Below, in pieces: positions 1 to 64,000 of a DNA stretch of 64,000 bases (within the stretch, counting starts at the first letter, position 1; each line of letters opens with the position of its first letter). Under the pieces are notes generated by a model. The model had not been told where the DNA came from and did not search any database. It worked only from the letters and a program-made list of their open reading frames with translations. The position numbers were made by a program, and so were the translations under genes. This stretch comes from Candidatus Vogelbacteria bacterium (GTDB lineage: Bacteria; Patescibacteriota; Minisyncoccia; Phycocordibacterales; XYD1-FULL-46-19): contig CAIPHT010000007.1 in the NCBI GenBank assembly GCA_903864935.1, forward strand, positions 16,293 through 80,292, in the 5' to 3' direction.

Positions 1-323
1 CGCTTAGCAAAATCAAGATGCGTGCGGGGGACAGCTAAATAGAAATTGATTTCTTCACCAAGATTCTTGACCGCCACCTCGAAGACGAAGGGCTCATTGA
101 TTGATGAGAGAGAAGAGAAGAGTTGCTCGGACAAATTTATTTCCTTGAGCGGATCCATCTTGTCCTCACCGGCCAAACGGGGAATGCGAATCTGGAGTAT
201 TCTTAGGTTCAAACTCTTCCAATGTCTTCGTCGCTTGCGATACCAAGAGAAAAGGGCTATCCCAAGAACGCCCAAAACGGCCAAAGAAAGAAAAATGGAG
301 AGATAATAGCCGTAGTCAAACAT
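1..323 (-). CDS. hypothetical membrane-anchored protein, N-terminal part only (gene runs off the window start)
   Basis: ATG at 323..321 overlaps the stop of the upstream minus-strand gene (TAATG). Translation MFDYGYYLSIFLSLAVLGVLGIALFSWYRKRRRHW... has one N-terminal TM helix and stays open to position 1. Not in the supplied ORF track (edge-truncated). Preferred over the low-complexity plus-strand ORF 46..306. Confidence 0.4.
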   Translation of the reverse strand, partial: MFDYGYYLSIFLSLAVLGVLGIALFSWYRKRRRHWKSLNLRILQIRIPRLAGEDKMDPLKEINLSEQLFSSLSSINEPFVFEVAVKNLGEEINFYLAVPRTHLDFAK

Positions 324-739
324 TATTTTGCTTTAATAAAGCCTCTTTGCACAAGTTCATCATACATGCGATCTACCAGAGCGTCGTGAAGAACATCCAC
401 CCGATAAGGTCCACTGATTTCGGCTTCGGCCACCGCCTTAGCAATCCCGGTCTCGGGCAATTTTTGAATCAAGAGACTTATCGCTTCGGCCGTCTCACTA
501 TCAACAGTATCAAGATAACTATCATCCTTCACCATTGTTGCCTGACTCGTCTGGGTCGAGCCATTTCCCGCAACAGGGACTTGCCCCATCGGCATTTGAT
601 TAGCGCCAGTAAACATCTCGCGCAAGGCACTCCCAACTAACTCCTTCTCTTCAACGATCCCACCTTGCTGCTCAAGTTGATTCTTCTTCTCTTCGATCTT
701 CTGCTGCAATTGCGCAATTTCTAATTCAAGATTATCCAT
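323..739 (-). CDS. hypothetical protein
   Basis: 138-aa ORF with coiled-coil-like N-terminus (LELEIAQLQQKIEEKKNQLEQQ); no recognisable family. Confidence 0.5.
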   Translation of the reverse strand: MDNLELEIAQLQQKIEEKKNQLEQQGGIVEEKELVGSALREMFTGANQMPMGQVPVAGNGSTQTSQATMVKDDSYLDTVDSETAEAISLLIQKLPETGIAKAVAEAEISGPYRVDVLHDALVDRMYDELVQRGFIKAK

Positions 740-801
740 ATTATTTTAATTATTTATATCCTCAATTATAGTATGTTATAGTTTAACAGTCTATAAAAAT
801 T

Positions 802-2691
802 ATGAATTATCTCGATCAATTAAATCAACCCCAAAGAGAGGCGGTGGAATATCAAGAAGGACCATTACTGGTAATTGCTGGCGCCGGCGCCGGGAAGACT
901 CGCACCATTGCTTATCGCATTTTGCACCTTATTAAATCCGGGATTGCGCCGGATAATATCTTGGCCATTACTTTTACCAACAAAGCCGCCCGCGAGATGC
1001 GCGAGCGAGTCGAAAAGCTGCTAGAAGGGGATAAGAAGGGGACACCAATGCTAACTACATTCCACTCTTTTGGCGTTTATGTCTTACGCCACAGCGGAGC
1101 CAGGCTCGGCCTCTCGACACACTTCTCAATCTTCGACCGCGATGAGTCAGTGGCCAAGATAAAAGAAGCCATGCGCGCTATGAGTATCGACGAGAAACGA
1201 TTCGAGCCTAAGAAAGTGTTAAATGCTATCTCTAAGCAAAAAGGAGATAATATTAGCGCCAAAGAATTTGCGGGGACTCAATCAAACAATGTCTATGGCA
1301 AGATAATTAGCCAGATTTGGACCAGATATGACGAATTGCTCAAGGCCAACAAGGCTCTTGATTTCGATGATTTGCTTCTTAAAACTGTTGAGCTGTTCAA
1401 GACCAACCCCGATATTCTTGCTACTTACCAAGACCGCTTCAAATATATTCATATTGATGAGTATCAGGATACTAATGTTGTGCAATACGAGCTCACCAAC
1501 CTTTTAGCCGCCAAATATAAAAATATCTGTGTGGTGGGCGATATGGACCAATCCATCTATGGCTGGCGCGGGGCCGACTTCACCAACCTCATGCGCTTCG
1601 AGAAGGATTATAAAGGCGCCAAGATGGTGCTCTTGGAAGAGAATTATCGTTCCACCCAGACAATTCTTAGCGCCGCCAACCAAGTCATTGAGAAAAACAA
1701 GCAACGCCACGAGAAAAAACTTTTTACCAAGAATAAAGAGGGGGCGCAGATCGGACTCTACACAGGGATGGAAGAAGGGGACGAAGCCAGCTTTATGGCC
1801 CAAAAAGCGAAGGAATTAATAAGTAGTGGAGTCACTCCTAACGAGATTGCCGTTCTTTACCGCGCCAACTTCCAATCCCGCGTACTTGAAGAGGCCTGCC
1901 TACGCGCCGATGTACCTTATCAGGTGCTCGGCACCCGCTTCTTCGATCGTAAAGAAATTAAAGATATTGTGGCCTTCGTGCGCGCGGCACTAAACCCCGA
2001 AGATTGGGAGAATATGAAGCGCGTTATCAATGTTCCACCAAGGGGGATTGGCAAAACAACATTACTAAAACTGGCGGCTGGACAATTCGAAGAACTCCCC
2101 GCTGGGATGAAGCTCAAAATTTCGCAGTTTAAAAAAATCCTTAGTGAAGTCAGTGATTTTGCCATTCAAAATAAACCATCTGAACTTATAAAATTTATTT
2201 TAGACAAGACAGGTCTAGAAAAAAGTCTTAAAGAAGATGGTGAAGACGGACAAGAAAGGCTTGAGAACATTAAAGAATTGGTCAACGTCGCCACCAAATA
2301 TGATGCCCTGCCCCCCGAAGAGGCGATTGAGGCCATGATGACTGAGATAGCGCTCGCCAGCGACCAAGATGAACTTGATCAGCCTAAATCTGGTATCAAA
2401 TTAATGACCGTCCACGCCGCCAAAGGATTAGAGTTTGATTATGTTTTTATCACCGGTCTCGAACAAGACCTCTTCCCTCATGCGGGGATGGGCGACGGTA
2501 AACGCGACACCGAAGAAGAGCGCCGTCTCTTCTACGTCGCTGTCACTCGTGCTCGACACAAACTCTATTTATCTTATGCCCAGACCCGCCAAGTCTTCGG
2601 TCAGCGTCGCGTCAATATGCCCTCCGAATTCATCTTCGACATCGACGAGAACCTCATCGAGACCGAGTCCGGCCTGTGGACGATAATTTAA
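802..2691 (+). CDS. pcrA: ATP-dependent DNA helicase, UvrD/PcrA/Rep family
   Basis: Walker A GAGAGKTRT, motif Ia TFTNKAAREM, motif II DEYQDTN, C-terminal VTRARHKLYLSY; full-length SF1 helicase. Confidence 0.9.
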   Translation: MNYLDQLNQPQREAVEYQEGPLLVIAGAGAGKTRTIAYRILHLIKSGIAPDNILAITFTNKAAREMRERVEKLLEGDKKGTPMLTTFHSFGVYVLRHSGARLGLSTHFSIFDRDESVAKIKEAMRAMSIDEKRFEPKKVLNAISKQKGDNISAKEFAGTQSNNVYGKIISQIWTRYDELLKANKALDFDDLLLKTVELFKTNPDILATYQDRFKYIHIDEYQDTNVVQYELTNLLAAKYKNICVVGDMDQSIYGWRGADFTNLMRFEKDYKGAKMVLLEENYRSTQTILSAANQVIEKNKQRHEKKLFTKNKEGAQIGLYTGMEEGDEASFMAQKAKELISSGVTPNEIAVLYRANFQSRVLEEACLRADVPYQVLGTRFFDRKEIKDIVAFVRAALNPEDWENMKRVINVPPRGIGKTTLLKLAAGQFEELPAGMKLKISQFKKILSEVSDFAIQNKPSELIKFILDKTGLEKSLKEDGEDGQERLENIKELVNVATKYDALPPEEAIEAMMTEIALASDQDELDQPKSGIKLMTVHAAKGLEFDYVFITGLEQDLFPHAGMGDGKRDTEEERRLFYVAVTRARHKLYLSYAQTRQVFGQRRVNMPSEFIFDIDENLIETESGLWTII

Positions 2692-2711
2692 TTTAGGGCA
2701 TAATTGAGGAG

Positions 2712-3536
2712 ATGGAAAATGTTCGAGCAAAAAAATCTTTAGGGCAAAACTGGCTCAAGTCGGAGAGCGCAATCAAGGAGATTGTTAAAGCCGGTGAGAT
2801 TAAGCCAGGGGATTGGGTGCTCGAGATTGGCCCCGGCCGTGGGGTTCTCACCCAAGCCTTACTTCTCGCCGAAGCTCGTGTCGTCGCGGCCGAGAAGGAT
2901 GACCGGCTTATTGATTTCTTGCACGAGAAATTTGCTGAAGAAATAAAGGCAGGTAAACTCATTTTAATTCACGATGACATTCTAAATATCGATTTCTCAG
3001 TAGGGTGGAAGAGTAAGGCCGAACCCTACAAGCTCATCGCCAATATTCCTTATTACATCACCGGCCAAGTGATAAGGAAGTTCTTGAGCGAAGAAGAACT
3101 CCAACCAAGTTTAATGGTCTTAATGGTGCAAAAAGAGGTGGCGCGAAGAATTGTGGCTAGTGATAACAAAGAATCAATCTTATCAATGTCGGTCAAGGTT
3201 TATGGCGAACCAAAATATATCAAGACTGTCCCCGCTGGCGCCTTCGAACCCAAACCAAATGTTGACTCAGCGATTTTACAAATAAAAAATATCTCCCGCG
3301 ACTTCTTTTTAGCCAAAAAAGATTTACTAGAAGGTGACGGCGAAGAAATCAGCGAGGCCAACTTTTTCAAAATCTTAAAAAAAGGTTTCGCCCAAAAACG
3401 TAAGCTATTAAAGGGTAATTTGGGAGTGGGGGAGGAGACCCTGATCAATTGCAAGATCTCCCCCAACGCCCGCGCTGAAGATCTAGCTCTGGAGAACTGG
3501 CAATGTCTAACGCGAGAAATGGGCAAAATTAGCTAA
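2712..3536 (+). CDS. rsmA: 16S rRNA (adenine1518/1519-N6)-dimethyltransferase RsmA/KsgA
   Basis: N-terminal KKSLGQNWL box and SAM-binding VLEIGPGRGVLT motif; typical length (274 aa). Confidence 0.85.
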   Translation: MENVRAKKSLGQNWLKSESAIKEIVKAGEIKPGDWVLEIGPGRGVLTQALLLAEARVVAAEKDDRLIDFLHEKFAEEIKAGKLILIHDDILNIDFSVGWKSKAEPYKLIANIPYYITGQVIRKFLSEEELQPSLMVLMVQKEVARRIVASDNKESILSMSVKVYGEPKYIKTVPAGAFEPKPNVDSAILQIKNISRDFFLAKKDLLEGDGEEISEANFFKILKKGFAQKRKLLKGNLGVGEETLINCKISPNARAEDLALENWQCLTREMGKIS

Positions 3537-3538
3537 GC

Positions 3539-4465
3539 CTACGCTGACATATGGTCGGCGTTGATACGAACGTGCCAGTGAGGACCCGAGCCTCCAGTAT
3601 TGCCATAATTCTCGTCAAGATACTCATCGCCATTAGGCATCACGTAGTGAGTCCCTGAGCTATTAGTATAATGACTCGCCGAATTACTCGTGACATAAGC
3701 ATCCACCCCAGGATCTTTATTGAGATCAAAAACTGGTTTGCCCGTACCATGCTCGCCCGGAGGGGTAGGGTTGCCGGGCTGGCGCGCTCCACTGGTAATC
3801 TCCACATTGCAACCTGGGCCACAATCTTGCGATAAATCTTCGGCCCCGGCAATCGCGTTATTAGGCAATTTGCCAACTGGAGACAAGGTAGGAGAAAGAC
3901 CAGGGGCAATATGAACCCCATTAGCCTCAAGACCCGCCCGAGTTTGAGCTTCTGTTTGGCCACCATCAGCCGGGGTCTCGCTCCCAGGGCCACTAGGCTT
4001 CACAGGGGGCTGAGTGGTGTTAGCCGAGGTCTCTTGATATTCAGAGCCTTGGGTTCCGTTATTATTTTGAGAAGACGAATTACCAGATTGGGCCAAATGA
4101 GTCGCGTCTGAAGTCCCAACAATCGTGATAACCGGATGCATTCCCAAACTAACCCGATAAGGACCCACCTGAATAGCGCATTCTTGTTCTCCCTGGACAT
4201 TGCCAAGAAGCCAATTGCCGGGGAGTTCAATATTGCTGTAAGGATAGAGACGGCTTGTCAGCTTATTAAAGATAACTTTTGGTGGACCAGCGACAGCGGT
4301 ATTGATGATTAATAAATTGCCGCCAGAGGCCGTGCAAATAATGACAAATAACGAAAAGCCCCCAAAAGGCGTTTGCCCGGCCGTCGCCAGAGCCCCTCTT
4401 AAAGGGAAAAGGCAAAAAAGAGCAATTATAAGGGGGAAAATAGTTATCCGAGTAAAAAATCTCAT
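3539..4465 (-). CDS. secreted/membrane-anchored low-complexity (Gly/Ser/Thr/Pro-rich) protein
   Basis: N-terminal hydrophobic signal/anchor (IFPLIIALFCLFPL), long compositionally biased region, C-terminal GSGPHWHVRINADH; co-oriented with the downstream 4469..5230 gene. Confidence 0.5.
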   Translation of the reverse strand: MRFFTRITIFPLIIALFCLFPLRGALATAGQTPFGGFSLFVIICTASGGNLLIINTAVAGPPKVIFNKLTSRLYPYSNIELPGNWLLGNVQGEQECAIQVGPYRVSLGMHPVITIVGTSDATHLAQSGNSSSQNNNGTQGSEYQETSANTTQPPVKPSGPGSETPADGGQTEAQTRAGLEANGVHIAPGLSPTLSPVGKLPNNAIAGAEDLSQDCGPGCNVEITSGARQPGNPTPPGEHGTGKPVFDLNKDPGVDAYVTSNSASHYTNSSGTHYVMPNGDEYLDENYGNTGGSGPHWHVRINADHMSA

Positions 4466-4468
4466 ATT

Positions 4469-5230
4469 TTATCTTATTTGGTAGTTAAAAGTTAGCTCAC
4501 CACTCTTCCCGTTGGAATTAGTAACATAAACGGTAATCGGAACAGATATTGACGAGGCAACCCCTCCAGGCAAGGAGTTGATACTACTTAAAACTTCGCC
4601 ACTTAGCGGAATCGAGAAGTTGAAACTCAAACTTTGCCCGTCGGCCGAAGAGATATTATTAAAAGTCTGAAATTTAGTGATAATAGTGTTGCCCGTCTTA
4701 GTAAAACCCTCACCCCGAAGAGTTATTGTCCCCCCATTTGAGACAATTGTCGGTGAAAGAGAGTAAATTTTGGGCGTAATCTTCCTAATCGCCGGGGTCA
4801 CTCTCTGGGAGGAGACCGTCTCTTTAGTTTGAGCACTTGGTTCTGGCCAGTCAGTGGGGATAAGCGCCATCTTACTCTTTCTGGCGCTGAGCAATTTGGG
4901 ACCGAGTTGATTTATCAATTGAACAGTTTGCGGACCAATCTGGCCCGTTTCGCCCATAATTCCGTATTTTTTCTGGAATTTTATGACCGCCAGACGCGTT
5001 TTATCACCAAAGTATTCGGTCTCTTTGCCAAGTGACCCATCGCCAGACACTCCAAGCCTTGTCGCTGGGTCAAGGTTTAAGACAATTTGCGCGATCTGGA
5101 CAGCCAAACCACGCATACCCAAGAAAAGAACCGGGCTCGAGGTCGCCGCCAGAGTTTTGCCAGTTGGGAAAGCAATAATTACCCCCAAAATGGCCACCAG
5201 AAAAATTATTTTGAAAGAAATTTTAAACAT
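4469..5230 (-). CDS. secreted protein with peptidoglycan-binding (PG_binding_1-like) domain and C-terminal IPT/TIG-like beta domain
   Basis: Signal peptide MFKISFKIIFLVAILGVIIAFPTGKTLAA. Motif GMRGLAVQIAQIVLNL...GVSGDGSLGKETEYFGDKTRLAVIKFQKKYGI matches the PG-binding repeat pattern. C-terminal segment YSLSPTIVSNGGTITLRGEGF is TIG-like. Confidence 0.55.
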   Translation of the reverse strand: MFKISFKIIFLVAILGVIIAFPTGKTLAATSSPVLFLGMRGLAVQIAQIVLNLDPATRLGVSGDGSLGKETEYFGDKTRLAVIKFQKKYGIMGETGQIGPQTVQLINQLGPKLLSARKSKMALIPTDWPEPSAQTKETVSSQRVTPAIRKITPKIYSLSPTIVSNGGTITLRGEGFTKTGNTIITKFQTFNNISSADGQSLSFNFSIPLSGEVLSSINSLPGGVASSISVPITVYVTNSNGKSGELTFNYQIR

Positions 5231-5325
5231 AGAAATTGCGTAAGCTAATCATAAATTAAAATTAGCGATTTATCCACTATTTAACGTGCATAAAATGGAG
5301 ATTAAGTAGTATAATTAAGGCACTC

Positions 5326-6018
5326 TTGATTAATCTACCAAGCAAAAGAGTGATATGGCTAGTAATTGTCCTAGTGGTAATTGCCGTTAGTGTTTTGTGG
5401 TATGCCGGATATCAAGACCGCAAAGATAAAGAGGCCAAACTCGCGCAATATACCAAGGAATTTCTCGACAAACAAAAGAACATTGAAGCGGTCGCGGTTA
5501 AAGAACTACAAGGAGATGCCACCGGTAGGACTCCGATAGACAGTATCCCGCCACTTACGATATCAACCTCGACAGCCAGCTCCACCGAACAACTTCGCAT
5601 TTATAATCTCGCGGTCATTGAGGCCCTCAAGCCTCTGAGTGTTAAAAGGGCCAATGAACCCCAAGCTGTTCTTGAGGCGATAGATAAGAACGACCCTTCG
5701 CTACTACGACCGGTAGTGGAGTCAAGAATATATCATCAGACAGTAGCACAGAATCTAGCCCAGATTGTTGTTCCCAAAGAAATCCTAACCGAGCACAAGA
5801 AAATCATCAGTGATCTCAATTTTCTCGTGAGCATTCTTCGCAGTATGGAAGTGGCCACCGAGCAACCCCAGCTAGCTCTGACCAATAGCAAGGCTCTCAT
5901 CACCAATTACCCTGTTCTGATTAAGGATATCAATAACCTAACACAGCATCTTGTTGACCGCGGAGTAAAATTAGGAACCAAAGACCAAATTCAAATTTTT
6001 GTTAGTTTTGCCCAATAA
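5326..6018 (+). CDS. bitopic membrane protein (single N-terminal TM, extracytoplasmic domain); first gene of the T4SS-like operon
   Basis: TM VIWLVIVLVVIAVSVLWYAGY followed by a ~200-aa soluble domain; overlaps the next gene by 20 nt (translational coupling). Size and topology resemble VirB8/PrgL-like components (inference only). Confidence 0.45.
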   Translation: MINLPSKRVIWLVIVLVVIAVSVLWYAGYQDRKDKEAKLAQYTKEFLDKQKNIEAVAVKELQGDATGRTPIDSIPPLTISTSTASSTEQLRIYNLAVIEALKPLSVKRANEPQAVLEAIDKNDPSLLRPVVESRIYHQTVAQNLAQIVVPKEILTEHKKIISDLNFLVSILRSMEVATEQPQLALTNSKALITNYPVLIKDINNLTQHLVDRGVKLGTKDQIQIFVSFAQ

Positions 6019-8629
6019 AATGCGACACCAGTTAAAAACCATAAGAAGTTTAAAAATCCTCCTTGTTTTAGGATTAGTTCTTTTTGTTTTTAATTTTGTC
6101 AGCCCCAAGGTAGCCTTAGCCCTACCATTCCCGAATATTGATACGAGTCTTCTCCCGGGGATAAGTGATACGATACTAGACCCAACGGCACCAACTAATG
6201 GAGATAACGCCGACCCCATTGCTGAACGCCAAAAGAAAGATGAGGAACAGGCAAAACTTGAAGCGGATAGATTGAAGAAAGCTCAAGAAGAAGAGGACGT
6301 TAAGCTCTGCAAGAAAGATCAAGAATCAGTCAACACCGAAGTCGGAGCCGCCGCCTCAGGCGATGCCAGACAAGCTGACGCTTATGACCCTAAGAAACCG
6401 ATAACCGACGCCAATGGTGATGGCATCCCAGACCCGATTCCACCCGCCTGCACCAGTGCCAATGGTAATTCGCCTGCCTATACCGCCGCCTGGGAAGGCT
6501 TCACCCCGAGAGCTTTTAATGACATGGGGCACCAGACAATTGGGATGGGACATCAAATTACCGGCCATGAACCATTCGATGTGAGTGGCGATATCACCCA
6601 AGCCCAAGCGCAACAGTTATATGATGCCGATTATGCCACCGCCCGTTCGAATGCGGAACAATCGGCCACACGACACGGTGTTGATTGGCAAACCCTAAGT
6701 CCAGAACGTCAAACCGTTCTGACTGATATGAGTTTCAACATGGGGGCCTCGGGAGGTGGCGGAGTTGATGGCTTCGGTGATATGTGGGCCAACACCCGAC
6801 AAGCCCAACAAACAGGGGATCAGCGCTATTGGGATGCTGCCGGAGATGAGATTGTTGACAGTACTTATGGGCACCAATTAAAAACACGGTCTGAATACAA
6901 TGCCAATGTCATGCGCACCAGCGATAGCGCCTCAGTTGACCAGCAAGCCAACGCGACAGCATTGAGTCGCGGTCTATGTAGTGGCACAACCGCCTTCAAC
7001 TGGCAGAAACCTTTTAGCCTCTTCGCCATGCTCTTCGGTTCACAAATCGCCGAAGCCGTTGGCGGAACATTTGTCCCCGTGCAAGAGCAAGAGGGGGGCC
7101 TGATGGACAAGACTAAAGAGATCCAAACCAACACCGAACAAACCAGGAATCTCTCTATCCAAATTTGTACTCATCTTCGAGCCATCAAACGCATCCAACA
7201 AGAATTCGAGAAAAAAATGGTAGAGGATGCCAATGTTTCCCGTGTCAAAGCGACTGAGATTGCGAAGTATCAACAAGCACTTAATGGCAACAACGGGTTA
7301 CTAAAAACCGGATATGCCCTAATAGACGAGGATGGAAATGAAACAAAATTGGACCAAGGAATGCCTCTCTATATAGTAAATCAACAAGACTACATGGAAA
7401 AAGCGTCAAGAGAGGGAATCCAGGTGGCAATTGACGATATTACCCAAACACACAATATTTATAATAACCTTGTCTTGGCGAGCCTCCAATCTGAAGCTGG
7501 AGACAACGGCTTAGACTCCGGTCCAAGTATGGAGGATATTCAGAATGTCTTAGGCACCGATAACCCACAAGCGTCAACTGTTGTTGCAAAAAGCTCTTTT
7601 GATAATATTCCCATAATAACAAGCCTGCTCAAACCATTGCGTCAAACTTTTGCCTGGCTAACAGGAAGCGAGGCTTACGCTCTCGACAATAGCACAACCC
7701 AAAACAAGAGCACTGATCCTCGCCAATATTGGCCTAGCCTTATAAAGTTAGCCAAGGAGAATCCCTACACCAGTTATTTAAAGAACGTTGATTATATTAA
7801 TCAAAGTGAAAGTAAAGCCGTGCTCGCAGCAAGAGACACAGCCATACAAGGACAGGGCTTTTTACCAATTCGAACCTGTTTGCAGAAAACCTCTGATGGC
7901 AAAACCTGCTCTATCTGGGGAACATCTCAACCGGGAGCAATTGTTAAAGAAACAACAGCCGCGGCCGCTAATTCTCGTCTCACTCAGTATGAGAATGCCG
8001 ACACGGTTGGCGAGATAATCCAAGGCAACGAACCAAACATTACCGAACTCATAACCAACCTCCCAGCCGAGGGGGGCGGAGGAGCCGTGGGGCCGGGGAT
8101 GAGATCGGCAGAACAGATTTCCCAATCAATACAAACAATGTCGAGTAACCCCTCGACAAATCTCCCCGGGCAAATCATTAACATTGGTGGCGGCAATAAC
8201 TATAACGACAATGTTAACAGTGCCTTAAACGCCTCTGGTCTTGAAGGTCTATTGGGTAGCCTCTTCGGCAACAGCGATAAGCCAAACTTGTCCTCAAATA
8301 GCGAGCTCCAAGGGATAATAGATTCTCTCAAGCAAACCTTTTCCCTTATCTGGAATTTACTAAATCCGATCGTCATTGTTGGCACTAAGGCCAAAGACAA
8401 CGGCAACAAATTGCTCTACTGGTACTCACCAAACGCCAATGATTGCTCAACCACCAATGATTGGATGAGCGCCGGAGCCGAACAGGGGGTTATTAAAGCC
8501 AAGGGCGAGAGCTTAGGCGGTGTTGATAGCAGTCTCTTGGTTACCCCCACCACCACTACGAAATATAAGTTAAAATGTATGAACGGTAATGGCAACTCTG
8601 ACGAGAAAACTCTTGAAGTAAAAATATAA
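5999..8629 (+). CDS. large secreted protein with embedded GH24 (phage/T4-type) lysozyme domain
   Basis: Signal/TM at N-terminus. Segment WEGFTPRAFNDMGHQTIGMGHQITGH...LSPERQTVLTDMSFNMGASG...YWDAAGDEIVDSTYGHQLKTRSEYNANVM follows the GH24 pattern (catalytic Glu, TIGxGH, LxxxQxxALxxxxFNxG, GLxxRRxxExxLF-like). 876 aa. Confidence 0.6.
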   Translation: MLVLPNKMRHQLKTIRSLKILLVLGLVLFVFNFVSPKVALALPFPNIDTSLLPGISDTILDPTAPTNGDNADPIAERQKKDEEQAKLEADRLKKAQEEEDVKLCKKDQESVNTEVGAAASGDARQADAYDPKKPITDANGDGIPDPIPPACTSANGNSPAYTAAWEGFTPRAFNDMGHQTIGMGHQITGHEPFDVSGDITQAQAQQLYDADYATARSNAEQSATRHGVDWQTLSPERQTVLTDMSFNMGASGGGGVDGFGDMWANTRQAQQTGDQRYWDAAGDEIVDSTYGHQLKTRSEYNANVMRTSDSASVDQQANATALSRGLCSGTTAFNWQKPFSLFAMLFGSQIAEAVGGTFVPVQEQEGGLMDKTKEIQTNTEQTRNLSIQICTHLRAIKRIQQEFEKKMVEDANVSRVKATEIAKYQQALNGNNGLLKTGYALIDEDGNETKLDQGMPLYIVNQQDYMEKASREGIQVAIDDITQTHNIYNNLVLASLQSEAGDNGLDSGPSMEDIQNVLGTDNPQASTVVAKSSFDNIPIITSLLKPLRQTFAWLTGSEAYALDNSTTQNKSTDPRQYWPSLIKLAKENPYTSYLKNVDYINQSESKAVLAARDTAIQGQGFLPIRTCLQKTSDGKTCSIWGTSQPGAIVKETTAAAANSRLTQYENADTVGEIIQGNEPNITELITNLPAEGGGGAVGPGMRSAEQISQSIQTMSSNPSTNLPGQIINIGGGNNYNDNVNSALNASGLEGLLGSLFGNSDKPNLSSNSELQGIIDSLKQTFSLIWNLLNPIVIVGTKAKDNGNKLLYWYSPNANDCSTTNDWMSAGAEQGVIKAKGESLGGVDSSLLVTPTTTTKYKLKCMNGNGNSDEKTLEVKI

Positions 8630-8630
8630 A

Positions 8631-10967
8631 ATGTTCAAGCTATTAACAAATAAGAAAAAAATAATTTTAACATTCCTCGTTGGTGTTGGTATCTTAATCA
8701 CCCTCCCAGGTTTAGCTTTAGCCGTTGATGGACCAATTGCAACAGAGGGTTACTCGGTCTCGTTTTCTGCCGGGACTGATTTACCCACCATTCCCGCGGC
8801 CACAGGGATAATGGCTCCAAGACCTTCAACCGAAGCCGAACTCACCCAAAGATCCAATAACGACCAGACCCAAATCGATAATCTCCTCCAACTAAAAAAA
8901 CAGCTGTCCATTGCCAGCGAACAGAGTTTTCTTAAAAATGCCAAGACGGGGGCAGTGGTGGGAGCAGCAAACGGTTATACTTATGGCGGAGTAATAGGAA
9001 CAGGCATTGGAGCAGTCAGGGGCTTCTTTTTATACAATAGCCAGAGAAAAAACTCTATTGCTTTGCTAGACAAAAATGCCGATGCCAAAATTGGAGCTCT
9101 CAAAGATGACCAAGGCGCCTGTCTTGATAAAATAAGTGACATTACTAAAGAGGCCGCTCTTGCCGCGGGCGATCAAGTGGCTCTCCAGGCGGCACTAAAT
9201 AAAGCTGATCAAGCAAAACAAAAAATGGCTCAGTCTCGGGCCGCCTACAATAAAGCCGTCGCTCAATTCAAAACCGTCAACAGCCTCGCCTGTTCGGTTA
9301 ATAATCTGGGTAATTGCGTTCTAGAGGTTACCAGCTGGATAGGGAACATTGTTACTTATGTTTTTGCTCTTCTGTTATGGGCGTCAAGTGGTATTTTTGA
9401 TATTGTCGTCAATTTTTCTATCTTGAATATTGGCACTTGGTTTAAACTACCGTTAGTCGCTAGCGCCTGGCGATTAATGAGAGACTTTGCCAATATTTTC
9501 TTCGTCTTTGTCCTTCTTTATATTGCGATTGGCACAATTTTTGACTTAAAGGGTGTCGGCCAAGGACTTCAAAAGACGATAGTTGGCGTTATTGTTATTG
9601 CCCTCTTAGTTAATTTTAGCGGCTTCTTCGTCCGCGTAGTTGTTGATGCTTCTAATATCATCGCCTATGAATTCTATTCGGGGATAAAAAAGGGGGACTC
9701 CACCTTTTCTTTAGGGACGAACCTAGTCCAAAAAATGGATTTGGGTGCTCGTTTTATTGATCCCAGCTCGTTAGAAGATGCCAAAGCACAGGCCGGGGGG
9801 GTCTTTAATAACTCCCCAATACCAGAGGAAGGGGCTGTCGACAAGCTTAGTTTCCTTAGTATTATTGCGGGAACCTTCGGTAACATTTTAATTATCTTGG
9901 CCACTTCTTTTGTTTTACTCACTGCCGCCATTCTATTTATCATCAGGACAATTACTTTATTGTTTATCTATATTATCGCTCCTTTTGCCTTCGTCTCCAA
10001 GATTATCCCAATAAAGAGTTTCAACAAGTTTGATAAATGGTCTGACACCTTAATCAAACAATCATTCTTTGCTCCGGCTTTTCTTATCCCACTTTATCTG
10101 GTCTTCTTAATCCTTGGCCCGACTGGTATCTCTCATCTGGCCTCCACCGCCAAAGGGACAGAGGGTTGGGCCTTTATTGGACAGGACTCCCTCCTTCTAG
10201 TAATGGCTGACGTTTTCATCCTTGGCTTGATTATTGCCTGCATCTTTATCGCTCAATCTTTAAGCGCTATTGGTTTGGGCTTTGCTACCGGTGTTGCTGG
10301 CAAGGCCAATGCCTTAGGCGTTAGAAATATAGGGAGATTTGTTGGCCGACCGGTGGCAACCGTCGCTGGAAAACTAGGAGGCAATAGACTTATTACTGAG
10401 GCTAAATGGGCAGCATCAAAGACCAGGGTCACCAAAGTTTGGAATTCTGCCTCAATGAAAGAAATTAGGGAGACAAAATTCGGCAAGAAGCTAGGCCAAG
10501 CTATAAAAAATCCAATGCTCTCAGCCAATGACGCTCTTGGTTCAGCCGCTGGTTTGGCAGGGGTAAAAAGTTTCAATGTCTTAGGCAGTTCGGCCGAATC
10601 AAGAAAAGATGCCGCCAAAGCAGAAAAGGAGAAAAAAGAAGAAGACGAAAAAAGAAAGAAAGAAGACAGAGAAAAAGCACTAAAAACCGCCAGTACAGCT
10701 GAAGCCTTAACGATACTTGGTGGTATGACTGACGGCGAGATCAAAGATTTACCAGCTGATATTATTACTTTACCAGCTATTTCTCTAAATCTAGAAAATG
10801 ACCAACTTGTAGCAATCAACAAGGCCGGAAAATTAACCAAAGACCATAAGAAGGCCGTTAAACAAATAATCATGGGAATCGCACCAAAAGGAATACCTGG
10901 CACGATGGGAACACCAGAAGGACAAATCTTCATGATGACGGGAGCGGGAGCGTCCTGGCCGAGATAA
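8631..10967 (+). CDS. polytopic membrane protein, TrbL/VirB6-like T4SS channel component
   Basis: Signal peptide plus a ~200-aa periplasmic coiled-coil region, then at least 6 TM helices (residues ~230-540), then a Lys/Glu-rich cytoplasmic tail (KAEKEKKEEDEKRKKEDREK). Architecture and operon position fit TrbL/VirB6. Start 2 nt after the previous stop. Confidence 0.5.
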   Translation: MFKLLTNKKKIILTFLVGVGILITLPGLALAVDGPIATEGYSVSFSAGTDLPTIPAATGIMAPRPSTEAELTQRSNNDQTQIDNLLQLKKQLSIASEQSFLKNAKTGAVVGAANGYTYGGVIGTGIGAVRGFFLYNSQRKNSIALLDKNADAKIGALKDDQGACLDKISDITKEAALAAGDQVALQAALNKADQAKQKMAQSRAAYNKAVAQFKTVNSLACSVNNLGNCVLEVTSWIGNIVTYVFALLLWASSGIFDIVVNFSILNIGTWFKLPLVASAWRLMRDFANIFFVFVLLYIAIGTIFDLKGVGQGLQKTIVGVIVIALLVNFSGFFVRVVVDASNIIAYEFYSGIKKGDSTFSLGTNLVQKMDLGARFIDPSSLEDAKAQAGGVFNNSPIPEEGAVDKLSFLSIIAGTFGNILIILATSFVLLTAAILFIIRTITLLFIYIIAPFAFVSKIIPIKSFNKFDKWSDTLIKQSFFAPAFLIPLYLVFLILGPTGISHLASTAKGTEGWAFIGQDSLLLVMADVFILGLIIACIFIAQSLSAIGLGFATGVAGKANALGVRNIGRFVGRPVATVAGKLGGNRLITEAKWAASKTRVTKVWNSASMKEIRETKFGKKLGQAIKNPMLSANDALGSAAGLAGVKSFNVLGSSAESRKDAAKAEKEKKEEDEKRKKEDREKALKTASTAEALTILGGMTDGEIKDLPADIITLPAISLNLENDQLVAINKAGKLTKDHKKAVKQIIMGIAPKGIPGTMGTPEGQIFMMTGAGASWPR

Positions 10968-10990
10968 TTTAATAGGATATATTTAGAAAT

Positions 10991-11470
10991 ATGAAAATAG
11001 ACATAGAAAAAATGGATGAGGCTTATGCCCAATTACCAAAGAATTTACAAGACTTACTCGATAGTAAAGAAACAGCCGCAACAATTAATAATATTGGGAA
11101 GAAGTATGCTCTTCATATTGACCAATTAGGGCAGTTAGCTATCGTTGTTAGAGCCATTCTCTCGGGCTTAGTTTCAAGACAAAATTCTCTAAGCCAACTT
11201 CGTGAAGAAACCGGCCTCCCAGAGGACACTATCAATCTTATTGTCTATGACCTAAACCAACAAATTTTTTCTAAGATTCGCGAGGAGTTAGAAAAAGAGA
11301 CACTCCCAACACAAAACACGTCGTCCAAACAAATTTTCGAAGAAAAGATGAGCGGCGTGGCCAATGTCCCCAAACAAGAAGTTGAAGTTAAGACGCAAAC
11401 GGGGGATAATGATACTAAGGACGCGACAGTGAAGCCTCCGCGCGATCCATATCGCGAGCCAATTAATTAA
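10991..11470 (+). CDS. hypothetical soluble protein within the T4SS-like operon
   Basis: 159-aa ORF, no TM; its stop overlaps the start of the next gene (ATG at 11470). Confidence 0.5.
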   Translation: MKIDIEKMDEAYAQLPKNLQDLLDSKETAATINNIGKKYALHIDQLGQLAIVVRAILSGLVSRQNSLSQLREETGLPEDTINLIVYDLNQQIFSKIREELEKETLPTQNTSSKQIFEEKMSGVANVPKQEVEVKTQTGDNDTKDATVKPPRDPYREPIN

Positions 11471-11910
11471 TGCAATTCCAATTGCCACAATTTATTGAGG
11501 TCGAGGATACCATTTTTGGACCTCTCACCTTCAAGCAATTCCTCTACCTGGCCGGTGGCGCCGGTTTGGCCTTTATTTGTTATGTTTATCTGCCTATCTA
11601 CTTGGCAATCTTTCCCATTATTGGAGTTATTGCCTTATCAACCCTACTCGCTTTTTATAAATACAATGGACGAAACTTTGTTTATATTGTTGAGTCGGCC
11701 ACCAAATTCTTCTTCTCCAGCAAACTCTATTTATGGAAGCAGACTCTGGCAGGAGAAAGTAAAAGAACGGTAGTGGTGAAGGAAGAGAAGAGCGCGCCGG
11801 AGGGTATTAATCTCCCTCGCTTATCAGCCAGCAAATTAAAAGATCTCACTTGGAGCCTTGACGTCCAAAACAGTCCCGAAGCTGAGCAACAAAATAATTA
11901 TGGCACTTAA
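11470..11910 (+). CDS. PrgI/VirB3-like small membrane protein
   Basis: N-terminal motif EDTIFGPLTFKQFLYLAGGAGLAFICYV followed by two TM helices; matches the PrgI-family (VirB3 analogue) hallmark of an F/L-rich RQF[LI]YL box preceding the TM hairpin. Confidence 0.5.
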   Translation: MQFQLPQFIEVEDTIFGPLTFKQFLYLAGGAGLAFICYVYLPIYLAIFPIIGVIALSTLLAFYKYNGRNFVYIVESATKFFFSSKLYLWKQTLAGESKRTVVVKEEKSAPEGINLPRLSASKLKDLTWSLDVQNSPEAEQQNNYGT

Positions 11911-12577
11911 AGATTTTATCCCCAACAATAAATCCACCCAAGACTTCGTTCCAATCAAGGAGATTAAGAACGGAGTGGTGATTCTTAAGGATGGCTCTTT
12001 GCGAGCCGTGGTCATGGTCTCCTCGCTCAACTTTGGTCTCAAGTCAGACGACGAGAAAGTGGCAATCATCAGCGCCTTCCAAAACTTCCTTAACTCTATT
12101 GATTTCACTATTCAGATTTCCATTCAATCGAGACGCCTCAATATTGAGCCCTATCTCCAAACTCTAAGAGATCGCATGGCCGAGCAAACAAATGAGTTGC
12201 TCAAGGTCCAAATTAGAGAATACATAGAGTTTATTAGGTTCTATACTGATCATCAGAACGTCATGACCAAAACTTTCTTTGTCGTCGTTTCTTACGAACC
12301 AGCTTTAATTGCTGGGGGAGAGAGAGGTTTCCTCTCCAAGATTTTTAACAGCCAGAAAGCGAATTCCAAGAGCGCCATCATTAACGAATTCGACCAGAAT
12401 GTCGCGCAGCTAAATCAACGAACTAACGTTATCAAGAGCGGCCTAAGCCGGATGGGCTTAGTTAGCGCCGTGCTAGGAACCGAAGAGCTAATTGAGCTTT
12501 ATTTCAAATTATTCAATCCCGGGGAGAACGATGCCCCAGCCAGTAGCAATAATGGCTCAACCGCCGAAGCCAAATAA
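11900..12577 (+). CDS. VirB4/TrbE-family N-terminal domain protein (separate ORF)
   Basis: Motif VPIKEIKNGVVILKDGSLRAVVMVSSLNFGLKSDDEKVAIISAFQNFLNSIDFTIQISIQ matches the conserved N-terminal domain of Gram-positive-type VirB4 (PrgJ/TcpF-like). Alternative upstream ATG at 11858. Ends 5 nt before the ATPase ORF, in a different frame. Confidence 0.5.
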   Translation: MALKDFIPNNKSTQDFVPIKEIKNGVVILKDGSLRAVVMVSSLNFGLKSDDEKVAIISAFQNFLNSIDFTIQISIQSRRLNIEPYLQTLRDRMAEQTNELLKVQIREYIEFIRFYTDHQNVMTKTFFVVVSYEPALIAGGERGFLSKIFNSQKANSKSAIINEFDQNVAQLNQRTNVIKSGLSRMGLVSAVLGTEELIELYFKLFNPGENDAPASSNNGSTAEAK

Positions 12578-12582
12578 GTTAT

Positions 12583-14412
12583 ATGAATATCCCTTTTCTA
12601 AACCAAAAAAATAAGAACGAGGAGCTGATTCCCATCCTCCCGCAAGACATTTACCAAGTTGGAGTCCTAGAGCTTCAAGACATTATTGCTCCCTCGGCCC
12701 TACGCGTGACACCCAAGAATCTTAATTTGGGCGAGAAGATTGCACGTACTCTCTTTGTCATTTCTTATCCTCGCTTCTTGAGCGAAGAGTGGTTCTCACC
12801 CATTATCAACCTAGATAGTGTCTTCGACATTTCAATCTTTGTCCACCCGCTCGACACAACAACAACTCTCCGCGCCCTGCAAAAGAAGATTGCCGAGGTT
12901 GAGAGCCAAATTATGGTCCGCGAACAGAAGGGGATGGTCCGTGACCCAATGCTTGATACCGCCCAAGCTGATATCGAGAGCCTGCGCGATCAATTAATGC
13001 AGGCCACCGAGAAAATGTTCAGTGTCGGCCTCTATCTCACCCTCTACGGTGAGAGTGAAGAAGAATTAGATCATACCGAGGGGCAAATTAAATCCGTTCT
13101 CGATGCCAAGCTAATTTATCTTAAGACCGCCCTCTTCCAGCAAGAAGAAGGGTTCAAGAGTGTGGCCCCCTTCGCTACCGACTACCTCGAGGTCAATAAT
13201 CGACTTAATTCCACACCCCTTTCTAGTATCTTCCCCTTTGTCTCCTTTGACTTAACTTCTAATAAGGGAATTCTCTATGGGCGTAATATGCATAATTCTT
13301 CTCTTGTCATTTTCGACCGTTTCTCGCTAGAGAACTACAACTCGGTCATTTTTGCCAAATCGGGTTCGGGGAAATCTTTTGCCACTAAACTGGAGATTCT
13401 TCGTAGTCTCATGTTTGATATTGATGTTCTAGTTATTGACCCAGAAAGGGAGTACGAATTCTTGGCCGAAGCTGTCGGTGGACGATATTTCAACATTTCT
13501 CTCGCCTCTGAGCACCACATTAACCCCTTCGACCTGCCTTTTGCCCGCGAAGATGAGTCACCGGCCGACGTTCTTCGGTCTAACATCATCAATCTGGTCG
13601 GTCTCTTCCGTATTATGTTGGGCGGTCTTAGCCCTGAAGAAGACTCAATCCTCGACAATGCCATCTCCGAGACCTATGCGCTTAAAGATATCACGCCGGA
13701 TTCCGATTTTACTAACAAACCGGCGCCCCTCTTGTCAGATCTCGAATTAGTCTTGGCCGGCATGGAGGGGGGAGATTCGCTGGCCCAGAGATTACTTAAG
13801 TATACTCAAGGCACCTGGGCGGGCTTTCTCAACAAACCAACCAACGTTGATATCAACAAGAAATTCGTCGTTTTCTCTATCCGCGACATGGAGGACGAAC
13901 TTAAGCCAGTGGCCATGTATATCGTCATGCACCACATTTGGAACGCGATTAGACGCAATCTCAAGCGCCGCCTCCTGGTTGTCGACGAGGCTTGGGTTAT
14001 GATGAAGGATGACGATACCGCCTCTTTCCTCTTCTCCTTGGTGAAGAGAGGCCGTAAGTATTATCTGGGCGTCGCCACTATTACTCAAGACGTGGGAGAC
14101 TTCATTCGTTCACAATACGGTCTGCCCATCATCACCAACTCGTCTATTCAAATTCTCTTGAAACAGTCACCAGCCTCTATTGATGAGGTTCAGAAGACCT
14201 TTAATCTTACCGATGAAGAGAAATACTTCCTCTTGGAGTCACCGGTCGGGAATGGAATTTTTATTGCTGGTCTGAAGAGGGTAGAGATCAGGATTGAAGC
14301 CTCTTATACCGAGGAACAAATTGTTACCTCTGATCCTTCACAAATTCTCGCCATTAAGAAAGCCAAGTTAGATTTCGATACCGCCAAACAAACTGAGCAA
14401 ACCAATGCCTAA
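12583..14412 (+). CDS. virB4: VirB4/TrbE/TraC-family conjugative-type ATPase (C-terminal ATPase part)
   Basis: Walker A AKSGSGKS, Walker B LLVVDEAWVMM, ATITQDVGDF motif (VirB4 family); 609 aa. Confidence 0.85.
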   Translation: MNIPFLNQKNKNEELIPILPQDIYQVGVLELQDIIAPSALRVTPKNLNLGEKIARTLFVISYPRFLSEEWFSPIINLDSVFDISIFVHPLDTTTTLRALQKKIAEVESQIMVREQKGMVRDPMLDTAQADIESLRDQLMQATEKMFSVGLYLTLYGESEEELDHTEGQIKSVLDAKLIYLKTALFQQEEGFKSVAPFATDYLEVNNRLNSTPLSSIFPFVSFDLTSNKGILYGRNMHNSSLVIFDRFSLENYNSVIFAKSGSGKSFATKLEILRSLMFDIDVLVIDPEREYEFLAEAVGGRYFNISLASEHHINPFDLPFAREDESPADVLRSNIINLVGLFRIMLGGLSPEEDSILDNAISETYALKDITPDSDFTNKPAPLLSDLELVLAGMEGGDSLAQRLLKYTQGTWAGFLNKPTNVDINKKFVVFSIRDMEDELKPVAMYIVMHHIWNAIRRNLKRRLLVVDEAWVMMKDDDTASFLFSLVKRGRKYYLGVATITQDVGDFIRSQYGLPIITNSSIQILLKQSPASIDEVQKTFNLTDEEKYFLLESPVGNGIFIAGLKRVEIRIEASYTEEQIVTSDPSQILAIKKAKLDFDTAKQTEQTNA

Positions 14413-14803
14413 TGCTAAGATGAGGATAAGCCCGATTGTCGCCTCTTTTATGATTGGACTGGCCTTGGTTTATGATACCCTTAAATTTTTGTTGAGTTTC
14501 ATTTTGATGGGGTGGGTCGTCGCTATTTGGTCGTTCCTAACCTTCTGGTTCTGGTTTACTTACTTAGGAGTCAGTTTTATGAAGCCAGGCAAGATGAGAG
14601 GGGCGAAGATTGCGTCGCTTAGCGTCCCGGCAATAATTGGAATCTTACCCTTCATCTCCGCACTACCAGGCGAAACTCTGGGGGTAACAACGACAATAGG
14701 CATTGCTAGCGCCGAAGATCTGACCAAGGGGATTACTCCAGAGGTAGCCCAAGCTCTTGGCTCAGGATTAAAACAATTTAAGGGGGGAGGGATTGGCCAT
14801 TAA
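14405..14803 (+). CDS. small polytopic membrane protein (possible VirB2/VirB3-like)
   Basis: Three hydrophobic helices; overlaps the previous gene by 8 nt and the next gene by 11 nt. Confidence 0.45.
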   Translation: MPNAKMRISPIVASFMIGLALVYDTLKFLLSFILMGWVVAIWSFLTFWFWFTYLGVSFMKPGKMRGAKIASLSVPAIIGILPFISALPGETLGVTTTIGIASAEDLTKGITPEVAQALGSGLKQFKGGGIGH

Positions 14804-15848
14804 CTATTTAAGTATTATAATTAAAGAGAAAATGACTAAAAACTTTTTTTTAACTTTAATTCTAGCATTATTATTTATACCGACGACAATTCTGGCCGTC
14901 ACCGAGACAGGGGTTGGTAGTAATGTCTTGGCCACCATCACCCCCACTAACCCTCGGCCGGGGGATATCGTTAATATTTCCTTAAGCGGGTATGGCTTCG
15001 ATACGAATCAGAGTTATTTTAAATGGATGAGAGATGGTAAGGACGTTTTGTCTGGCAATGGACAGAGTCAATACTCCTTCCAACTTGGGCGCCTAGGGGT
15101 CGCCACAAAAATTGATGTGACAATTTTCTCGGACACCAGAGCTCTAGCGACAAAATCATTCTATTTTGAACCCGCCGACATTGATTTTGTTTGGCAAGCG
15201 GACACCTTTGTCCCGCCTTTTTACAAAGGAAAAGAGCGAGCCAGTGCCGGAGCGAATATTAAAATACTCGCCACCCCTTATCTTATTAATAATTTAGGTC
15301 AAGCAGAGAATAAATCTAACCTTAATTACTCTTGGTCACAAGATGGTAAGCCGCTCAACGATCGTTCAGGGCTGGGCAAATCAAACATAACTATTGCCAC
15401 TGGGCCAGACAAGAATCAGATTAAAATTGATTTAGCTGTTAGCACAATTGATAAAAGCCGTTCAACTAACAAATCTTTAATTATAAATTTAGATAAGCCA
15501 GAACTGGCTTTCTATGAGATTAAGCCTCTCGCGGGAACTAATTTTTTAAAACAAGTTATCGGGAGCTATGACCTCTATGATGATGAGGCAAGTTTCTTGG
15601 CTATCCCTTATTTCTGGCCCCGCAATCAAATAAATAACATCAATTATCTTTGGGCAATTAACGGCCTCCAGGCTTCTCCACAAAAAGATCCTTGGTCGCT
15701 AACCGTCCGCGAACCAAGCGGGGGAGCGGGGCAAAACGAGATAAATCTTCAGGTTAGTGATGCCCAAAATAGCTTAGGCCCTGTCAGCAACCACTTTAAT
15801 ATTAAATTTGGTAATAATTTGTTAAAATTCAATAATGCAAACCAATAA
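14793..15848 (+). CDS. secreted protein (signal peptide), T4SS-like operon
   Basis: Signal peptide MTKNFFLTLILALLFIPTTILAV; 351 aa, beta-rich composition. Confidence 0.5.
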   Translation: MAINYLSIIIKEKMTKNFFLTLILALLFIPTTILAVTETGVGSNVLATITPTNPRPGDIVNISLSGYGFDTNQSYFKWMRDGKDVLSGNGQSQYSFQLGRLGVATKIDVTIFSDTRALATKSFYFEPADIDFVWQADTFVPPFYKGKERASAGANIKILATPYLINNLGQAENKSNLNYSWSQDGKPLNDRSGLGKSNITIATGPDKNQIKIDLAVSTIDKSRSTNKSLIINLDKPELAFYEIKPLAGTNFLKQVIGSYDLYDDEASFLAIPYFWPRNQINNINYLWAINGLQASPQKDPWSLTVREPSGGAGQNEINLQVSDAQNSLGPVSNHFNIKFGNNLLKFNNANQ

Positions 15849-16218
15849 CTCAAACCTACTGGCCGCCACCGCTGGGTACACCCTGCTCGAACCCTCAGTG
15901 GTTCAACCTGACCCATCCAAGGCTTCAGGTACTCCAATCAGTCTTAGTCTCTACCTTAAGGGGGCCTATGTCACAATGTTTATTGTTGTCATTATTGGGG
16001 CGATTTTGGTTATGGTTTATTATGGTATTGGTTATATGATGTCGGATGTCGCGAGTTTCAAAGGAACAGCCAAAAGCCGTCTGACAAAAGTCTTTATTGG
16101 TATCGGTATCGCCATCCTCTCCTTTATCTTGCTCAACCAGATTAACCCGGACTTGGCTGGTAATCTAGGCAAAAATAGCAACAATATCATCCTCAACGGT
16201 CTTAACTCTTTATTTTAA
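15835..16218 (+). CDS. pilin-like small membrane protein (TrbC/VirB2-like topology)
   Basis: Long N-terminal leader followed by two hydrophobic helices (FIVVIIGAILVMVYYGIGYMM and VFIGIGIAILSFILL) separated by a short polar loop, ~120 aa; matches VirB2-type pilin architecture (inference). Confidence 0.4.
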   Translation: MQTNNSNLLAATAGYTLLEPSVVQPDPSKASGTPISLSLYLKGAYVTMFIVVIIGAILVMVYYGIGYMMSDVASFKGTAKSRLTKVFIGIGIAILSFILLNQINPDLAGNLGKNSNNIILNGLNSLF

Positions 16219-16221
16219 AAA

Positions 16222-17433
16222 ATGAAAAAAGCGCTAACTATAATTCTCCTAGTCCTTATCGCTGGTTCTTTAGGCACTCTTGGTTTTTTTATTTATAAGC
16301 AAAGTCAATCTACTACAAGAACTGTCACCAATACCCCAGTCTCGGAAGAGTCACCCTTCCCAATGGGGAGTAGTACTAACCCCGTTACCACCAACTATAA
16401 CTCCGGCAATAGTTCAACTAATTATCCTGAGGCTAATCAGCCCCTCGGCGTTCCTAACCAACCAGCCTTAAGCCAAATGAGTTTGGCGGGTATAACAGTT
16501 CTTTCAATTAACAAAAATCTCCAAACTTTTTTTACGGATAAAGAAACAGGTAATATATATTCTCTCGACGGCCAAAATAATCCCACGAGACTTAGTCTCG
16601 TGACCCTCCCCGGAGTTGAGGAATCTTATCTTGGTTATAGAAACAACAGTTTAGGTATTATCTTGCGACAAATCAAAGGGTTAAATATTGTAAATGAAAT
16701 CGGCCAAATTAAACTAGACAGCTCAGCCCCGACAACATTAAACCCCCACCTTTGGGATATCTCTCTCAGTTCTCTTGCCCTCTCTCCCAACAGCCAAAAA
16801 ATTTCTTTCTTAACCGAGATAACGGATAAAACCATACTTTATACGACAGATTGGTCCCTCCAAAAACCTAAGAAACTCTGGAGCTCACCACTCTCCAGTT
16901 GGAATATTTCATGGCCCAAAGATAGTTTAATTGTCATTACCTCTAAACCCTCTTATGATTACCCCGGTGTGGCTTATTTCCTAGATGCCCAAACCGGCAA
17001 AGAAACGAAGATATTAAACAACATTAATGGGCTAAATCTGTCTGTTTCGCCCAATGGAGACAAACTTATCTATACCAAGAGTTTACTTAGTGGCTTTAGC
17101 TTGTACTCTTATGATACAAAAGTAGAGGAAAGTCGTCTTCTCGATTTCAACACTCTTCCCGATAAATGTGTTTGGTCTGACAATGATACTTTATATTGTG
17201 CAGTACCAAAAAATATCCCAACTGGGCACTACCCCGATAATTGGTATCAAGGCAAAATTAGTTTCTCTGACAATGTTTGGAAAATTGATTTAAAACAAAA
17301 GACAACTACCATCGTCAGCACCCTAAAGGGGGATTATGATTTGTATAACCTAGTCATAAACAAACAAACAGGCTGGCTCTATGCCCTTAATCGAGGAGAT
17401 AATAAGCTCCAAGCCTTTAGTTTGAAGCCTTAG
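16222..17433 (+). CDS. secreted beta-propeller-like protein (TolB/PD40-like repeats)
   Basis: Signal peptide plus Ser/Thr/Asn-rich linker; C-terminal repeats such as LSVSPNGDKLIYTKS; last gene of the operon. 3' end overlaps yidC convergently by 17 nt. Confidence 0.5.
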   Translation: MKKALTIILLVLIAGSLGTLGFFIYKQSQSTTRTVTNTPVSEESPFPMGSSTNPVTTNYNSGNSSTNYPEANQPLGVPNQPALSQMSLAGITVLSINKNLQTFFTDKETGNIYSLDGQNNPTRLSLVTLPGVEESYLGYRNNSLGIILRQIKGLNIVNEIGQIKLDSSAPTTLNPHLWDISLSSLALSPNSQKISFLTEITDKTILYTTDWSLQKPKKLWSSPLSSWNISWPKDSLIVITSKPSYDYPGVAYFLDAQTGKETKILNNINGLNLSVSPNGDKLIYTKSLLSGFSLYSYDTKVEESRLLDFNTLPDKCVWSDNDTLYCAVPKNIPTGHYPDNWYQGKISFSDNVWKIDLKQKTTTIVSTLKGDYDLYNLVINKQTGWLYALNRGDNKLQAFSLKP

Positions 17434-18178
17434 GGGCCCTTAGGACCGCGTCCTGGTCCTTAATCTTCTTAATAACCACCACCTCATAGATGGCGGAGAA
17501 AACGTTACTGGTGACCCAATAAAGGGAGATGGCCGCGGGTAAAGTAAAGGCGATAACCGCCGTCATCACCGGCATAGCATAACGCATTTGGAAATCCATA
17601 CTCTTGGCTAAATCCTGGCCAAAAGAGACCTCTTTTTTGTCTGAAGACTTATTTTTTTCTCGCTTGGGTAGAGAAAGTGTAACCTGGAGATATTGAGTTA
17701 CCCCAGTTAAAAAGGCGAGAGCATAATTATGACTAACCGTTAATTTAACAAAACCCAAGAAAATTGTGTTGATATGATTGGGGATAGTAATAAAAGAGTA
17801 AACAAGGTTGATGTCAATAGTAAAACTCTGGCGAAAGACATAAAAAAGGGAAATAATAATAGGAATTTGGATAAGCAAAACCAAAAAGCTGCTAAAGGGG
17901 TTAATCTTCTCTTTTTTATATAATTCCATCGTCAGGCGAGACTGTTCGGGTAAATTATCTTTGTTTTGCTCTTTTATCGCCTTCAATTCACCCTCGACAG
18001 CCTTCATTTTTATTTGAGTCATTACCGAGGTCTTATAGAGAGGGAAAATGACAATTTTAACTAGAATAGTAAGAAGAATAATGGCCAAACCAAGATCTGC
18101 CCCAGGGAGAATCGCCGTGAGCCAAACCAGAAGATTGTAGAGGGGGATAAAAACAATTATTTTGAAAAAATTAATCAT
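17417..18178 (-). CDS. yidC: membrane protein insertase YidC (short form)
   Basis: Motifs ILLTILVKIVIFPL and MQIKMKAVEGELKAIKEQ, five TM segments, conserved position downstream of rnpA. Confidence 0.85.
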   Translation of the reverse strand: MINFFKIIVFIPLYNLLVWLTAILPGADLGLAIILLTILVKIVIFPLYKTSVMTQIKMKAVEGELKAIKEQNKDNLPEQSRLTMELYKKEKINPFSSFLVLLIQIPIIISLFYVFRQSFTIDINLVYSFITIPNHINTIFLGFVKLTVSHNYALAFLTGVTQYLQVTLSLPKREKNKSSDKKEVSFGQDLAKSMDFQMRYAMPVMTAVIAFTLPAAISLYWVTSNVFSAIYEVVVIKKIKDQDAVLRAPKASN

Positions 18179-18195
18179 ATTTTGCTATTCTAACA

Positions 18196-18552
18196 CTATT
18201 TTAAAATTTTAGCTGTTCTAATTAAAGCCAAGACCTCTTCCTCAAACTGTTTGAATTCAAGTCTAGAAAGATCCTCTTTTACTTGGATGATAATATCTGA
18301 ATTATTTACCACTTCGGGCCAGATTTTTTCTAAAATAGCGTGGAGACGCCTCTTGATCAAATGGCGACGGGCCGAGAGGGGAACAACCTTATTCCCAATA
18401 ACCACCGCCACCCTCGGACTTTGGCCATAATTCTCCTCTGTGGATAACCTGTTATGAACTCGAATATTAAGACTAGGGGACGAGAAAACCCTGTTTTGTT
18501 TCAAAACAAGGGGTAAAAGCTCTTTATTTATACGGTATTTAACCGGAAGCAT
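18196..18552 (-). CDS. rnpA: ribonuclease P protein component
   Basis: RNR-like basic motif ARRHLIKRRL; 118 aa; immediately downstream of rpmH. Confidence 0.8.
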   Translation of the reverse strand: MLPVKYRINKELLPLVLKQNRVFSSPSLNIRVHNRLSTEENYGQSPRVAVVIGNKVVPLSARRHLIKRRLHAILEKIWPEVVNNSDIIIQVKEDLSRLEFKQFEEEVLALIRTAKILK

Positions 18553-18555
18553 TAA

Positions 18556-18690
18556 TTAGACAGCCAATTTATGGCGACCTTTGAGACGGCGTCGGGCCAA
18601 AACCTTAGCCCCGGTTGGGGACTTAGTTCGAGCCAAAAAACCATGGGTAGTGGCTCGTTTCTTCTTTTTAGGATTATACGTAAAAGACAT
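18556..18690 (-). CDS. rpmH: 50S ribosomal protein L34
   Basis: Not in the ORF track (44 aa). Minus-strand translation is [44 protein letters not shown], the canonical L34 sequence. Sits 3 nt upstream of rnpA. Confidence 0.85.
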
Positions 18691-18820
18691 GGGGATAGTA
18701 TACCAGAAAAAAAGCTTTTAGCAATATCCACAAGTAATCCACCACATATAAACAGAATAGGTAAGATTGCTAGTTTTTCCACAAGGCCTATAATTGAAGC
18801 AAGTAAGATAATTATTTTAT
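18691..18820. promoter_or_regulatory. dnaA upstream region with DnaA-box-like 9-mers
   Basis: aTATCCACA at 18725..18733 and TTTTCCACA at ~18776..18784 (consensus TTATCCACA); divergent rpmH/dnaA promoter region. Confidence 0.4.
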
Positions 18821-20197
18821 ATGGAAGGAATTTTAGACAACAAGAAACTCTGGGAAAATGCCCTTAATGAGATCGAGTTGTCTATCTCTAAAGCTAACTT
18901 CGGCACCTGGTTTAAAAACACCCACATTATTAAATGTGATGACGGAATTATTCAATTAGCTGTTCCCAATGCTTTTGTTCGTGACTGGTTAGCTAATAAG
19001 TATCACAAGTTCATCTTGAAAGCTCTCCGCGATATGGAAGATGGGGTAAGATCTATCGAATACGTAATTAGCCGCCCCGACGACCAATCATCTAGTAATA
19101 AGGCTAAGATTGGTGTCAACAAAGACAACCTTCTTAGTAATGACCTTGGTTTAAAGGATCTCTATATTAACAAAGAGAGTAATCTTAATCCTAAATATGA
19201 TTTTAGCACCTTCATTGTTGGATCCTTTAATGATGTGGCCTATGCCGCTGGTCAAGCGGTAATTAAGAATCCAGGGACTGTTCATAATCCACTCTTTATT
19301 TATGGTGGAACAGGTTTGGGTAAGACCCACCTTCTCCAAGCAATTGGCAACCAGATTAAAAAGAATAATCCTAATAAATCAGTTTATTATATTAGTTCGG
19401 AGAACTTCATTGTGGAACTTATTAGTAATATTCAGAACAATAAAGGTAATAGCTTTAAGGAAAAGTTCCGCAAATATGACCTTCTTATTATTGATGATGT
19501 CCAATTTTTCTCTAACAAAGAGCATTCTCAAGAAGAACTCTTCCATTTATTCAATCATTATTACGATAACAATAAACAAATTATCTTTTCTTCAGATAAA
19601 CCCCCTAAATTTATTCCTAACCTTGAGGAGAGACTGCGTTCACGCTTCGAAGGGGGGATTATTATTGATATTTCCAAGCCTGATTATGAATCACGCTTAG
19701 CTATCCTAAGAAATAAGAATAAAACCTTAGAAATAAAGATTCCTGATGAGGTTCTCGAGTATCTTGCTTCTGTTATTCAAGACAGTATTAGAGAACTAGA
19801 GGGTTCTCTTAACTCTATTATTCTCCAATCTCAGGCTAAAAATAAAGAGATTACCTTACAAGAAGTGAAGGGGATTATTAAGAATAATATCAAACCTCAG
19901 AAAACTATTTCTATTAAAGACGTTATGCATGTTGTGGCTGATTACTATAATATTGAAGAGGCAATTCTCTATGAGAAAACTCGTCGTAAAGAGGTGGTTA
20001 AACCACGACAAATTATTATGTATATATTAAGAGAAGACTTTAATACTTCTTACCCTTATATTGGCCAAAAATTAGGTGGGAGAGACCACACAACAGTTAT
20101 TCACGCTTACGAAAAAATAAAAGAAGAAGTAAAAAATAATTCAGCCCTTGTCCAAGAGTTAGAACAAATTAGATCACTTCTTTACGCTAATAATTAA
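18821..20197 (+). CDS. dnaA: chromosomal replication initiator protein DnaA
   Basis: AAA+ Walker A GGTGLGKTHLLQAIGN, sensor motifs, C-terminal DNA-binding domain (TVIHAYEKI); 458 aa. Confidence 0.95.
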   Translation: MEGILDNKKLWENALNEIELSISKANFGTWFKNTHIIKCDDGIIQLAVPNAFVRDWLANKYHKFILKALRDMEDGVRSIEYVISRPDDQSSSNKAKIGVNKDNLLSNDLGLKDLYINKESNLNPKYDFSTFIVGSFNDVAYAAGQAVIKNPGTVHNPLFIYGGTGLGKTHLLQAIGNQIKKNNPNKSVYYISSENFIVELISNIQNNKGNSFKEKFRKYDLLIIDDVQFFSNKEHSQEELFHLFNHYYDNNKQIIFSSDKPPKFIPNLEERLRSRFEGGIIIDISKPDYESRLAILRNKNKTLEIKIPDEVLEYLASVIQDSIRELEGSLNSIILQSQAKNKEITLQEVKGIIKNNIKPQKTISIKDVMHVVADYYNIEEAILYEKTRRKEVVKPRQIIMYILREDFNTSYPYIGQKLGGRDHTTVIHAYEKIKEEVKNNSALVQELEQIRSLLYANN

Positions 20198-20432
20198 ATT
20201 TCTGTTAATAACCTGTGGAGAAGATTGTTAATAAAAAGATATTAAAAACAGGATAAGTTATAGAAAAATAAAAATATTATTTTAGAAGTAAAATTAATCT
20301 TAAGTAATCAACAGTTGAATAAAATTTATTATCTCAAATATGTTGCCAAATAAAGATATTCTGAGTTCTCCACATATCCCCAACTATAACAATAATAAGT
20401 TTCTTTTTAATTAAAAATAATTTATAAATACT
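20198..20432. other. candidate oriC (dnaA-dnaN intergenic, AT-rich with inverted DnaA-box-like pair)
   Basis: Very AT-rich 235-bp spacer. TGTGGAGAA at 20214..20222 and its reverse complement TTCTCCACA at 20366..20374 flank an AT-rich stretch. Confidence 0.45.
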
Positions 20433-21536
20433 ATGAAGCTAGAATGTCTAAAAGATAAATTTAAAGATGCTATTATCTTAGCCGAGAAGATAAGTGGGCG
20501 TAACTTAACCTTACCAATTCTAAGTACTATCCTGCTTGAGACTAAGAATAAGAATTTAATAATCAGAGCGACAAACTTAGAAGTGGGGATAGAAATAGAG
20601 ATTCCGGCCAAGATTGAAACTAGTGGTTTAGTGGCGGTTAATGCGAGTATTCTCTTGAATTATCTTAATAATCTTACTAAAGAAGAAAAAATAACCCTTG
20701 AGCTAGATAATAATAATCTTAAATTAAGTACTGAATCAACCCAAACGATTATTAAGAGTCTGGCGCCTGAAGATTTTCCTATTATTCCTAAAATTGCTCA
20801 GGAAGGTGGTTTTGAGATTAAGGCAGTTGATTTTGTCTCAGGCTTACAAGCTGTCTCTTTTGCAAGTGCAGTATCTGATATAAAACCAGAGATATCTAGC
20901 GTTTATCTTCATAATGAGAATCAAGATTTGATTTTTGTTGCCACCGACTCCTTTAGATTAGCCGAGAAAACAATAAATAATATCCCTAATTTAAGTAATC
21001 TTAATATTATTATTCCCTTTAAGAACGTGAACGAATTGATTAGAGTTCTAACTAGTTTGGGGACGAACCAAGTTGTTGTTAGTTATAATAAGAATCAATT
21101 AGCTATCCAGACAGACAATCTCTATCTTACTTTAAGGGTAATTGATGGTAATTATCCCGATTATAAACAAATCATCCCAACCAAATTTAATACTGAATTA
21201 AATATCAAAAAAGAAGATTTTGTTGGGTTACTTAAACTCTCAACAATTTTCTCTGATCGCTTTAATCAAATTGATATAACCTTTAAACCAGATTCTAATA
21301 CACTAGAAGTTTTATCTCATAACCAAGAAGTAGGGGAGAATAAATCGTCTTTAGTAATTAAAATTAAGGGCGAACCATTAATTATTAGCTTTAATGCTAA
21401 GTATTTACTAGATTGCCTTAGTTCCTTTAGTGATAATGTAATTAATCTACGTTTTACTGAGACAAGTCGACCTCTAATGATAGAGGGGACAACGGATAAC
21501 TCTTTCCATTATCTTGTGATGCCGATCAATAAGTAA
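20433..21536 (+). CDS. dnaN: DNA polymerase III subunit beta (sliding clamp)
   Basis: Three-domain clamp of 367 aa; N-terminus MKLECLKDKFKDAI...LTLPILSTILLE; conserved position after dnaA. Confidence 0.9.
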   Translation: MKLECLKDKFKDAIILAEKISGRNLTLPILSTILLETKNKNLIIRATNLEVGIEIEIPAKIETSGLVAVNASILLNYLNNLTKEEKITLELDNNNLKLSTESTQTIIKSLAPEDFPIIPKIAQEGGFEIKAVDFVSGLQAVSFASAVSDIKPEISSVYLHNENQDLIFVATDSFRLAEKTINNIPNLSNLNIIIPFKNVNELIRVLTSLGTNQVVVSYNKNQLAIQTDNLYLTLRVIDGNYPDYKQIIPTKFNTELNIKKEDFVGLLKLSTIFSDRFNQIDITFKPDSNTLEVLSHNQEVGENKSSLVIKIKGEPLIISFNAKYLLDCLSSFSDNVINLRFTETSRPLMIEGTTDNSFHYLVMPINK

Positions 21537-21537
21537 G

Positions 21538-21789
21538 ATGGATAACTTCAAAGATCTCCTTAAACTTTATAGTCAAAAATTAAATAGTACTCAATTAATT
21601 ATTGACGAAATTCTAGCTGTTATAAATAAAGAAACCGGTCTAAATCTTAATAAAACAAATTTAGTAACCAGAGATGGTATTGCTTATCTTAAAGTTAAAC
21701 CAAAACAAAAATTAGAGATTATCCTACATAAAGACAGGATAATCTCTAATTTTAAAGAAGAAAAAATTCTAATTACTGACCTAAAGTAA
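21538..21789 (+). CDS. small protein, possibly DUF721/DciA-like
   Basis: 83 aa directly after dnaN; segment TRDGIAYLKVKPKQKLEIILHKDRII loosely follows the DUF721 pattern. Weak. Confidence 0.3.
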   Translation: MDNFKDLLKLYSQKLNSTQLIIDEILAVINKETGLNLNKTNLVTRDGIAYLKVKPKQKLEIILHKDRIISNFKEEKILITDLK

Positions 21790-24226
21790 AAATGACTGTT
21801 TTGGTACTACTATTACCAGCTTGGTCATAAATAACAGCTTTTAGTTCATGTTTTCCTTTAGAAATAAGTGATTCTCCTGGGTTGAAAGCAAGAGAAAAAG
21901 GAGAATTTTTGGTTGATGTTAATTTATTATTATCAATAAAATAATCAACTTGAGATAAATTTAGATTACTAGGGAGAAGAAGAGAAATGTTAATATCACT
22001 TTGAAGTGAAAAATTACTTCCCTCTGTGGGGGAAAGAATATCAACCTGGTTGAGAAGTCTCACTTGATCTGGGTTAGGGGCACTCATAATCGTTTCTCCT
22101 CCTAAGCGTTGTGCTTTGGTCTTGAGCCATTGTTGAATAGGATATTCCCAAAGATTAAATTGCGGATCACCCGCTGGGTTACTTGGCCGTGGTCCCAAAG
22201 GATTATTTTTATCAAGCCAGTAGAGGATAGAATGAACATTATTATTAAGGACTTCTTGTCCGTTGATAATACTTGTCTCTCCACCTTGCCAATAACCACG
22301 AAGGACAGGCTTCAGACCGGCATAATTGACCACAGGGGGGATGAATTTCTCGTCTGGGGTGATAGCTAGCGCCTCCTTCATGACAGAGCTCCAGAGAGGT
22401 GTTAGGAGGTAACCAGCCACCTTCTTCTCCATTGGGGTGTTGTCACTGTTACCAGCCCAGGCCCCAACCACAACATTGGGGGTATAACCAATAACCCAAG
22501 CGTCCTTGTAGTCGTTTGTTGTCCCCGTTTTAACAGCCACCTGACGATTACCAAACCAGAGGTTAGAGTGGACACCATAAGCAGGAGCACGCGCGTTGTC
22601 ATCAGCCAAAATATCCGTTATTAATCTAGCGGTATTAACAGGAAGAACAACCTCATTCTTATCCTGATACTCTTCTATTTTGTCGCCATTTGGCCCAAGA
22701 ACACTAAGAACACCAACGGTGGCATGTTTAACTCCATCAGTGGCAAAGGTGCCATAAGCACCAGTCATATCGAGGAGAGAGACTTCACCACCACCCAAAA
22801 CGAGGGTTAAACCATATTGATTTTTATCACCAAGATTAGTAATTCCCATTTTTTTGGCTAAATCCAAAGCATCATTAATCCCAACGAGGTAAAGTAATTT
22901 AACCGCTGGGATATTGCGTGATTGGCCAAGAGCCTGTCTTAAGGTTAAGGGTCCGGGGAATTTTAAGTCATAATCATTAGGGGAGTAACATTTTGCTCCA
23001 GCGGTGAGCGGTTTGCTGGTAGGACTACAATTAGTATTAAATTCAGTTTTGAGGTCAAAAAGAACGGTCTGGTCAGTATAGCCTTTATTGAAGGCAGCGG
23101 CATAAACAAAGGGTTTGAAGGAAGAACCTGGTTGGCGATAAGCCGTGGCCACATTGAAATTACCACTAATTGCTTGGTTGAAGTAGTCACGCGAGCCGGT
23201 AAAAGCAAGAATTTGCCCTGTTTTCGGATCAATAATAACAATACTATTATTCTTAGCATTAAACTTGGTCTCGTTCTCGGTACCATATTTCTTAGCTAAT
23301 TCCTCAACTTTTTGTTGTAGATCCCAATTGATAGTGGAGATAACTTTGAAATCGTTATTCTCAATATTATCTAAGCCATAACGCTCAGCTAATTGATCCT
23401 TAAGCCAGAGAACAAAGTGAGGAGCCTTGATTCCCTGATTGATCTTCTCGTAGAAGGCGACTCGCTCTTGTTTAGCTTTATTATAATCAGTTTGAGAAAT
23501 GAGCTTGAGATCTAACATACGACTTAAGACCAAATTCTTTCTTTGTTCTAGTTTGGCTTTATTTGCCCCATAAGGAGAGTAATAATTAGGGGCTTGGGGC
23601 ATCGAGGCTAAATAAGCAGCCTCCGCGAGAGTAATCTGGGTAATATCTTTATGGAAATAGGCTTTAGCGGCCTCTTGAACCCCATAAATATTACCCCCAT
23701 AAGGAGATTGATTAAGATAAACATTCAAGATCTCGTCCTTCGTCATATTATTCTCCAGTTTAATTGAGAGAATAACTTCTTTAATCTTGCGAGTAATCGT
23801 CTTATCGCGTGTTAGAAGAGAATTTTTTACTACTTGCTGGGTGATTGTAGAGCCACCTTGTTGGGCCCCGCCAGAGACGAGGTCAACCAATAAGGCTCGG
23901 GCGATTGAGGTTGGTTGAATTCCTTTGTGTTGATAGAAACCAGCATCTTCGATTGCGATTGTGGCGTTCTTCATAATTTGGGGGATGGTCTGGAAAACGA
24001 CCGGAGTACGACGAACCCCTTTAACATCATAGAGCAAAATTTGACCAGTCCGGTCATAAATTTTCATTGACCGCTCAGCAATTTGTTTGGTGAAGAAGGT
24101 CTCGAAATCAGGCACCGGGAGAGTGATAGCCCAAATGGTAGTAAAACTACTCAAAAGGAGAAAAGCCGTGATAACAAAGAGGATTAAACTATAAATTTTA
24201 CTAAGATTATTTTTATGTTTAGACAT
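21773..24226 (-). CDS. mrcA: class A penicillin-binding protein (PBP1A; transglycosylase plus transpeptidase)
   Basis: N-terminal TM; GT51 motifs (EDAGFYQHKG, GGSTITQQ); transpeptidase SxxK (SSFKPF), SxN, KTGTT; C-terminal extra beta domain. Confidence 0.9.
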   Translation of the reverse strand: MSKHKNNLSKIYSLILFVITAFLLLSSFTTIWAITLPVPDFETFFTKQIAERSMKIYDRTGQILLYDVKGVRRTPVVFQTIPQIMKNATIAIEDAGFYQHKGIQPTSIARALLVDLVSGGAQQGGSTITQQVVKNSLLTRDKTITRKIKEVILSIKLENNMTKDEILNVYLNQSPYGGNIYGVQEAAKAYFHKDITQITLAEAAYLASMPQAPNYYSPYGANKAKLEQRKNLVLSRMLDLKLISQTDYNKAKQERVAFYEKINQGIKAPHFVLWLKDQLAERYGLDNIENNDFKVISTINWDLQQKVEELAKKYGTENETKFNAKNNSIVIIDPKTGQILAFTGSRDYFNQAISGNFNVATAYRQPGSSFKPFVYAAAFNKGYTDQTVLFDLKTEFNTNCSPTSKPLTAGAKCYSPNDYDLKFPGPLTLRQALGQSRNIPAVKLLYLVGINDALDLAKKMGITNLGDKNQYGLTLVLGGGEVSLLDMTGAYGTFATDGVKHATVGVLSVLGPNGDKIEEYQDKNEVVLPVNTARLITDILADDNARAPAYGVHSNLWFGNRQVAVKTGTTNDYKDAWVIGYTPNVVVGAWAGNSDNTPMEKKVAGYLLTPLWSSVMKEALAITPDEKFIPPVVNYAGLKPVLRGYWQGGETSIINGQEVLNNNVHSILYWLDKNNPLGPRPSNPAGDPQFNLWEYPIQQWLKTKAQRLGGETIMSAPNPDQVRLLNQVDILSPTEGSNFSLQSDINISLLLPSNLNLSQVDYFIDNNKLTSTKNSPFSLAFNPGESLISKGKHELKAVIYDQAGNSSTKTVIFTLGQ

Positions 24227-24278
24227 TTTTCTATCCTAGCACATTTTGCGTAAAAAGATAAGTGTGGTGTTATTAATA

Positions 24279-24318
24279 AAAAGACCAGGCTGACTTTATT
24301 TAGTCAGCCTGGTCTTTT
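24279..24318. terminator. bidirectional rho-independent terminator
   Basis: Perfect 15-bp stem AAAGACCAGGCTGAC/GTCAGCCTGGTCTTT with an 8-nt loop, flanked by A-run and T-run. Confidence 0.6.
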
Positions 24319-24345
24319 TATTGTGAGACGATTTTAAAATTCTTC

Positions 24346-24492
24346 GTCAAAATCTTCCCCCCCCCCTTCTTCTTCGTCAGCAACCATATCTGGATCGTCC
24401 AAAAGGGGATCATCTAAGTCGATATCTTCAGCAATTGGGGGGGTGACAGTATCATCGTCACTACCCATAATTATTTGATCATCGTCAGGCAT
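24346..24492 (-). CDS. tiny highly acidic ORF containing an 11-nt poly-G (poly-C on plus strand) tract
   Basis: Minus-strand translation MPDDDQIIMGSDDDTVTPPIAEDIDLDDPLLDDPDMVADEEEGGGGRF. With a 10-nt homopolymer the tail would read ...EEEGGGEDFDEEF. Below the ORF-track size cut-off. Coding status uncertain. Confidence 0.25.
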
Positions 24493-24591
24493 TTTTTTAA
24501 AAAATTATTTTTATAATAAAAACTAAACTATTACTTTTTAACATATCGGTATTTTTTTGCAACTTTTTACCTGCTAGTTTGGGGATAACAT

Positions 24592-25071
24592 TTATTTGGG
24601 TGGATGATAGATGGCTAAGTGGGTAAGAGCAATAGCGATCGCGTCATACTCGTCATCATATTTTACTTCCTTAGAAATTTTGATTAAACGAGGCACCATC
24701 TCGGCCACCTGTTTTTTGTTGGCATTACCATAACCAGTAACCGTGAGTTTTATCTCTGGCGGGGTATATTCGAAGAGGGGGATATGATGCTTGGCCGACA
24801 GATATGATATCACCCCCCGTGCTTCAGCTACAGCCATAGCCGTCTTTTGATTGACGGTAAAATAGAGCTTCTCGGTGGCCACGGTATCGGGCTTATACTC
24901 TTTTATTAATTTTTCTAACTCACTTCCCACTGACAAAAGCCTCTCGCCAAGACAGTCTTTATTAGAAGAAAGAAAACAAGCAGAAAAAACCAACTCCTCT
25001 TTGCCGTTATCTTTTTTTATAAGAGCGACTCCGAGACGATCATAACCAGGGTCAATGCCTAGAACTAACAT
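24592..25071 (-). CDS. ruvC: crossover junction endodeoxyribonuclease RuvC
   Basis: MLVLGIDPGYDRLGVALI; RNase H-fold resolvase motifs; 159 aa. Confidence 0.9.
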   Translation of the reverse strand: MLVLGIDPGYDRLGVALIKKDNGKEELVFSACFLSSNKDCLGERLLSVGSELEKLIKEYKPDTVATEKLYFTVNQKTAMAVAEARGVISYLSAKHHIPLFEYTPPEIKLTVTGYGNANKKQVAEMVPRLIKISKEVKYDDEYDAIAIALTHLAIYHPPK

Positions 25072-25100
25072 TTTATTTTTTTATTTAGAATAATTAGAAA

Positions 25101-25640
25101 TTAGGTCAATTCGGCATTACTAAAGACATTCTTGATATCTTCGTGTTCTTCAATTTCTTCAATTAGGCCAGAGAGTTTTTCTTGATCGGCTTCTGAGAGG
25201 GGAATCATCGCTTGAGGAACGAAATTCCCTTCCTCATCTTTGGTAAAAGCCCAAGCGGTGGAACCTTGGGTACCGAGGCTCCCGCCGTGTTCGGAAAGAA
25301 TATGTTTAATCTCTGGTGTTGTTCTGTTTTTATTGTCTGTCACTCCGGTAATAAGTAGAGCCACTCCGGCTGGACCATAAGCCTCATAGGTGACCTCTTC
25401 GAAGTTCTCAGCGCCGCCGCCAAAGCCTTTTTGCACAGCGCGTTCAATATTATCAAGAGGCATATTGGCGTCTTTGGCACGAATAATCGCTGCTTTGAGA
25501 CTTGGAGCCTCTTTATTACCACCAGCGCGCTTAGCCTCCATGGTAATCATTCGCACGAGCATTGAGAATAACTTACTGCGCTTAGCATCTGTTACCCCTT
25601 TCTTGTTCTTAATCTGTGACCATTTATTATGTCCACTCAT
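25101..25640 (-). CDS. yebC: YebC/PmpR-family DNA-binding regulator
   Basis: MSGHNKWSQIKNKKGVTDAKRSKLF N-terminus (start moved to this Met; the ORF track begins 18 codons upstream). Confidence 0.85.
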   Translation of the reverse strand: MSGHNKWSQIKNKKGVTDAKRSKLFSMLVRMITMEAKRAGGNKEAPSLKAAIIRAKDANMPLDNIERAVQKGFGGGAENFEEVTYEAYGPAGVALLITGVTDNKNRTTPEIKHILSEHGGSLGTQGSTAWAFTKDEEGNFVPQAMIPLSEADQEKLSGLIEEIEEHEDIKNVFSNAELT

Positions 25641-25713
25641 ATAGTTTGTAGTATAGCGTATTTGATATAGAGGTAAAGAGCGAAAATTTTGCAAAACATG
25701 TTAAAATAAAAAC

Positions 25714-26322
25714 ATGAGATATGCTTTTATTGATGTTCAGAATACTATGGGGACAGTTAATCAACTCTTAAATTTCTCTATTGACTGGGGAAAACTTATC
25801 AGGCACCTAAAAAATGAGAAATGGGATTGCGCAAAAGTTTTTTATTACAAAGGCCGAAGAAAAGGCGAAGAAGAAGATAAAAGAATCCAAGACCTAGAGA
25901 ATTTGGGCTATATCGTTCGCAGTAAACTTACCCATATCCACCCAGATAAAACATTCACCCAAAAAGGTTTTTGCCAAAAATGTGGGGCAGAGACAGAGTC
26001 AAAATATATTATTAAGGGAGACCATAAATCAAATTGTGATGTTGAATTGACGGTAGATGCTTTAAAAATTGCGTATGCCAATAATTCGGAAAAAGAATTT
26101 TTGATTTTTACTGGTGATGGCGACTTCCGTTTCTTAATTGAAGCCCTTATTGAAAAGGGGATAAAAGTTATAATTATCTCTAATACTAAAAAGAATAGTA
26201 ACGGCGACAAGAGGTTCAGCACTAGATTAAGAGATTTAATCAAACAAGAAGAAAATAAGGGTAAATCAGGCCTAGTTGATTTTATTGATATTAATGACTG
26301 GAAACAGAGTATAAAAATATAA
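25714..26322 (+). CDS. NYN/LabA-like (PIN-like) nuclease-domain protein with inserted zinc-ribbon
   Basis: FIDVQN N-terminus, CDVELTVDAL, FTGDGDFRFLIEALIEKGIKV (NYN signature); inserted CQKCG...C ribbon. Paralog of 39728..40255. Confidence 0.65.
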   Translation: MRYAFIDVQNTMGTVNQLLNFSIDWGKLIRHLKNEKWDCAKVFYYKGRRKGEEEDKRIQDLENLGYIVRSKLTHIHPDKTFTQKGFCQKCGAETESKYIIKGDHKSNCDVELTVDALKIAYANNSEKEFLIFTGDGDFRFLIEALIEKGIKVIIISNTKKNSNGDKRFSTRLRDLIKQEENKGKSGLVDFIDINDWKQSIKI

Positions 26323-26325
26323 AAA

Positions 26326-26352
26326 CAAACCGCCCTCAAGCGTGGCGGTTTG
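26326..26352. terminator. hairpin terminator (better U-tract on minus strand)
   Basis: AAACCGCC-CTCAAGCGT-GGCGGTTT; on the minus strand it is followed by TTTGTTTTTATATTTTT. Confidence 0.5.
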
Positions 26353-26544
26353 CGAATGATGTAATAATAATAGCAAGGTGCTGGCAAAAGTCAAGTAGTA
26401 GATATAAAAAGAAAAGGGTACCTAAGGCACTAACACCTTTCGGGCCCCCTCTTCGTCTTAATATGCTGAGTATCCTAACAAAAGCAGGTCACTAGATTCA
26501 AGTCTTCTAACCAAAATGAAAATCCTTGTAGTGGAAAATCTTAT

Positions 26545-27087
26545 CTAGGTCGTTTCCTCAATAATTTCTCCTGTTTCCGGCACTCTTTCTCCAACCTTAA
26601 CCTTCTTTATTGACACGCCTTCTTTGGGGTAATATTTTTTCCACTGGCCCAAGGCTTCTTCCTTAGAGAGCTCTATCCCGTCGGCGACACCGCTTATTGT
26701 CTCCGTGTCTATGGCCATAAGTTCGCTTCCTTCTTTTATGTTGGCTGTGATGATTATATTATGTTCCCCCTCTTCATCCGTTTCCATTATGCTCATAAAT
26801 ACCTTAGTCTTATCCTCATTTGTCTCTATATTAACACTGCGTTCTACTCTTGCTTCATAAATGGGTTGTCTTTTTTCTTCGCCGGTTTCTTCGTTGTAGC
26901 CTTGGCCATGAACACCGTATTTTTTCCTCAGTTTGTCCAGCTCCTCATTACTTTTTTCTGCACTTTGTTTGTCTCTTTCTTTAAGATAATCCGTCATTGC
27001 ATGACCTTCTTTTAGAATCTCCAAAGGGGATTTGGCCCCCGGGGTCGACTTTTGTTGTTCTGGGACACCAAAATTTTCCATTGACAT
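26545..27087 (-). CDS. hypothetical acidic protein
   Basis: 180-aa Glu/Lys-rich ORF; no family recognised. Confidence 0.5.
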   Translation of the reverse strand: MSMENFGVPEQQKSTPGAKSPLEILKEGHAMTDYLKERDKQSAEKSNEELDKLRKKYGVHGQGYNEETGEEKRQPIYEARVERSVNIETNEDKTKVFMSIMETDEEGEHNIIITANIKEGSELMAIDTETISGVADGIELSKEEALGQWKKYYPKEGVSIKKVKVGERVPETGEIIEETT

Positions 27088-27197
27088 ATTATAAAATAGT
27101 TATTTTGATAAAAACTAGCGACATTGTCATTTTACCATAATCTCTGTTTTTGCTAAACTGTGGTCAGATATTATAAAGTCTAATTTAACACAAATTT

Positions 27198-27623
27198 ATG
27201 TCTAATTTTGAATTTATCCCAGATCCAAGTAAAAATGAGCCCAAGGGTGAGACTCATGTCGAATTCCCTAAATGGGATAAAAATACGGGCTTTGATCCGG
27301 ACTTAAGTAAAAATGAGTCTACCCCAAATAATAAAGAGGATAAGCCTTTAGAAACGGGGAATTTTCAAGTTAAGAAGAAGGAGGAAGAGGCTAGGGGTGC
27401 ATTGTTGGGGGTTTATGGTGATATCGCTGGCGATCTTAATAAAACCCTAGAGGAGCAAGCTAAAGACAATGATGATTTTATTAAAAGAGAGTTAAAAAGA
27501 CTGGGGAAAGATCCCGCTGAATTTGAAAGAAGAGCGGCTAAATTGGCTTGGCAAAACAAAACACTTGGTCAAAAAGCCTCTAGTATTTTCAAGGGTCTGG
27601 GGAAGAAGCTTTCTGGTAAATAA
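27198..27623 (+). CDS. hypothetical protein
   Basis: 141-aa charged ORF; 5 nt upstream of the next gene. Confidence 0.5.
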   Translation: MSNFEFIPDPSKNEPKGETHVEFPKWDKNTGFDPDLSKNESTPNNKEDKPLETGNFQVKKKEEEARGALLGVYGDIAGDLNKTLEEQAKDNDDFIKRELKRLGKDPAEFERRAAKLAWQNKTLGQKASSIFKGLGKKLSGK

Positions 27624-27628
27624 TTTAC

Positions 27629-28828
27629 ATGGAAGGTTTACCAGGGGAAAATATTAGCAATAACGAGGGTTTAGAAAGAGCTGAAAAGTTGGCCCGAAAG
27701 CTTATTGGCTTAATGACAGCTAAGATTGGGATTAATATTCCTGAAGAAAATTGGCCTGAAATAAAAATTTCCCCAGAAGGTTACAATACTTCTGCGTATG
27801 ACAAGAAAGACAATGTTATTTATCTAAACGAGTCACGCTTAGGTAGTGGCATCACTTACGGCGAAGAAATAGGGCATTTCATCAGATGCTATTTTGAGAG
27901 AGAAAATGGAGAGGCCGATATTTTTTGGGGTAATCCCAAGGTTGCGGTTGATGAATTTTATGGCCGTTTGGGTGAAAATATTGCCCGAGAAGTTTCCATG
28001 GGCACAGAGTTAGAAGTGCTCTTTGGCGAAGAGGACGAACGCAAACATTTTAAAGATGAAAAACTTGAAGAGGAAATAAAAAATGACATTAACAAGACAA
28101 AACCACTTTTAGATAAACTCGAAGAAGTGGCAAGAGCTAATCGTGAGGGTAAAATTAAAATAGCTGACAATATTAAATCATTTTTTGCTAAGCTTAAAGA
28201 TGCCGAATTGCTGTGCCAAGAAGCGAAACAACAAAAAATGTCTCCGGCTGAGTTGGGAAAAGAAGTTCTTAGTCTTGTCACCGAAGGCAGTGGAGGAAGA
28301 GAAGAATTAGCCGTTTTGGCCAAGTCCTTAATTAAAGATGGTGGTTATCCCGATTGGGCCCAGGGTCTGTTTGATGTTCTTACTGCGGCCGAAAAAAATC
28401 TCGCCGCCTTTAAAAGCAAGATTGAAGAAATGGGGTCATCTAAAGATGATAGTTTATACACTTTCCTCGAGAGTGATATTTGGTTTATAAAATCAAGCTG
28501 TAAAATGGCTATGATGAAATTATCAAACTTGGACCAGAGACTTGGTGGTATTGAGATGATAAATAACGCTCAGGTTAGCCTCCACCACACCATTGGGTAT
28601 GCTGCCGCTGAGAAATATATGCAGAAAGATCCTGATTGGCTTAGCAAGATACCCGTAATTTTTAAATATAAAAACAGGGAGGCGTTGGAAGAATTTATTG
28701 AAAATGATGATTTTCAGGATTGGCTACAGAGCAACGAATCAATGACCGTGTTAAAGGAAATGATTGAACAGTTAAAAAGAATTAGTGACTTGTCTATTTT
28801 CCCTTCAGAAGAATACGATTTAGACTAA
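27629..28828 (+). CDS. hypothetical protein
   Basis: 399-aa ORF, helical and charged; no recognisable family. Confidence 0.5.
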
Positions 28829-29808
28829 GAGGAGGAAGGGTAATCAAAACCCATATGTTCGTAAGCGCGCTGAGTGGCAACGCGACCACGGGAGGTGCGT
28901 TCGATGAAGCCGAGTTGGATGAGGTAGGGCTCGTAGACATCCTCGATGGTGGCGTCTTCTTCGGAAATAGCGGTGGCAATGGTGCCGACACCAACGGGTC
29001 CACCATTAAATTTGGAGATAATAATATCTAAGATCTGGCGATCGGGATCAGTGAGTCCCATCTCATCTATTCCCTGTAAAGCCAAAGCCTCTTTTACTGT
29101 TTTAAGGTCAAGAGATTTTTTGGTAATTTGCGCATAATCTCGACAGCGTTTGAGGAGATGGTTGGCGATACGCGGGGTGAAACGAGAACGACGAGCGACT
29201 TCGATAGCGCCCGCCTCATCAATTTCTATACCCAAAATTCCTGCCGAGCGTTTAATTATTTCGGTAATTTCTTCTTCGGTATAAAATTCGAGACGATAAG
29301 TCCCGCCCGAGAAACGAGAGCGAAGAGGGGAGGAGAGTAGGGCGACACGAGTGGTGGCCGCAAGGAGAGTGAAGGGTGGTAAGTCAATCTGGATGACTCT
29401 CGCCCCTGGCCCTTTGCCAATAACAATATTAAGCATCCCAGACTCCATGGCGGGGTAGAGGACTTCCTCAATCATTTTATTGAGCCGATGGACTTCATCT
29501 ATAAAGAGAATATCTCCAGGCGAGAGGTTGGTAAGGATAGAGGCGAGGTCACCCACCTTCTCAATAGCGGGGCCGGAGGTAATCTTAATTTGAGCGCTCA
29601 TTTCCTTAGCAATCAGGTGAGCAAGAGTGGTCTTACCGAGACCGGGAGGGCCATAAAATAGGAGGTGCTCAGGCGGATGATTGCGCTCTTTAGCGGCTTG
29701 GAGGAGGATTTTTAGGTTATCTTTGATATTCTTTTGCCCTACATACTCCTCCCAGAGAGCGGGACGCAAGGAGCGATCTAAAAAGGTGTCATTTTCGATA
29801 CTTGACAT
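28825..29808 (-). CDS. ruvB: Holliday junction branch-migration helicase RuvB
   Basis: AAA+ Walker [19 protein letters not shown], Walker [12 protein letters not shown]-terminal winged-helix; 327 aa. Confidence 0.95.
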
Positions 29809-29851
29809 ATAATTCTTGATGTGCTAACATTAAGCTCAGGTAATCAAGTAG

Positions 29852-29997
29852 ACAAATCTCTAAACAATCTAGATCAATTTATTGATCTAACGGATTTATT
29901 TGAGAGGACGTTTCGGTTCCCACCCTAGCAGTGGATCAGACGGAAACTATCCTGGATTATTTATTTAACTTTAGTTGCATAACGAAAGCGATTGTTT
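29852..29997. mobile_element. MITE-like element flanked by perfect 18-bp terminal inverted repeats
   Basis: ACAAATCTCTAAACAATC at 29852..29869 and its exact reverse complement GATTGTTTAGAGATTTGT at 29980..29997. Internal perfect palindrome TAGATCAATTTATTGATCTA at 29870..29889. Located between ruvB and pilB. Confidence 0.4.
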
Positions 29998-30038
29998 AGA
30001 GATTTGTACACTCGATTATCAAAGAGCCGGGAACTGGG

Positions 30039-31736
30039 CTAAATTATCTCCTCGTACAGATCTATCACACGGCCCATTTCTTCTATCGTTGTTTCTCCTT
30101 TAATAACCTTCAGGACTCCATCTTGGCGCATGTCCAAGATTTTTTGCGGTATGGCGGCAATCTTAATTTCTTTTTCATTTGGATTGGTAATGGCGGCGGC
30201 TGCTACGGCGTCATCCATATAAATGGCTTCGAAGATGCCCTGACGGCCCTTGAAGCCAGTATTGTGGCACTCGTCACAACCAACACTTTTATAAACCTTA
30301 GTCCAAGTAGCGGGGACAAGCCCAGGGCGCTTTTTCTTAATGCTCTCTAAGACCTTATCAATTAACTCTTTCTCCCAAGGCTCAGGTTCTCGCTCTTGTT
30401 TGCAGACGGGGCAGAGCTTGCGCAAGAGACGCTGGGCAATAGATAGAGTAAGGGCGGAGGTAATAATCTTGGGATTAAGATTAAGATCAATCAAGCGGGG
30501 GATAGCGCCTTGGGCGTTATTGGTGTGCAAGGTTGAGAAGACTAAGTGCCCTGTTAACGATGATTGCACAGCAATCTTAGCGGTCTCGGGATCGCGAATT
30601 TCTCCCACCATGATAATATCCGGGTCTTGACGCAAGGCGCTTCGGAGACCAGAGAGGAAAGTGTAACCTTGCTTCCTATTGACCTGAGTCTGGTTGATGC
30701 CCTCGAGGTGATATTCAATTGGGTCTTCAATCGTGATGATTTTGCTCTCGGTGGAGTTAATCTCGCGCAAGAAGGAGTAGAGGGTCGTGGTTTTACCAGA
30801 GCCGGTTGGACCAGTAAGTAAGACAAGGCCGTTCGGCTTGTGAATTTCTTTATTAAAGACCTCAAACAATTCTTTCTCGATGCCCAATTTCTCGAAGGTG
30901 ACATTGATCGACTCCGGATTCAAGATACGCATAACGACCGATTCGCCATAGGCGGTGGGGATGACCGAAGAACGAATTTCAATCTCAGTATTCTTAAGTA
31001 TAATACTGAAGCGACCATCTTGAGAGGCGAGTTTAACATTCAACTTCATACCTGAGACAAGCTTGAGACGAGAGATAATCTGATTATAGATTTTGCTCGG
31101 GAAAACAGCCACATCTTCAAGTACGCCATCGAGGCGATAACGGAGACGAATATTGTCTTGCTCTGGTTCAATATGAATATCAGAGGCATCAGTCACGAGT
31201 CCGCCAGCCATAATAATTTCTAAGATAATAGAGATACCGCCCTGCTTCTCGGCGAGGTTGCTCTCTTTCTCGATCTCGACTCGGATATCCTTAAGAGTTT
31301 TGAAGCGGGTGGTATAATCCGCGATACTCTCACTGGAGATTTCGATTAGACCAGCATGAGACCTCTCAGATTTGGAGATTTCTTCATATTTGGCCCAGGC
31401 GCTCTCGAGGCCACTTAGAGAAGTGACATATAGAGTTATTTCAAAATTCTTGTTTTTTAATTCCTCAATGATACCCAAGGTCTCTGGTTTGTTGGGAGAG
31501 TCAACGGCGACATTTATTTTTTTGCCTGAGACAGAGAAAGCGACAATACTACCGGCGCGAGCGTCGGCTTCGGTCACCAGACGAAGAGCATCGGTATTAA
31601 CAAGAGTGCGAGTGAGATCAATGTAGGGGAGCTTGTATTTATCCGCCATCACTTGAGCCAGCTCTTCAGCCTCTCTGGTTCGCAAATCAGAAATTTGCTC
31701 ATCAGTAACTCCTTGTTTAAGTGGATCGTTGCTCAT
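30039..31736 (-). CDS. pilB: type IV pilus assembly / type II secretion ATPase (PilB/GspE family)
   Basis: N-terminal GspII_E_N region, Walker A LLTGPTGSGKTTTLYSFL, Asp/His boxes, tetracysteine CPVC...CDEC zinc motif; 565 aa. Confidence 0.9.
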   Translation of the reverse strand: MSNDPLKQGVTDEQISDLRTREAEELAQVMADKYKLPYIDLTRTLVNTDALRLVTEADARAGSIVAFSVSGKKINVAVDSPNKPETLGIIEELKNKNFEITLYVTSLSGLESAWAKYEEISKSERSHAGLIEISSESIADYTTRFKTLKDIRVEIEKESNLAEKQGGISIILEIIMAGGLVTDASDIHIEPEQDNIRLRYRLDGVLEDVAVFPSKIYNQIISRLKLVSGMKLNVKLASQDGRFSIILKNTEIEIRSSVIPTAYGESVVMRILNPESINVTFEKLGIEKELFEVFNKEIHKPNGLVLLTGPTGSGKTTTLYSFLREINSTESKIITIEDPIEYHLEGINQTQVNRKQGYTFLSGLRSALRQDPDIIMVGEIRDPETAKIAVQSSLTGHLVFSTLHTNNAQGAIPRLIDLNLNPKIITSALTLSIAQRLLRKLCPVCKQEREPEPWEKELIDKVLESIKKKRPGLVPATWTKVYKSVGCDECHNTGFKGRQGIFEAIYMDDAVAAAAITNPNEKEIKIAAIPQKILDMRQDGVLKVIKGETTIEEMGRVIDLYEEII

Positions 31737-31812
31737 TTTTATAATTTTACCGCGTTACTACTTACATTACTAGCACCCATTAAACTTAACGCAAAGTGGA
31801 TAAGTACCATTC

Positions 31813-31963
31813 GGCTTAGTAGTTTTGAAAACCACACAAAAATCTCCGGCGAAGATTTTTGCTCGCGTTCCGCGTTGCCGTTTTGCCTTCGCACTGCTGT
31901 GCATAAGGAAGGCAAAATCCCTGCCGGCAACAGCTTCACGAGGCTTTTCAAAATTACTAAGCC
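31813..31963. other. GC-rich structured non-coding element upstream of pilB
   Basis: 19-nt inverted repeat (1 mismatch) GGCTTAGTAGTTTTGAAAA / TTTTCAAAATTACTAAGCC enclosing a terminator-like hairpin (AAAAATCTCCGGCGAAGATTTTT) and nested 7+7-bp stems (GTTGCCGTTTTGCC ... GGCAAAATCCCTGCCGGCAAC). Confidence 0.4.
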
Positions 31964-32017
31964 TCATTTGTTGTCCGGAGAGGCTTTTTAAACGAAACAA
32001 CCTTCGTTCATTTGTGC

Positions 32018-32046
32018 TTGACAGATATGTTAGACTATGCTATACT
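32018..32046 (+). promoter_or_regulatory. near-consensus sigma70 promoter (TTGACA-N17-TATACT)
   Basis: TTGACA at 32018..32023, TATACT at 32041..32046, 17-nt spacer; followed by RBS AAAGGA 8 nt before the ATG at 32120. Confidence 0.55.
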
Positions 32047-32119
32047 ATAGGTAGAAATGCAGTATTGAGTTGGGAATAACTGGCGAGCTTAAAGGCCGCC
32101 TTAATGAAAGGATTTCCCC

Positions 32120-32779
32120 ATGAAGAACCTTGTTATAGTCGTTGTTTTTGTTGTCATGTTGGCGTCGGTTGCTTTTGCCCAGTCTGGGCAGAGCGTGACC
32201 TTTCACCAGCCCAACGGCGGGACGTCCACCTGGACCCCGCCGGCGGCGCAGATGGTCAAGACCCCGTGCTACGGCACGGTGCCGAGAGCCAACGGACCGG
32301 TCGTCCGTCAGCTTCAGTCGCAGTGGCCTTCTCAGGTCTCCGCCCCGATGCCGCCGGTTGTGGGTGGGACAACATCGGCTGATCCGAGCGGTGTAGCCTC
32401 CCTTCGGGGTGGCATAGTTGCCGCGCGCCCTGTTCCTTCGGGTAACCCCGAGGTCGACAGAGACAACAACCAGACGGACCTCCAATGGGGTCAGTTGGCG
32501 GCTGAGCGTGAGCGCAGCAACCAGCAGGCTGATCTGGAGAGAGTCCAGATCGAAAGGCAATACGACATCCAACGCCGTGAAGAGTCTCGCCAGACGGTTC
32601 AGACTTTGGCCAATGTCATCCAGAATTGGCAGGATGGACAGGCTCGGCGCGAAGACTCGAAGGCCTCGCGGCGAATTGAGGCAAACTGGCAGGCTCAGAA
32701 CGCCGCTCAGCAAGCGGCAGACCGCGCGAGCCAGTTGGCCCAAACGGCCATGTCAGCGGCCGCCGCGGCCAGGCACTAA
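32120..32779 (+). CDS. secreted Gln/Arg-rich protein encoded in a GC-rich island
   Basis: Signal peptide MKNLVIVVVFVVMLASVAFA-QS. GC-rich coding region that produces long shadow ORFs in other frames. Own promoter and terminator. Confidence 0.55.
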   Translation: MKNLVIVVVFVVMLASVAFAQSGQSVTFHQPNGGTSTWTPPAAQMVKTPCYGTVPRANGPVVRQLQSQWPSQVSAPMPPVVGGTTSADPSGVASLRGGIVAARPVPSGNPEVDRDNNQTDLQWGQLAAERERSNQQADLERVQIERQYDIQRREESRQTVQTLANVIQNWQDGQARREDSKASRRIEANWQAQNAAQQAADRASQLAQTAMSAAAAARH

Positions 32780-32795
32780 GTTTAGTAAAGGGTCC

Positions 32796-32840
32796 GAGCC
32801 CCTGGGAGAGAGTCACTCTCCCAGGGGCTTTTTCTTTTGT
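32796..32840 (+). terminator. rho-independent terminator
   Basis: GCCCCTGGGAGAG-AGTCACT-CTCTCCCAGGGGC followed by TTTTTCTTTTG. Confidence 0.65.
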
Positions 32841-32878
32841 CCTCATTTTGTTACGCTTATCGTTGTAGAATAAATAAT

Positions 32879-33367
32879 ATGAAAGAGACAAAAATTATTT
32901 CTAAATCACTCGAAGATACTTATAATGTTGCCAAGCTTTTTCTTTCTAACCTAAAACCTAAAAGTTTACCCCGTGGCGGAGCTTTACGGGGCTCCCAAGC
33001 TGCTGTTGTTTTACTCGAAGGGGACTTAGGAGGAGGTAAGACCACGTTTACTCAAGCCTTGGCCCGCGAACTTGGGGTGAAGAATTATCTTACGAGTCCG
33101 ACCTTTGTTTTAATGAAAAGCTACAAGATTTCTCCCGAAGTCACTGAGAGGCTTCGCCTCTCAGTTAAGAATCTTATTCATATTGATGCTTATCGCTTAA
33201 ATTCTGGCGCTGATTTGTTGAATCTTGGCTGGGCTGAGCTCGTCGCTAATCCCGCCCACTTAATTGTGTTAGAATGGCCAGAGAAGGTGGCCGACCTCTT
33301 CGACGGTTTGGAGCACAAAATCAAGTTCAAATTTATTGATGAACAAAAAAGAGAAATAATTTTATAA
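32879..33367 (+). CDS. tsaE: tRNA threonylcarbamoyladenosine biosynthesis protein TsaE
   Basis: P-loop LEGDLGGGKTTFTQALAREL, SPTFVLMKSY, HIDAYRL; start set at MKETKI (ATG 32879). Confidence 0.8.
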   Translation: MKETKIISKSLEDTYNVAKLFLSNLKPKSLPRGGALRGSQAAVVLLEGDLGGGKTTFTQALARELGVKNYLTSPTFVLMKSYKISPEVTERLRLSVKNLIHIDAYRLNSGADLLNLGWAELVANPAHLIVLEWPEKVADLFDGLEHKIKFKFIDEQKREIIL

Positions 33368-33789
33368 TGATGGAAGACAATATTTTTGATTTTTCTAAAT
33401 TTAAGAGAGAGAAGGAAGAAAAGAAGTCTGAGGTAATAAAAGCTGAAGGTAAGAAATCAGAACCAGATAATCTGGCCGGCTTTATGGGTATGATGGCAGA
33501 TATGATTGGGCAAGTGTCTGATGCCGGTGGTGCAGATAAATCGGTTAGTGATGCCCTCTCAGCTTTTCAATTAGAATTTTCGCCCAATGGTGTGATTATT
33601 AATAAGGTTAGGTACTCTGTGAATCCTCAATCAACAGCTTATCGGGAAGCCTATGAGAGAGCTGACCAGTTGTCGCTTGAAGAAATTCGCGGACAAATAG
33701 AATCCGCGAACGAGATGCCAATTAAGGCTCATCCGACTTGGTATGTTGTCCTTATTGATAACCTGATGAATCGCTCAAAGCCGAAATAA
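33367..33789 (+). CDS. hypothetical protein
   Basis: 140-aa ORF overlapping the tsaE stop (TAATG); no family recognised. Confidence 0.5.
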   Translation: MMEDNIFDFSKFKREKEEKKSEVIKAEGKKSEPDNLAGFMGMMADMIGQVSDAGGADKSVSDALSAFQLEFSPNGVIINKVRYSVNPQSTAYREAYERADQLSLEEIRGQIESANEMPIKAHPTWYVVLIDNLMNRSKPK

Positions 33790-33857
33790 CTTTATAAAAT
33801 AAGGCCTAATAGAGGTCTCACTTCCATAAGCCGTAGCCACGTTAAATAATCAAGACC

Positions 33858-33887
33858 TTGACGAGTAGGGCTATTTAGGGGTATATC
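33858..33887 (+). promoter_or_regulatory. sigma70-like promoter of GC-rich cassette (TTGACG-N18-TATATC)
   Basis: TTGACGAGTAGGGCTATTTAGGGGTATATC; near-identical in sequence to the promoter at 38851..38880. Confidence 0.5.
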
Positions 33888-33972
33888 TGAAGCAGATAAT
33901 CATTGTCATTTTACTCGGTGTCTCTGGGTGAAATGTTGAAATATCGGCGAACAGAAATAAGGAAAACTGACC

Positions 33973-34614
33973 ATGGATTACATGCTCAGCAAAGCGCTCC
34001 GCGAATTCAATTCCGGACCGCTTCATCAACTTCTAGTGAATCTTGGTGGGGAAGAGGGCGCAATGTGGGAAGCAGAGCTCAAAAAGTTCAATCGCAAGGA
34101 AACCTGCTGGCCCAAGACGAACCCCTACCTGCGCAAGCTCGCGGACGGCACGCTTCCGGCGACCGACGGCCAGCGAACGATGGTCAGGGCGAAGGACATG
34201 TTTCCCGGCTACTTCGGGAAAGATTACGCTAACTGGGGAACGGATGTCCCTGGCAAAGCGACGCCGGAAATGCCATTCCAAGTGTATGAGCTGGTCATGG
34301 ACGGTAAATTCGCGCAGATCTTCGGCGGATTCGCCCGTCCACTCGGCGAGTTGTGCTGGGAACAAGACAAGATCCTCGCGTTTGTGGAGGGTCACCCCGA
34401 ACGGCTCCACCCGCAGGGCTACGGGACCTTCTTCTTGTTCAAGGTTAAGTTCAAGGAGAACACCGAGAACAAGCGAGAGGAGTTCTTCGTTGCCAACGTC
34501 TACCGGGACGGTGGCCAGCTCAAGGCGCACGTGTTCCGGTTCTCGTTCGACAGCGTCTGGCCTGCCGGGTATCGCTATCGCTTCGTGGTCCCGCAACTGG
34601 CCTCAGCCGTTTAG
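33973..34614 (+). CDS. GC-rich cassette protein, paralog family member 1
   Basis: RBS AAGGAAAA. Shares VNxLGGEE N-terminal motif and C-terminal FFVANVYRDGGQLKAHVFRFSFDSVWPAGYRY motif with 39012..39605, 56425..56793, 59273..59920 and 53722..53901. Confidence 0.6.
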   Translation: MDYMLSKALREFNSGPLHQLLVNLGGEEGAMWEAELKKFNRKETCWPKTNPYLRKLADGTLPATDGQRTMVRAKDMFPGYFGKDYANWGTDVPGKATPEMPFQVYELVMDGKFAQIFGGFARPLGELCWEQDKILAFVEGHPERLHPQGYGTFFLFKVKFKENTENKREEFFVANVYRDGGQLKAHVFRFSFDSVWPAGYRYRFVVPQLASAV

Positions 34615-34708
34615 TCTCTGTTTCCCCTTTGTCGCTTTGATCCTCAATCCCTTGGACCCTTTCGGGGGCCCAGGGGATTTTTGCTATAAATGAGTTATAC
34701 TTAAGGCA

Positions 34709-37210
34709 ATGGCCAAAAAGAATTATAAAACCAAAATCGTCCTCATTGACGCCCATGCTATCTTGCATCGGGCTTATCATGCTTTGCCGGATTTCTCTTC
34801 GAGTAAGGGTGAGCCGACGGGCGGGCTCTACGGCTTGGCCTCGATGATGCTTCGGATTATTGCTGACCTTAAGCCAGATTATATTTTTGCTTGTTATGAC
34901 CGCGCTGAGCCAACCTTCCGTAAGCAAGTTTATGATGAATATAAGGCGGGGCGCGCTAAGGCTGAGCCAGAGTTGGTGGCGCAGATTATTCGTTCGCGCG
35001 ATATCTTCACCGCGCTTCATATACCAATCTACGATCTGGCCGGTTTTGAGGCGGATGATATTATTGGGACGATAGTTGAGAAATTGTCAAAAGGAGTTCG
35101 AGGAGAGACCTCGGGCTCACTCGAGGACTCACCTCGAACGCGACAGGCCTCCTCGGCTCAGATAATAATTGCCTCGGGTGATATGGACACCCTCCAGCTG
35201 GTTGATGACGATAGGGTTGTTGTCTTCACACTTAAGAAAGGTCTCAATGATACTGTCGTCTATGATGAGAAGATGGTGCGCGAGCGTTATGGCTTCGAAC
35301 CCAAATTCCTGATTGATTATAAAGGTTTAAGAGGTGACCCGTCTGATAATATTATTGGTGTGGAGGGTATCGGAGAGAAAACGGCGACAACTTTGATTCA
35401 AGAGTTTGGCACAATTGAAGATATTTATAAACAGATTAAAAAGGATGAGCAGGTTTTGCTTGATCGAGGTGTTAAAGCTCGAATTCTGGAGATTTTAAAG
35501 AATAGCGAAGAAGAGGCGATTTTTTCTAAAACCTTGGCAACGATCAGGCGTGATGCTGGTATTGATTTTAAATTACCTAAGGAGACTTGGGCCGAGACTT
35601 TTGAGACGACCAAGGCCGAGGGCTTATTCAATGATTTGGAGTTTAGGACTTTGATTGGGAGGTTGAAGAAACTTGAGATCGGGCCTCGCCCCACGGGCGA
35701 AGTTGGACTTCAGGGCTCATCGAAGTCCAACTTCTCACGACCGGGCTCGGCCGAGGGAGGTGAGCCGGCTGTGGGAAGTCCGACTTCAAGTGAGCCCGAA
35801 GTCGTACTTCACTCACCGGCTGAGGAACTTGAAATTAAACAACTTGCCATCGCCCTCTGGCTTATCAATTCAGACACTACCAACCCCAAGCTTGAAGATA
35901 TTTTCGAATACACCCGAACCGAAGACTTGGCCAAGGCCAAAGAAAAATTGTTGGCTGACTTAGAGAAGCTTGGCCTAACTAAAATTTACCAAGAAGTGGA
36001 ACTGCCTCTCATCCCAATACTTGAAGAGGCTCAGGCACGGGGGATTAAGGTGGATAAGAAATTATTGGCAGATTTGTCTGTTGATTATCATGCCAAGCTC
36101 AAAGATTTGGAGAAAAAGATTTATGAGCTGGCTGGCTCTGAATTCAACATTAATTCGCCCAAGCAACTAGGAGAGATTCTTTTTACCAAGCTTAATTTGT
36201 CGGTGAAGGGTCTTAAGAAGACAGCGGGAGGCAGTCAATCTACTCGCGAATCGGAGATTGCCAAGCTGAAGGATGTCCACCCAATTATCAACGAGATTCT
36301 GGCCTATCGCGAATTGCAGAAGTTGCTCTCAACTTATATTGATAATCTCCCTAAGCTCTTAGACGAGGACGATATTTTGCACCCGACCCTCAACCAGACG
36401 GGTACCACGACCGGGCGTATGTCCTCAACTAACCCTAACGTGCAGAATATCCCGACGCGGGGTGAGCAAGGGGCAGCGATTAGGACAGCCTTCGTCGCGC
36501 GCGAGGGGTATGAATTAATGGCTTTTGACTATTCTCAGATTGAGCTGCGAGTTTTGGCTGCCCTCTCACAAGATCCAGAATTAATTAAGATTTTTAACGA
36601 AGGTAAGGACATCCACACTTCGGTTGCGTCACGCGTTTTTGGAGTTATTGAGGGAGATGTGACTAAAGAGATGAGGCGACGGGCAAAGGTGATTAATTTT
36701 GGCATTATCTATGGGATGGGGGTTAATGCGCTTAAGGCCAATCTTGGGACAACTCGTGATGAAGCCCAAGAATTCATGGATAATTATTTTGCCTCTTTCC
36801 CCACTATCAAGAAATACTTCGAATTGGTGATTGAGGGAGCCAGAGACAGGGGATACACCGAGACTCTCTTTGGTCGTCGTCGTTATTTGCCGGCTCTTCA
36901 CTCTCAATTGCCTCAAATTAAGGCCAGCGCTGAGCGTATGGCGATGAATGCCCCACTTCAGGGGACGGCAGCCGATATTATTAAGCTGGCCATGATTCGG
37001 GCTGATAAAGATATCAAGGAGGCTGGTTTGTCAGACAAAGCCTTCTTGTTGCTCCAGATCCACGATGAACTTATTTTTGAAGTAAAAGAGGGACTTAGTG
37101 CTAAAGTTATGCCTTTAATTAAGAAATCCATGGAGGAGGTGATTAAGATGAATGTTCCCCTAGAGGTCTCATCGGCTCGTGGTCCTCGCTGGGGGGAACT
37201 TGAGAAATAA
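34709..37210 (+). CDS. polA: DNA polymerase I (5'-3' exonuclease plus polymerase; degenerate 3'-5' exo region)
   Basis: FEN domain (IVLIDAHAILHRAYHALPD), motif A DYSQIELR, motif B RRRAKVINFGIIYGMG, motif C LLQIHDELIFE. 833 aa. Low-complexity GC-rich linker regions carry palindromic insertions. Confidence 0.95.
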   Translation: MAKKNYKTKIVLIDAHAILHRAYHALPDFSSSKGEPTGGLYGLASMMLRIIADLKPDYIFACYDRAEPTFRKQVYDEYKAGRAKAEPELVAQIIRSRDIFTALHIPIYDLAGFEADDIIGTIVEKLSKGVRGETSGSLEDSPRTRQASSAQIIIASGDMDTLQLVDDDRVVVFTLKKGLNDTVVYDEKMVRERYGFEPKFLIDYKGLRGDPSDNIIGVEGIGEKTATTLIQEFGTIEDIYKQIKKDEQVLLDRGVKARILEILKNSEEEAIFSKTLATIRRDAGIDFKLPKETWAETFETTKAEGLFNDLEFRTLIGRLKKLEIGPRPTGEVGLQGSSKSNFSRPGSAEGGEPAVGSPTSSEPEVVLHSPAEELEIKQLAIALWLINSDTTNPKLEDIFEYTRTEDLAKAKEKLLADLEKLGLTKIYQEVELPLIPILEEAQARGIKVDKKLLADLSVDYHAKLKDLEKKIYELAGSEFNINSPKQLGEILFTKLNLSVKGLKKTAGGSQSTRESEIAKLKDVHPIINEILAYRELQKLLSTYIDNLPKLLDEDDILHPTLNQTGTTTGRMSSTNPNVQNIPTRGEQGAAIRTAFVAREGYELMAFDYSQIELRVLAALSQDPELIKIFNEGKDIHTSVASRVFGVIEGDVTKEMRRRAKVINFGIIYGMGVNALKANLGTTRDEAQEFMDNYFASFPTIKKYFELVIEGARDRGYTETLFGRRRYLPALHSQLPQIKASAERMAMNAPLQGTAADIIKLAMIRADKDIKEAGLSDKAFLLLQIHDELIFEVKEGLSAKVMPLIKKSMEEVIKMNVPLEVSSARGPRWGELEK

Positions 37211-37348
37211 GGCTTAAAAACTAGACCACTTTATCCCCAAAGGGGGAATCTTGATTTTTTTGCTCCAAAGCCCTATTATTAGGGAGCAATAAGATTTGCA
37301 AACCAAAAAATAAAGGTCGGTTATTAACCTTTTATTGAATTTTTTCAA

Positions 37349-37555
37349 ATGAAGAATTATATCATTGTTGCTGTTATCATCATCCTCATCATTGTTGGTG
37401 TTGTTTGGTTCAAGGCTAAGAGCCCAGCCCCTGTTGGTGAGACCACTGTCACTACCGAACCAGCTACTACTACTGACACCACTGTTGTCCCTGCCGCTGA
37501 AGTTCCAGCTGCTGAGACCCCAGCTGCCAGTACTACTGCCCCAGCTGCTCAATAA
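37349..37555 (+). CDS. small membrane-anchored protein with Thr/Ala/Pro-rich tail
   Basis: TM IIVAVIIILIIVGVVWF then TTVTTEPATTTDTTVVPAAEVPAAETPAASTTAPAAQ; followed by a strong terminator. Preferred over the antisense ORF 37214..37552. Confidence 0.45.
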   Translation: MKNYIIVAVIIILIIVGVVWFKAKSPAPVGETTVTTEPATTTDTTVVPAAEVPAAETPAASTTAPAAQ

Positions 37556-37572
37556 TCTTAAAAAGATTTAGA

Positions 37573-37607
37573 AAAACAACCCCGCTTAGCGGGGTTGTTT
37601 TCGTTTA
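37573..37607 (+). terminator. rho-independent terminator
   Basis: AACAACCCCGC-TTA-GCGGGGTTGTT followed by TTCGTTT. Confidence 0.6.
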
Positions 37608-37632
37608 CTTAAAAGTTTATAATTTTAGTTAT

Positions 37633-38154
37633 ATGGATTTAACTCTTATTGGTTACTCAAGCTTGTTTATTAGTTTATTAGCAGCCGTTTTTTTGGGTGC
37701 GGTCTTGGGGATTGAGAGAAATTTGGCCGGCAAGATGGCTGGTATGCGCACCTACTCCCTAGTTAGTCTTGGCTCAGCTCTCTTTGTTATCATCTCACGT
37801 TCGGTGATTGCCGAGTCGGGCCCATTAACGGCCGGGATTGACCCGCTTCGTATGGCTTCGCAAATTATTGTGGGCATCGGCTTCATTGGAGCCGGACTTG
37901 TTGTTTTGCGAGGTTCAAGATTAACCGGTATTACAACCGCGGCTGGAGTTTGGGTTTCGGCGGGGGTTGGTATGGCCTGTGGCTTCGGTCTCTATGCCCT
38001 AGCTCTGTTTACCACGGGGCTTACGCTCTTCATCTTTACCATTCTTTGGATTATTGAGCGTGATTATGTTCGCCGAATGTTAATTAAGGGAGAAATTCCT
38101 ACGCCGACTCAAGAAGAAGGTGACGAAGAAGATAATGGCGATAACGAAGAATAA
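37633..38154 (+). CDS. mgtC: MgtC/SapB-family membrane protein
   Basis: GAVLGIERNLAGKMAGMRTYSLVSLGSALFVII signature and 4-5 TM helices. Confidence 0.8.
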   Translation: MDLTLIGYSSLFISLLAAVFLGAVLGIERNLAGKMAGMRTYSLVSLGSALFVIISRSVIAESGPLTAGIDPLRMASQIIVGIGFIGAGLVVLRGSRLTGITTAAGVWVSAGVGMACGFGLYALALFTTGLTLFIFTILWIIERDYVRRMLIKGEIPTPTQEEGDEEDNGDNEE

Positions 38155-38764
38155 CCTTAGCGAGCGAGATGTAGCTCTTAAGAAAATCAGAGACGAAGTC
38201 TTAACCCTAGAAGACTCGCCTCTGTTTTTGTATCGGACAGAGAATAATTATTTGCCGGTGATCGGCGAAGGGAGTCACATTGCGAAGATTATGTTGGTGG
38301 GGGAGGCCCCAGGGAGGAATGAGGCGAAGTCGGGCAAACCTTTTTGTGGTTCGGCGGGAAAGATCTTAGACTCTCTCTTGGCCGAAGCCGGATTAAAAAG
38401 AGAAGAAATTTATATTACGAATATTGTCAAAGACCGACCACAAAAGAATAGAGATCCCTTGCCAGAGGAGATAGAAATGTATGGCCCATTTTTAGACCGG
38501 CAAATTGATATCATTCAGCCGAGAGTTTTAGTTGGCCTCGGGCGTTATTCATCCAAGTATCTCCTAGGGAAATTTGGTTTGGCCGAAGCAACACTCCCAA
38601 TTAGTGAACTCCACGGGAGGGCTTTTGAGGCAGTCGCTCCTTATGGTAAAGTGACCATAGTCCCTCTCTACCACCCCGCCGCCGCGATTTATAACCAACG
38701 CCTGATTGAGACTCTCAAAAAAGATTTTAAGATTTTGCCCTCCCTCCTCCCGCCAGACCTCTAG
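38120..38764 (+). CDS. udg: uracil-DNA glycosylase, family 4
   Basis: GEGSHIAKIMLVGEAPGRNEAKSGKPFCGSAGKILD (family-4 motif A) and C-terminal HPAAAIYN motif B; overlaps the mgtC 3' end. Alternative start at 38135. Confidence 0.85.
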   Translation: MTKKIMAITKNNLSERDVALKKIRDEVLTLEDSPLFLYRTENNYLPVIGEGSHIAKIMLVGEAPGRNEAKSGKPFCGSAGKILDSLLAEAGLKREEIYITNIVKDRPQKNRDPLPEEIEMYGPFLDRQIDIIQPRVLVGLGRYSSKYLLGKFGLAEATLPISELHGRAFEAVAPYGKVTIVPLYHPAAAIYNQRLIETLKKDFKILPSLLPPDL

Positions 38765-38850
38765 TGCTGTGCCCCTCGAAGCTTTAGCGAAGTGGGGAGC
38801 CCGAGGTCTGGCGGGTCTTAAATTGTCTTAAAACAAGGCTTTTCTTACTA

Positions 38851-38880
38851 TTGACAAGTAGGGCAATTTGGGTGTATAAT
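38851..38880 (+). promoter_or_regulatory. consensus sigma70 promoter of GC-rich cassette (TTGACA-N18-TATAAT)
   Basis: TTGACAAGTAGGGCAATTTGGGTGTATAAT; homologous to the promoters at 33858 and 59081. Confidence 0.55.
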
Positions 38881-39011
38881 GTAAGTAGAAGTTTGAAATA
38901 GAAATAGCGTTTTTTGTGAGGCAAACCGTGTTTGTCTTGCTGTCTTGTTTGGCCTCTTGCCTATCAGGTGAGAGGAACCCCCGACTATCAGTCGGGAGAA
39001 AGGCTACGGCC

Positions 39012-39605
39012 ATGTCAAAGTATGGACACAGAACAGGAGACTGGTGTGAGGCGATTGTGAACAAGCTTGGAGGAGAAGAAGCGGCTGACGCTTTCCTTCG
39101 GGACGAGTTGGTCATCTCCAAACGGCCCGCCGATGCCATCCTCGAGTTCGTCGGCACGGCCAACATCGCCGCCACGACAACGAAGTTCGTCGCCAAGGAA
39201 AAGTTCAAGCTGAAGAAGGATGGGGGCATCTGCTCCTATATCGGCGACAACTTCAAGGACTGGTTCGGCGGCAAAGAGGAGGATCCGCTTGCCGAAACCA
39301 CGCTCCGCTATGCCAAACTCCGCAAGTCGTCCGTCGACACCCCGATTGTCGCCGAGCTTGGCGGTGAAGCAAAGGCCGAGACCACGTTGACGGAAGTCTT
39401 TGGTCTTATGTCCAAACAGGCCAAGGCCGAGACTGGCGTTCTCCTCACCAATGGCTGGGCGAACATCTTCTATGTTCGCGATCAGAATGGTGTGTTGCGC
39501 GCGGTCTTCGTCCACTGGGACGACGGCGGCTGGAGCGTGCACGCGGGCGAGCTCGGCTACCCGGATACGTGGCTCGATGGCTACCAGGTGTTCTCTCGCA
39601 ATTAG
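39012..39605 (+). CDS. GC-rich cassette protein, paralog family member 2
   Basis: RBS GGGAGAAAGG 9 nt upstream; MSKYGHRTGDWCEAIVNKLGGEEAAD...IFYVRDQNGVLRAVFVHWDDGGWSVHAGELGY. Start set at the internal Met of track ORF 38916..39605. Confidence 0.6.
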   Translation: MSKYGHRTGDWCEAIVNKLGGEEAADAFLRDELVISKRPADAILEFVGTANIAATTTKFVAKEKFKLKKDGGICSYIGDNFKDWFGGKEEDPLAETTLRYAKLRKSSVDTPIVAELGGEAKAETTLTEVFGLMSKQAKAETGVLLTNGWANIFYVRDQNGVLRAVFVHWDDGGWSVHAGELGYPDTWLDGYQVFSRN

Positions 39606-39675
39606 CGCTTAGGGTCTTGGAAACTTCGGGTTTCTGACCCTTAGATCCTTTTGACCCTTTGGCCCTGTTCCCTTA

Positions 39676-39715
39676 ACCCCCGGACGCATTTCGTCCGGGG
39701 GTTTCGCTTTTTGGG
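39676..39715 (+). terminator. rho-independent terminator
   Basis: ACCCCCGGACG-CATTT-CGTCCGGGGGT followed by TTCGCTTTTTGGG. Confidence 0.6.
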
Positions 39716-39727
39716 AATTGTTATAGA

Positions 39728-40255
39728 ATGAGGGGGATGAATCTAGCCTTTATTGACGGGCAAAATTTGTATTTCAACACGGCCAAAAAAGAAATTGAGC
39801 CGTGGGTGGTGGATTTGGCCCGTTTTCGAATTTATTTGGAGAAAAAATATCAAGTCAAAGAGGCTTATTATTTTTTGGGTTATGAACAAGAAGAGAATAA
39901 AGATTTGTATGAAGAAATTAGAAAAGCTGGATTTGTTTTAAAATTTCGCAGTCATAATTTAGCAATGGAGGGTAAGAAAAAGGGTAATGTCGATTCGGAC
40001 ATTATCTTTCACATTATGAAAAAGTTATACAAAAAGGAGGATTTCGATAAGATTGTCTTAGTTTCTGGTGACGGGGACTATAAATTACTGGTTGATTTTC
40101 TGATTGAGGAGGGGAAATTTGAGAGAATTTTGTTCCCGGACAAGAGATTTAGATCGTCTTTGTATCAAGAATTGGGTTCAGAATATTTTGATTATCTAGA
40201 AAGCAAGAGTATTAAAGAAAAAATTCAGTATAAACGAAAAGGGCTCCTTAGGTAG
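39728..40255 (+). CDS. NYN/LabA-like nuclease-domain protein (paralog 2)
   Basis: FIDGQN N-terminus, DSDIIFHIM, LVSGDGDYKLLVDFLIEEG; paralog of 25714..26322. Confidence 0.65.
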   Translation: MRGMNLAFIDGQNLYFNTAKKEIEPWVVDLARFRIYLEKKYQVKEAYYFLGYEQEENKDLYEEIRKAGFVLKFRSHNLAMEGKKKGNVDSDIIFHIMKKLYKKEDFDKIVLVSGDGDYKLLVDFLIEEGKFERILFPDKRFRSSLYQELGSEYFDYLESKSIKEKIQYKRKGLLR

Positions 40256-40339
40256 TTAGCCGTTCGGATCCCTTTTCTTCTGAATACTTAAATAATAGCA
40301 AAATAGACAGAAAAAGTCAACCAAGTATAATGCAATAAT

Positions 40340-41101
40340 ATGTCCACTAAACTCAAAATTTATTCTTGGAATGTGAATGGCATACGCGCGGCGGTGAAGA
40401 ACGGTTTTGTGGAGTGGTTGAAGGAGGAGAAGCCAGATATTGTGGGTCTCCAAGAAATTAAAATTAATGACGTAGCCCGAGCCAAAGAGGAATTCGATTT
40501 TGCCGGTTACAATGAGTATTGGCATCATGCCAAGCGCCCGGGCTATTCAGGGACAGCTGTTCTCTCAAAGATTGAACCCATTTCTGTTAGTCGTGGTGAT
40601 TGGGATGACGAAGGGCGGGTGATAACCCTTGAGTTTGAGAAGTTCTATTTTGTTAATTGTTATTTTCCTAACTCGCAACACGAGTTAGCTCGGCTTGATT
40701 TCAAAGAAGAATTTAATAAGAAGTGGCTGGCTTATATTAAGAAGTTAGAGGAGAAGAAACCGGTCGTCACTTGTGGCGACTTCAATGTGGCCCATCAAGA
40801 GATAGACTTGGCTCGACCTAAGGATAATGTTGGCAACCCTGGCTTTACCAATGAAGAGCGAGCATGGGCCGATAAATTCCTCCAACATGGCCTCATTGAT
40901 ACCTATCGCTTGATAAATGGCGACAAAGTGCAGTATTCTTGGTGGAGTTATCGGATGGCGGCCCGTGCGCGGAATATTGGTTGGCGTATTGATTATTTTC
41001 TCGTGAGCGAGAAATTAAAGAAAAATATTAAGGATGCTTTTATTCATGATACCCAGATGGGCTCCGACCATTGCCCGGTCGGAATTGTTCTTGAGATTTA
41101 A
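40340..41101 (+). CDS. xth: exodeoxyribonuclease III (AP endonuclease)
   Basis: IYSWNVNGIRA, LQEIK, GDFNVAH, and C-terminal SDHCPV motifs. Confidence 0.95.
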   Translation: MSTKLKIYSWNVNGIRAAVKNGFVEWLKEEKPDIVGLQEIKINDVARAKEEFDFAGYNEYWHHAKRPGYSGTAVLSKIEPISVSRGDWDDEGRVITLEFEKFYFVNCYFPNSQHELARLDFKEEFNKKWLAYIKKLEEKKPVVTCGDFNVAHQEIDLARPKDNVGNPGFTNEERAWADKFLQHGLIDTYRLINGDKVQYSWWSYRMAARARNIGWRIDYFLVSEKLKKNIKDAFIHDTQMGSDHCPVGIVLEI

Positions 41102-41102
41102 C

Positions 41103-41135
41103 TTTACTACTTACTACTTATTACTTACTACTACC
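41103..41135. repeat. heptanucleotide tandem repeat (TTACTAC)n, about 4.5 units
   Basis: TTTACTACTTACTACTTATTACTTACTACTAC between xth and holA. Confidence 0.6.
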
Positions 41136-41139
41136 CAAA

Positions 41140-41955
41140 ATGATCTACCTTTTTTATGGCAATGATGAGATAAGAAGTCGCGATAAGTATAACGCGGTGA
41201 TTAATTTGCTTTTGGCGAAGAGTCCTGAGGCGAGCCTCTTCCGTCTCACTAAAGAAACCTTCAAAGAAGATGATGTGAGCGAATTAACCCGCGGGCAAGG
41301 CCTCTTCTATAATAAATTTATTGTGGCTTGTGATAATCTTTTGAGTCCGGTTAAAAAAGTGAAGGAAGGTAAGGACGAGAAAGACCCCTCGACTGCGCTC
41401 GGGGCAGGGGATGGCGATAATTCTTTTGTGGAAAGTGAGGAGAAGAGTGATAAAACAGATTGGATTAAATTAGCGGCGAAGTCGGAGAATGTTTTTATTT
41501 TTCTTGAGAATAATTTGCCGGCGAAGACTTTAGAAAAGCTGGAGAAATTGGCGGCTAAGACCCAAAACTTCGAGAAGAGTGGGGGAGCCCTCCGACTTTA
41601 TGGTGGAGCTCCTGGCTTCAACATTTTCTCAATCACCGACGCCTTCACGGCCAAGAATAAGAATCGCGCTTGGGCCCTCTATCAAGAGGCGATGATGCAT
41701 GGCATTTCATCTGAAGAAATATTATGGAAGTTGATTTGGGCGACAAATAACTTAATGTTGGTGAAGAATACTAAAGATGCGAGCAAGCTCAAGATGAAGC
41801 CCTTCCCTTTGGCCAAAGCTAAGTCGGCCGCCAAGACTTTCTCTAATGATGAACTTAAAAAACTCTCGGGGAGCTTCGTTGATCTCTATCACGAGAACTA
41901 CCTTGGGACTGACGAGTTTGAGTTTGGGTTAGAGAGGATAATCTTAAGTATTTGA
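41140..41955 (+). CDS. holA: DNA polymerase III delta subunit (HolA-like)
   Basis: MIYLFYGNDE N-terminus typical of delta; 271 aa, helical C-terminal domain. Confidence 0.55.
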   Translation: MIYLFYGNDEIRSRDKYNAVINLLLAKSPEASLFRLTKETFKEDDVSELTRGQGLFYNKFIVACDNLLSPVKKVKEGKDEKDPSTALGAGDGDNSFVESEEKSDKTDWIKLAAKSENVFIFLENNLPAKTLEKLEKLAAKTQNFEKSGGALRLYGGAPGFNIFSITDAFTAKNKNRAWALYQEAMMHGISSEEILWKLIWATNNLMLVKNTKDASKLKMKPFPLAKAKSAAKTFSNDELKKLSGSFVDLYHENYLGTDEFEFGLERIILSI

Positions 41956-41990
41956 AATTAGCCAGAATTTTGCTATTATCTTCTTGTTAT

Positions 41991-42063
41991 CCGCTCATAG
42001 CTCAGCTGGTAGAGCAGCTCCCTTTTAAGGAGACGGTCGCAGGTTCGATTCCTGCTGAGCGGA
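41991..42063 (+). tRNA. tRNA-Lys (anticodon TTT)
   Basis: Cloverleaf: acceptor CCGCTCA/TGAGCGG, D-arm GCTCAGCTGGTAGAGC, anticodon loop CTTTTAA, T-arm GCAGGTTCGATTCCTGC. Close to canonical bacterial tRNA-Lys(UUU). Confidence 0.85.
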
Positions 42064-42070
42064 CAAAATA

Positions 42071-42097
42071 AAGAACCGCGTAGGCGGTTTTTATTTT
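42071..42097 (+). terminator. rho-independent terminator after tRNA-Lys
   Basis: AACCGC-GTAG-GCGGTT followed by TTTATTTT. Confidence 0.6.
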
Positions 42098-42279
42098 GTC
42101 CGCGAAAGCAAGCAAACTGCTTTGCTTGCGAGCAGGAATCGAACAGCGGAGCGATGTTTCTTCACCAGAAGAAACTAGCGAGCTGGTGCCCAGACAAGAC
42201 CGAGCGACGGCGAGGGCTTAGTCGCGGGAGATTCCTTTGTGGCTAGAAAAAAAGTTAATGGACTGGTATTGTAACTCTA

Positions 42280-42753
42280 ATGAAAAAAGAAGCTATAATT
42301 ATCCTCCCCGACATTCGGAGTTCTCTAAATGTTGGCTCAATCTTTCGCACCGCTGATGCCTGTGGGGTGAGCAAAATATACCTTGCTGGCTATACTCCGG
42401 CGCCTGTCGATCAATTCGGACGAGCTGATAAACAGATTGCGAAGACGGCTCTCGGGGCCGAGAAGAACATCCCTTGGGAGAAGGCCGAAGGTATTGATAA
42501 ACTTATCACTAAATTAAAAAAAGAGGGATTTTATATTGTTGCCATCGAGCAAGCTGAGAATTCGGTTGATTATAAAAAAGTTAAGGCCAAGGCTAAAACT
42601 GCTTTTCTCTTTGGCAACGAAGTTGAGGGTATCTCCAAAACTATTCTGAAAAAGTGCGATGTGACTGCCGAGATCCCGATGGCGGGGGACAAGGAATCCC
42701 TTAATGTCTCCGTCTCCGCCGGCGTGGCTTTATTTCGGATTTTGAATGTATAA
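42280..42753 (+). CDS. SpoU/TrmH-family RNA 2'-O-methyltransferase
   Basis: Motif 1 RSSLNVGSIFRTADA, motif 2 LFGNEVEGIS, motif 3 IPMAGDKESLNVSVSAGVALF (SPOUT knot). Confidence 0.85.
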   Translation: MKKEAIIILPDIRSSLNVGSIFRTADACGVSKIYLAGYTPAPVDQFGRADKQIAKTALGAEKNIPWEKAEGIDKLITKLKKEGFYIVAIEQAENSVDYKKVKAKAKTAFLFGNEVEGISKTILKKCDVTAEIPMAGDKESLNVSVSAGVALFRILNV

Positions 42754-42969
42754 AAAAGGGCCATCACTGAGTCGGTGCCCTTTTTCGCTCGCCACTACTT
42801 GGGCTCTCCGATTCGCGAGGTTTACTCTTTCCTCGTTCTCACCATTGGACTGGCTGTGATGGCCGTTTGAACAGCTTAACATAATACTTAGTTAAGTAAA
42901 CATCTCTTGACATTTAATTTAGCTGTAATACAATGTATTACAGCATTATTAATATAATAAAATAATAAT

Positions 42970-43185
42970 ATGCGTAGCATTGTAAATATTTCATTACCTC
43001 CTAGTTTGCTTAAGGAGGTCAACAAAGAGGTCAAAGATGGCGGGTTTGCTTCTAAGAGTGAATTTTTCCGTCAGCTTTTGCGATCTTGGCGCGAGGCCAA
43101 ACTCTTTTTAGAGTTAGAAAAAAGTCACAAAGAAGTCCTGGCTGGCAAGGCTAAGGTGCTAAAGTCTCTTAAAGATCTTCGTTAA
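42970..43185 (+). CDS. ribbon-helix-helix (CopG/ParD-like) antitoxin
   Basis: SLPPSLLKEVNKEVKDGGFASKSEFFRQLLRSW is RHH-like; 71 aa, 4 nt upstream of the toxin gene. Confidence 0.65.
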   Translation: MRSIVNISLPPSLLKEVNKEVKDGGFASKSEFFRQLLRSWREAKLFLELEKSHKEVLAGKAKVLKSLKDLR

Positions 43186-43189
43186 AAAC

Positions 43190-43447
43190 ATGAAACTTTT
43201 TTACACTAGCAAATTTGCTCGGGAGTATAAAAAGTTGAATACAGAAATCCAGGATCTGGTGGATGGGAAAATAGAGATATTCAGGGAATCCTCGTTTTCT
43301 TCCAAGCTAAGAACACACAAGCTTCACGGTTCGCTGGCTAATTATTATGCTTTTTCTGTTACCTCAAAAATAAGGATTATTTTTCGTTATGGTGAAAAAG
43401 GGGAGGCTTATCTTCATTCCGTTGGTGATCACGGAATTTATGAATAA
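43190..43447 (+). CDS. RelE/ParE-family type II toxin
   Basis: 85 aa; KLHGSLANYYAFSVTSKIRIIFRYGEKGEAYLHSVGDH matches the RelE/ParE C-terminal core. Confidence 0.7.
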   Translation: MKLFYTSKFAREYKKLNTEIQDLVDGKIEIFRESSFSSKLRTHKLHGSLANYYAFSVTSKIRIIFRYGEKGEAYLHSVGDHGIYE

Positions 43448-43613
43448 ATAAAAAAGGCCATCGCTTGGTTGCCTTTTTTGGACTTGAAGTCCTCAGGGTC
43501 TCCTGTCAACTCAAGTAGAATACTACACTCTTGAGGCACAGGTCAGTGCAGCCGACCCCACAATAGGGGGTTGCGATGGCAAATTCAATTTAGCATATAT
43601 TTTAATTTTAAAC

Positions 43614-43646
43614 AAAAAAGCCCTGCCGTTGGAAATACGGCAGGGT
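43614..43646. terminator. bidirectional terminator (serves mutM on minus strand)
   Basis: AAAAAAG-CCCTGCCG-TTGGAAATA-CGGCAGGG; T-run on the minus strand. Confidence 0.55.
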
Positions 43647-43767
43647 GGACAGAGCCATACGCTAGTCGGGGTCCGTCTGGTGCTTCAGTTTGACCTCCAC
43701 CACAGACTAGATTTTCCCGAGCCTGCAACGCATAACCCAAATCCAATTATATTTCTAGCAGATTACC

Positions 43768-44673
43768 TTACTTTTGGCAACTGGCACAAAAGTGAGTACC
43801 CCTGCCGGCGTGGCGGATCTTTTGGATCGGGCGACCACAGACCTTGCAAGGCTCGCCTTCGCGACCATAGACATTAAGATGGGGGACGAAGCCGCCCCTG
43901 GTGCCATCGCTCCGGCGGTAATTGCGAGAGGAAGTGCCTTTCTTTTGGATTGAGAGCTTGAGAACTTTAATAATATTGTCTCGCAAATTTTTTATCTCCG
44001 CTGGCTTGAGGGTTGAAACTTTTCTCGTTGGGAGAAATTTAGACAAGAAGCAGGCTTCATCGGCATAGATATTCCCAATCCCAGCAATCAGGGTTTGATC
44101 AAGAAGTATTTGTTTGATTGTTCTATTTTTATATTTCTTAAATATCTCAGCAAGAAGGCTGGGAGTGAAGATGGGGGAGAGCGGTTCGGGGCCGATATTC
44201 TCGACGAGTTTGCCTATTTGCTTATCATCCGCTAGTCTTACCCAACCAAATTTGCGCAGGTCATTGAAGTAGAGTTTAGACTTATCAGTGAATTCAAAAA
44301 TGAGGCGAGTGTATTTGGAGGGTTGCTTCTCGAGCATTTGGTCATCGGGATGTCCTCCAAGGACCGCTTGCCCGAGGACAGTCCTTGAACTGCCCCTAAG
44401 GACTGTCCTCGGGCAAGCTGGAACAAAAATTAATTGCCCTGTCATCTTGAGATGCACCGCGAGCGCCAAGTCACCCTCAAAATCAATAAAAAGCATTTTG
44501 GCCCTGCGCCTTACTTCTTTTATTTTTTTCCCTTTTATTTGTTTGAGAAATTCGTTGGGTGAGAAAGGACCCACCGTTTTAGCCCAAAGAACCTGAGTGT
44601 CTTTAATCTCCAGACCAATCAGGACTTTATTTAGTTCGCGTTTTAGAGTCTCAACTTCTGGTAGTTCGGGCAT
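43768..44673 (-). CDS. mutM: formamidopyrimidine-DNA glycosylase (Fpg/MutM)
   Basis: MPELPEVE catalytic N-terminus, H2TH, C-terminal zinc finger CKVCGRPIQ...CASCQ. Contains an in-frame palindromic insertion (RTVL repeat). Confidence 0.9.
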   Translation of the reverse strand: MPELPEVETLKRELNKVLIGLEIKDTQVLWAKTVGPFSPNEFLKQIKGKKIKEVRRRAKMLFIDFEGDLALAVHLKMTGQLIFVPACPRTVLRGSSRTVLGQAVLGGHPDDQMLEKQPSKYTRLIFEFTDKSKLYFNDLRKFGWVRLADDKQIGKLVENIGPEPLSPIFTPSLLAEIFKKYKNRTIKQILLDQTLIAGIGNIYADEACFLSKFLPTRKVSTLKPAEIKNLRDNIIKVLKLSIQKKGTSSRNYRRSDGTRGGFVPHLNVYGREGEPCKVCGRPIQKIRHAGRGTHFCASCQK

Positions 44674-44686
44674 AAAACCCAATATA

Positions 44687-46021
44687 CTATGAATTTAGAA
44701 TTTTCTGCAATTCTTCTTTAACGACGATGCGATCATCCCAAGGGGAAGTAATTCCATTGACGGTGATGGATTGCTCAGCGCCTTTGCCAGTGATTATCAC
44801 CACGTCACCTGAGCGGGCGAGGGAGAGGCACTTATTGATGCCGGCGCGGCGGTCTTCGATTACAAATAAATTTTCATTTCTGGTTTTGCCATTAACTTCG
44901 GCCACTTTGGCAATATCCTCGGCAATCTCGGTCGGGCTGTCATCATAAGGGTCAACATTACTTACCACTACATAGTCGGCCCGTTTGCCCACAATCTCGC
45001 CCATTAGGGCGCGCTTAGCTTTGTCGCGACCACCACCCTCGGCTCCTAAGTTCACAATAATCCGCCGGCTGGCGGAACCCGTGTCATTTTCTCGAATCAT
45101 CTCAGCTGTCTCCATTGCTCGCGTCATGCTCTCTTTCTCGTGGGCATAGTCCACAATTACGGTGAAGTCTTGCCCTAAGTTTATCTTTTCCATTCGGCCG
45201 GGGATTAAGCTTAATTTGGCTAAGCCATTTTTAATTTGATCATTCGAGAGCCCGGCTTCTTGGCCAACAATAATGGCTGGTAAAGCGTTGTAGATATTAA
45301 AAGCGCCAACGATATTAATTTTGTATTTCTCATTATTAACTTCGAATTCTACCCCTTCTTCGTTGCCGGAGATATTGGTGGCGATAAAAGCAGCATCTGT
45401 TTCTAAGCCGTATGTAATTTTTTTATCGGCGGGGAAGCTTAAGAAGAAATCTTTGTTTGGGTCGTCATTATTAATAACCGAAAGTGATTTAATCTCACGA
45501 TTTCCTATTATTTTTTTGTGGTTTTTAAGGGTAGCAAAGAGTTCACCTTTTTTACCCTTATATTCCTCGAAGCTGTTGTTGTGAGAGGCGAGATGTTCTG
45601 GCGTGAGGTTGGTAAATATAACCCAATCATAATTAATGCCAATGTGGCGGAATTGTTTGATACCCTCTGAGGTGGTCTCGACAATACAATATTTACATCC
45701 AGCATCGAGCATTTGCTTGAAGAACTTTTGCAGGACGAAGCGCCCAGGCATGGTCATGTGGTATTTGTTTAGAATCTCTTTGTCTCCAATTCTTATGTTT
45801 GCTGTCCCTGTCAGCCCAGTTTTTAGGCCGTTCTCATTAAGAACTGACCAGAGGAAATTGCCGGCGGAGGTCTTGCCCTTGGTGCCTGTTATCCCAATAA
45901 CAATCATCTTGTTTGTGGGATGACCATAATAAAAGGCGGCTAAGTGGGAGAGGGCCCAGTGGTAACGAAGGAAAAGTTTTTCTGGTAAGAACCTTTTAAT
46001 TATTCTTTTTAATTTCTTCAT
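44687..46021 (-). CDS. Mur-ligase-family protein (P-loop near N-terminus; MurT/FPGS/CapB-like order rather than MurC-F)
   Basis: IGITGTKGKTS P-loop at residue ~43, Mur ligase middle and C domains, VIVDYAHE; adjacent to FemAB. Confidence 0.6.
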   Translation of the reverse strand: MKKLKRIIKRFLPEKLFLRYHWALSHLAAFYYGHPTNKMIVIGITGTKGKTSAGNFLWSVLNENGLKTGLTGTANIRIGDKEILNKYHMTMPGRFVLQKFFKQMLDAGCKYCIVETTSEGIKQFRHIGINYDWVIFTNLTPEHLASHNNSFEEYKGKKGELFATLKNHKKIIGNREIKSLSVINNDDPNKDFFLSFPADKKITYGLETDAAFIATNISGNEEGVEFEVNNEKYKINIVGAFNIYNALPAIIVGQEAGLSNDQIKNGLAKLSLIPGRMEKINLGQDFTVIVDYAHEKESMTRAMETAEMIRENDTGSASRRIIVNLGAEGGGRDKAKRALMGEIVGKRADYVVVSNVDPYDDSPTEIAEDIAKVAEVNGKTRNENLFVIEDRRAGINKCLSLARSGDVVIITGKGAEQSITVNGITSPWDDRIVVKEELQKILNS

Positions 46022-46033
46022 TTTGTTTTTTAG

Positions 46034-47029
46034 TTATTTTTTGAATTTACGCCTTAGGTTATAAATCAGATACCAGAAAGGTTGCCCGACGAGATCAAAG
46101 AGGGGAGAGTAACTGAGCATCTCGCCGCCAAATCTTTTTTTATAAATCGAGAGACCACTCCACTGGTGTCCACTTTTCCCGGCCGAATTCTCGATGGCGC
46201 CAAAATTATACCAAGAAAGGCCACGTCTCTTGGCCTCGCAAATGGCTTCCCAGTGGAGGAGTTGAGTTGGCATTTTTTCTCGCCCGATATTAGAAGAGGC
46301 GCCAAAGGGGTAATAGGCGGTATCCCCAAAGAAGAGTATGAGATGCATCGCCAAGATCTGATTCTGGTACCTTGCGATAAAAAGATTAAGTTGATCTGTT
46401 TCTTTGGCCGAGTTCCAAATTATCTCATAATAGCTCTTGGGGTGAAGTCTAAACTCGTTACGGGTGGCCGTGTCACTCATTAATTGGTAAAAATCGTTGA
46501 AGTATTTGGCCATATCTTTTCCCTCGACTTTCTCGACAGTCACTTCTTTGCGCTTAGCGAGATTAATGCCATAGCGTGTTTTCTCATGCATGGTTTTGAG
46601 TAATTCATCCTCACTCTTGTTGAGATTAAGACGCCAGTCATTGGGGGATTGGACGAATGATGATTTATAAGAAACTTCAGGGGCGGTCTTAAAATATTTT
46701 TGCCAGAGCTTGGTTGAAGCATCTTCTTTGGGCCATGGCTCGAAACGCAGGAAGACGGAGTCCGTTTCGGCCAAAAGTTTTTTGTTGACGGTCTTGAATT
46801 CTTCAACCAGCTTCTCTGTTAATCGCCCGATAATGATTGGACCATGGGGAATATACCAATAGCTTTTGCCAAGGAGGAGGGGATAGCAAATACTTTGCCA
46901 AGCCAATTGGTTTTCTCCATCAGAGAGAGAAAAAATTTTAACCTTTCGGCCAGCTGCTTCTTGCCACTCGCGATAGATAGCACTTTGGGTAAAGTGGGGG
47001 GATGCTTCTTTTTCTTTATTTTCCATCAT
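46034..47029 (-). CDS. FemAB-family peptidoglycan aminoacyltransferase
   Basis: 331 aa; GNAT-like tandem FemAB fold signatures (WYIPHGPII, C-terminal YKKRFGG); overlaps the ruvA stop. Confidence 0.6.
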   Translation of the reverse strand: MMENKEKEASPHFTQSAIYREWQEAAGRKVKIFSLSDGENQLAWQSICYPLLLGKSYWYIPHGPIIIGRLTEKLVEEFKTVNKKLLAETDSVFLRFEPWPKEDASTKLWQKYFKTAPEVSYKSSFVQSPNDWRLNLNKSEDELLKTMHEKTRYGINLAKRKEVTVEKVEGKDMAKYFNDFYQLMSDTATRNEFRLHPKSYYEIIWNSAKETDQLNLFIARYQNQILAMHLILFFGDTAYYPFGASSNIGREKMPTQLLHWEAICEAKRRGLSWYNFGAIENSAGKSGHQWSGLSIYKKRFGGEMLSYSPLFDLVGQPFWYLIYNLRRKFKK

Positions 47030-47601
47030 CTTTTATTGCCAAGTTGTTTTAGAACTTCTTTAACTTGTTCGCTGGTATCGGTAATGTCGGCCGGTATTTT
47101 TCTTAAGGCTTCGCGAGCCTCTTTGTTAGAATAGCCAAGAGATTCGAGGGCAAGTATCGTCTCAGCTTCTTGGTCAAGATTTCCTCCTTCGCTCTCAATA
47201 ACGCCAATTTTGTCACGAAGCTCGAGAACTATTTTCTCAGCAATCTTGCGCCCTATCCCTGAGACCTGAGTTAAGTAAGAGGTGTTGCCTGACGAGATTG
47301 CTCTCTTTAAAGTGTCAGGAGGCGCGAGGGAGAGGATAGAGAGCGCTCCCCGTGGGCCAACACCAGAGATACTAATAAGGAGCTCAAAGAAGTCGAGCTC
47401 GTTCTTGGTAAGGAAGCCGTATAGATCAAGAACATCTTCTCTCACAACGAGATGGGTCCAGAAGTTGAGGGGGGTTTGGCCAATTTGGACCTTGCTCAGG
47501 GTGTCTGCTGAGACAAAAAGCTTGTACCCGACGCCGTTGACCTCGAGGATGAGGGACCGGCTGTCGCTATAAGCTATTTTGCCAGTAAGTTGACCAATCA
47601 T
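47026..47601 (-). CDS. ruvA: Holliday junction DNA helicase RuvA
   Basis: MIGQLTGKIAY...VNGVGYKLFVS OB-fold, HhH motifs (ISGVGPRGAL, VSGIGRKIAEKI); start set at MIGQL. Confidence 0.9.
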   Translation of the reverse strand: MIGQLTGKIAYSDSRSLILEVNGVGYKLFVSADTLSKVQIGQTPLNFWTHLVVREDVLDLYGFLTKNELDFFELLISISGVGPRGALSILSLAPPDTLKRAISSGNTSYLTQVSGIGRKIAEKIVLELRDKIGVIESEGGNLDQEAETILALESLGYSNKEAREALRKIPADITDTSEQVKEVLKQLGNKR

Positions 47602-47668
47602 AGCTTCATAATACACCAGCGAGGCATACCCTTGCAATTAAGCGCAAAATCTTGTATTCTTTCCCTGT

Positions 47669-47932
47669 ATGCCAATAATCAAATCAGCAAAAAAGGCTTT
47701 ACGCGGCAGTCAGCGTAAGAAAGTTTATAACGATCGTCGCAACAAAGCTATGAAGGCGGCGGTTAAAGATGTGAAGAAATTAGTTGTAGCTAAGGAGCCT
47801 AAGCAGGCCCTCGCCGAACTAAAGACCGCCTACAAGGCGATCGACAAGGCCGCCAAGCGTGGAATTATCAAAAAAAATACCGCTGCTCGCAAAAAGTCCC
47901 GTCTCGCCAAACTTATCAAAAAATCAGTCTAG
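47669..47932 (+). CDS. rpsT: 30S ribosomal protein S20
   Basis: MPIIKSAKKALRGSQRKKVYNDRRNKAMKAAVK; 87 aa. Confidence 0.9.
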   Translation: MPIIKSAKKALRGSQRKKVYNDRRNKAMKAAVKDVKKLVVAKEPKQALAELKTAYKAIDKAAKRGIIKKNTAARKKSRLAKLIKKSV

Positions 47933-47944
47933 TCTCTAATAATC

Positions 47945-47973
47945 AAAAAACCGCCCCAAGGGGCGGTTTTTTG
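47945..47973 (+). terminator. rho-independent terminator after rpsT
   Basis: AAAAAACCGCCCC-AA-GGGGCGGTTTTTT. Confidence 0.7.
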
Positions 47974-47992
47974 ATTAGCGGAATTTTGTTTT

Positions 47993-48067
47993 TGGTGCTC
48001 CCGGCAGGAATCGAACCTACATCACATCCTCCGCAAGGATGCATTCTATCCGTTGAACTACGGGAGC
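47993..48067 (-). tRNA. tRNA-Arg (anticodon GCG), CCA encoded
   Basis: Minus-strand sequence GCTCCCGTAGTTCAACGGATAGAATGCATCCTTGCGGAGGATGTGATGTAGGTTCGATTCCTGCCGGGAGCACCA; anticodon loop TTGCGGA. Confidence 0.85.
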
Positions 48068-48094
48068 ATTGATTGATACGTTAACACAAAACTA

Positions 48095-48565
48095 TTAAAA
48101 ACCCAAGGACTCGAAGATCACTTCGGTAAAAGTCTCCACATGCTTTTCTTCTTCACCATAATTAAGCATTAACTGGCGAACTTCCTCAGGATTTTGCCCG
48201 ATAATTGGGATATGAATATTGGGGACGAAGAGGCGACGGTAGTGGAGGATAAGGCGAGCTGGTTTGTCGCCCGACGCTTCTTCAACCCAGAAAGAAGCAA
48301 TCTTCTCATAAGTAAAAAGTTCTTTGTTTAGTTGGACTCCTTGCTTGGTTATCTTCACCCATAATTTGGGATCAACCGGGCGTTTCTCATGATGGTAGAG
48401 AGAGAAAGCGCCTAGACCGATAATTAAAGCGAGAAGGATATTCCCAAAGAAAAGAGAAATAATCGCTGAGAAAACAGCAATCGCGCCAAGTGCCCAAAAC
48501 CAATCCTCACTTCGCTCAATTGGTTCACTGCTATATGATTCCCACTCCAAAATTGGATCGTTCAT
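48095..48565 (-). CDS. hypothetical membrane protein (2 TM)
   Basis: WFWALGAIAVFSAIISLFFGNILLALIIGLGAFSLY then a ~100-aa soluble domain. Confidence 0.5.
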   Translation of the reverse strand: MNDPILEWESYSSEPIERSEDWFWALGAIAVFSAIISLFFGNILLALIIGLGAFSLYHHEKRPVDPKLWVKITKQGVQLNKELFTYEKIASFWVEEASGDKPARLILHYRRLFVPNIHIPIIGQNPEEVRQLMLNYGEEEKHVETFTEVIFESLGF

Positions 48566-48657
48566 TTGCTCTAATTATAACAGTTTTTCCTTTTTTAAAG
48601 TAGAGTGGAAAAGTTTTATTTTCCTTTAAATTCTGCTAGTATTCTTAGTGTTTACTG

Positions 48658-48746
48658 GGAGGGGTGCTTGAGAGGCTGAAAAGGTCGGTCTTGAAAACCG
48701 AAATACCCGAAAGGGTATCGTGGGTTCGAATCCCACCCCCTCCGCC
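48658..48746 (+). tRNA. tRNA-Ser (anticodon TGA), type II with long variable arm
   Basis: GGAGGGG...TCGGTCTTGAAAACCGA...ACCCGAAAGGGT...GTGGGTTCGAATCCCAC CCCCTCC G; near-identical in layout to bacterial tRNA-Ser(UGA). Confidence 0.8.
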
Positions 48747-48793
48747 TTCGGTTCGCCGAAGCGAACCTACGGCGTGACGAAGTCCGCCAGAAG

Positions 48794-49189
48794 ATGAGCG
48801 ACAGCGGGAATAAAATAATTATGTCCAACGAATCACCTAAAGATCAAATTGCTAATTCTGTCGACAGCGAAGCTGAGGCCTCTTGGAATGGGCAAAAAAT
48901 GCGCATACTCTCGCTTAGGAAGGAGGTCATTGATGAAGTAAAAAGAAAAATTGTTTTCGAACCATCCCAACATCTAAGCGATTTGGTTAGTGAAGTTAGG
49001 GATCGTCTTCTTAAGAAAACTGGTTTAGATGAAGACGAGTTAAGAAAGTTTGCGGCCTTTAATTTTATTTCTGGTAGCACGATTGATTATGTTAGCGTCC
49101 CCAATTTTGATTTGCCTGGGAATTTAATTACGGGGACCTTCATATCTGTTTTTGGTCGTGAGTTACGTAATCTGGAGGCCTTAACTTAA
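48794..49189 (+). CDS. hypothetical protein
   Basis: 131-aa ORF; stop 2 nt before yqgF. Alternative start at 48821. Confidence 0.45.
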   Translation: MSDSGNKIIMSNESPKDQIANSVDSEAEASWNGQKMRILSLRKEVIDEVKRKIVFEPSQHLSDLVSEVRDRLLKKTGLDEDELRKFAAFNFISGSTIDYVSVPNFDLPGNLITGTFISVFGRELRNLEALT

Positions 49190-49191
49190 TT

Positions 49192-49590
49192 ATGCGTTAT
49201 CTAGGAATTGACTATGGTAATAGAAAAGTGGGCCTCGCCATCTCCGATGAAGCGGGGAGCTTTGCTTTTCCTTATCAAGTAATTGAGAACAGGGGATTGG
49301 ATAACTTAATCGCTCAGATTGAGAAAATTTGTGACAACGAAGGCGTCGGGAGCATAGTCTTGGGTGAATCAATAGACCTGTCAGGCCTTGCCAATGACAT
49401 CCAAAAGGACATCTCAAACTTTAAAGAAAAATTAGAAAAAGAAACGGGGCGCGAGGTCATCTTAGAAAAAGAATTCTTCACCACTCAAGAAGCCAGACGA
49501 ATTATTGACGAGGATCAAGTTGATAGACAAACCGATGCTCGGGCCGCCGCGCTCATTCTTAAGTCATATCTGGATAAAAATTCTAGATAG
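49192..49590 (+). CDS. yqgF: YqgF/RuvX-family putative pre-16S rRNA nuclease / Holliday junction resolvase-like
   Basis: MRYLGIDYGNRKVGLAISDE, RNase H-like fold; 132 aa. Confidence 0.9.
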   Translation: MRYLGIDYGNRKVGLAISDEAGSFAFPYQVIENRGLDNLIAQIEKICDNEGVGSIVLGESIDLSGLANDIQKDISNFKEKLEKETGREVILEKEFFTTQEARRIIDEDQVDRQTDARAAALILKSYLDKNSR

Positions 49591-49619
49591 TTTTCTTACT
49601 TTAGATTATAATTAGAGAG

Positions 49620-50693
49620 ATGGATAAGGATTTGCTTCTTAAATTTTTTCCGGTGCCAGACTTTTTACTTCGGCCGGCGGTTGGTTTCGATATCTCTGAT
49701 CAATCCATAAAATTTATGGAGTTAATTAGAGTTGGTGATAAGTTTAAAATTGGCCGTTTTGGTGAAGTGGAGATACCGCTCGGTCTTATCGAAGGCGGGG
49801 TGCTTAAGGATGCTGAAGCTTTTCTCAAAATTCTTATTGACCTTAAACATAAGTGGCATTTTTCTAACGTTTTTATTTCTCTGCCGGATGATCATACTTA
49901 TACTATTAATCTCAAGTTGCCGTTATTAAAGCCCGAGGAAGTTTATGGGAGCATTGAATTGCAAATTGAAGAATATGTCTCTTTGCCGGCCCCTGAAGTT
50001 GTCTTCGACTTTGAACTTATCCACCAAGATAAAGAGGGTGACAAATTAGATGTTGGAGTCACCGCTTCTCCGCGCAAGATGATTGAGAGTTATCAAGATG
50101 TTTTTTCTCGGGCGGGACTTAATCTCTTGGCTGTTGAGACGCAAGGAGTGGCCTTAGCCAGAACTTTTGCTGGGGCAGGTAAAAGTAATAATGTTGCCAT
50201 TGTTGATCTTGGGAAGAATCATACGGCAATCTTTTGGGTCAAACGGGGGGTGGTGATACACGCTTCGGCGGCCATTGTGGGTGGAGCGACAATTACTCGT
50301 AATTTGCAAAAAGCTCTTGGCCTAGAATTTGCCGAAGCCGAGAAAATTAAGATGACTCAAGGCCTTCTTCGTTCGGGGGAGAATCAACCCGCTTTTGAAG
50401 CGATGGTTCCCGTCGTCTCGGCTATTCGTGACGAGATTGAACGTTTGACTTCCTTCTGGTTGGGTCAAATTGAAGAAGCGGAGCCTAAACTAGACCAAAT
50501 TATTTTGACTGGCGGACAGTCTTCCTTGCCGGGGTTTGCCGAATATCTGGGCAATCACTTGTCTTGCCCCGTAACAATTGGCAATCCTTGGGAAAAAGTT
50601 TTTCCCGCCAATACGACAGTCAAAGAATTGGTTTATAATGAAGCTCTCCGTTATGGGACAGCAATTGGCTTAGCTCTGCGAAACTTTAGATAA
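49620..50693 (+). CDS. pilM: type IV pilus assembly protein PilM
   Basis: Actin-like ATPase fold (GFDISDQSIKFMEL, VVDLGKNHTAIF, ILTGGQSSLPG); followed by pilN- and pilO-like genes. Confidence 0.8.
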   Translation: MDKDLLLKFFPVPDFLLRPAVGFDISDQSIKFMELIRVGDKFKIGRFGEVEIPLGLIEGGVLKDAEAFLKILIDLKHKWHFSNVFISLPDDHTYTINLKLPLLKPEEVYGSIELQIEEYVSLPAPEVVFDFELIHQDKEGDKLDVGVTASPRKMIESYQDVFSRAGLNLLAVETQGVALARTFAGAGKSNNVAIVDLGKNHTAIFWVKRGVVIHASAAIVGGATITRNLQKALGLEFAEAEKIKMTQGLLRSGENQPAFEAMVPVVSAIRDEIERLTSFWLGQIEEAEPKLDQIILTGGQSSLPGFAEYLGNHLSCPVTIGNPWEKVFPANTTVKELVYNEALRYGTAIGLALRNFR

Positions 50694-50702
50694 GAATTAA
50701 AA

Positions 50703-51245
50703 ATGGCAAATCTTTTAACCAACGAAGCAAAAAAGAAGTTAGTTCGCGAAAGAAAAATTCGAGAGCTGGTTTTGTCACTCGGACTCTTGGCTGTACTCCT
50801 GCTAATTGCCGTGGTTCTTAATGTTTCTCTTTGGTTGAGCTTTAGAATTCAGAAGGACATCCCAATAGCAAAAGGACTCGCGACTTCGAGTCCCTCGAGT
50901 GCTCCCGTCAATTCAATTAAGGAGACAGTACAAATCAAAGAGAAGTTATCTCTATTATCTAAATGGTGGCCAAACAATACTTGGTCTTCAGTTGTTGCAA
51001 AAGTTGAGAAGATAAGACCAGCAACTGTTAAAATCAGTCAGATTACCGGTTTATTAAGCGAGAAGGATAATACCATAAGTCTTGCTATCTCCGGTCAGGC
51101 TCTTGGTCGTCAGGAATTGGTGAAGTTTGTTGATGATTTAAAAAAAGAAAAAGCCTTTAGTAAGGTCGATCTGCCGATTGATTATTTGCTTAGTACGGCC
51201 AAAGGGCAATTTACTATAAATTTAGAAATAAAAAACAATGATTAA
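50703..51245 (+). CDS. pilN: PilN-like pilus assembly protein
   Basis: Bitopic; TM LVLSLGLLAVLLLIAVVLNVSLWL; position after pilM. Confidence 0.5.
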   Translation: MANLLTNEAKKKLVRERKIRELVLSLGLLAVLLLIAVVLNVSLWLSFRIQKDIPIAKGLATSSPSSAPVNSIKETVQIKEKLSLLSKWWPNNTWSSVVAKVEKIRPATVKISQITGLLSEKDNTISLAISGQALGRQELVKFVDDLKKEKAFSKVDLPIDYLLSTAKGQFTINLEIKNND

Positions 51246-51729
51246 GTCACCTTCAAGCAAATGGGTAATTGCTCTTGGATTAATTGTTTTGTTGGCAATT
51301 GGTGTGTGGGGTGTCTTGTTTTTATTTATTCAGCAGGATAAAAAGATTGTGATCGAAATAAACCAAAAGAGCGAACAGTCTGGCGGAGGGGAGGGTGTTG
51401 TCGGTCTTCGTCTAAATCAGGAAAAAATAACTAAAATAAAAAATTACTTTATCTCGGGCGAGTCCACTGTTAAATTGTTGGAAGAGCTTGAGCAACTTGG
51501 ACGCAAAACGAATGTTAATCTCACGATTGGTCAGGCGGGAGAGGCGGAGACAGAACTAAAATTAAATCTCTCAACCGAGGGAACATTTTCTGGGACGATG
51601 AAATTCCTTCAGGGTTTGGAGAACTTGCCTTATGCGACAAGGATTGACCGTTTAGAGTTAAAGAAGAGTGAGAAAATGTGGCAAAGCGTTTTTATCCTTA
51701 GAGTTTTAAAAGATAATACCAGTATTTAA
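51238..51729 (+). CDS. pilO: PilO-like pilus assembly protein
   Basis: Bitopic, 163 aa; overlaps the pilN stop by 8 nt. Confidence 0.45.
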   Translation: MIKSPSSKWVIALGLIVLLAIGVWGVLFLFIQQDKKIVIEINQKSEQSGGGEGVVGLRLNQEKITKIKNYFISGESTVKLLEELEQLGRKTNVNLTIGQAGEAETELKLNLSTEGTFSGTMKFLQGLENLPYATRIDRLELKKSEKMWQSVFILRVLKDNTSI

Positions 51730-51731
51730 AA

Positions 51732-52022
51732 ATGTTTGATAAATTTAAAAAAATTAATTTGTCTGACCCAACCGTCTTCTGGCGTTTGGCGATGATGGCC
51801 TCTGGCTTTGGCTTAATTTTAATCTTTGTTGGGCAAACCGTCTTCATGTTCATTGTGAGCGAGACAGGTCCCAGCCAAACAGTGACCCTGTCTTCAGTTG
51901 ATACTGGTGCTGGTCTTGATGCCAAGAGGATAGAGACTTTGCTAAAAGAATTAGAAGCTCGTCCCCTAAGAGCAGAGAGTGCCCTCGCCACCACCACCCT
52001 CTTTGTTGACCCGAGCCTATAA
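51732..52022 (+). CDS. small membrane protein (possible pilus-operon accessory)
   Basis: 96 aa, one TM (LAMMASGFGLILIFVGQTVFMFIV); 2 nt after the pilO stop. Confidence 0.4.
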   Translation: MFDKFKKINLSDPTVFWRLAMMASGFGLILIFVGQTVFMFIVSETGPSQTVTLSSVDTGAGLDAKRIETLLKELEARPLRAESALATTTLFVDPSL

Positions 52023-52053
52023 TTATTGCTATATTTTAAGAGCCTTAAGTTTT

Positions 52054-52125
52054 GCCCCTGTAGTTAAATGGATATAACAGCGGACTTCTAAGCCGTTATT
52101 CGAGGTTCGATTCCTCGCGGGGGCA
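52054..52125 (+). tRNA. tRNA-Arg (anticodon TCT), slightly non-canonical anticodon stem
   Basis: Acceptor GCCCCTG/CGGGGGC (one G-T), D-arm GTTAAATGGATATAAC, anticodon loop CTTCTAA with a 4-bp stem plus A-G closing, T-arm CGAGGTTCGATTCCTCG. Confidence 0.65.
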
Positions 52126-52144
52126 CAGTTGCTTTAAAATTAAT

Positions 52145-52217
52145 GGGTGGTTAGCTCAGTTGGTAGAGCGTCCGGTTTACATCCGGCAGGTCACAGGTTC
52201 GAGTCCTGTACCACCCA
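52145..52217 (+). tRNA. tRNA-Val (anticodon TAC)
   Basis: GGGTGGTTAGCTCAGTTGGTAGAGCG TCCGG TTTACAT CCGGC AGGTC ACAGGTTCGAGTCCTGT ACCACCC A. Confidence 0.8.
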
Positions 52218-52222
52218 CATAA

Positions 52223-52963
52223 ATGTTAGACACCCAAATCATCTATGAAGATAAGGACCTCTTGGTTATTAATAAACCGAGTGGTTTGTCGGTGCATGGG
52301 GACGGATTTAATCTGGAGACAAAGACGCTGGTTGATTGGTTGATGGGTAAGTATCCAGAGATTGAAAGTGTAGGAGAGAGTATGTTTACTCAGAAGGGGG
52401 AGGAGATTAAGAAGCCTGGGATTATCCATCGGTTAGATAAGGAGACTAGTGGGGTTATGATTATTGCTAAGACTCAAGAGGCTTTCTTGTGTTTCAAAAA
52501 ACAATTTCAAGATCATGAGGTGAAGAAGATTTATCGAGCTATTCTCTCTGGCCATGTTAACTTGCCGGTGGGGGAGGAGAAGATTCTCGATTGGCCCATT
52601 GGTCGTAGCAAGAATGACCCAAGAATTAGGGTGGCCCGTCTCCATGGGAAGGGCAAATTGCGCGAAGCGGTTACTATCTTCCGTCTCCTTGAAAATATTT
52701 GTTCTAGTTACGCTTATATTGAGGCCGAACCTAAGAGTGGTCGCACTCATCAACTTCGAGCCCACTTTAAGGCCTACAACCATCCGATTATTGGTGATCA
52801 TTTATACAATCAAGAGGATGATGGTGGGGGAGCCATTGGTCGCACCGCACTCCATGCTTACTCCTTGTCTCTTAAGGGACTCTCGGGCGAGAGCGTGACC
52901 TTCGTGGCCCCTTTGCCGACTGATTTTGTGTCAGCGCTTGAAAAACTTAAGTCTTCATGTTAA
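52223..52963 (+). CDS. RluA-family pseudouridine synthase
   Basis: [16 protein letters not shown] catalytic Asp motif, [13 protein letters not shown]-terminal RTHQLRAH. Confidence 0.9.
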
Positions 52964-52976
52964 ACTGCTTCGCGTT

Positions 52977-53456
52977 ATGGCAAAGGCAACAGAATTCCTA
53001 ATTTCCCCAGTAGATATGGTTAAGCGCCAGAAGTTGGCCTTGAAGCCCGGCTTTACTGTTAAGGTTTGGCAGAAGGTTCCTGATAAGGGTGGCAAGTTCC
53101 GCTTGCAGGCTTATGAGGGTCTTATTATCGCGACCAAACATGGTAATGAGGCTGGTGCCACTTTCACTGTTCGTCGTGTCGCCTCCGGTGTTGGGATGGA
53201 AAAGATTTTCCCTCTCTATTCTCCAATGATTGATAAGATTGAAATTCTACGAGAAGTTAAGGTTCGTCGTTCTAAATTGTATTATATCCGTGAGAAGGCC
53301 GCTCGTGAGATTCGTCGCCGTATGCGTAAGATTGTTACTGGCAAGCGCGAGCCCGATGAATTGGTTGAGCAGGTAACTGCCGGTGTTGTGCTTGAACCGG
53401 TTGCTGAAGAGGAGATGATTGAAGCACCAGTAACTGAAGCCGAAACCAAAGAATAA
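52977..53456 (+). CDS. rplS: 50S ribosomal protein L19 with acidic C-terminal extension
   Basis: [11 protein letters not shown]...[11 protein letters not shown]...[22 protein letters not shown]...[10 protein letters not shown]; start set at MAKATEF. Confidence 0.9.
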
Positions 53457-53463
53457 TTAAACA

Positions 53464-53491
53464 AAAAACTCGCCAATTGGCGAGTTTTTTG
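53464..53491 (+). terminator. rho-independent terminator after rplS
   Basis: AAAAAACTCGCC-AATT-GGCGAGTTTTTT. Confidence 0.7.
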
Positions 53492-53515
53492 TTATAGTCA
53501 GAGTGTTCAAAATTT

Positions 53516-53599
53516 GCCCAGGTGGTGAAATTGGTATACACGCTACCTTGAGGTGGTAGAGCCAGCAATGGTGTGGAGGTTCGAGTCCTCTCCTGGGCA
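53516..53599 (+). tRNA. tRNA-Leu (anticodon GAG), type II
   Basis: GCCCAGGTGGTGAAATTGGTATACACGCTACCTTGAGGTGGTAG...GGAGGTTCGAGTCCTCTCCTGGGCA; very close to canonical bacterial tRNA-Leu(GAG). Confidence 0.8.
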
Positions 53600-53657
53600 C
53601 AAAAAGTCGGCCAACGCCGATTTTTTTTGTGCCCGCGGAAGAGTCCTCCTTTTTTGC

Positions 53658-53685
53658 TTGACAATTTAGACCAGTATGGTATACT
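53658..53685 (+). promoter_or_regulatory. sigma70-like promoter (TTGACA-N16-TGgTATACT)
   Basis: TTGACA at 53658..53663; extended -10 TGGTATACT ending at 53685. Confidence 0.5.
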
Positions 53686-53721
53686 TAGATGCAGGGTGTT
53701 CTAACCAAAGGAGGTGTTGCC

Positions 53722-53901
53722 GTGGAGACATCGTTTTACCTTTATGGGGAGTCTGGTCGTTATCTGGGGACAGTTGTTCTGTCTGTGGAAACGACAAGCG
53801 CAACCGATTTCTGGAAGGCCCTTTTGGAGAAGGATCGGGCCTTGTATGAAGAGACCGCAACCTTCGCCCCCGTTTCTGGCTTCACAGCACACGCTGTCTA
53901 G
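53722..53901 (+). CDS. small GC-rich protein, minimal member of the cassette paralog family (GTG start)
   Basis: RBS AAGGAGG 7 nt before GTG; VETSFYLYGESGRYLGTVVLSVETTSATDFW matches the family C-terminal motif. In frame with track ORF 53689..53901. Confidence 0.4.
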   Translation: METSFYLYGESGRYLGTVVLSVETTSATDFWKALLEKDRALYEETATFAPVSGFTAHAV

Positions 53902-53977
53902 CCAAGCCAGATCGAATGGCGCCATGCCCTGTGGGTGGCGCCTTTGTCTTTTCCCTTTTTTTATGTTAAAAATAGAT

Positions 53978-54505
53978 ATGCTTTATACAGGCAAAGGGGA
54001 TAATGGTAAAACAAATCTCTTTCATTGTGACCAGCGTTTGTCCAAGAGTTCGCTCGTGGCTGAAGCGCTTGGTTCACTTGACGAGATCAATTCCTTTCTT
54101 GGTTGGTGTAAGGTTAAGACTTCAGGCAAAGTTCTGTCTCAACTTTCTTCGACTCAAGACAACCTCTTTTCTGTTCAGGCCGAAGTGGCCGGAGCTGATA
54201 AATTTGTCACTGCGAGCGACGTAGAAGAATTAGAGACCTGGATCGCTGAGATTGAGAAAGATCTACCCGAAATCAAGTCCTTCATTGTCTCTGGTGGTAC
54301 AGAATTAGCAGCGATGTTTGATTTTGCTCGGACTATTGCTCGTCGTACTGAGCGTAAGGTTGTCGCTGTTTCCGAAGCAGGAGATGTTGCCCTTAATCCT
54401 GAGACTCTTGCTTATCTCAATCGTCTATCATCATTTCTCTATGCCTTGGCTCGCCAGGCGAACAACGAAGCGGGGATAGAGGAGGAGAAGCCCAAATACA
54501 ATTAA
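53978..54505 (+). CDS. PduO-type ATP:cob(I)alamin adenosyltransferase family protein
   Basis: MLYTGKGDNGKTNLFHCDQRLSKSSLVAEALGSLDEINSFLGW; start set at the internal Met of track ORF 53714..54505 (upstream part overlaps the GC-rich cassette and is likely non-coding). Confidence 0.8.
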   Translation: MLYTGKGDNGKTNLFHCDQRLSKSSLVAEALGSLDEINSFLGWCKVKTSGKVLSQLSSTQDNLFSVQAEVAGADKFVTASDVEELETWIAEIEKDLPEIKSFIVSGGTELAAMFDFARTIARRTERKVVAVSEAGDVALNPETLAYLNRLSSFLYALARQANNEAGIEEEKPKYN

Positions 54506-54561
54506 ACTTGTCCACAGGGAATAGTGTTTACCTGTGGTTATTTTTATATTAAAATTAGTTA

Positions 54562-55074
54562 ATGCTGTTAATCTCTTGCAAAAATTGTGGCAAGATTTTT
54601 AAAAAGAAGCCTTCTCAAGTTGAACGTTCAAAAGAACATTTTTGCTCTGCTTTTTGTCAACATGAAGCAAAAAAGTCAGGTGGAATGAAAGAATGCTTTA
54701 TCTGCGGTGAAAAAATTTATCGACAAAGCAAGTTTTTGAAGCAATCTCAAAGTGGTAAATTTTTTTGTAGCAAAAAGTGTAGTCTAAAATGGCAAAATAC
54801 AGAATTTATTGGAGAAAAACATCCAAATTGGATTAGTGGTGAATATTCCTATCGGGCAATTCTAAAAAAAACAGGGGTCGCTCAGAGGTGCTGTCTGTGT
54901 GACAAAGATGACAAGAGGATTCTCGCTGTTCACCATTTGGATAAAAATCGTCAGAATAATAAAAAAGCTAATCTCGTCTGGCTCTGCCATAATTGTCATC
55001 ATTTGGTGCATCATTATGATGTGGATAAAGAATTTTTGGCTAAAATAAAACAAAATGGTAATAAGACTTTGTAA
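54562..55074 (+). CDS. HNH endonuclease with two N-terminal CxxC zinc-ribbons (paralog 1)
   Basis: CKNCG...CSAFC and CFICG...CSKKC ribbons; HNH core AVHHLDKNRQNNKKANLVWLCHNCHHLVHH. Confidence 0.7.
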   Translation: MLLISCKNCGKIFKKKPSQVERSKEHFCSAFCQHEAKKSGGMKECFICGEKIYRQSKFLKQSQSGKFFCSKKCSLKWQNTEFIGEKHPNWISGEYSYRAILKKTGVAQRCCLCDKDDKRILAVHHLDKNRQNNKKANLVWLCHNCHHLVHHYDVDKEFLAKIKQNGNKTL

Positions 55075-55546
55075 AATTTGCGGGGAATCTTTTAAAACAA
55101 AACCCTCTTTTGTTGAGAAGGGGCAGGGGATATATTGCTCGAATACTTGTCATTATCGAGACAAGAAGGGTGAAAAAATTAAATGTTTTGTCTGTGGCCA
55201 GGAAACATACCGGCCTATTTCTCGACTTGGTAATTCTAAAAGTGGAAAATATTTCTGTGGCAAGTCTTGTCAAACTAAATGGCGGAATAAGGAATTTAGC
55301 GGAGAAAAGAGTTTGATGTGGAAAAATGGTCAATCAACATATAGACGGGTAATAATAAAGAGCTCTGTTAAAAAGGAGTGTCAGTTGTGCCAAGAAAATG
55401 ATCAGAGAGTCTTGGCTGTCCACCATATCGATAAAAATCGAAAAAATTACAAAGTTGAAAATCTGGCTTGGCTGTGCCATAATTGCCATTACTTGGTGCA
55501 TCACCATGATTCGGAGATGCAAAAGTTTATGGAGGCATTGGTGTAG
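55055..55546 (+). CDS. HNH endonuclease with two N-terminal CxxC zinc-ribbons (paralog 2)
   Basis: Same architecture (CKICG...CSNTC; CFVCG...CGKSC; AVHHIDKNRKNYKVENLAWLCHNCHYLVHH); overlaps paralog 1 by 20 nt. Confidence 0.7.
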   Translation: MVIRLCKICGESFKTKPSFVEKGQGIYCSNTCHYRDKKGEKIKCFVCGQETYRPISRLGNSKSGKYFCGKSCQTKWRNKEFSGEKSLMWKNGQSTYRRVIIKSSVKKECQLCQENDQRVLAVHHIDKNRKNYKVENLAWLCHNCHYLVHHHDSEMQKFMEALV

Positions 55547-55678
55547 TAGTAGCACAACGACCTGTGGAGTCGTCAGCAAGGGTGCGACCCCCTTATGCCT
55601 CCCATCACAGATTTTCTCAATCAGCCTTTATTTTAAGGCGTCTTTTGGTTTTTGTGGACAAGGATTGTTTTTGCTGAG

Positions 55679-56344
55679 ATGGCTAGATATAATATCGGTA
55701 TGGATTTTGAGGAATTAGATGTCAAACAAGTTGAGGTAGAATTAACCGATCTAATTAAAAAGTTAAAGATTGGTGATAAAATTTCGGTCGCTTGGATTAA
55801 AGATTTTACCTACAATTTTGACGCACCGGACAATCAAATTGCTCAAAAATACTTTGGTGCGCTTTTTGATTTATTGCCCAAAAACATTAGTGAGAAAGAT
55901 TTTGAAACGGCGGTTAGGGTTTTTAATAATGCCTGGAATGCTTTTCCTCAAAAGATAATGGGTGGAATTTCGCCTCAAGAAAAAATGCTCGGAGCTAATT
56001 CCTTAGAAGAACATTTTGCTGTCGCAAAAAAAGACCTTGATAAATATTTAGATTGGGCAGGAAAAGAAGTTCTTCCTAATTACAAAAAGAGTTTGGAAAA
56101 TTTAAAATTGGACAAAATAAAAAAAAGAAATGCCGTTGGCGTAGCCGAAGTTTTATTTCAAATTTGTGGTCAGCTCGGGATGCTCGATTTTCGACGTTTG
56201 CCGCCAGATTTTATTAAAGATTTCCCTGAAATTTTTAAGAAGGAGGTGGTCGGTCCAAAAATTTCTCAGGAGAAAGTGGCGGAATATTTAGGTAATTTTC
56301 TAGCATTTTTAGACTTATTTTATGGTATCAAAGCTGTTGACTAA
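55679..56344 (+). CDS. hypothetical protein
   Basis: ORF in frame with track entry 55652..56344, start set at MARYNIG; no family recognised. Confidence 0.45.
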   Translation: MARYNIGMDFEELDVKQVEVELTDLIKKLKIGDKISVAWIKDFTYNFDAPDNQIAQKYFGALFDLLPKNISEKDFETAVRVFNNAWNAFPQKIMGGISPQEKMLGANSLEEHFAVAKKDLDKYLDWAGKEVLPNYKKSLENLKLDKIKKRNAVGVAEVLFQICGQLGMLDFRRLPPDFIKDFPEIFKKEVVGPKISQEKVAEYLGNFLAFLDLFYGIKAVD

Positions 56345-56424
56345 GATAATCCGTCCACCTCTTGTCTTTCTCTTTTGTAAATAGTAGTATCGATTTGGAT
56401 AAACAAACAAGAAAGGAGGTGCCC

Positions 56425-56793
56425 ATGGCATCGCTTAAGGAATTGGTAGACCTTTTCAACAATGGCGCTCTTGGCAAAATGCTGGCCGAGAGGTTCCATG
56501 GAGAGCGGGGTCACGTGTACCCCCGCCAAGACTCGGAGTTTGTGATTGGCTTCGCTTCGGAGGAAGCGACGCCATCAGGTGAGGCGATTGGGATAGCTGT
56601 GACCGAGTTTTACCAAGGTCTTGGTTATGTGGTCAAAGTGCTCAGGTATAATGATCCAGACGTCTTCGTCGCCAATGTTTATTGTCCGAAGGAGAATTTT
56701 GGAGTTATCCTGGTGAATATTACGACGAAGTACCCCATCTCCCTTGGTGGACCACACGACCATCTTCGGGTGATGACCAATGCCACAATCTGA
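56425..56793 (+). CDS. GC-rich cassette protein, paralog family member (short form)
   Basis: RBS AAAGGAGG 7 nt upstream; MASLKELVDLFNNGALGKMLAERF...DVFVANVYCPKENFGVILVNITTKYPISLGG. Start set at the internal Met of track ORF 56362..56793. Confidence 0.5.
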   Translation: MASLKELVDLFNNGALGKMLAERFHGERGHVYPRQDSEFVIGFASEEATPSGEAIGIAVTEFYQGLGYVVKVLRYNDPDVFVANVYCPKENFGVILVNITTKYPISLGGPHDHLRVMTNATI

Positions 56794-56858
56794 TCCCCAC
56801 GCCTTTCTTGCGCGGCTTCTCTGTAATCAGGGGGGCCGTTTTGTTTTTAATCTTTTTC

Positions 56859-57009
56859 TTATAACACCTTCTGGCCTCTAATTACTCGGATTAGAATTAC
56901 TACAAGGGCAACAACAAGAAGCAGGTGGATGAAGCCACCTAAGGTATAAGAGGTGACGAGACCCAAGAGCCAAAGCAAGATTAGAACAGCAGCAATTATT
57001 TCTAACATA
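56859..57009 (-). CDS. lmo0937-family small membrane protein (49 aa)
   Basis: Not in the ORF track. Translation MLEIIAAVLILLWLLGLVTSYTLGGFIHLLLVVALVVILIRVIRGQKVL; LLWLLG...GG.IHLLLV.A signature. Confidence 0.6.
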
Positions 57010-57054
57010 AAATTTATTTTTAAATTAAGCTATTAATTTTAAAGCCTGGGCGCT

Positions 57055-57219
57055 CAGTCATCTAAATGGCCTACCTCCACTTTCCCCCCGAACAATTGGA
57101 CAAGGATGGCGATAACCGCGATTATTAAGAGAAGGTGGATGAGCCCACCTAGGGTATAGGCAGTGGCTAGGCCAAGGAGCCAAATAATAATAAAAACAAT
57201 GGCGAGTGCGTACAACATA
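57055..57219 (-). CDS. lmo0937-family small membrane protein (54 aa), tandem paralog
   Basis: Not in the ORF track. Translation MLYALAIVFIIIWLLGLATAYTLGGLIHLLLIIAVIAILVQLFGGKVEVGHLDD. Confidence 0.6.
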
Positions 57220-57342
57220 TCTTTGTATTTAAAATTAGGCGACTAATTTAAACCTTTCTATAAACTAAAAGACGGCAAAACCTTTGATTATTACAAATCC
57301 TCCCTCGCTACCCTAAAGTTTTAAAAGGTATATTATTAGAAT

Positions 57343-57789
57343 ATGAAGAAAACAATAGGGTTAATTACGATTTTGGTAATTTTAGCTTTGGCACTAATTT
57401 ACTTATTTGTAATTAGGCAGAGTGTCCAAAGGCCAAAAGTAGTCTGCAATTATCAATATCAAGAGGCTCAATATTTCCTCGCCTCAACCACCAATTTTTT
57501 ACTTATTGATCAGGGGACAGCGCCTGACCCCAGAGTTATTATTGTCTATGACCTAAATAAGTGTGCAAAAGTTTATGAAGGGCAATACTCCAAACCTTTC
57601 GCGCTTGCCGGTGAGACAGCTACTTATTGGGACCCGATTAATGACGAAGTTAGCGATGAGAATTGTCCCAAGAACAAGGATTATCTAAAAGAGGGGTTAG
57701 GAGTTGGCCTTGAATCTCATATTGCCCTTAATCTCTCTAATTTAACAAAAAAGAGTTTGGGCGAGGTTCGCTGTTCCCCTCGGCAATAA
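57343..57789 (+). CDS. secreted hypothetical protein
   Basis: Signal peptide/anchor MKKTIGLITILVILALALIYLFVI; 148 aa with 4 Cys. Confidence 0.5.
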   Translation: MKKTIGLITILVILALALIYLFVIRQSVQRPKVVCNYQYQEAQYFLASTTNFLLIDQGTAPDPRVIIVYDLNKCAKVYEGQYSKPFALAGETATYWDPINDEVSDENCPKNKDYLKEGLGVGLESHIALNLSNLTKKSLGEVRCSPRQ

Positions 57790-57838
57790 AGTCGTGCTAG
57801 GATATAGACATATTATTAATTTATAAAATATAAGGCTT

Positions 57839-58597
57839 ATGGGTATTATTGTTGTGGTCATTATTATTGTTCTCTTCTTTTTGGCGACCTCTTTGCGCGT
57901 GGTTAAGGAGTATGATCGAGGCGTTATCTTTTTTCTCGGTAAGTGTACCGGTGTTCGTGGGCCAGGGCTTATTATCCTTATTCCGATTCTAGAACAAATG
58001 ACCAAGGTCACCTTGCGTACCATTACGATGAATATTCCATCGCAGAAGATTATTACTAAAGATAATGTCTCTATTGATATTGCCGCCGTCGCTTACTATC
58101 ACATTGTTGATGCTGAGAAGTCGGTTGTGGCGATTGAGGATGTTTATGACGCGGTGAATCAGATTAGTCAGACAACAGTAAGAAATGTCGTTGGTCGCTT
58201 TTCTCTTGACCAACTTCTTTCTCAGACCAGTGATATCAATGTTCAGATTAAGGATGTTATTGATTCTCACACTGAACCATGGGGTGCTCAAGTGACGGCG
58301 GTAGAGATTAAGGATATTCAACTTCCTGAGAACATGCAACGGGCGATGGCTAAAGAGGCTGAGGCTGAGCGTGAGCGACGAGCTAAGATTGTGGCCGCTG
58401 AAGGAGAATTTCAGGCTGCTGTTAAACTTGGTGAAGCCGCTGATATTATTGCTTCTCACCCGGTCGCCCTTCAATTGCGAACACTCCAGACCATGGCCGA
58501 GATTAGCGTGGAGAAGAATTCAACCATAATTTTCCCTGCTCAATTTATGACGACTGTCTCCGAGGCAATTAAGATGATTAAGGGGGACAATGCTTAG
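57839..58597 (+). CDS. SPFH/band-7 (stomatin-like) protein
   Basis: N-terminal TM, RVVKEYDRGVIFFLGK, SPFH core, C-terminal AKEAEAERERRAKI coiled coil. Confidence 0.9.
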   Translation: MGIIVVVIIIVLFFLATSLRVVKEYDRGVIFFLGKCTGVRGPGLIILIPILEQMTKVTLRTITMNIPSQKIITKDNVSIDIAAVAYYHIVDAEKSVVAIEDVYDAVNQISQTTVRNVVGRFSLDQLLSQTSDINVQIKDVIDSHTEPWGAQVTAVEIKDIQLPENMQRAMAKEAEAERERRAKIVAAEGEFQAAVKLGEAADIIASHPVALQLRTLQTMAEISVEKNSTIIFPAQFMTTVSEAIKMIKGDNA

Positions 58598-58630
58598 CTA
58601 GTTATAAAAAATTAAGTATATAATTATTAC

Positions 58631-59017
58631 ATGACAATAAATTATCTAGGTATCATTTTGGGGACAGCTCTTAATATTGTTCTGGCTCGAATTTGGTACG
58701 GGGTCTTCTTTAAGGATCTTTGGCGGTCTCTTACCAATCGCACGGCCACCGAGAAGCCGGATAGGTTGCAGATGGTTGTCGCCCTTATTTTTGGCTTAAT
58801 GATGTCTCTTGGGGTTAATCTTTTGGTTGGACTCTTTGCTATTGATACTCTTGCTTGGGGTTTGTTTATTGGTCTTGTTCTTGGCGTCCTCATTGTTGCC
58901 CCGATTATCTTGGGGGAGTGGATTTGGGATAAGAAAAATTTTGAACTCGCGGCCATAAACGCCGGTTTCTATCTGGTTTATCTCGTCTTAGCTTTCTTTA
59001 TCTTCGTTTTGGTTTAA
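58631..59017 (+). CDS. small polytopic membrane protein (DUF1761-like)
   Basis: 128 aa, four hydrophobic helices, WYGVFFKDLW motif; frequently paired with SPFH genes (inference). Confidence 0.5.
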   Translation: MTINYLGIILGTALNIVLARIWYGVFFKDLWRSLTNRTATEKPDRLQMVVALIFGLMMSLGVNLLVGLFAIDTLAWGLFIGLVLGVLIVAPIILGEWIWDKKNFELAAINAGFYLVYLVLAFFIFVLV

Positions 59018-59080
59018 TTTCTAAATTTTCCAAGGCCCCCGCGACAAGGGCGGAACATCCTTTGGGGTATCACATAGGTC

Positions 59081-59109
59081 TTGACAATACGCAATAAAGG
59101 GTGTATAAT
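59081..59109 (+). promoter_or_regulatory. consensus sigma70 promoter (TTGACA-N17-TATAAT) of GC-rich cassette
   Basis: TTGACAATACGCAATAAAGGGTGTATAAT; shares the GCAAT...GGGTGTATAAT core with the promoter at 38851. Confidence 0.55.
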
Positions 59110-59272
59110 TAAAAAAGATAAGTAATAAGAAGTGCTGGTTCTTTTAAAAACTGGTTGCGCCTAGCCAGCGTAATTGTTGCCCTCGTTCGGGGGATTACGG
59201 CTCTCTGTTCCATGTGGCGCAGAGGAAAGTAAAACTGGCCAAACGGCCACATTCCCCTGAAAGGAGGAAAAG

Positions 59273-59920
59273 ATGAGGCAGGTGAAATTCAAGGCGACAT
59301 GGGATCACAAACCGTTCGCCGAAATTGACGGATGGCCAGCTTGGCCAACATCGGAAGGGGTTCAGCCCATGGTCGGTGAGACATGGGAGGTGGACGTTGC
59401 TGGTGTTAAGAGCGGGATGGACAAGTGGATAAGACTTGTCCGTAAGGTAGAGGCAGAACCCGTTGCTGGGCCTGCTACTATCGTTGTCGTGAGGGACAGC
59501 AATGATATGTTGTACTCACCGACGAATTGGAAAGTCCTGATCGATGGCCAGCCATTACGGAAAGATGCGCCAGTTGTTGATGCTGTGAGGAGCATTAAGT
59601 TCGCTCTTCCGAGCAACGATCGGGCGAAGGAGTATGCGAACTCCCTGTTTCAGCTGGAGGAAGGAAGGATTTACGTTTTGATCTTTGAGACGTACAACTC
59701 GAGGAATACCCCTCGCATTGTAAGTGAAGGGGGACTGATTCGGGTGTTCGCCTATGGCGATGGTCACGGAATGTCGTGGGCGGCGTTGTTCAAGGTAAGC
59801 GAACCATCCTGGACCGTCGACTGGAATACGCCGAGCGGCAAGTACCGGATCGTTGGGTCCGGAGAGAAGTACGTTCATAAGGACGAGGAACGAAGGGTTG
59901 AAGAAGCCCCTATCGCATAA
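59273..59920 (+). CDS. GC-rich cassette protein, paralog family member
   Basis: RBS AAAGGAGG; ...GGLIRVFAYGDGHGMSWAALFKVSEPSWTVDWNTPSGKYRI C-terminal family motif; ~165-nt structured 5' leader; followed by a terminator hairpin (CCCACCAT...ATGGTGGG plus T-run). Confidence 0.55.
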   Translation: MRQVKFKATWDHKPFAEIDGWPAWPTSEGVQPMVGETWEVDVAGVKSGMDKWIRLVRKVEAEPVAGPATIVVVRDSNDMLYSPTNWKVLIDGQPLRKDAPVVDAVRSIKFALPSNDRAKEYANSLFQLEEGRIYVLIFETYNSRNTPRIVSEGGLIRVFAYGDGHGMSWAALFKVSEPSWTVDWNTPSGKYRIVGSGEKYVHKDEERRVEEAPIA

Positions 59921-60035
59921 AAACTTCATTGCCCACCATTCGAACACAGGGAAACCTCCCGTCGTGAGATGGTGGGTTTTCTTTTTAAAAAATTAAGTAG
60001 AACCTTTTTCTTATTTAAGCTATTATAGTTCTACT

Positions 60036-60641
60036 ATGTTTAATATTGTCGCTTTGGTAAAAACTTTTGGCTACTTGGGAATTTTTGGGGTTGTCTTTGC
60101 CGAGTCGGGATTATTTTTTGGTTTCTTCTTGCCGGGGGATTCGCTGGTTTTTACGGCGGGATTTTTAGCTTCGCAAAATTATCTTAATATTTACATTCTT
60201 CTTGTTGGCTTACTCATCTCAGCGGTAGTGGGGGATAATGTGGGTTATTGGTTTGGGGCGAAGGTGGGGCCAATGATTTTCAAAAAAGAGGATTCCCGTT
60301 TTTTCAAAAAACATTATGTTGAAGAAGCTCACAAATTTTTTGAGAAGTATGGGGGCAAGAGTTTGATCTTGGCGCGCTTCGTTCCCGTTGTGCGCACCTT
60401 TATCCCGATTGTGGCCGGGGTGGCAAAAATGGAATACAAAAAGTTTTTTCTCTTTAATGTTGTTGGCGGTTTGCTCTGGGCGGTGGGTCTATGTTTGGCC
60501 GGCTTTTATCTCGGGCGAGTGATCCCCGATGCTGATACTTACATTATCCCTATTATCCTTCTGATTATTGTCGTTTCTGTTTTGCCTGGCTTGGGTCACT
60601 TCGGCGGAACTTATGTCTCTCGGAAAATTAGGAAGAAGTAA
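60036..60641 (+). CDS. dedA: DedA-family membrane protein
   Basis: GIFGVVFAESGLFFGFFLPGDSLVFTAGFLA and FVPVVRTFIPIVAG motifs. Confidence 0.85.
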   Translation: MFNIVALVKTFGYLGIFGVVFAESGLFFGFFLPGDSLVFTAGFLASQNYLNIYILLVGLLISAVVGDNVGYWFGAKVGPMIFKKEDSRFFKKHYVEEAHKFFEKYGGKSLILARFVPVVRTFIPIVAGVAKMEYKKFFLFNVVGGLLWAVGLCLAGFYLGRVIPDADTYIIPIILLIIVVSVLPGLGHFGGTYVSRKIRKK

Positions 60642-60654
60642 GGTTTAAAGTTAT

Positions 60655-61350
60655 TTAATTAATTCTGTAAATAACATCCTTGCGTTCGACAATCACTGGC
60701 CACTTATTGAGTTTGGCATAACGATAGAGCTTCTCGTTAGGATTAAAGCAAATTGGCTTCTCAACAGCTTCGAGCATGGGAATGTCGGCGCTGGTATCGC
60801 CAACCGCGATCGAACCTTCAAGGGTTAGATTTTCTTTCTCGACAACGCGATGAATGATATTGGCCTTGTTGGCAATTAAGTGTTCATCAACAATGGCTCC
60901 GGTAAATTTGTCGCCCGGGCCAAGTTCGTAGAAGCGACCATAAATTTTATCAAAGCCGAGTTCTTGGCAAAAAATGTCGAGGATACCCTTGGGTGAGCCG
61001 GAGATGGCAATAAGATAATAACCACGTTTCTTAAGATTGCGAACAAGTTCGCGCGTATAGACATAAGTACGATTCTTTTTCTCGCTCATTAACTTTTTGA
61101 CCACTCCGATAAAATCGCCATAAGAGATCCCTTTAATATTCTTGTTAAAGACAGTAATTATATCTTCAATATATTTGCCATACTCGTCTTCGCGATTGAG
61201 CCACTTCTCGAAAGAGGCACGATACTCGACCCGAGCTTCGGGCGGGAAGAGGCCTTCATCAATAAGAGCTTCGGTCAGCTCAATCAACAAGCTTGAACGG
61301 AAGATGGTCCCGTCAATATCAAAAGCGGCAAATTTTTTAGGCTTCTCCAT
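60655..61350 (-). CDS. HAD-IB family hydrolase (phosphoserine-phosphatase-like)
   Basis: FAAFDIDGTIF (motif I), GSPKGILD and GDTSADIPML (motifs III/IV); start set at MEKPKK (track ORF begins 49 codons upstream, inside the divergent promoter region). Confidence 0.75.
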   Translation of the reverse strand: MEKPKKFAAFDIDGTIFRSSLLIELTEALIDEGLFPPEARVEYRASFEKWLNREDEYGKYIEDIITVFNKNIKGISYGDFIGVVKKLMSEKKNRTYVYTRELVRNLKKRGYYLIAISGSPKGILDIFCQELGFDKIYGRFYELGPGDKFTGAIVDEHLIANKANIIHRVVEKENLTLEGSIAVGDTSADIPMLEAVEKPICFNPNEKLYRYAKLNKWPVIVERKDVIYRIN

Positions 61351-61389
61351 AATCTTTAAATAATACCACAAATTTGCTACAATCAAGGG

Positions 61390-61845
61390 ATGAGAGAAAA
61401 AGCCGAAATCCTTGTTCAAAAGTATATTATAACGGCCGTTTACCTCTTTGTTTGGGCCGGGACTCTCGGCAGTCTTTATTTTAGCGAGGTCAAACATCTG
61501 CCACCTTGTTCCCTTTGCCTTATCCAGCGCGGATTGATGTATCCACTTATCCTTATTATGGGGATCGGGTTGTGGAAGAAGGATCGCTGGTTGCCTTATT
61601 ATGTCTTACCCTTCTCCATCTTAGGCCTAATTGTCTCGGGTTATCACAATTTGCTGGTTTGGCATTTAGCCCCCGCTGATCTCATTGTTTGCTCTATCCA
61701 GCTACCTTGCACCATTCAAGAATTTGCCCTTTTGGGCTTCGTCACCATCCCCTTAATGTCCTTCTTTGCTTTTGCCTTTATAACGGCGGGGATAATTACT
61801 TATGCAAAATTAACCCTTAAAATTAAGGGTCCTGGGCGGGGTTGA
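61390..61845 (+). CDS. dsbB: disulfide bond formation protein B (DsbB/BdbC-like)
   Basis: Four TM helices, PCSLCLIQR (CxxC in first loop) and CSIQLPC second Cys pair. Confidence 0.75.
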   Translation: MREKAEILVQKYIITAVYLFVWAGTLGSLYFSEVKHLPPCSLCLIQRGLMYPLILIMGIGLWKKDRWLPYYVLPFSILGLIVSGYHNLLVWHLAPADLIVCSIQLPCTIQEFALLGFVTIPLMSFFAFAFITAGIITYAKLTLKIKGPGRG

Positions 61846-61881
61846 CTTTTTAGGCGAGAAGGGGTATCATTAAGAGTAATA

Positions 61882-61903
61882 AGCCCGCGGGGGCTTTTTT
61901 TAA
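61882..61903 (+). terminator. rho-independent terminator
   Basis: AAGCCC-GCGG-GGGCTT followed by TTTTTT. Confidence 0.6.
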
Positions 61904-61947
61904 AAACTGACAATTTTAGCAATTTTATTAGCTTAATAAAAAATACT

Positions 61948-62133
61948 ATGTCTAGACTCCTCAATTACTTCAAAGATACTCGTAGCGAGATGAAGCACGT
62001 GAGCTGGCCCACCCAGAGCCAGACCATTAACTTCACAATCATGGTTCTCGCCATTTCGATTTTTACCGGCTTACTTCTTGGCTTGTTTGATGTTATCTTC
62101 CAACTTGGTCTAAAAAGTTTTATTCTAAAATAA
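61948..62133 (+). CDS. secE: preprotein translocase subunit SecE
   Basis: 61 aa, SRLLNYFKDTRSEMKHVSWPT then one TM; precedes nusG. Confidence 0.85.
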   Translation: MSRLLNYFKDTRSEMKHVSWPTQSQTINFTIMVLAISIFTGLLLGLFDVIFQLGLKSFILK

Positions 62134-62141
62134 AAATAATT

Positions 62142-62687
62142 ATGGCAAAACAAGAACTAGAACAAGGGCGTAATTGGTACGCCATCCACACCTACTCAGG
62201 CTACGAGAATGCGGTCGCCCGTAATCTTAAACAGCGTATTGAGTCTCTTGGTATGGAGAACAAAATTTTTAACGTGATTGTCCCCACTGAGAAAAAGGTT
62301 AAGGTGAAGGGAGGGAAGCGTGTGACCGAAGATGAGAAGATTTACCCAGGTTATGTCTTAGTAGATATGACGGTGACCGATGACTCTTGGTATGTTGTCC
62401 GTAATACCCCGCGAGTGACTGGCTTTATCGGCTCGGGTGTCGTCCCTGTTCCTCTTGAGAAGAAGGAGGTGGATGAACTCTTCAGTCGTATGAGTGACGA
62501 TAGTGTGAAGCATAATATTGACTTGGTGAAGGGTGAGTTGGTAACCATTGTCGATGGCCCATTTAAGGAGTTTGAAGGTAAGGTTAGTGAGACAGATGAA
62601 GTTCGTGGTAAGGTTAAGGTCTTGGTCTCCATGTTTGGTCGCGAGACCCCGGTCGAACTCGATTTCTTGCAAGTTAAGAAGATTTAA
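62142..62687 (+). CDS. nusG: transcription termination/antitermination factor NusG
   Basis: NGN domain WYAIHTYSGYENAV, KOW motif GELVTIVDGPFKEFEGKV. Confidence 0.95.
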   Translation: MAKQELEQGRNWYAIHTYSGYENAVARNLKQRIESLGMENKIFNVIVPTEKKVKVKGGKRVTEDEKIYPGYVLVDMTVTDDSWYVVRNTPRVTGFIGSGVVPVPLEKKEVDELFSRMSDDSVKHNIDLVKGELVTIVDGPFKEFEGKVSETDEVRGKVKVLVSMFGRETPVELDFLQVKKI

Positions 62688-62710
62688 GGTAAATTAGCTA
62701 AGCAACTATT

Positions 62711-63136
62711 ATGGCAACACAAAAAGTAACAAAAAAGATTAAATTACAGATTCCGGCTGGTAAAGCTACCCCAGCTCCTCCAGTTGGTACCGCTTTGGGT
62801 CCTGCTGGCGTGAACATTGGTGATTTCGTTCAGAAGTTCAATGCGGCCACCGCTGAGATGGCTGGCAACATTATTCCGGTTGAATTATCTGTCTACGCCG
62901 ACCGCAGTTTCGACTTTATTCTTAAGACCCCACCAGCCGCCAATCTCTTGATGAAGGCTGCCGGTATTGAGAAAGGTTCTGGTAAGAACTTGGTCAGTAA
63001 GTCTGGCAAAGTCACTAAGGCTCAGGTTCGTGAGATTGCTGAACGCAAGATGCCTGACCTCAACACTACCGATATTGAACAAGCCGTTCGCATGATCGAA
63101 GGCACTGCCCGCTCGATGGGAATGGAAATCAAGTAA
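62711..63136 (+). CDS. rplK: 50S ribosomal protein L11
   Basis: [37 protein letters not shown]; 141 aa. Confidence 0.95.
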
Positions 63137-63155
63137 TTAAGTTTAAATTTAAAAA

Positions 63156-63195
63156 CAAAGACCTTGAACAGCTTATCTGTCAAGGTTTTTGTTTT
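63156..63195 (+). terminator. rho-independent terminator after rplK
   Basis: ACCTTGA-ACAGCTTATCTG-TCAAGGT followed by TTTTGTTTTG. Confidence 0.7.
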
Positions 63196-63219
63196 GCTTT
63201 AATTTGTTAAAATAGAGAT

Positions 63220-63792
63220 ATGAGATTAGCTGTTGTTGGTCCGCAGAATACGGGCAAGTCCACCTTTATTCAGGATTTTGTAAAAACTTTTCCTGATTAT
63301 ATTACGCCGGCCGAGACTTATCGGGACGTTATTAAACGTAAAAAATTAGACATAAATCAGAAGGGGAGCGAAGAGACACAGAAGGCCATCCGTGATTTTC
63401 TCTACAACCAGATTTGTCATAACCAGGAAAGGAATGTTCTCTTCGACCGTTGTGTGATTGATAATTATGTTTACTCGCTGGCCCTTTATGAGAAAAAACA
63501 GGCGAGTCTCGAATTTCTAAATGAGACTTTTGACATGGCCGTTAAGCATCTAGAGTTCCTTGATGGCATCATCTTCATTCCATCGGCCGTCTCGGTAAAA
63601 TTGGTCAACGACGATCTACGAGATATTGAGACAAAATATATTGATAAGATTAACCGTTTCTTTATTAAGACACTATTCCTTCTTCATAAAGACCGACCGA
63701 TTGAAGTCTTCGTTATCTCGGGGGATAGGAAGGAGAGATTAAAACTAGCTCGAGACATCTTCCACTTTATCAATTATCGTCTAAGACTGTAA
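63220..63792 (+). CDS. P-loop NTPase (AAA_28/NadR-kinase-like small ATPase)
   Basis: Walker A VVGPQNTGKSTF at N-terminus; Walker B-like VLFDRCVIDN; 190 aa. Confidence 0.5.
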   Translation: MRLAVVGPQNTGKSTFIQDFVKTFPDYITPAETYRDVIKRKKLDINQKGSEETQKAIRDFLYNQICHNQERNVLFDRCVIDNYVYSLALYEKKQASLEFLNETFDMAVKHLEFLDGIIFIPSAVSVKLVNDDLRDIETKYIDKINRFFIKTLFLLHKDRPIEVFVISGDRKERLKLARDIFHFINYRLRL

Positions 63793-63797
63793 AAATA

Positions 63798-64000
63798 ATG
63801 AAAGACAAACAAATCGAAAATTTAATTAAGGCCGAAGAGAAGCGCCAAAAGAGTGTGGTTAATCTTACCGCTTCAGAGAACTATGTGTCCAAAGATGTTC
63901 TCATGGCCTTAGGCTCAATCCTGACGAATAAATACGCTGAGGGCTATTCAGTTCAGCGCTATTATTATGGTACTGATATTAGCGACCAGATCGAAAATCT
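63798..64000 (+). CDS. glyA: serine hydroxymethyltransferase, N-terminal part (runs off window end)
   Basis: NLIKAEEKRQKSVVNLTASENYVSKDVLMALGSILTNKYAEGYSVQRYYYGTD matches the SHMT N-terminus. Confidence 0.9.
   Translation, partial: MKDKQIENLIKAEEKRQKSVVNLTASENYVSKDVLMALGSILTNKYAEGYSVQRYYYGTDISDQIEN

Follow-up and report, generated by a model that had tools for sequence, protein, structure and literature searches.

The window, i.e. the whole 64-kb stretch of DNA that was analysed, contains a GC-rich single-gene unit inserted between a DUF1761 gene (Pfam E = 2e-18; stop codon at 59015-59017) and a DedA/VTT gene. It begins immediately past the stop codon of the former and ends some 13 nt short of the DedA/VTT start. 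Its features are the following:

59019 to 60022, + strand: the whole unit, about 1 kb and GC-rich, delimited as an indel against the closest relatives and probably acquired
59069 to 59090, + strand: motif ATCACATAGGTCTTGACAATAC, overlapping the -35 box and matching positions 368-390 of the homologous locus L026
59081 to 59109, + strand: sigma-70-type promoter (TTGACA, 17-nt spacer, TATAAT), matching the consensus in 12/12 positions
59116 to 59272, + strand: putative 5' untranslated leader of about 157 nt, its start placed 7 nt after the -10 box
59119 to 59133, + strand: TAAGTA-N4-GAAGT at the leader start, common to the leader start of the unit at 38851
59181 to 59267, + strand: predicted three-way junction, with base-pair probabilities of 0.8-1.0
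59260 to 59267, + strand: ribosome-binding site (RBS) AAAGGAGG, 5 nt upstream of the ATG, as read from the sequence
59273 to 59920, + strand: ORF of 215 aa starting with the ATG at 59273, with a predicted TRAM/OB-like barrel and all-beta domain
59931 to 59986, + strand: intrinsic terminator, an interrupted hairpin (59931-59977) followed by UUUUCUUUUU

Besides DUF1761 and DedA/VTT, the genes flanking the unit include HAD, DsbB, SecE, NusG and L11, the last three lying downstream. Close homologues of the neighboring DedA are named 'Candidatus Paceibacterota' in their sources, and the chromosome carrying the unit is of the Patescibacteria/CPR, Paceibacteria type. Two syntenic loci (L020 and L023), whose DedA proteins are 86-90% identical to that of the studied locus, have the arrangement DUF1761-PAP2-DedA at the same site, with a 73-aa ORF present or absent. 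The blastn homology with both stops at 59018 and restarts at 60014-60023, so the segment of about 1 kb with promoter, leader, ORF and terminator is a strain-specific replacement, taking the place of the PAP2 gene found in the closest relatives. The 215-aa ORF has a GC content of 0.533 and a GC3 of 0.605, while the neighboring genes have about 0.43-0.48, with a GC3 of about 0.45 in those flanking the unit. No integrase, repeats or target-site duplication were found at the borders of the unit. The gene is present in six public contigs, all of them 100% identical over 59000-60050, leaving no variation from which covariation could be read.

The original prediction of a self-contained, GC-rich transcription unit is borne out by these features: a consensus promoter about 60 nt after the DUF1761 stop codon, a long leader, a strong RBS directly before the ORF and its own terminator. 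The terminator hairpin reaches -23.7 kcal/mol (z = -3.64) and none of 200 shuffles folds as well, in agreement with the hairpin noticed earlier after the ORF. Only two promoters with 12/12 matches exist in the 64 kb, those at 59081 and 38851, and the core said to be common to both was recovered, with GCAAT located upstream of the exact 11-mer GGGTGTATAAT in the two cases. This 11-mer occurs in the window at 38870 and 59099 only. The likeness continues into the leader start, since TAAGTA-N0-4-GAAGT was found only at 38882 and 59119, against a chance expectation of 0.11. On the other hand, more than 120 matches were obtained when IMG/VR was scanned with TTGACA-N12-GGGTGTATAAT, and a promoter form so frequent in viral contigs is generic and carries no signature of origin. 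The near-ideal promoter, RBS and terminator suggest that selection acts on the expression of the unit.

Four GC-rich single-gene units, all equipped with a promoter and a terminator of their own, are scattered among housekeeping genes in the window (ORFs at 32120-32779, 33973-34614, 39012-39605 and 59273-59920). They share their architecture and, for those starting at 38851 and 59081, also the promoter part and leader start described above. The unit had been taken for the third copy of a cassette whose protein carries a family C-terminal motif, but this kinship disappears at the protein level. We did not find a paralogue of the 215-aa protein across the window by tblastn, all-against-all BLASTP among the four proteins gave E >= 0.15, and hhalign of the family profile against the 39012 and 33973 proteins resulted in probabilities of 0.8% and 0.07%, respectively. 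The supposed motif, absent from the other cassettes, is a generic beta-hairpin resemblance, and a paralogous family with the 32120, 33973 and 39012 units finds no support. Integron cassettes are promoterless ORFs with an attC site, arrayed beside an integrase. The present unit has its own 12/12 promoter and no adjacent integrase ORF, and the four units are dispersed near 32, 34, 39 and 59 kb, so an integron gene cassette was rejected. Retrons and diversity-generating retroelements (DGR) were also ruled out since a reverse transcriptase is absent.

The 215-aa protein has no match in Pfam, PADLOC or PHROGs; within Pfam, no family was found for the whole protein at E <= 1 or for residues 1-62 at E <= 0.1. 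BLAST of the protein against GenBank phages returned nothing. Among 5.8 billion clusters, only 2 homologues were found with the single sequence as query and 10 with a profile, and the family amounts to 17 representatives among 1.84 billion proteins. It is a tiny family, mostly found in Patescibacteria prophage or phage contexts. Homologous loci adjoin a holin and an amidase (L008), large serine recombinases (L009 and L010) or a terminase large subunit (L015; PF03237, E = 3.9e-10), one corresponds to an IMG/VR viral contig (L019) and another lies inside a toxin-antitoxin island (L006).

The conserved core of the family has about 150 aa and is marked by SYNA, YGDGHGMRWAAL, W-vD-dvPGHHGHG and a C-terminal ER--EEAP-V; the His-rich PGHHGHG loop is missing in the 215-aa protein. 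Some members consist of the core alone (P0005, P0007, P0008, P0011, P0012 and P0015). In others it follows a cold-shock domain, PF00313 (P0002, P0018, P0019, P0016 and P0021; Pfam match in P0002, P0018, P0019 and P0021), or a 60-aa domain such as that of the 215-aa protein (P0001, P0003, P0004 and P0014). With the 17-sequence alignment, AlphaFold2 produced a model with pLDDT of 89.9 and pTM of 0.70 (pLDDT of 34 from the single sequence). In this model, a five-stranded TRAM/OB-like barrel is built from residues 1-60, in the position of the cold-shock domain of the paralogues, and an all-beta domain follows from about residue 66 to 215, characterised by SYN-, YGDGHGM-W-AL-KV and a C-terminal EEAP-tail. 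Foldseek revealed similarity of residues 1-60 with the TRAM domains of RumA/RlmCD (probability 1.0, E = 0.01-0.06). The structures (PDB 2bh2, 1uwv and 5zq0) superpose over 63-64 columns with an rmsd of 3.4-3.6 A, although the sequence identity is just 14-16% and there is no Pfam TRAM match. Unlike RumA/RlmCD, the protein has no methyltransferase domain. For the remaining part, no confident match was found by Foldseek in PDB and BFVD, and the model presents it as a novel, uncharacterised beta-sandwich of about 150 aa. A cold-shock protein (CSD, PF00313) was rejected, as Pfam finds no cold-shock domain in the 215-aa protein.

The 163 nt after the promoter contain no start codon in the frame of the ORF, none being found upstream of 59273. 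The whole leader has an MFE of about -58 to -60 kcal/mol (z = -3.19) and 1 of 200 shuffles folds as well. It had been described as highly structured, which holds for its 3' domain (59169-59272), where MFE and centroid structures coincide at -42.1 kcal/mol (z = -4.15; 0 of 200 shuffles fold as well). The 5' third (59116-59180), on the other hand, is open, with z = -0.54. In the predicted three-way junction, the closing helix pairs CCUC at 59181-84 with GAGG at 59264-67, the core of the Shine-Dalgarno sequence (SD), and continues with 59187-94 against 59253-60, enclosing two hairpins at 59202-59225 and 59236-59249.

This fold is not the nested one that had been proposed, even though its four complementary pairs exist: GCGCC (59157) with GGCGC (59216), CGUAAU (59169) with AUUACG (59194), CCC with GGG enclosed by the latter, and AUGUGGC (59212) with GCCACAU (59246). 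Since GGCGC (59216-20) overlaps AUGUGGC (59212-18), the complete set is unable to form jointly. Compared with the MFE of -57.8 kcal/mol, forcing the CGUAAU/AUUACG hairpin costs 6.4 kcal/mol, rising to 12.2 kcal/mol when AUGUGGC/GCCACAU is added and to 15.1 kcal/mol with GCGCC/GGCGC.

It could be that the leader has no function at all, being leftover foreign non-coding DNA whose predicted structure is a by-product of the GC-rich composition. Values of z <= -3 are reached in about 4% of the 160-nt windows of the 64 kb, and the coding part of the unit folds equally or better, with z = -4.2 for the first 160 nt of the ORF (59281-59440) and z = -3.3 for 59377-59480; the leader sequence is also not conserved. 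However, strong structure is seen only in the segment abutting the SD. In a sliding 104-nt scan the 3' domain has z = -3.5, in the top 2-3% of windows, while the windows adjoining it are near 0, and only this domain (59169-59272) stands out from chance. Moreover, Patescibacteria genomes are compact, adjacent genes in the relatives' version of this locus being just 16-38 nt apart, and the selection for expression suggested by the near-ideal promoter, RBS and terminator is not what a functionless remnant would lead one to expect. We consider a functionless leader somewhat unlikely.

The leader had also been considered consistent with a riboswitch, an attenuator or a thermosensor, an idea that failed every runnable test (Rfam, terminator scan, temperature, shuffles and covariance model). 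With Rfam 15 at gathering scores only tRNAs were found in the window. Using permissive filters over 58950-60050, the sole match in the leader was the DUF1874 RNA, with 15.3 bits for a gathering score of 42 (E = 9.3), so the scan originally recommended produced no family match, even at E <= 10. On the + strand, the terminator scan of the leader detected only CTGGTTGCGCCTAGCCAG followed by CGTAATTGTT, with no U-run, and the bases after the hairpins at 59202-25 and 59236-49 are GAAAGU and CAUUCC, respectively. As no hairpin with a U-run exists within the leader, there is no attenuator, and a transcription attenuator or terminator-type riboswitch was rejected. An RNA thermometer of the ROSE or fourU type is likewise unsupported by the predictions: the MFE topology is constant in silico from 4 to 45 C, and the predicted pairing of the SD is flat, with a mean unpaired probability of 0.22 at 4 C, 0.26 at 37 C and 0.28 at 45 C. 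Two further candidates in the leader were discarded. A ribozyme is contradicted by the absence of a CUGAUGA core and of any Rfam match in 59116-59272, and the only ORF suitable for a leader peptide, with 25 codons and a TTG start (59155-59232), has no SD.

Comparison with other loci also brought no support for a riboregulator. The leaders of the closest homologues (L007, L026 and L027; 35-45% protein identity) could not be aligned with that of 59116-59272. A covariance model (R1), composed of the leader and its predicted fold, recovers itself alone among 15 related loci and has no match in 80 viral loci. When IMG/VR was scanned for leader segments with exact and structural patterns, 0 matches were obtained, and BLAST of the leader against GenBank phages gave only chance matches of 30-39 nt. 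No described RNA family includes the leader, and no relatives of it could be detected. The same predicted topology (anti-SD, two hairpins and SD; z = -3.58) is present in the leader of L027, but it is only a hint because the anti-SD is probably upstream of the transcription start of that locus.

A novel cis-acting sensor, such as a translational riboswitch or thermometer in which the junction is the OFF state and the CGUAAU/AUUACG hairpin the alternative, would explain why a junction with z = -4.15 encloses the SD. The alternative hairpin is mutually exclusive with it and lies 6.4 kcal/mol above the MFE, and the L027 leader could be read in the same way. Nevertheless, the SD remains paired in the alternative fold, with a nearby CCCCU, and with no relatives there is no covariation. 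When the SD region was fixed and the 144 nt upstream were shuffled, 24% of the shuffles occluded the SD at least equally. Aptamers of riboswitches are normally widely conserved, while this leader is a singleton. Together with the absence of Rfam matches, the flat temperature response and the doubtful position of the L027 anti-SD, these results make a sensor very improbable. In common with SD-sequestering riboswitches and thermometers (ROSE, fourU), the predicted fold has the SD core paired to an upstream C/U-rich anti-SD in a multi-helix junction; it differs from them in having no conserved aptamer, known family or melting in silico, and in an SD occlusion no greater than that of shuffled controls.

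Another alternative is a cspA-like autoregulatory operator, where the OB-fold N-terminal domain would bind the 3' domain of its own leader and tune SD access or mRNA stability. In Escherichia coli, the 5' UTR of the cspA mRNA has about 160 nt and is bound by CspA (PMC9947658), and it has been described as a thermosensor (PMC6386945). The leader studied here has nearly the same length (about 157 nt) and also precedes a small protein with a predicted OB-type N-terminal barrel. Foldseek places these 60 aa among RNA-binding TRAM/OB folds, and paralogues have a cold-shock domain at the same position. Furthermore, a long non-coding region, from 117 to 556 nt, precedes the gene in every OB- or CSD-fused member (255 nt in the studied gene, 259 nt in L026, at least 117 nt in L007 and 464-556 nt in L006, L010 and L013), whereas the homologues with the domain alone (L008 and L014) follow immediately on the preceding gene and have no leader, a correlation drawn from about 8 loci, of which several are close relatives. 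Against autoregulation, the leaders of the family share no alignable sequence or structure, the cspA-type Rfam family is unmatched, and Pfam detects neither a cold-shock nor a TRAM domain in the 215-aa protein. Compared with cspA, the leader also presents no sequence similarity or predicted temperature dependence, and the protein has an additional beta-sandwich of 150 aa. We consider this operator quite unlikely. It is seriously doubtful that the TRAM/OB-like domain of this rare, phage-derived protein binds the three-way junction of its own 5' UTR as an operator and that, more broadly, OB-fused members are always accompanied by long dedicated leader RNAs, some being processed by a hammerhead ribozyme (candidates in L010 and L013); if true, mobile elements of Patescibacteria would possess a protein-RNA regulatory module of a new kind. 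An aptamer conserved along with the gene family is disfavoured, since the leaders of the nearest homologues are unrelated in sequence and the domain-only members lie leaderless in operons.

We suggest that 59019-60022 is a horizontally acquired, moron-like accessory gene unit with a strong constitutive promoter, whose structured 5' UTR is most likely passive, a reading to which we assign a probability of around 0.55. Transcription would start near 59116, generating a 5' UTR of 157 nt. Its first 65 nt would be A-rich and open, and its last 90 nt or so would form the compact three-way junction, in which the SD and the upstream CCUC make up the closing helix. The 3' domain, two-thirds of the leader and probably folded compactly beside the SD, may passively damp translation initiation where promoter and RBS are both very strong, may protect the mRNA against 5'-end-dependent decay, or both; the leader would sense neither ligand nor temperature. 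The damping of translation has no statistical support, given the SD occlusion in 24% of the shuffled leaders. As regards decay, long 5' UTRs controlling mRNA stability are documented in a phage (PMC4762005). A passive leader would be the most economical role.

As in phage morons, the unit consists of one gene equipped with a strong promoter and an intrinsic terminator of its own, deviates in base composition, is present or absent between close relatives and has homologues in prophages and phages. The word moron refers here to the architecture and not to class membership, because the unit lies between housekeeping genes (DUF1761 and DedA), outside any recognisable prophage. Also in contrast with phage morons, there is no integrase or repeat at its ends, and a long structured leader is not a defining trait of those elements.

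The practical value of the locus is modest: its promoter, RBS and terminator are compact and near-ideal and come from a Paceibacteria-type genome. The genetic tools under development for Patescibacteria require parts of this kind, inducible expression having been named as a gap (PMC11665869). The analysis also draws attention to a rare family that combines an OB barrel with a novel beta-sandwich, structurally confident in the prediction and moving with Patescibacteria phages. If the leader were regulatory, it would be among the very few documented cis-regulatory RNAs of the phylum.

Two smaller observations concern the sequence upstream of the ORF. The 3' domain of the leader is more structured than 97-98% of the windows, and a dedicated regulatory RNA would also fit this value. 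Around the promoter, ATCACATAGGTCTTGACAATAC is the only upstream stretch in common with the locus of a homologue: it aligns with positions 368-390 of L026 with 20 of 23 columns identical and one gap (E = 0.033), and the piece shared around the -35 box reads ATCACATA(A)GGTCTTGA--ATAC. The motif is unique in the window, and its distance from the start codon, about 200 nt, is similar in L026.

The 215-aa protein encoded at 59273-59920 retains the YGDGHGM motif and the C-terminal EEAP tail of its family, but lacks (residues ~186-190) the His-rich loop PGHHGHG that is conserved in almost all other members. The closest relative of its N-terminal domain is P0014, found in the homologue locus L026 (585-884). 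The ORF of P0014 is truncated to 99 aa, with a stop just past the GPATILV linker, and its promoter region is degenerate. We suggest that this sequence probably represents a copy, now decaying, of a unit of the type found at 59019-60022.

Upstream of the homologues fused to a cold-shock domain, in loci L010 and L013, the following elements were found:

L010, 860-923: candidate type III hammerhead ribozyme, ~270 nt 5' of the fused homologue gene
L013, 3280-3338: candidate type III hammerhead ribozyme, ~270 nt 5' of the fused homologue gene

Both candidates have complete CUGAUGA and GAAA cores, and their stems I differ by compensatory changes throughout (UACCUC/GAGGUA in L010 vs UCCAGC/GCUGGA in L013). 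The Rfam model Hammerhead_3 matches them over its full length, with scores of 29.0 and 25.7 bits, respectively, which are below the gathering score of 48.5.

Three other single-gene units of the window are also GC-rich, and all of them have a promoter, a leader and a strong terminator of their own:

32018-32840: further GC-rich single-gene unit
33858-34690: further GC-rich single-gene unit
38851-39700: further GC-rich single-gene unit

GC3 in these units is 0.70-0.75, the housekeeping genes around them being AT-richer, and no family match was found for their proteins in Pfam, PADLOC or PHROGs. The promoters at 33859-33888 and 38851-38880 are almost identical, including the spacer: TTGAC(G/A)AGTAGGGC(T/A)ATTT(A/G)GG(G/T)GTATA. 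The proteins starting at 33973 and 39012 show weak collinear similarity with a LGGEE motif (BLASTP E = 0.1-0.2), and they may be distant paralogues or come from a single donor. A compositional bias opposite to that of the GC-rich units is seen at 19000-22000, where GC is 0.29-0.35 vs ~0.43-0.45 in the rest of the window; this may be another foreign segment.

The strongest fold of the window (z = -9 to -15) is the following:

24275-24320: perfect hairpin of ~15 bp, AAAAAGACCAGGCTGAC...GTCAGCCTGGTCTTTTT, flanked by A-runs and, on the opposite side, by T-runs

This hairpin resembles a normal bidirectional terminator. Three segments located inside long ORFs (polA and the minus-strand ORF 43768-44682), namely 35041-35196, 35717-35820 and 44349-44452, also have a folding energy that is unusually low for the + strand, with z between -5.2 and -6.9.

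Within the leader of the unit at 59019-60022, one small ORF is present:

59155-59232, + strand: 25 codons, TTG start, product LRLASVIVALVRGITALCSMWRRGK

Its product is hydrophobic and there is no Shine-Dalgarno sequence; it is probably a chance ORF. The variability of the neighbourhood extends past the acquired unit: 5' of the DUF1761 gene, the window has a Band_7 gene (57839-58597), whereas the relatives (syntenic loci L020 and L023) have HIT and Cu-oxidase_4 genes there.
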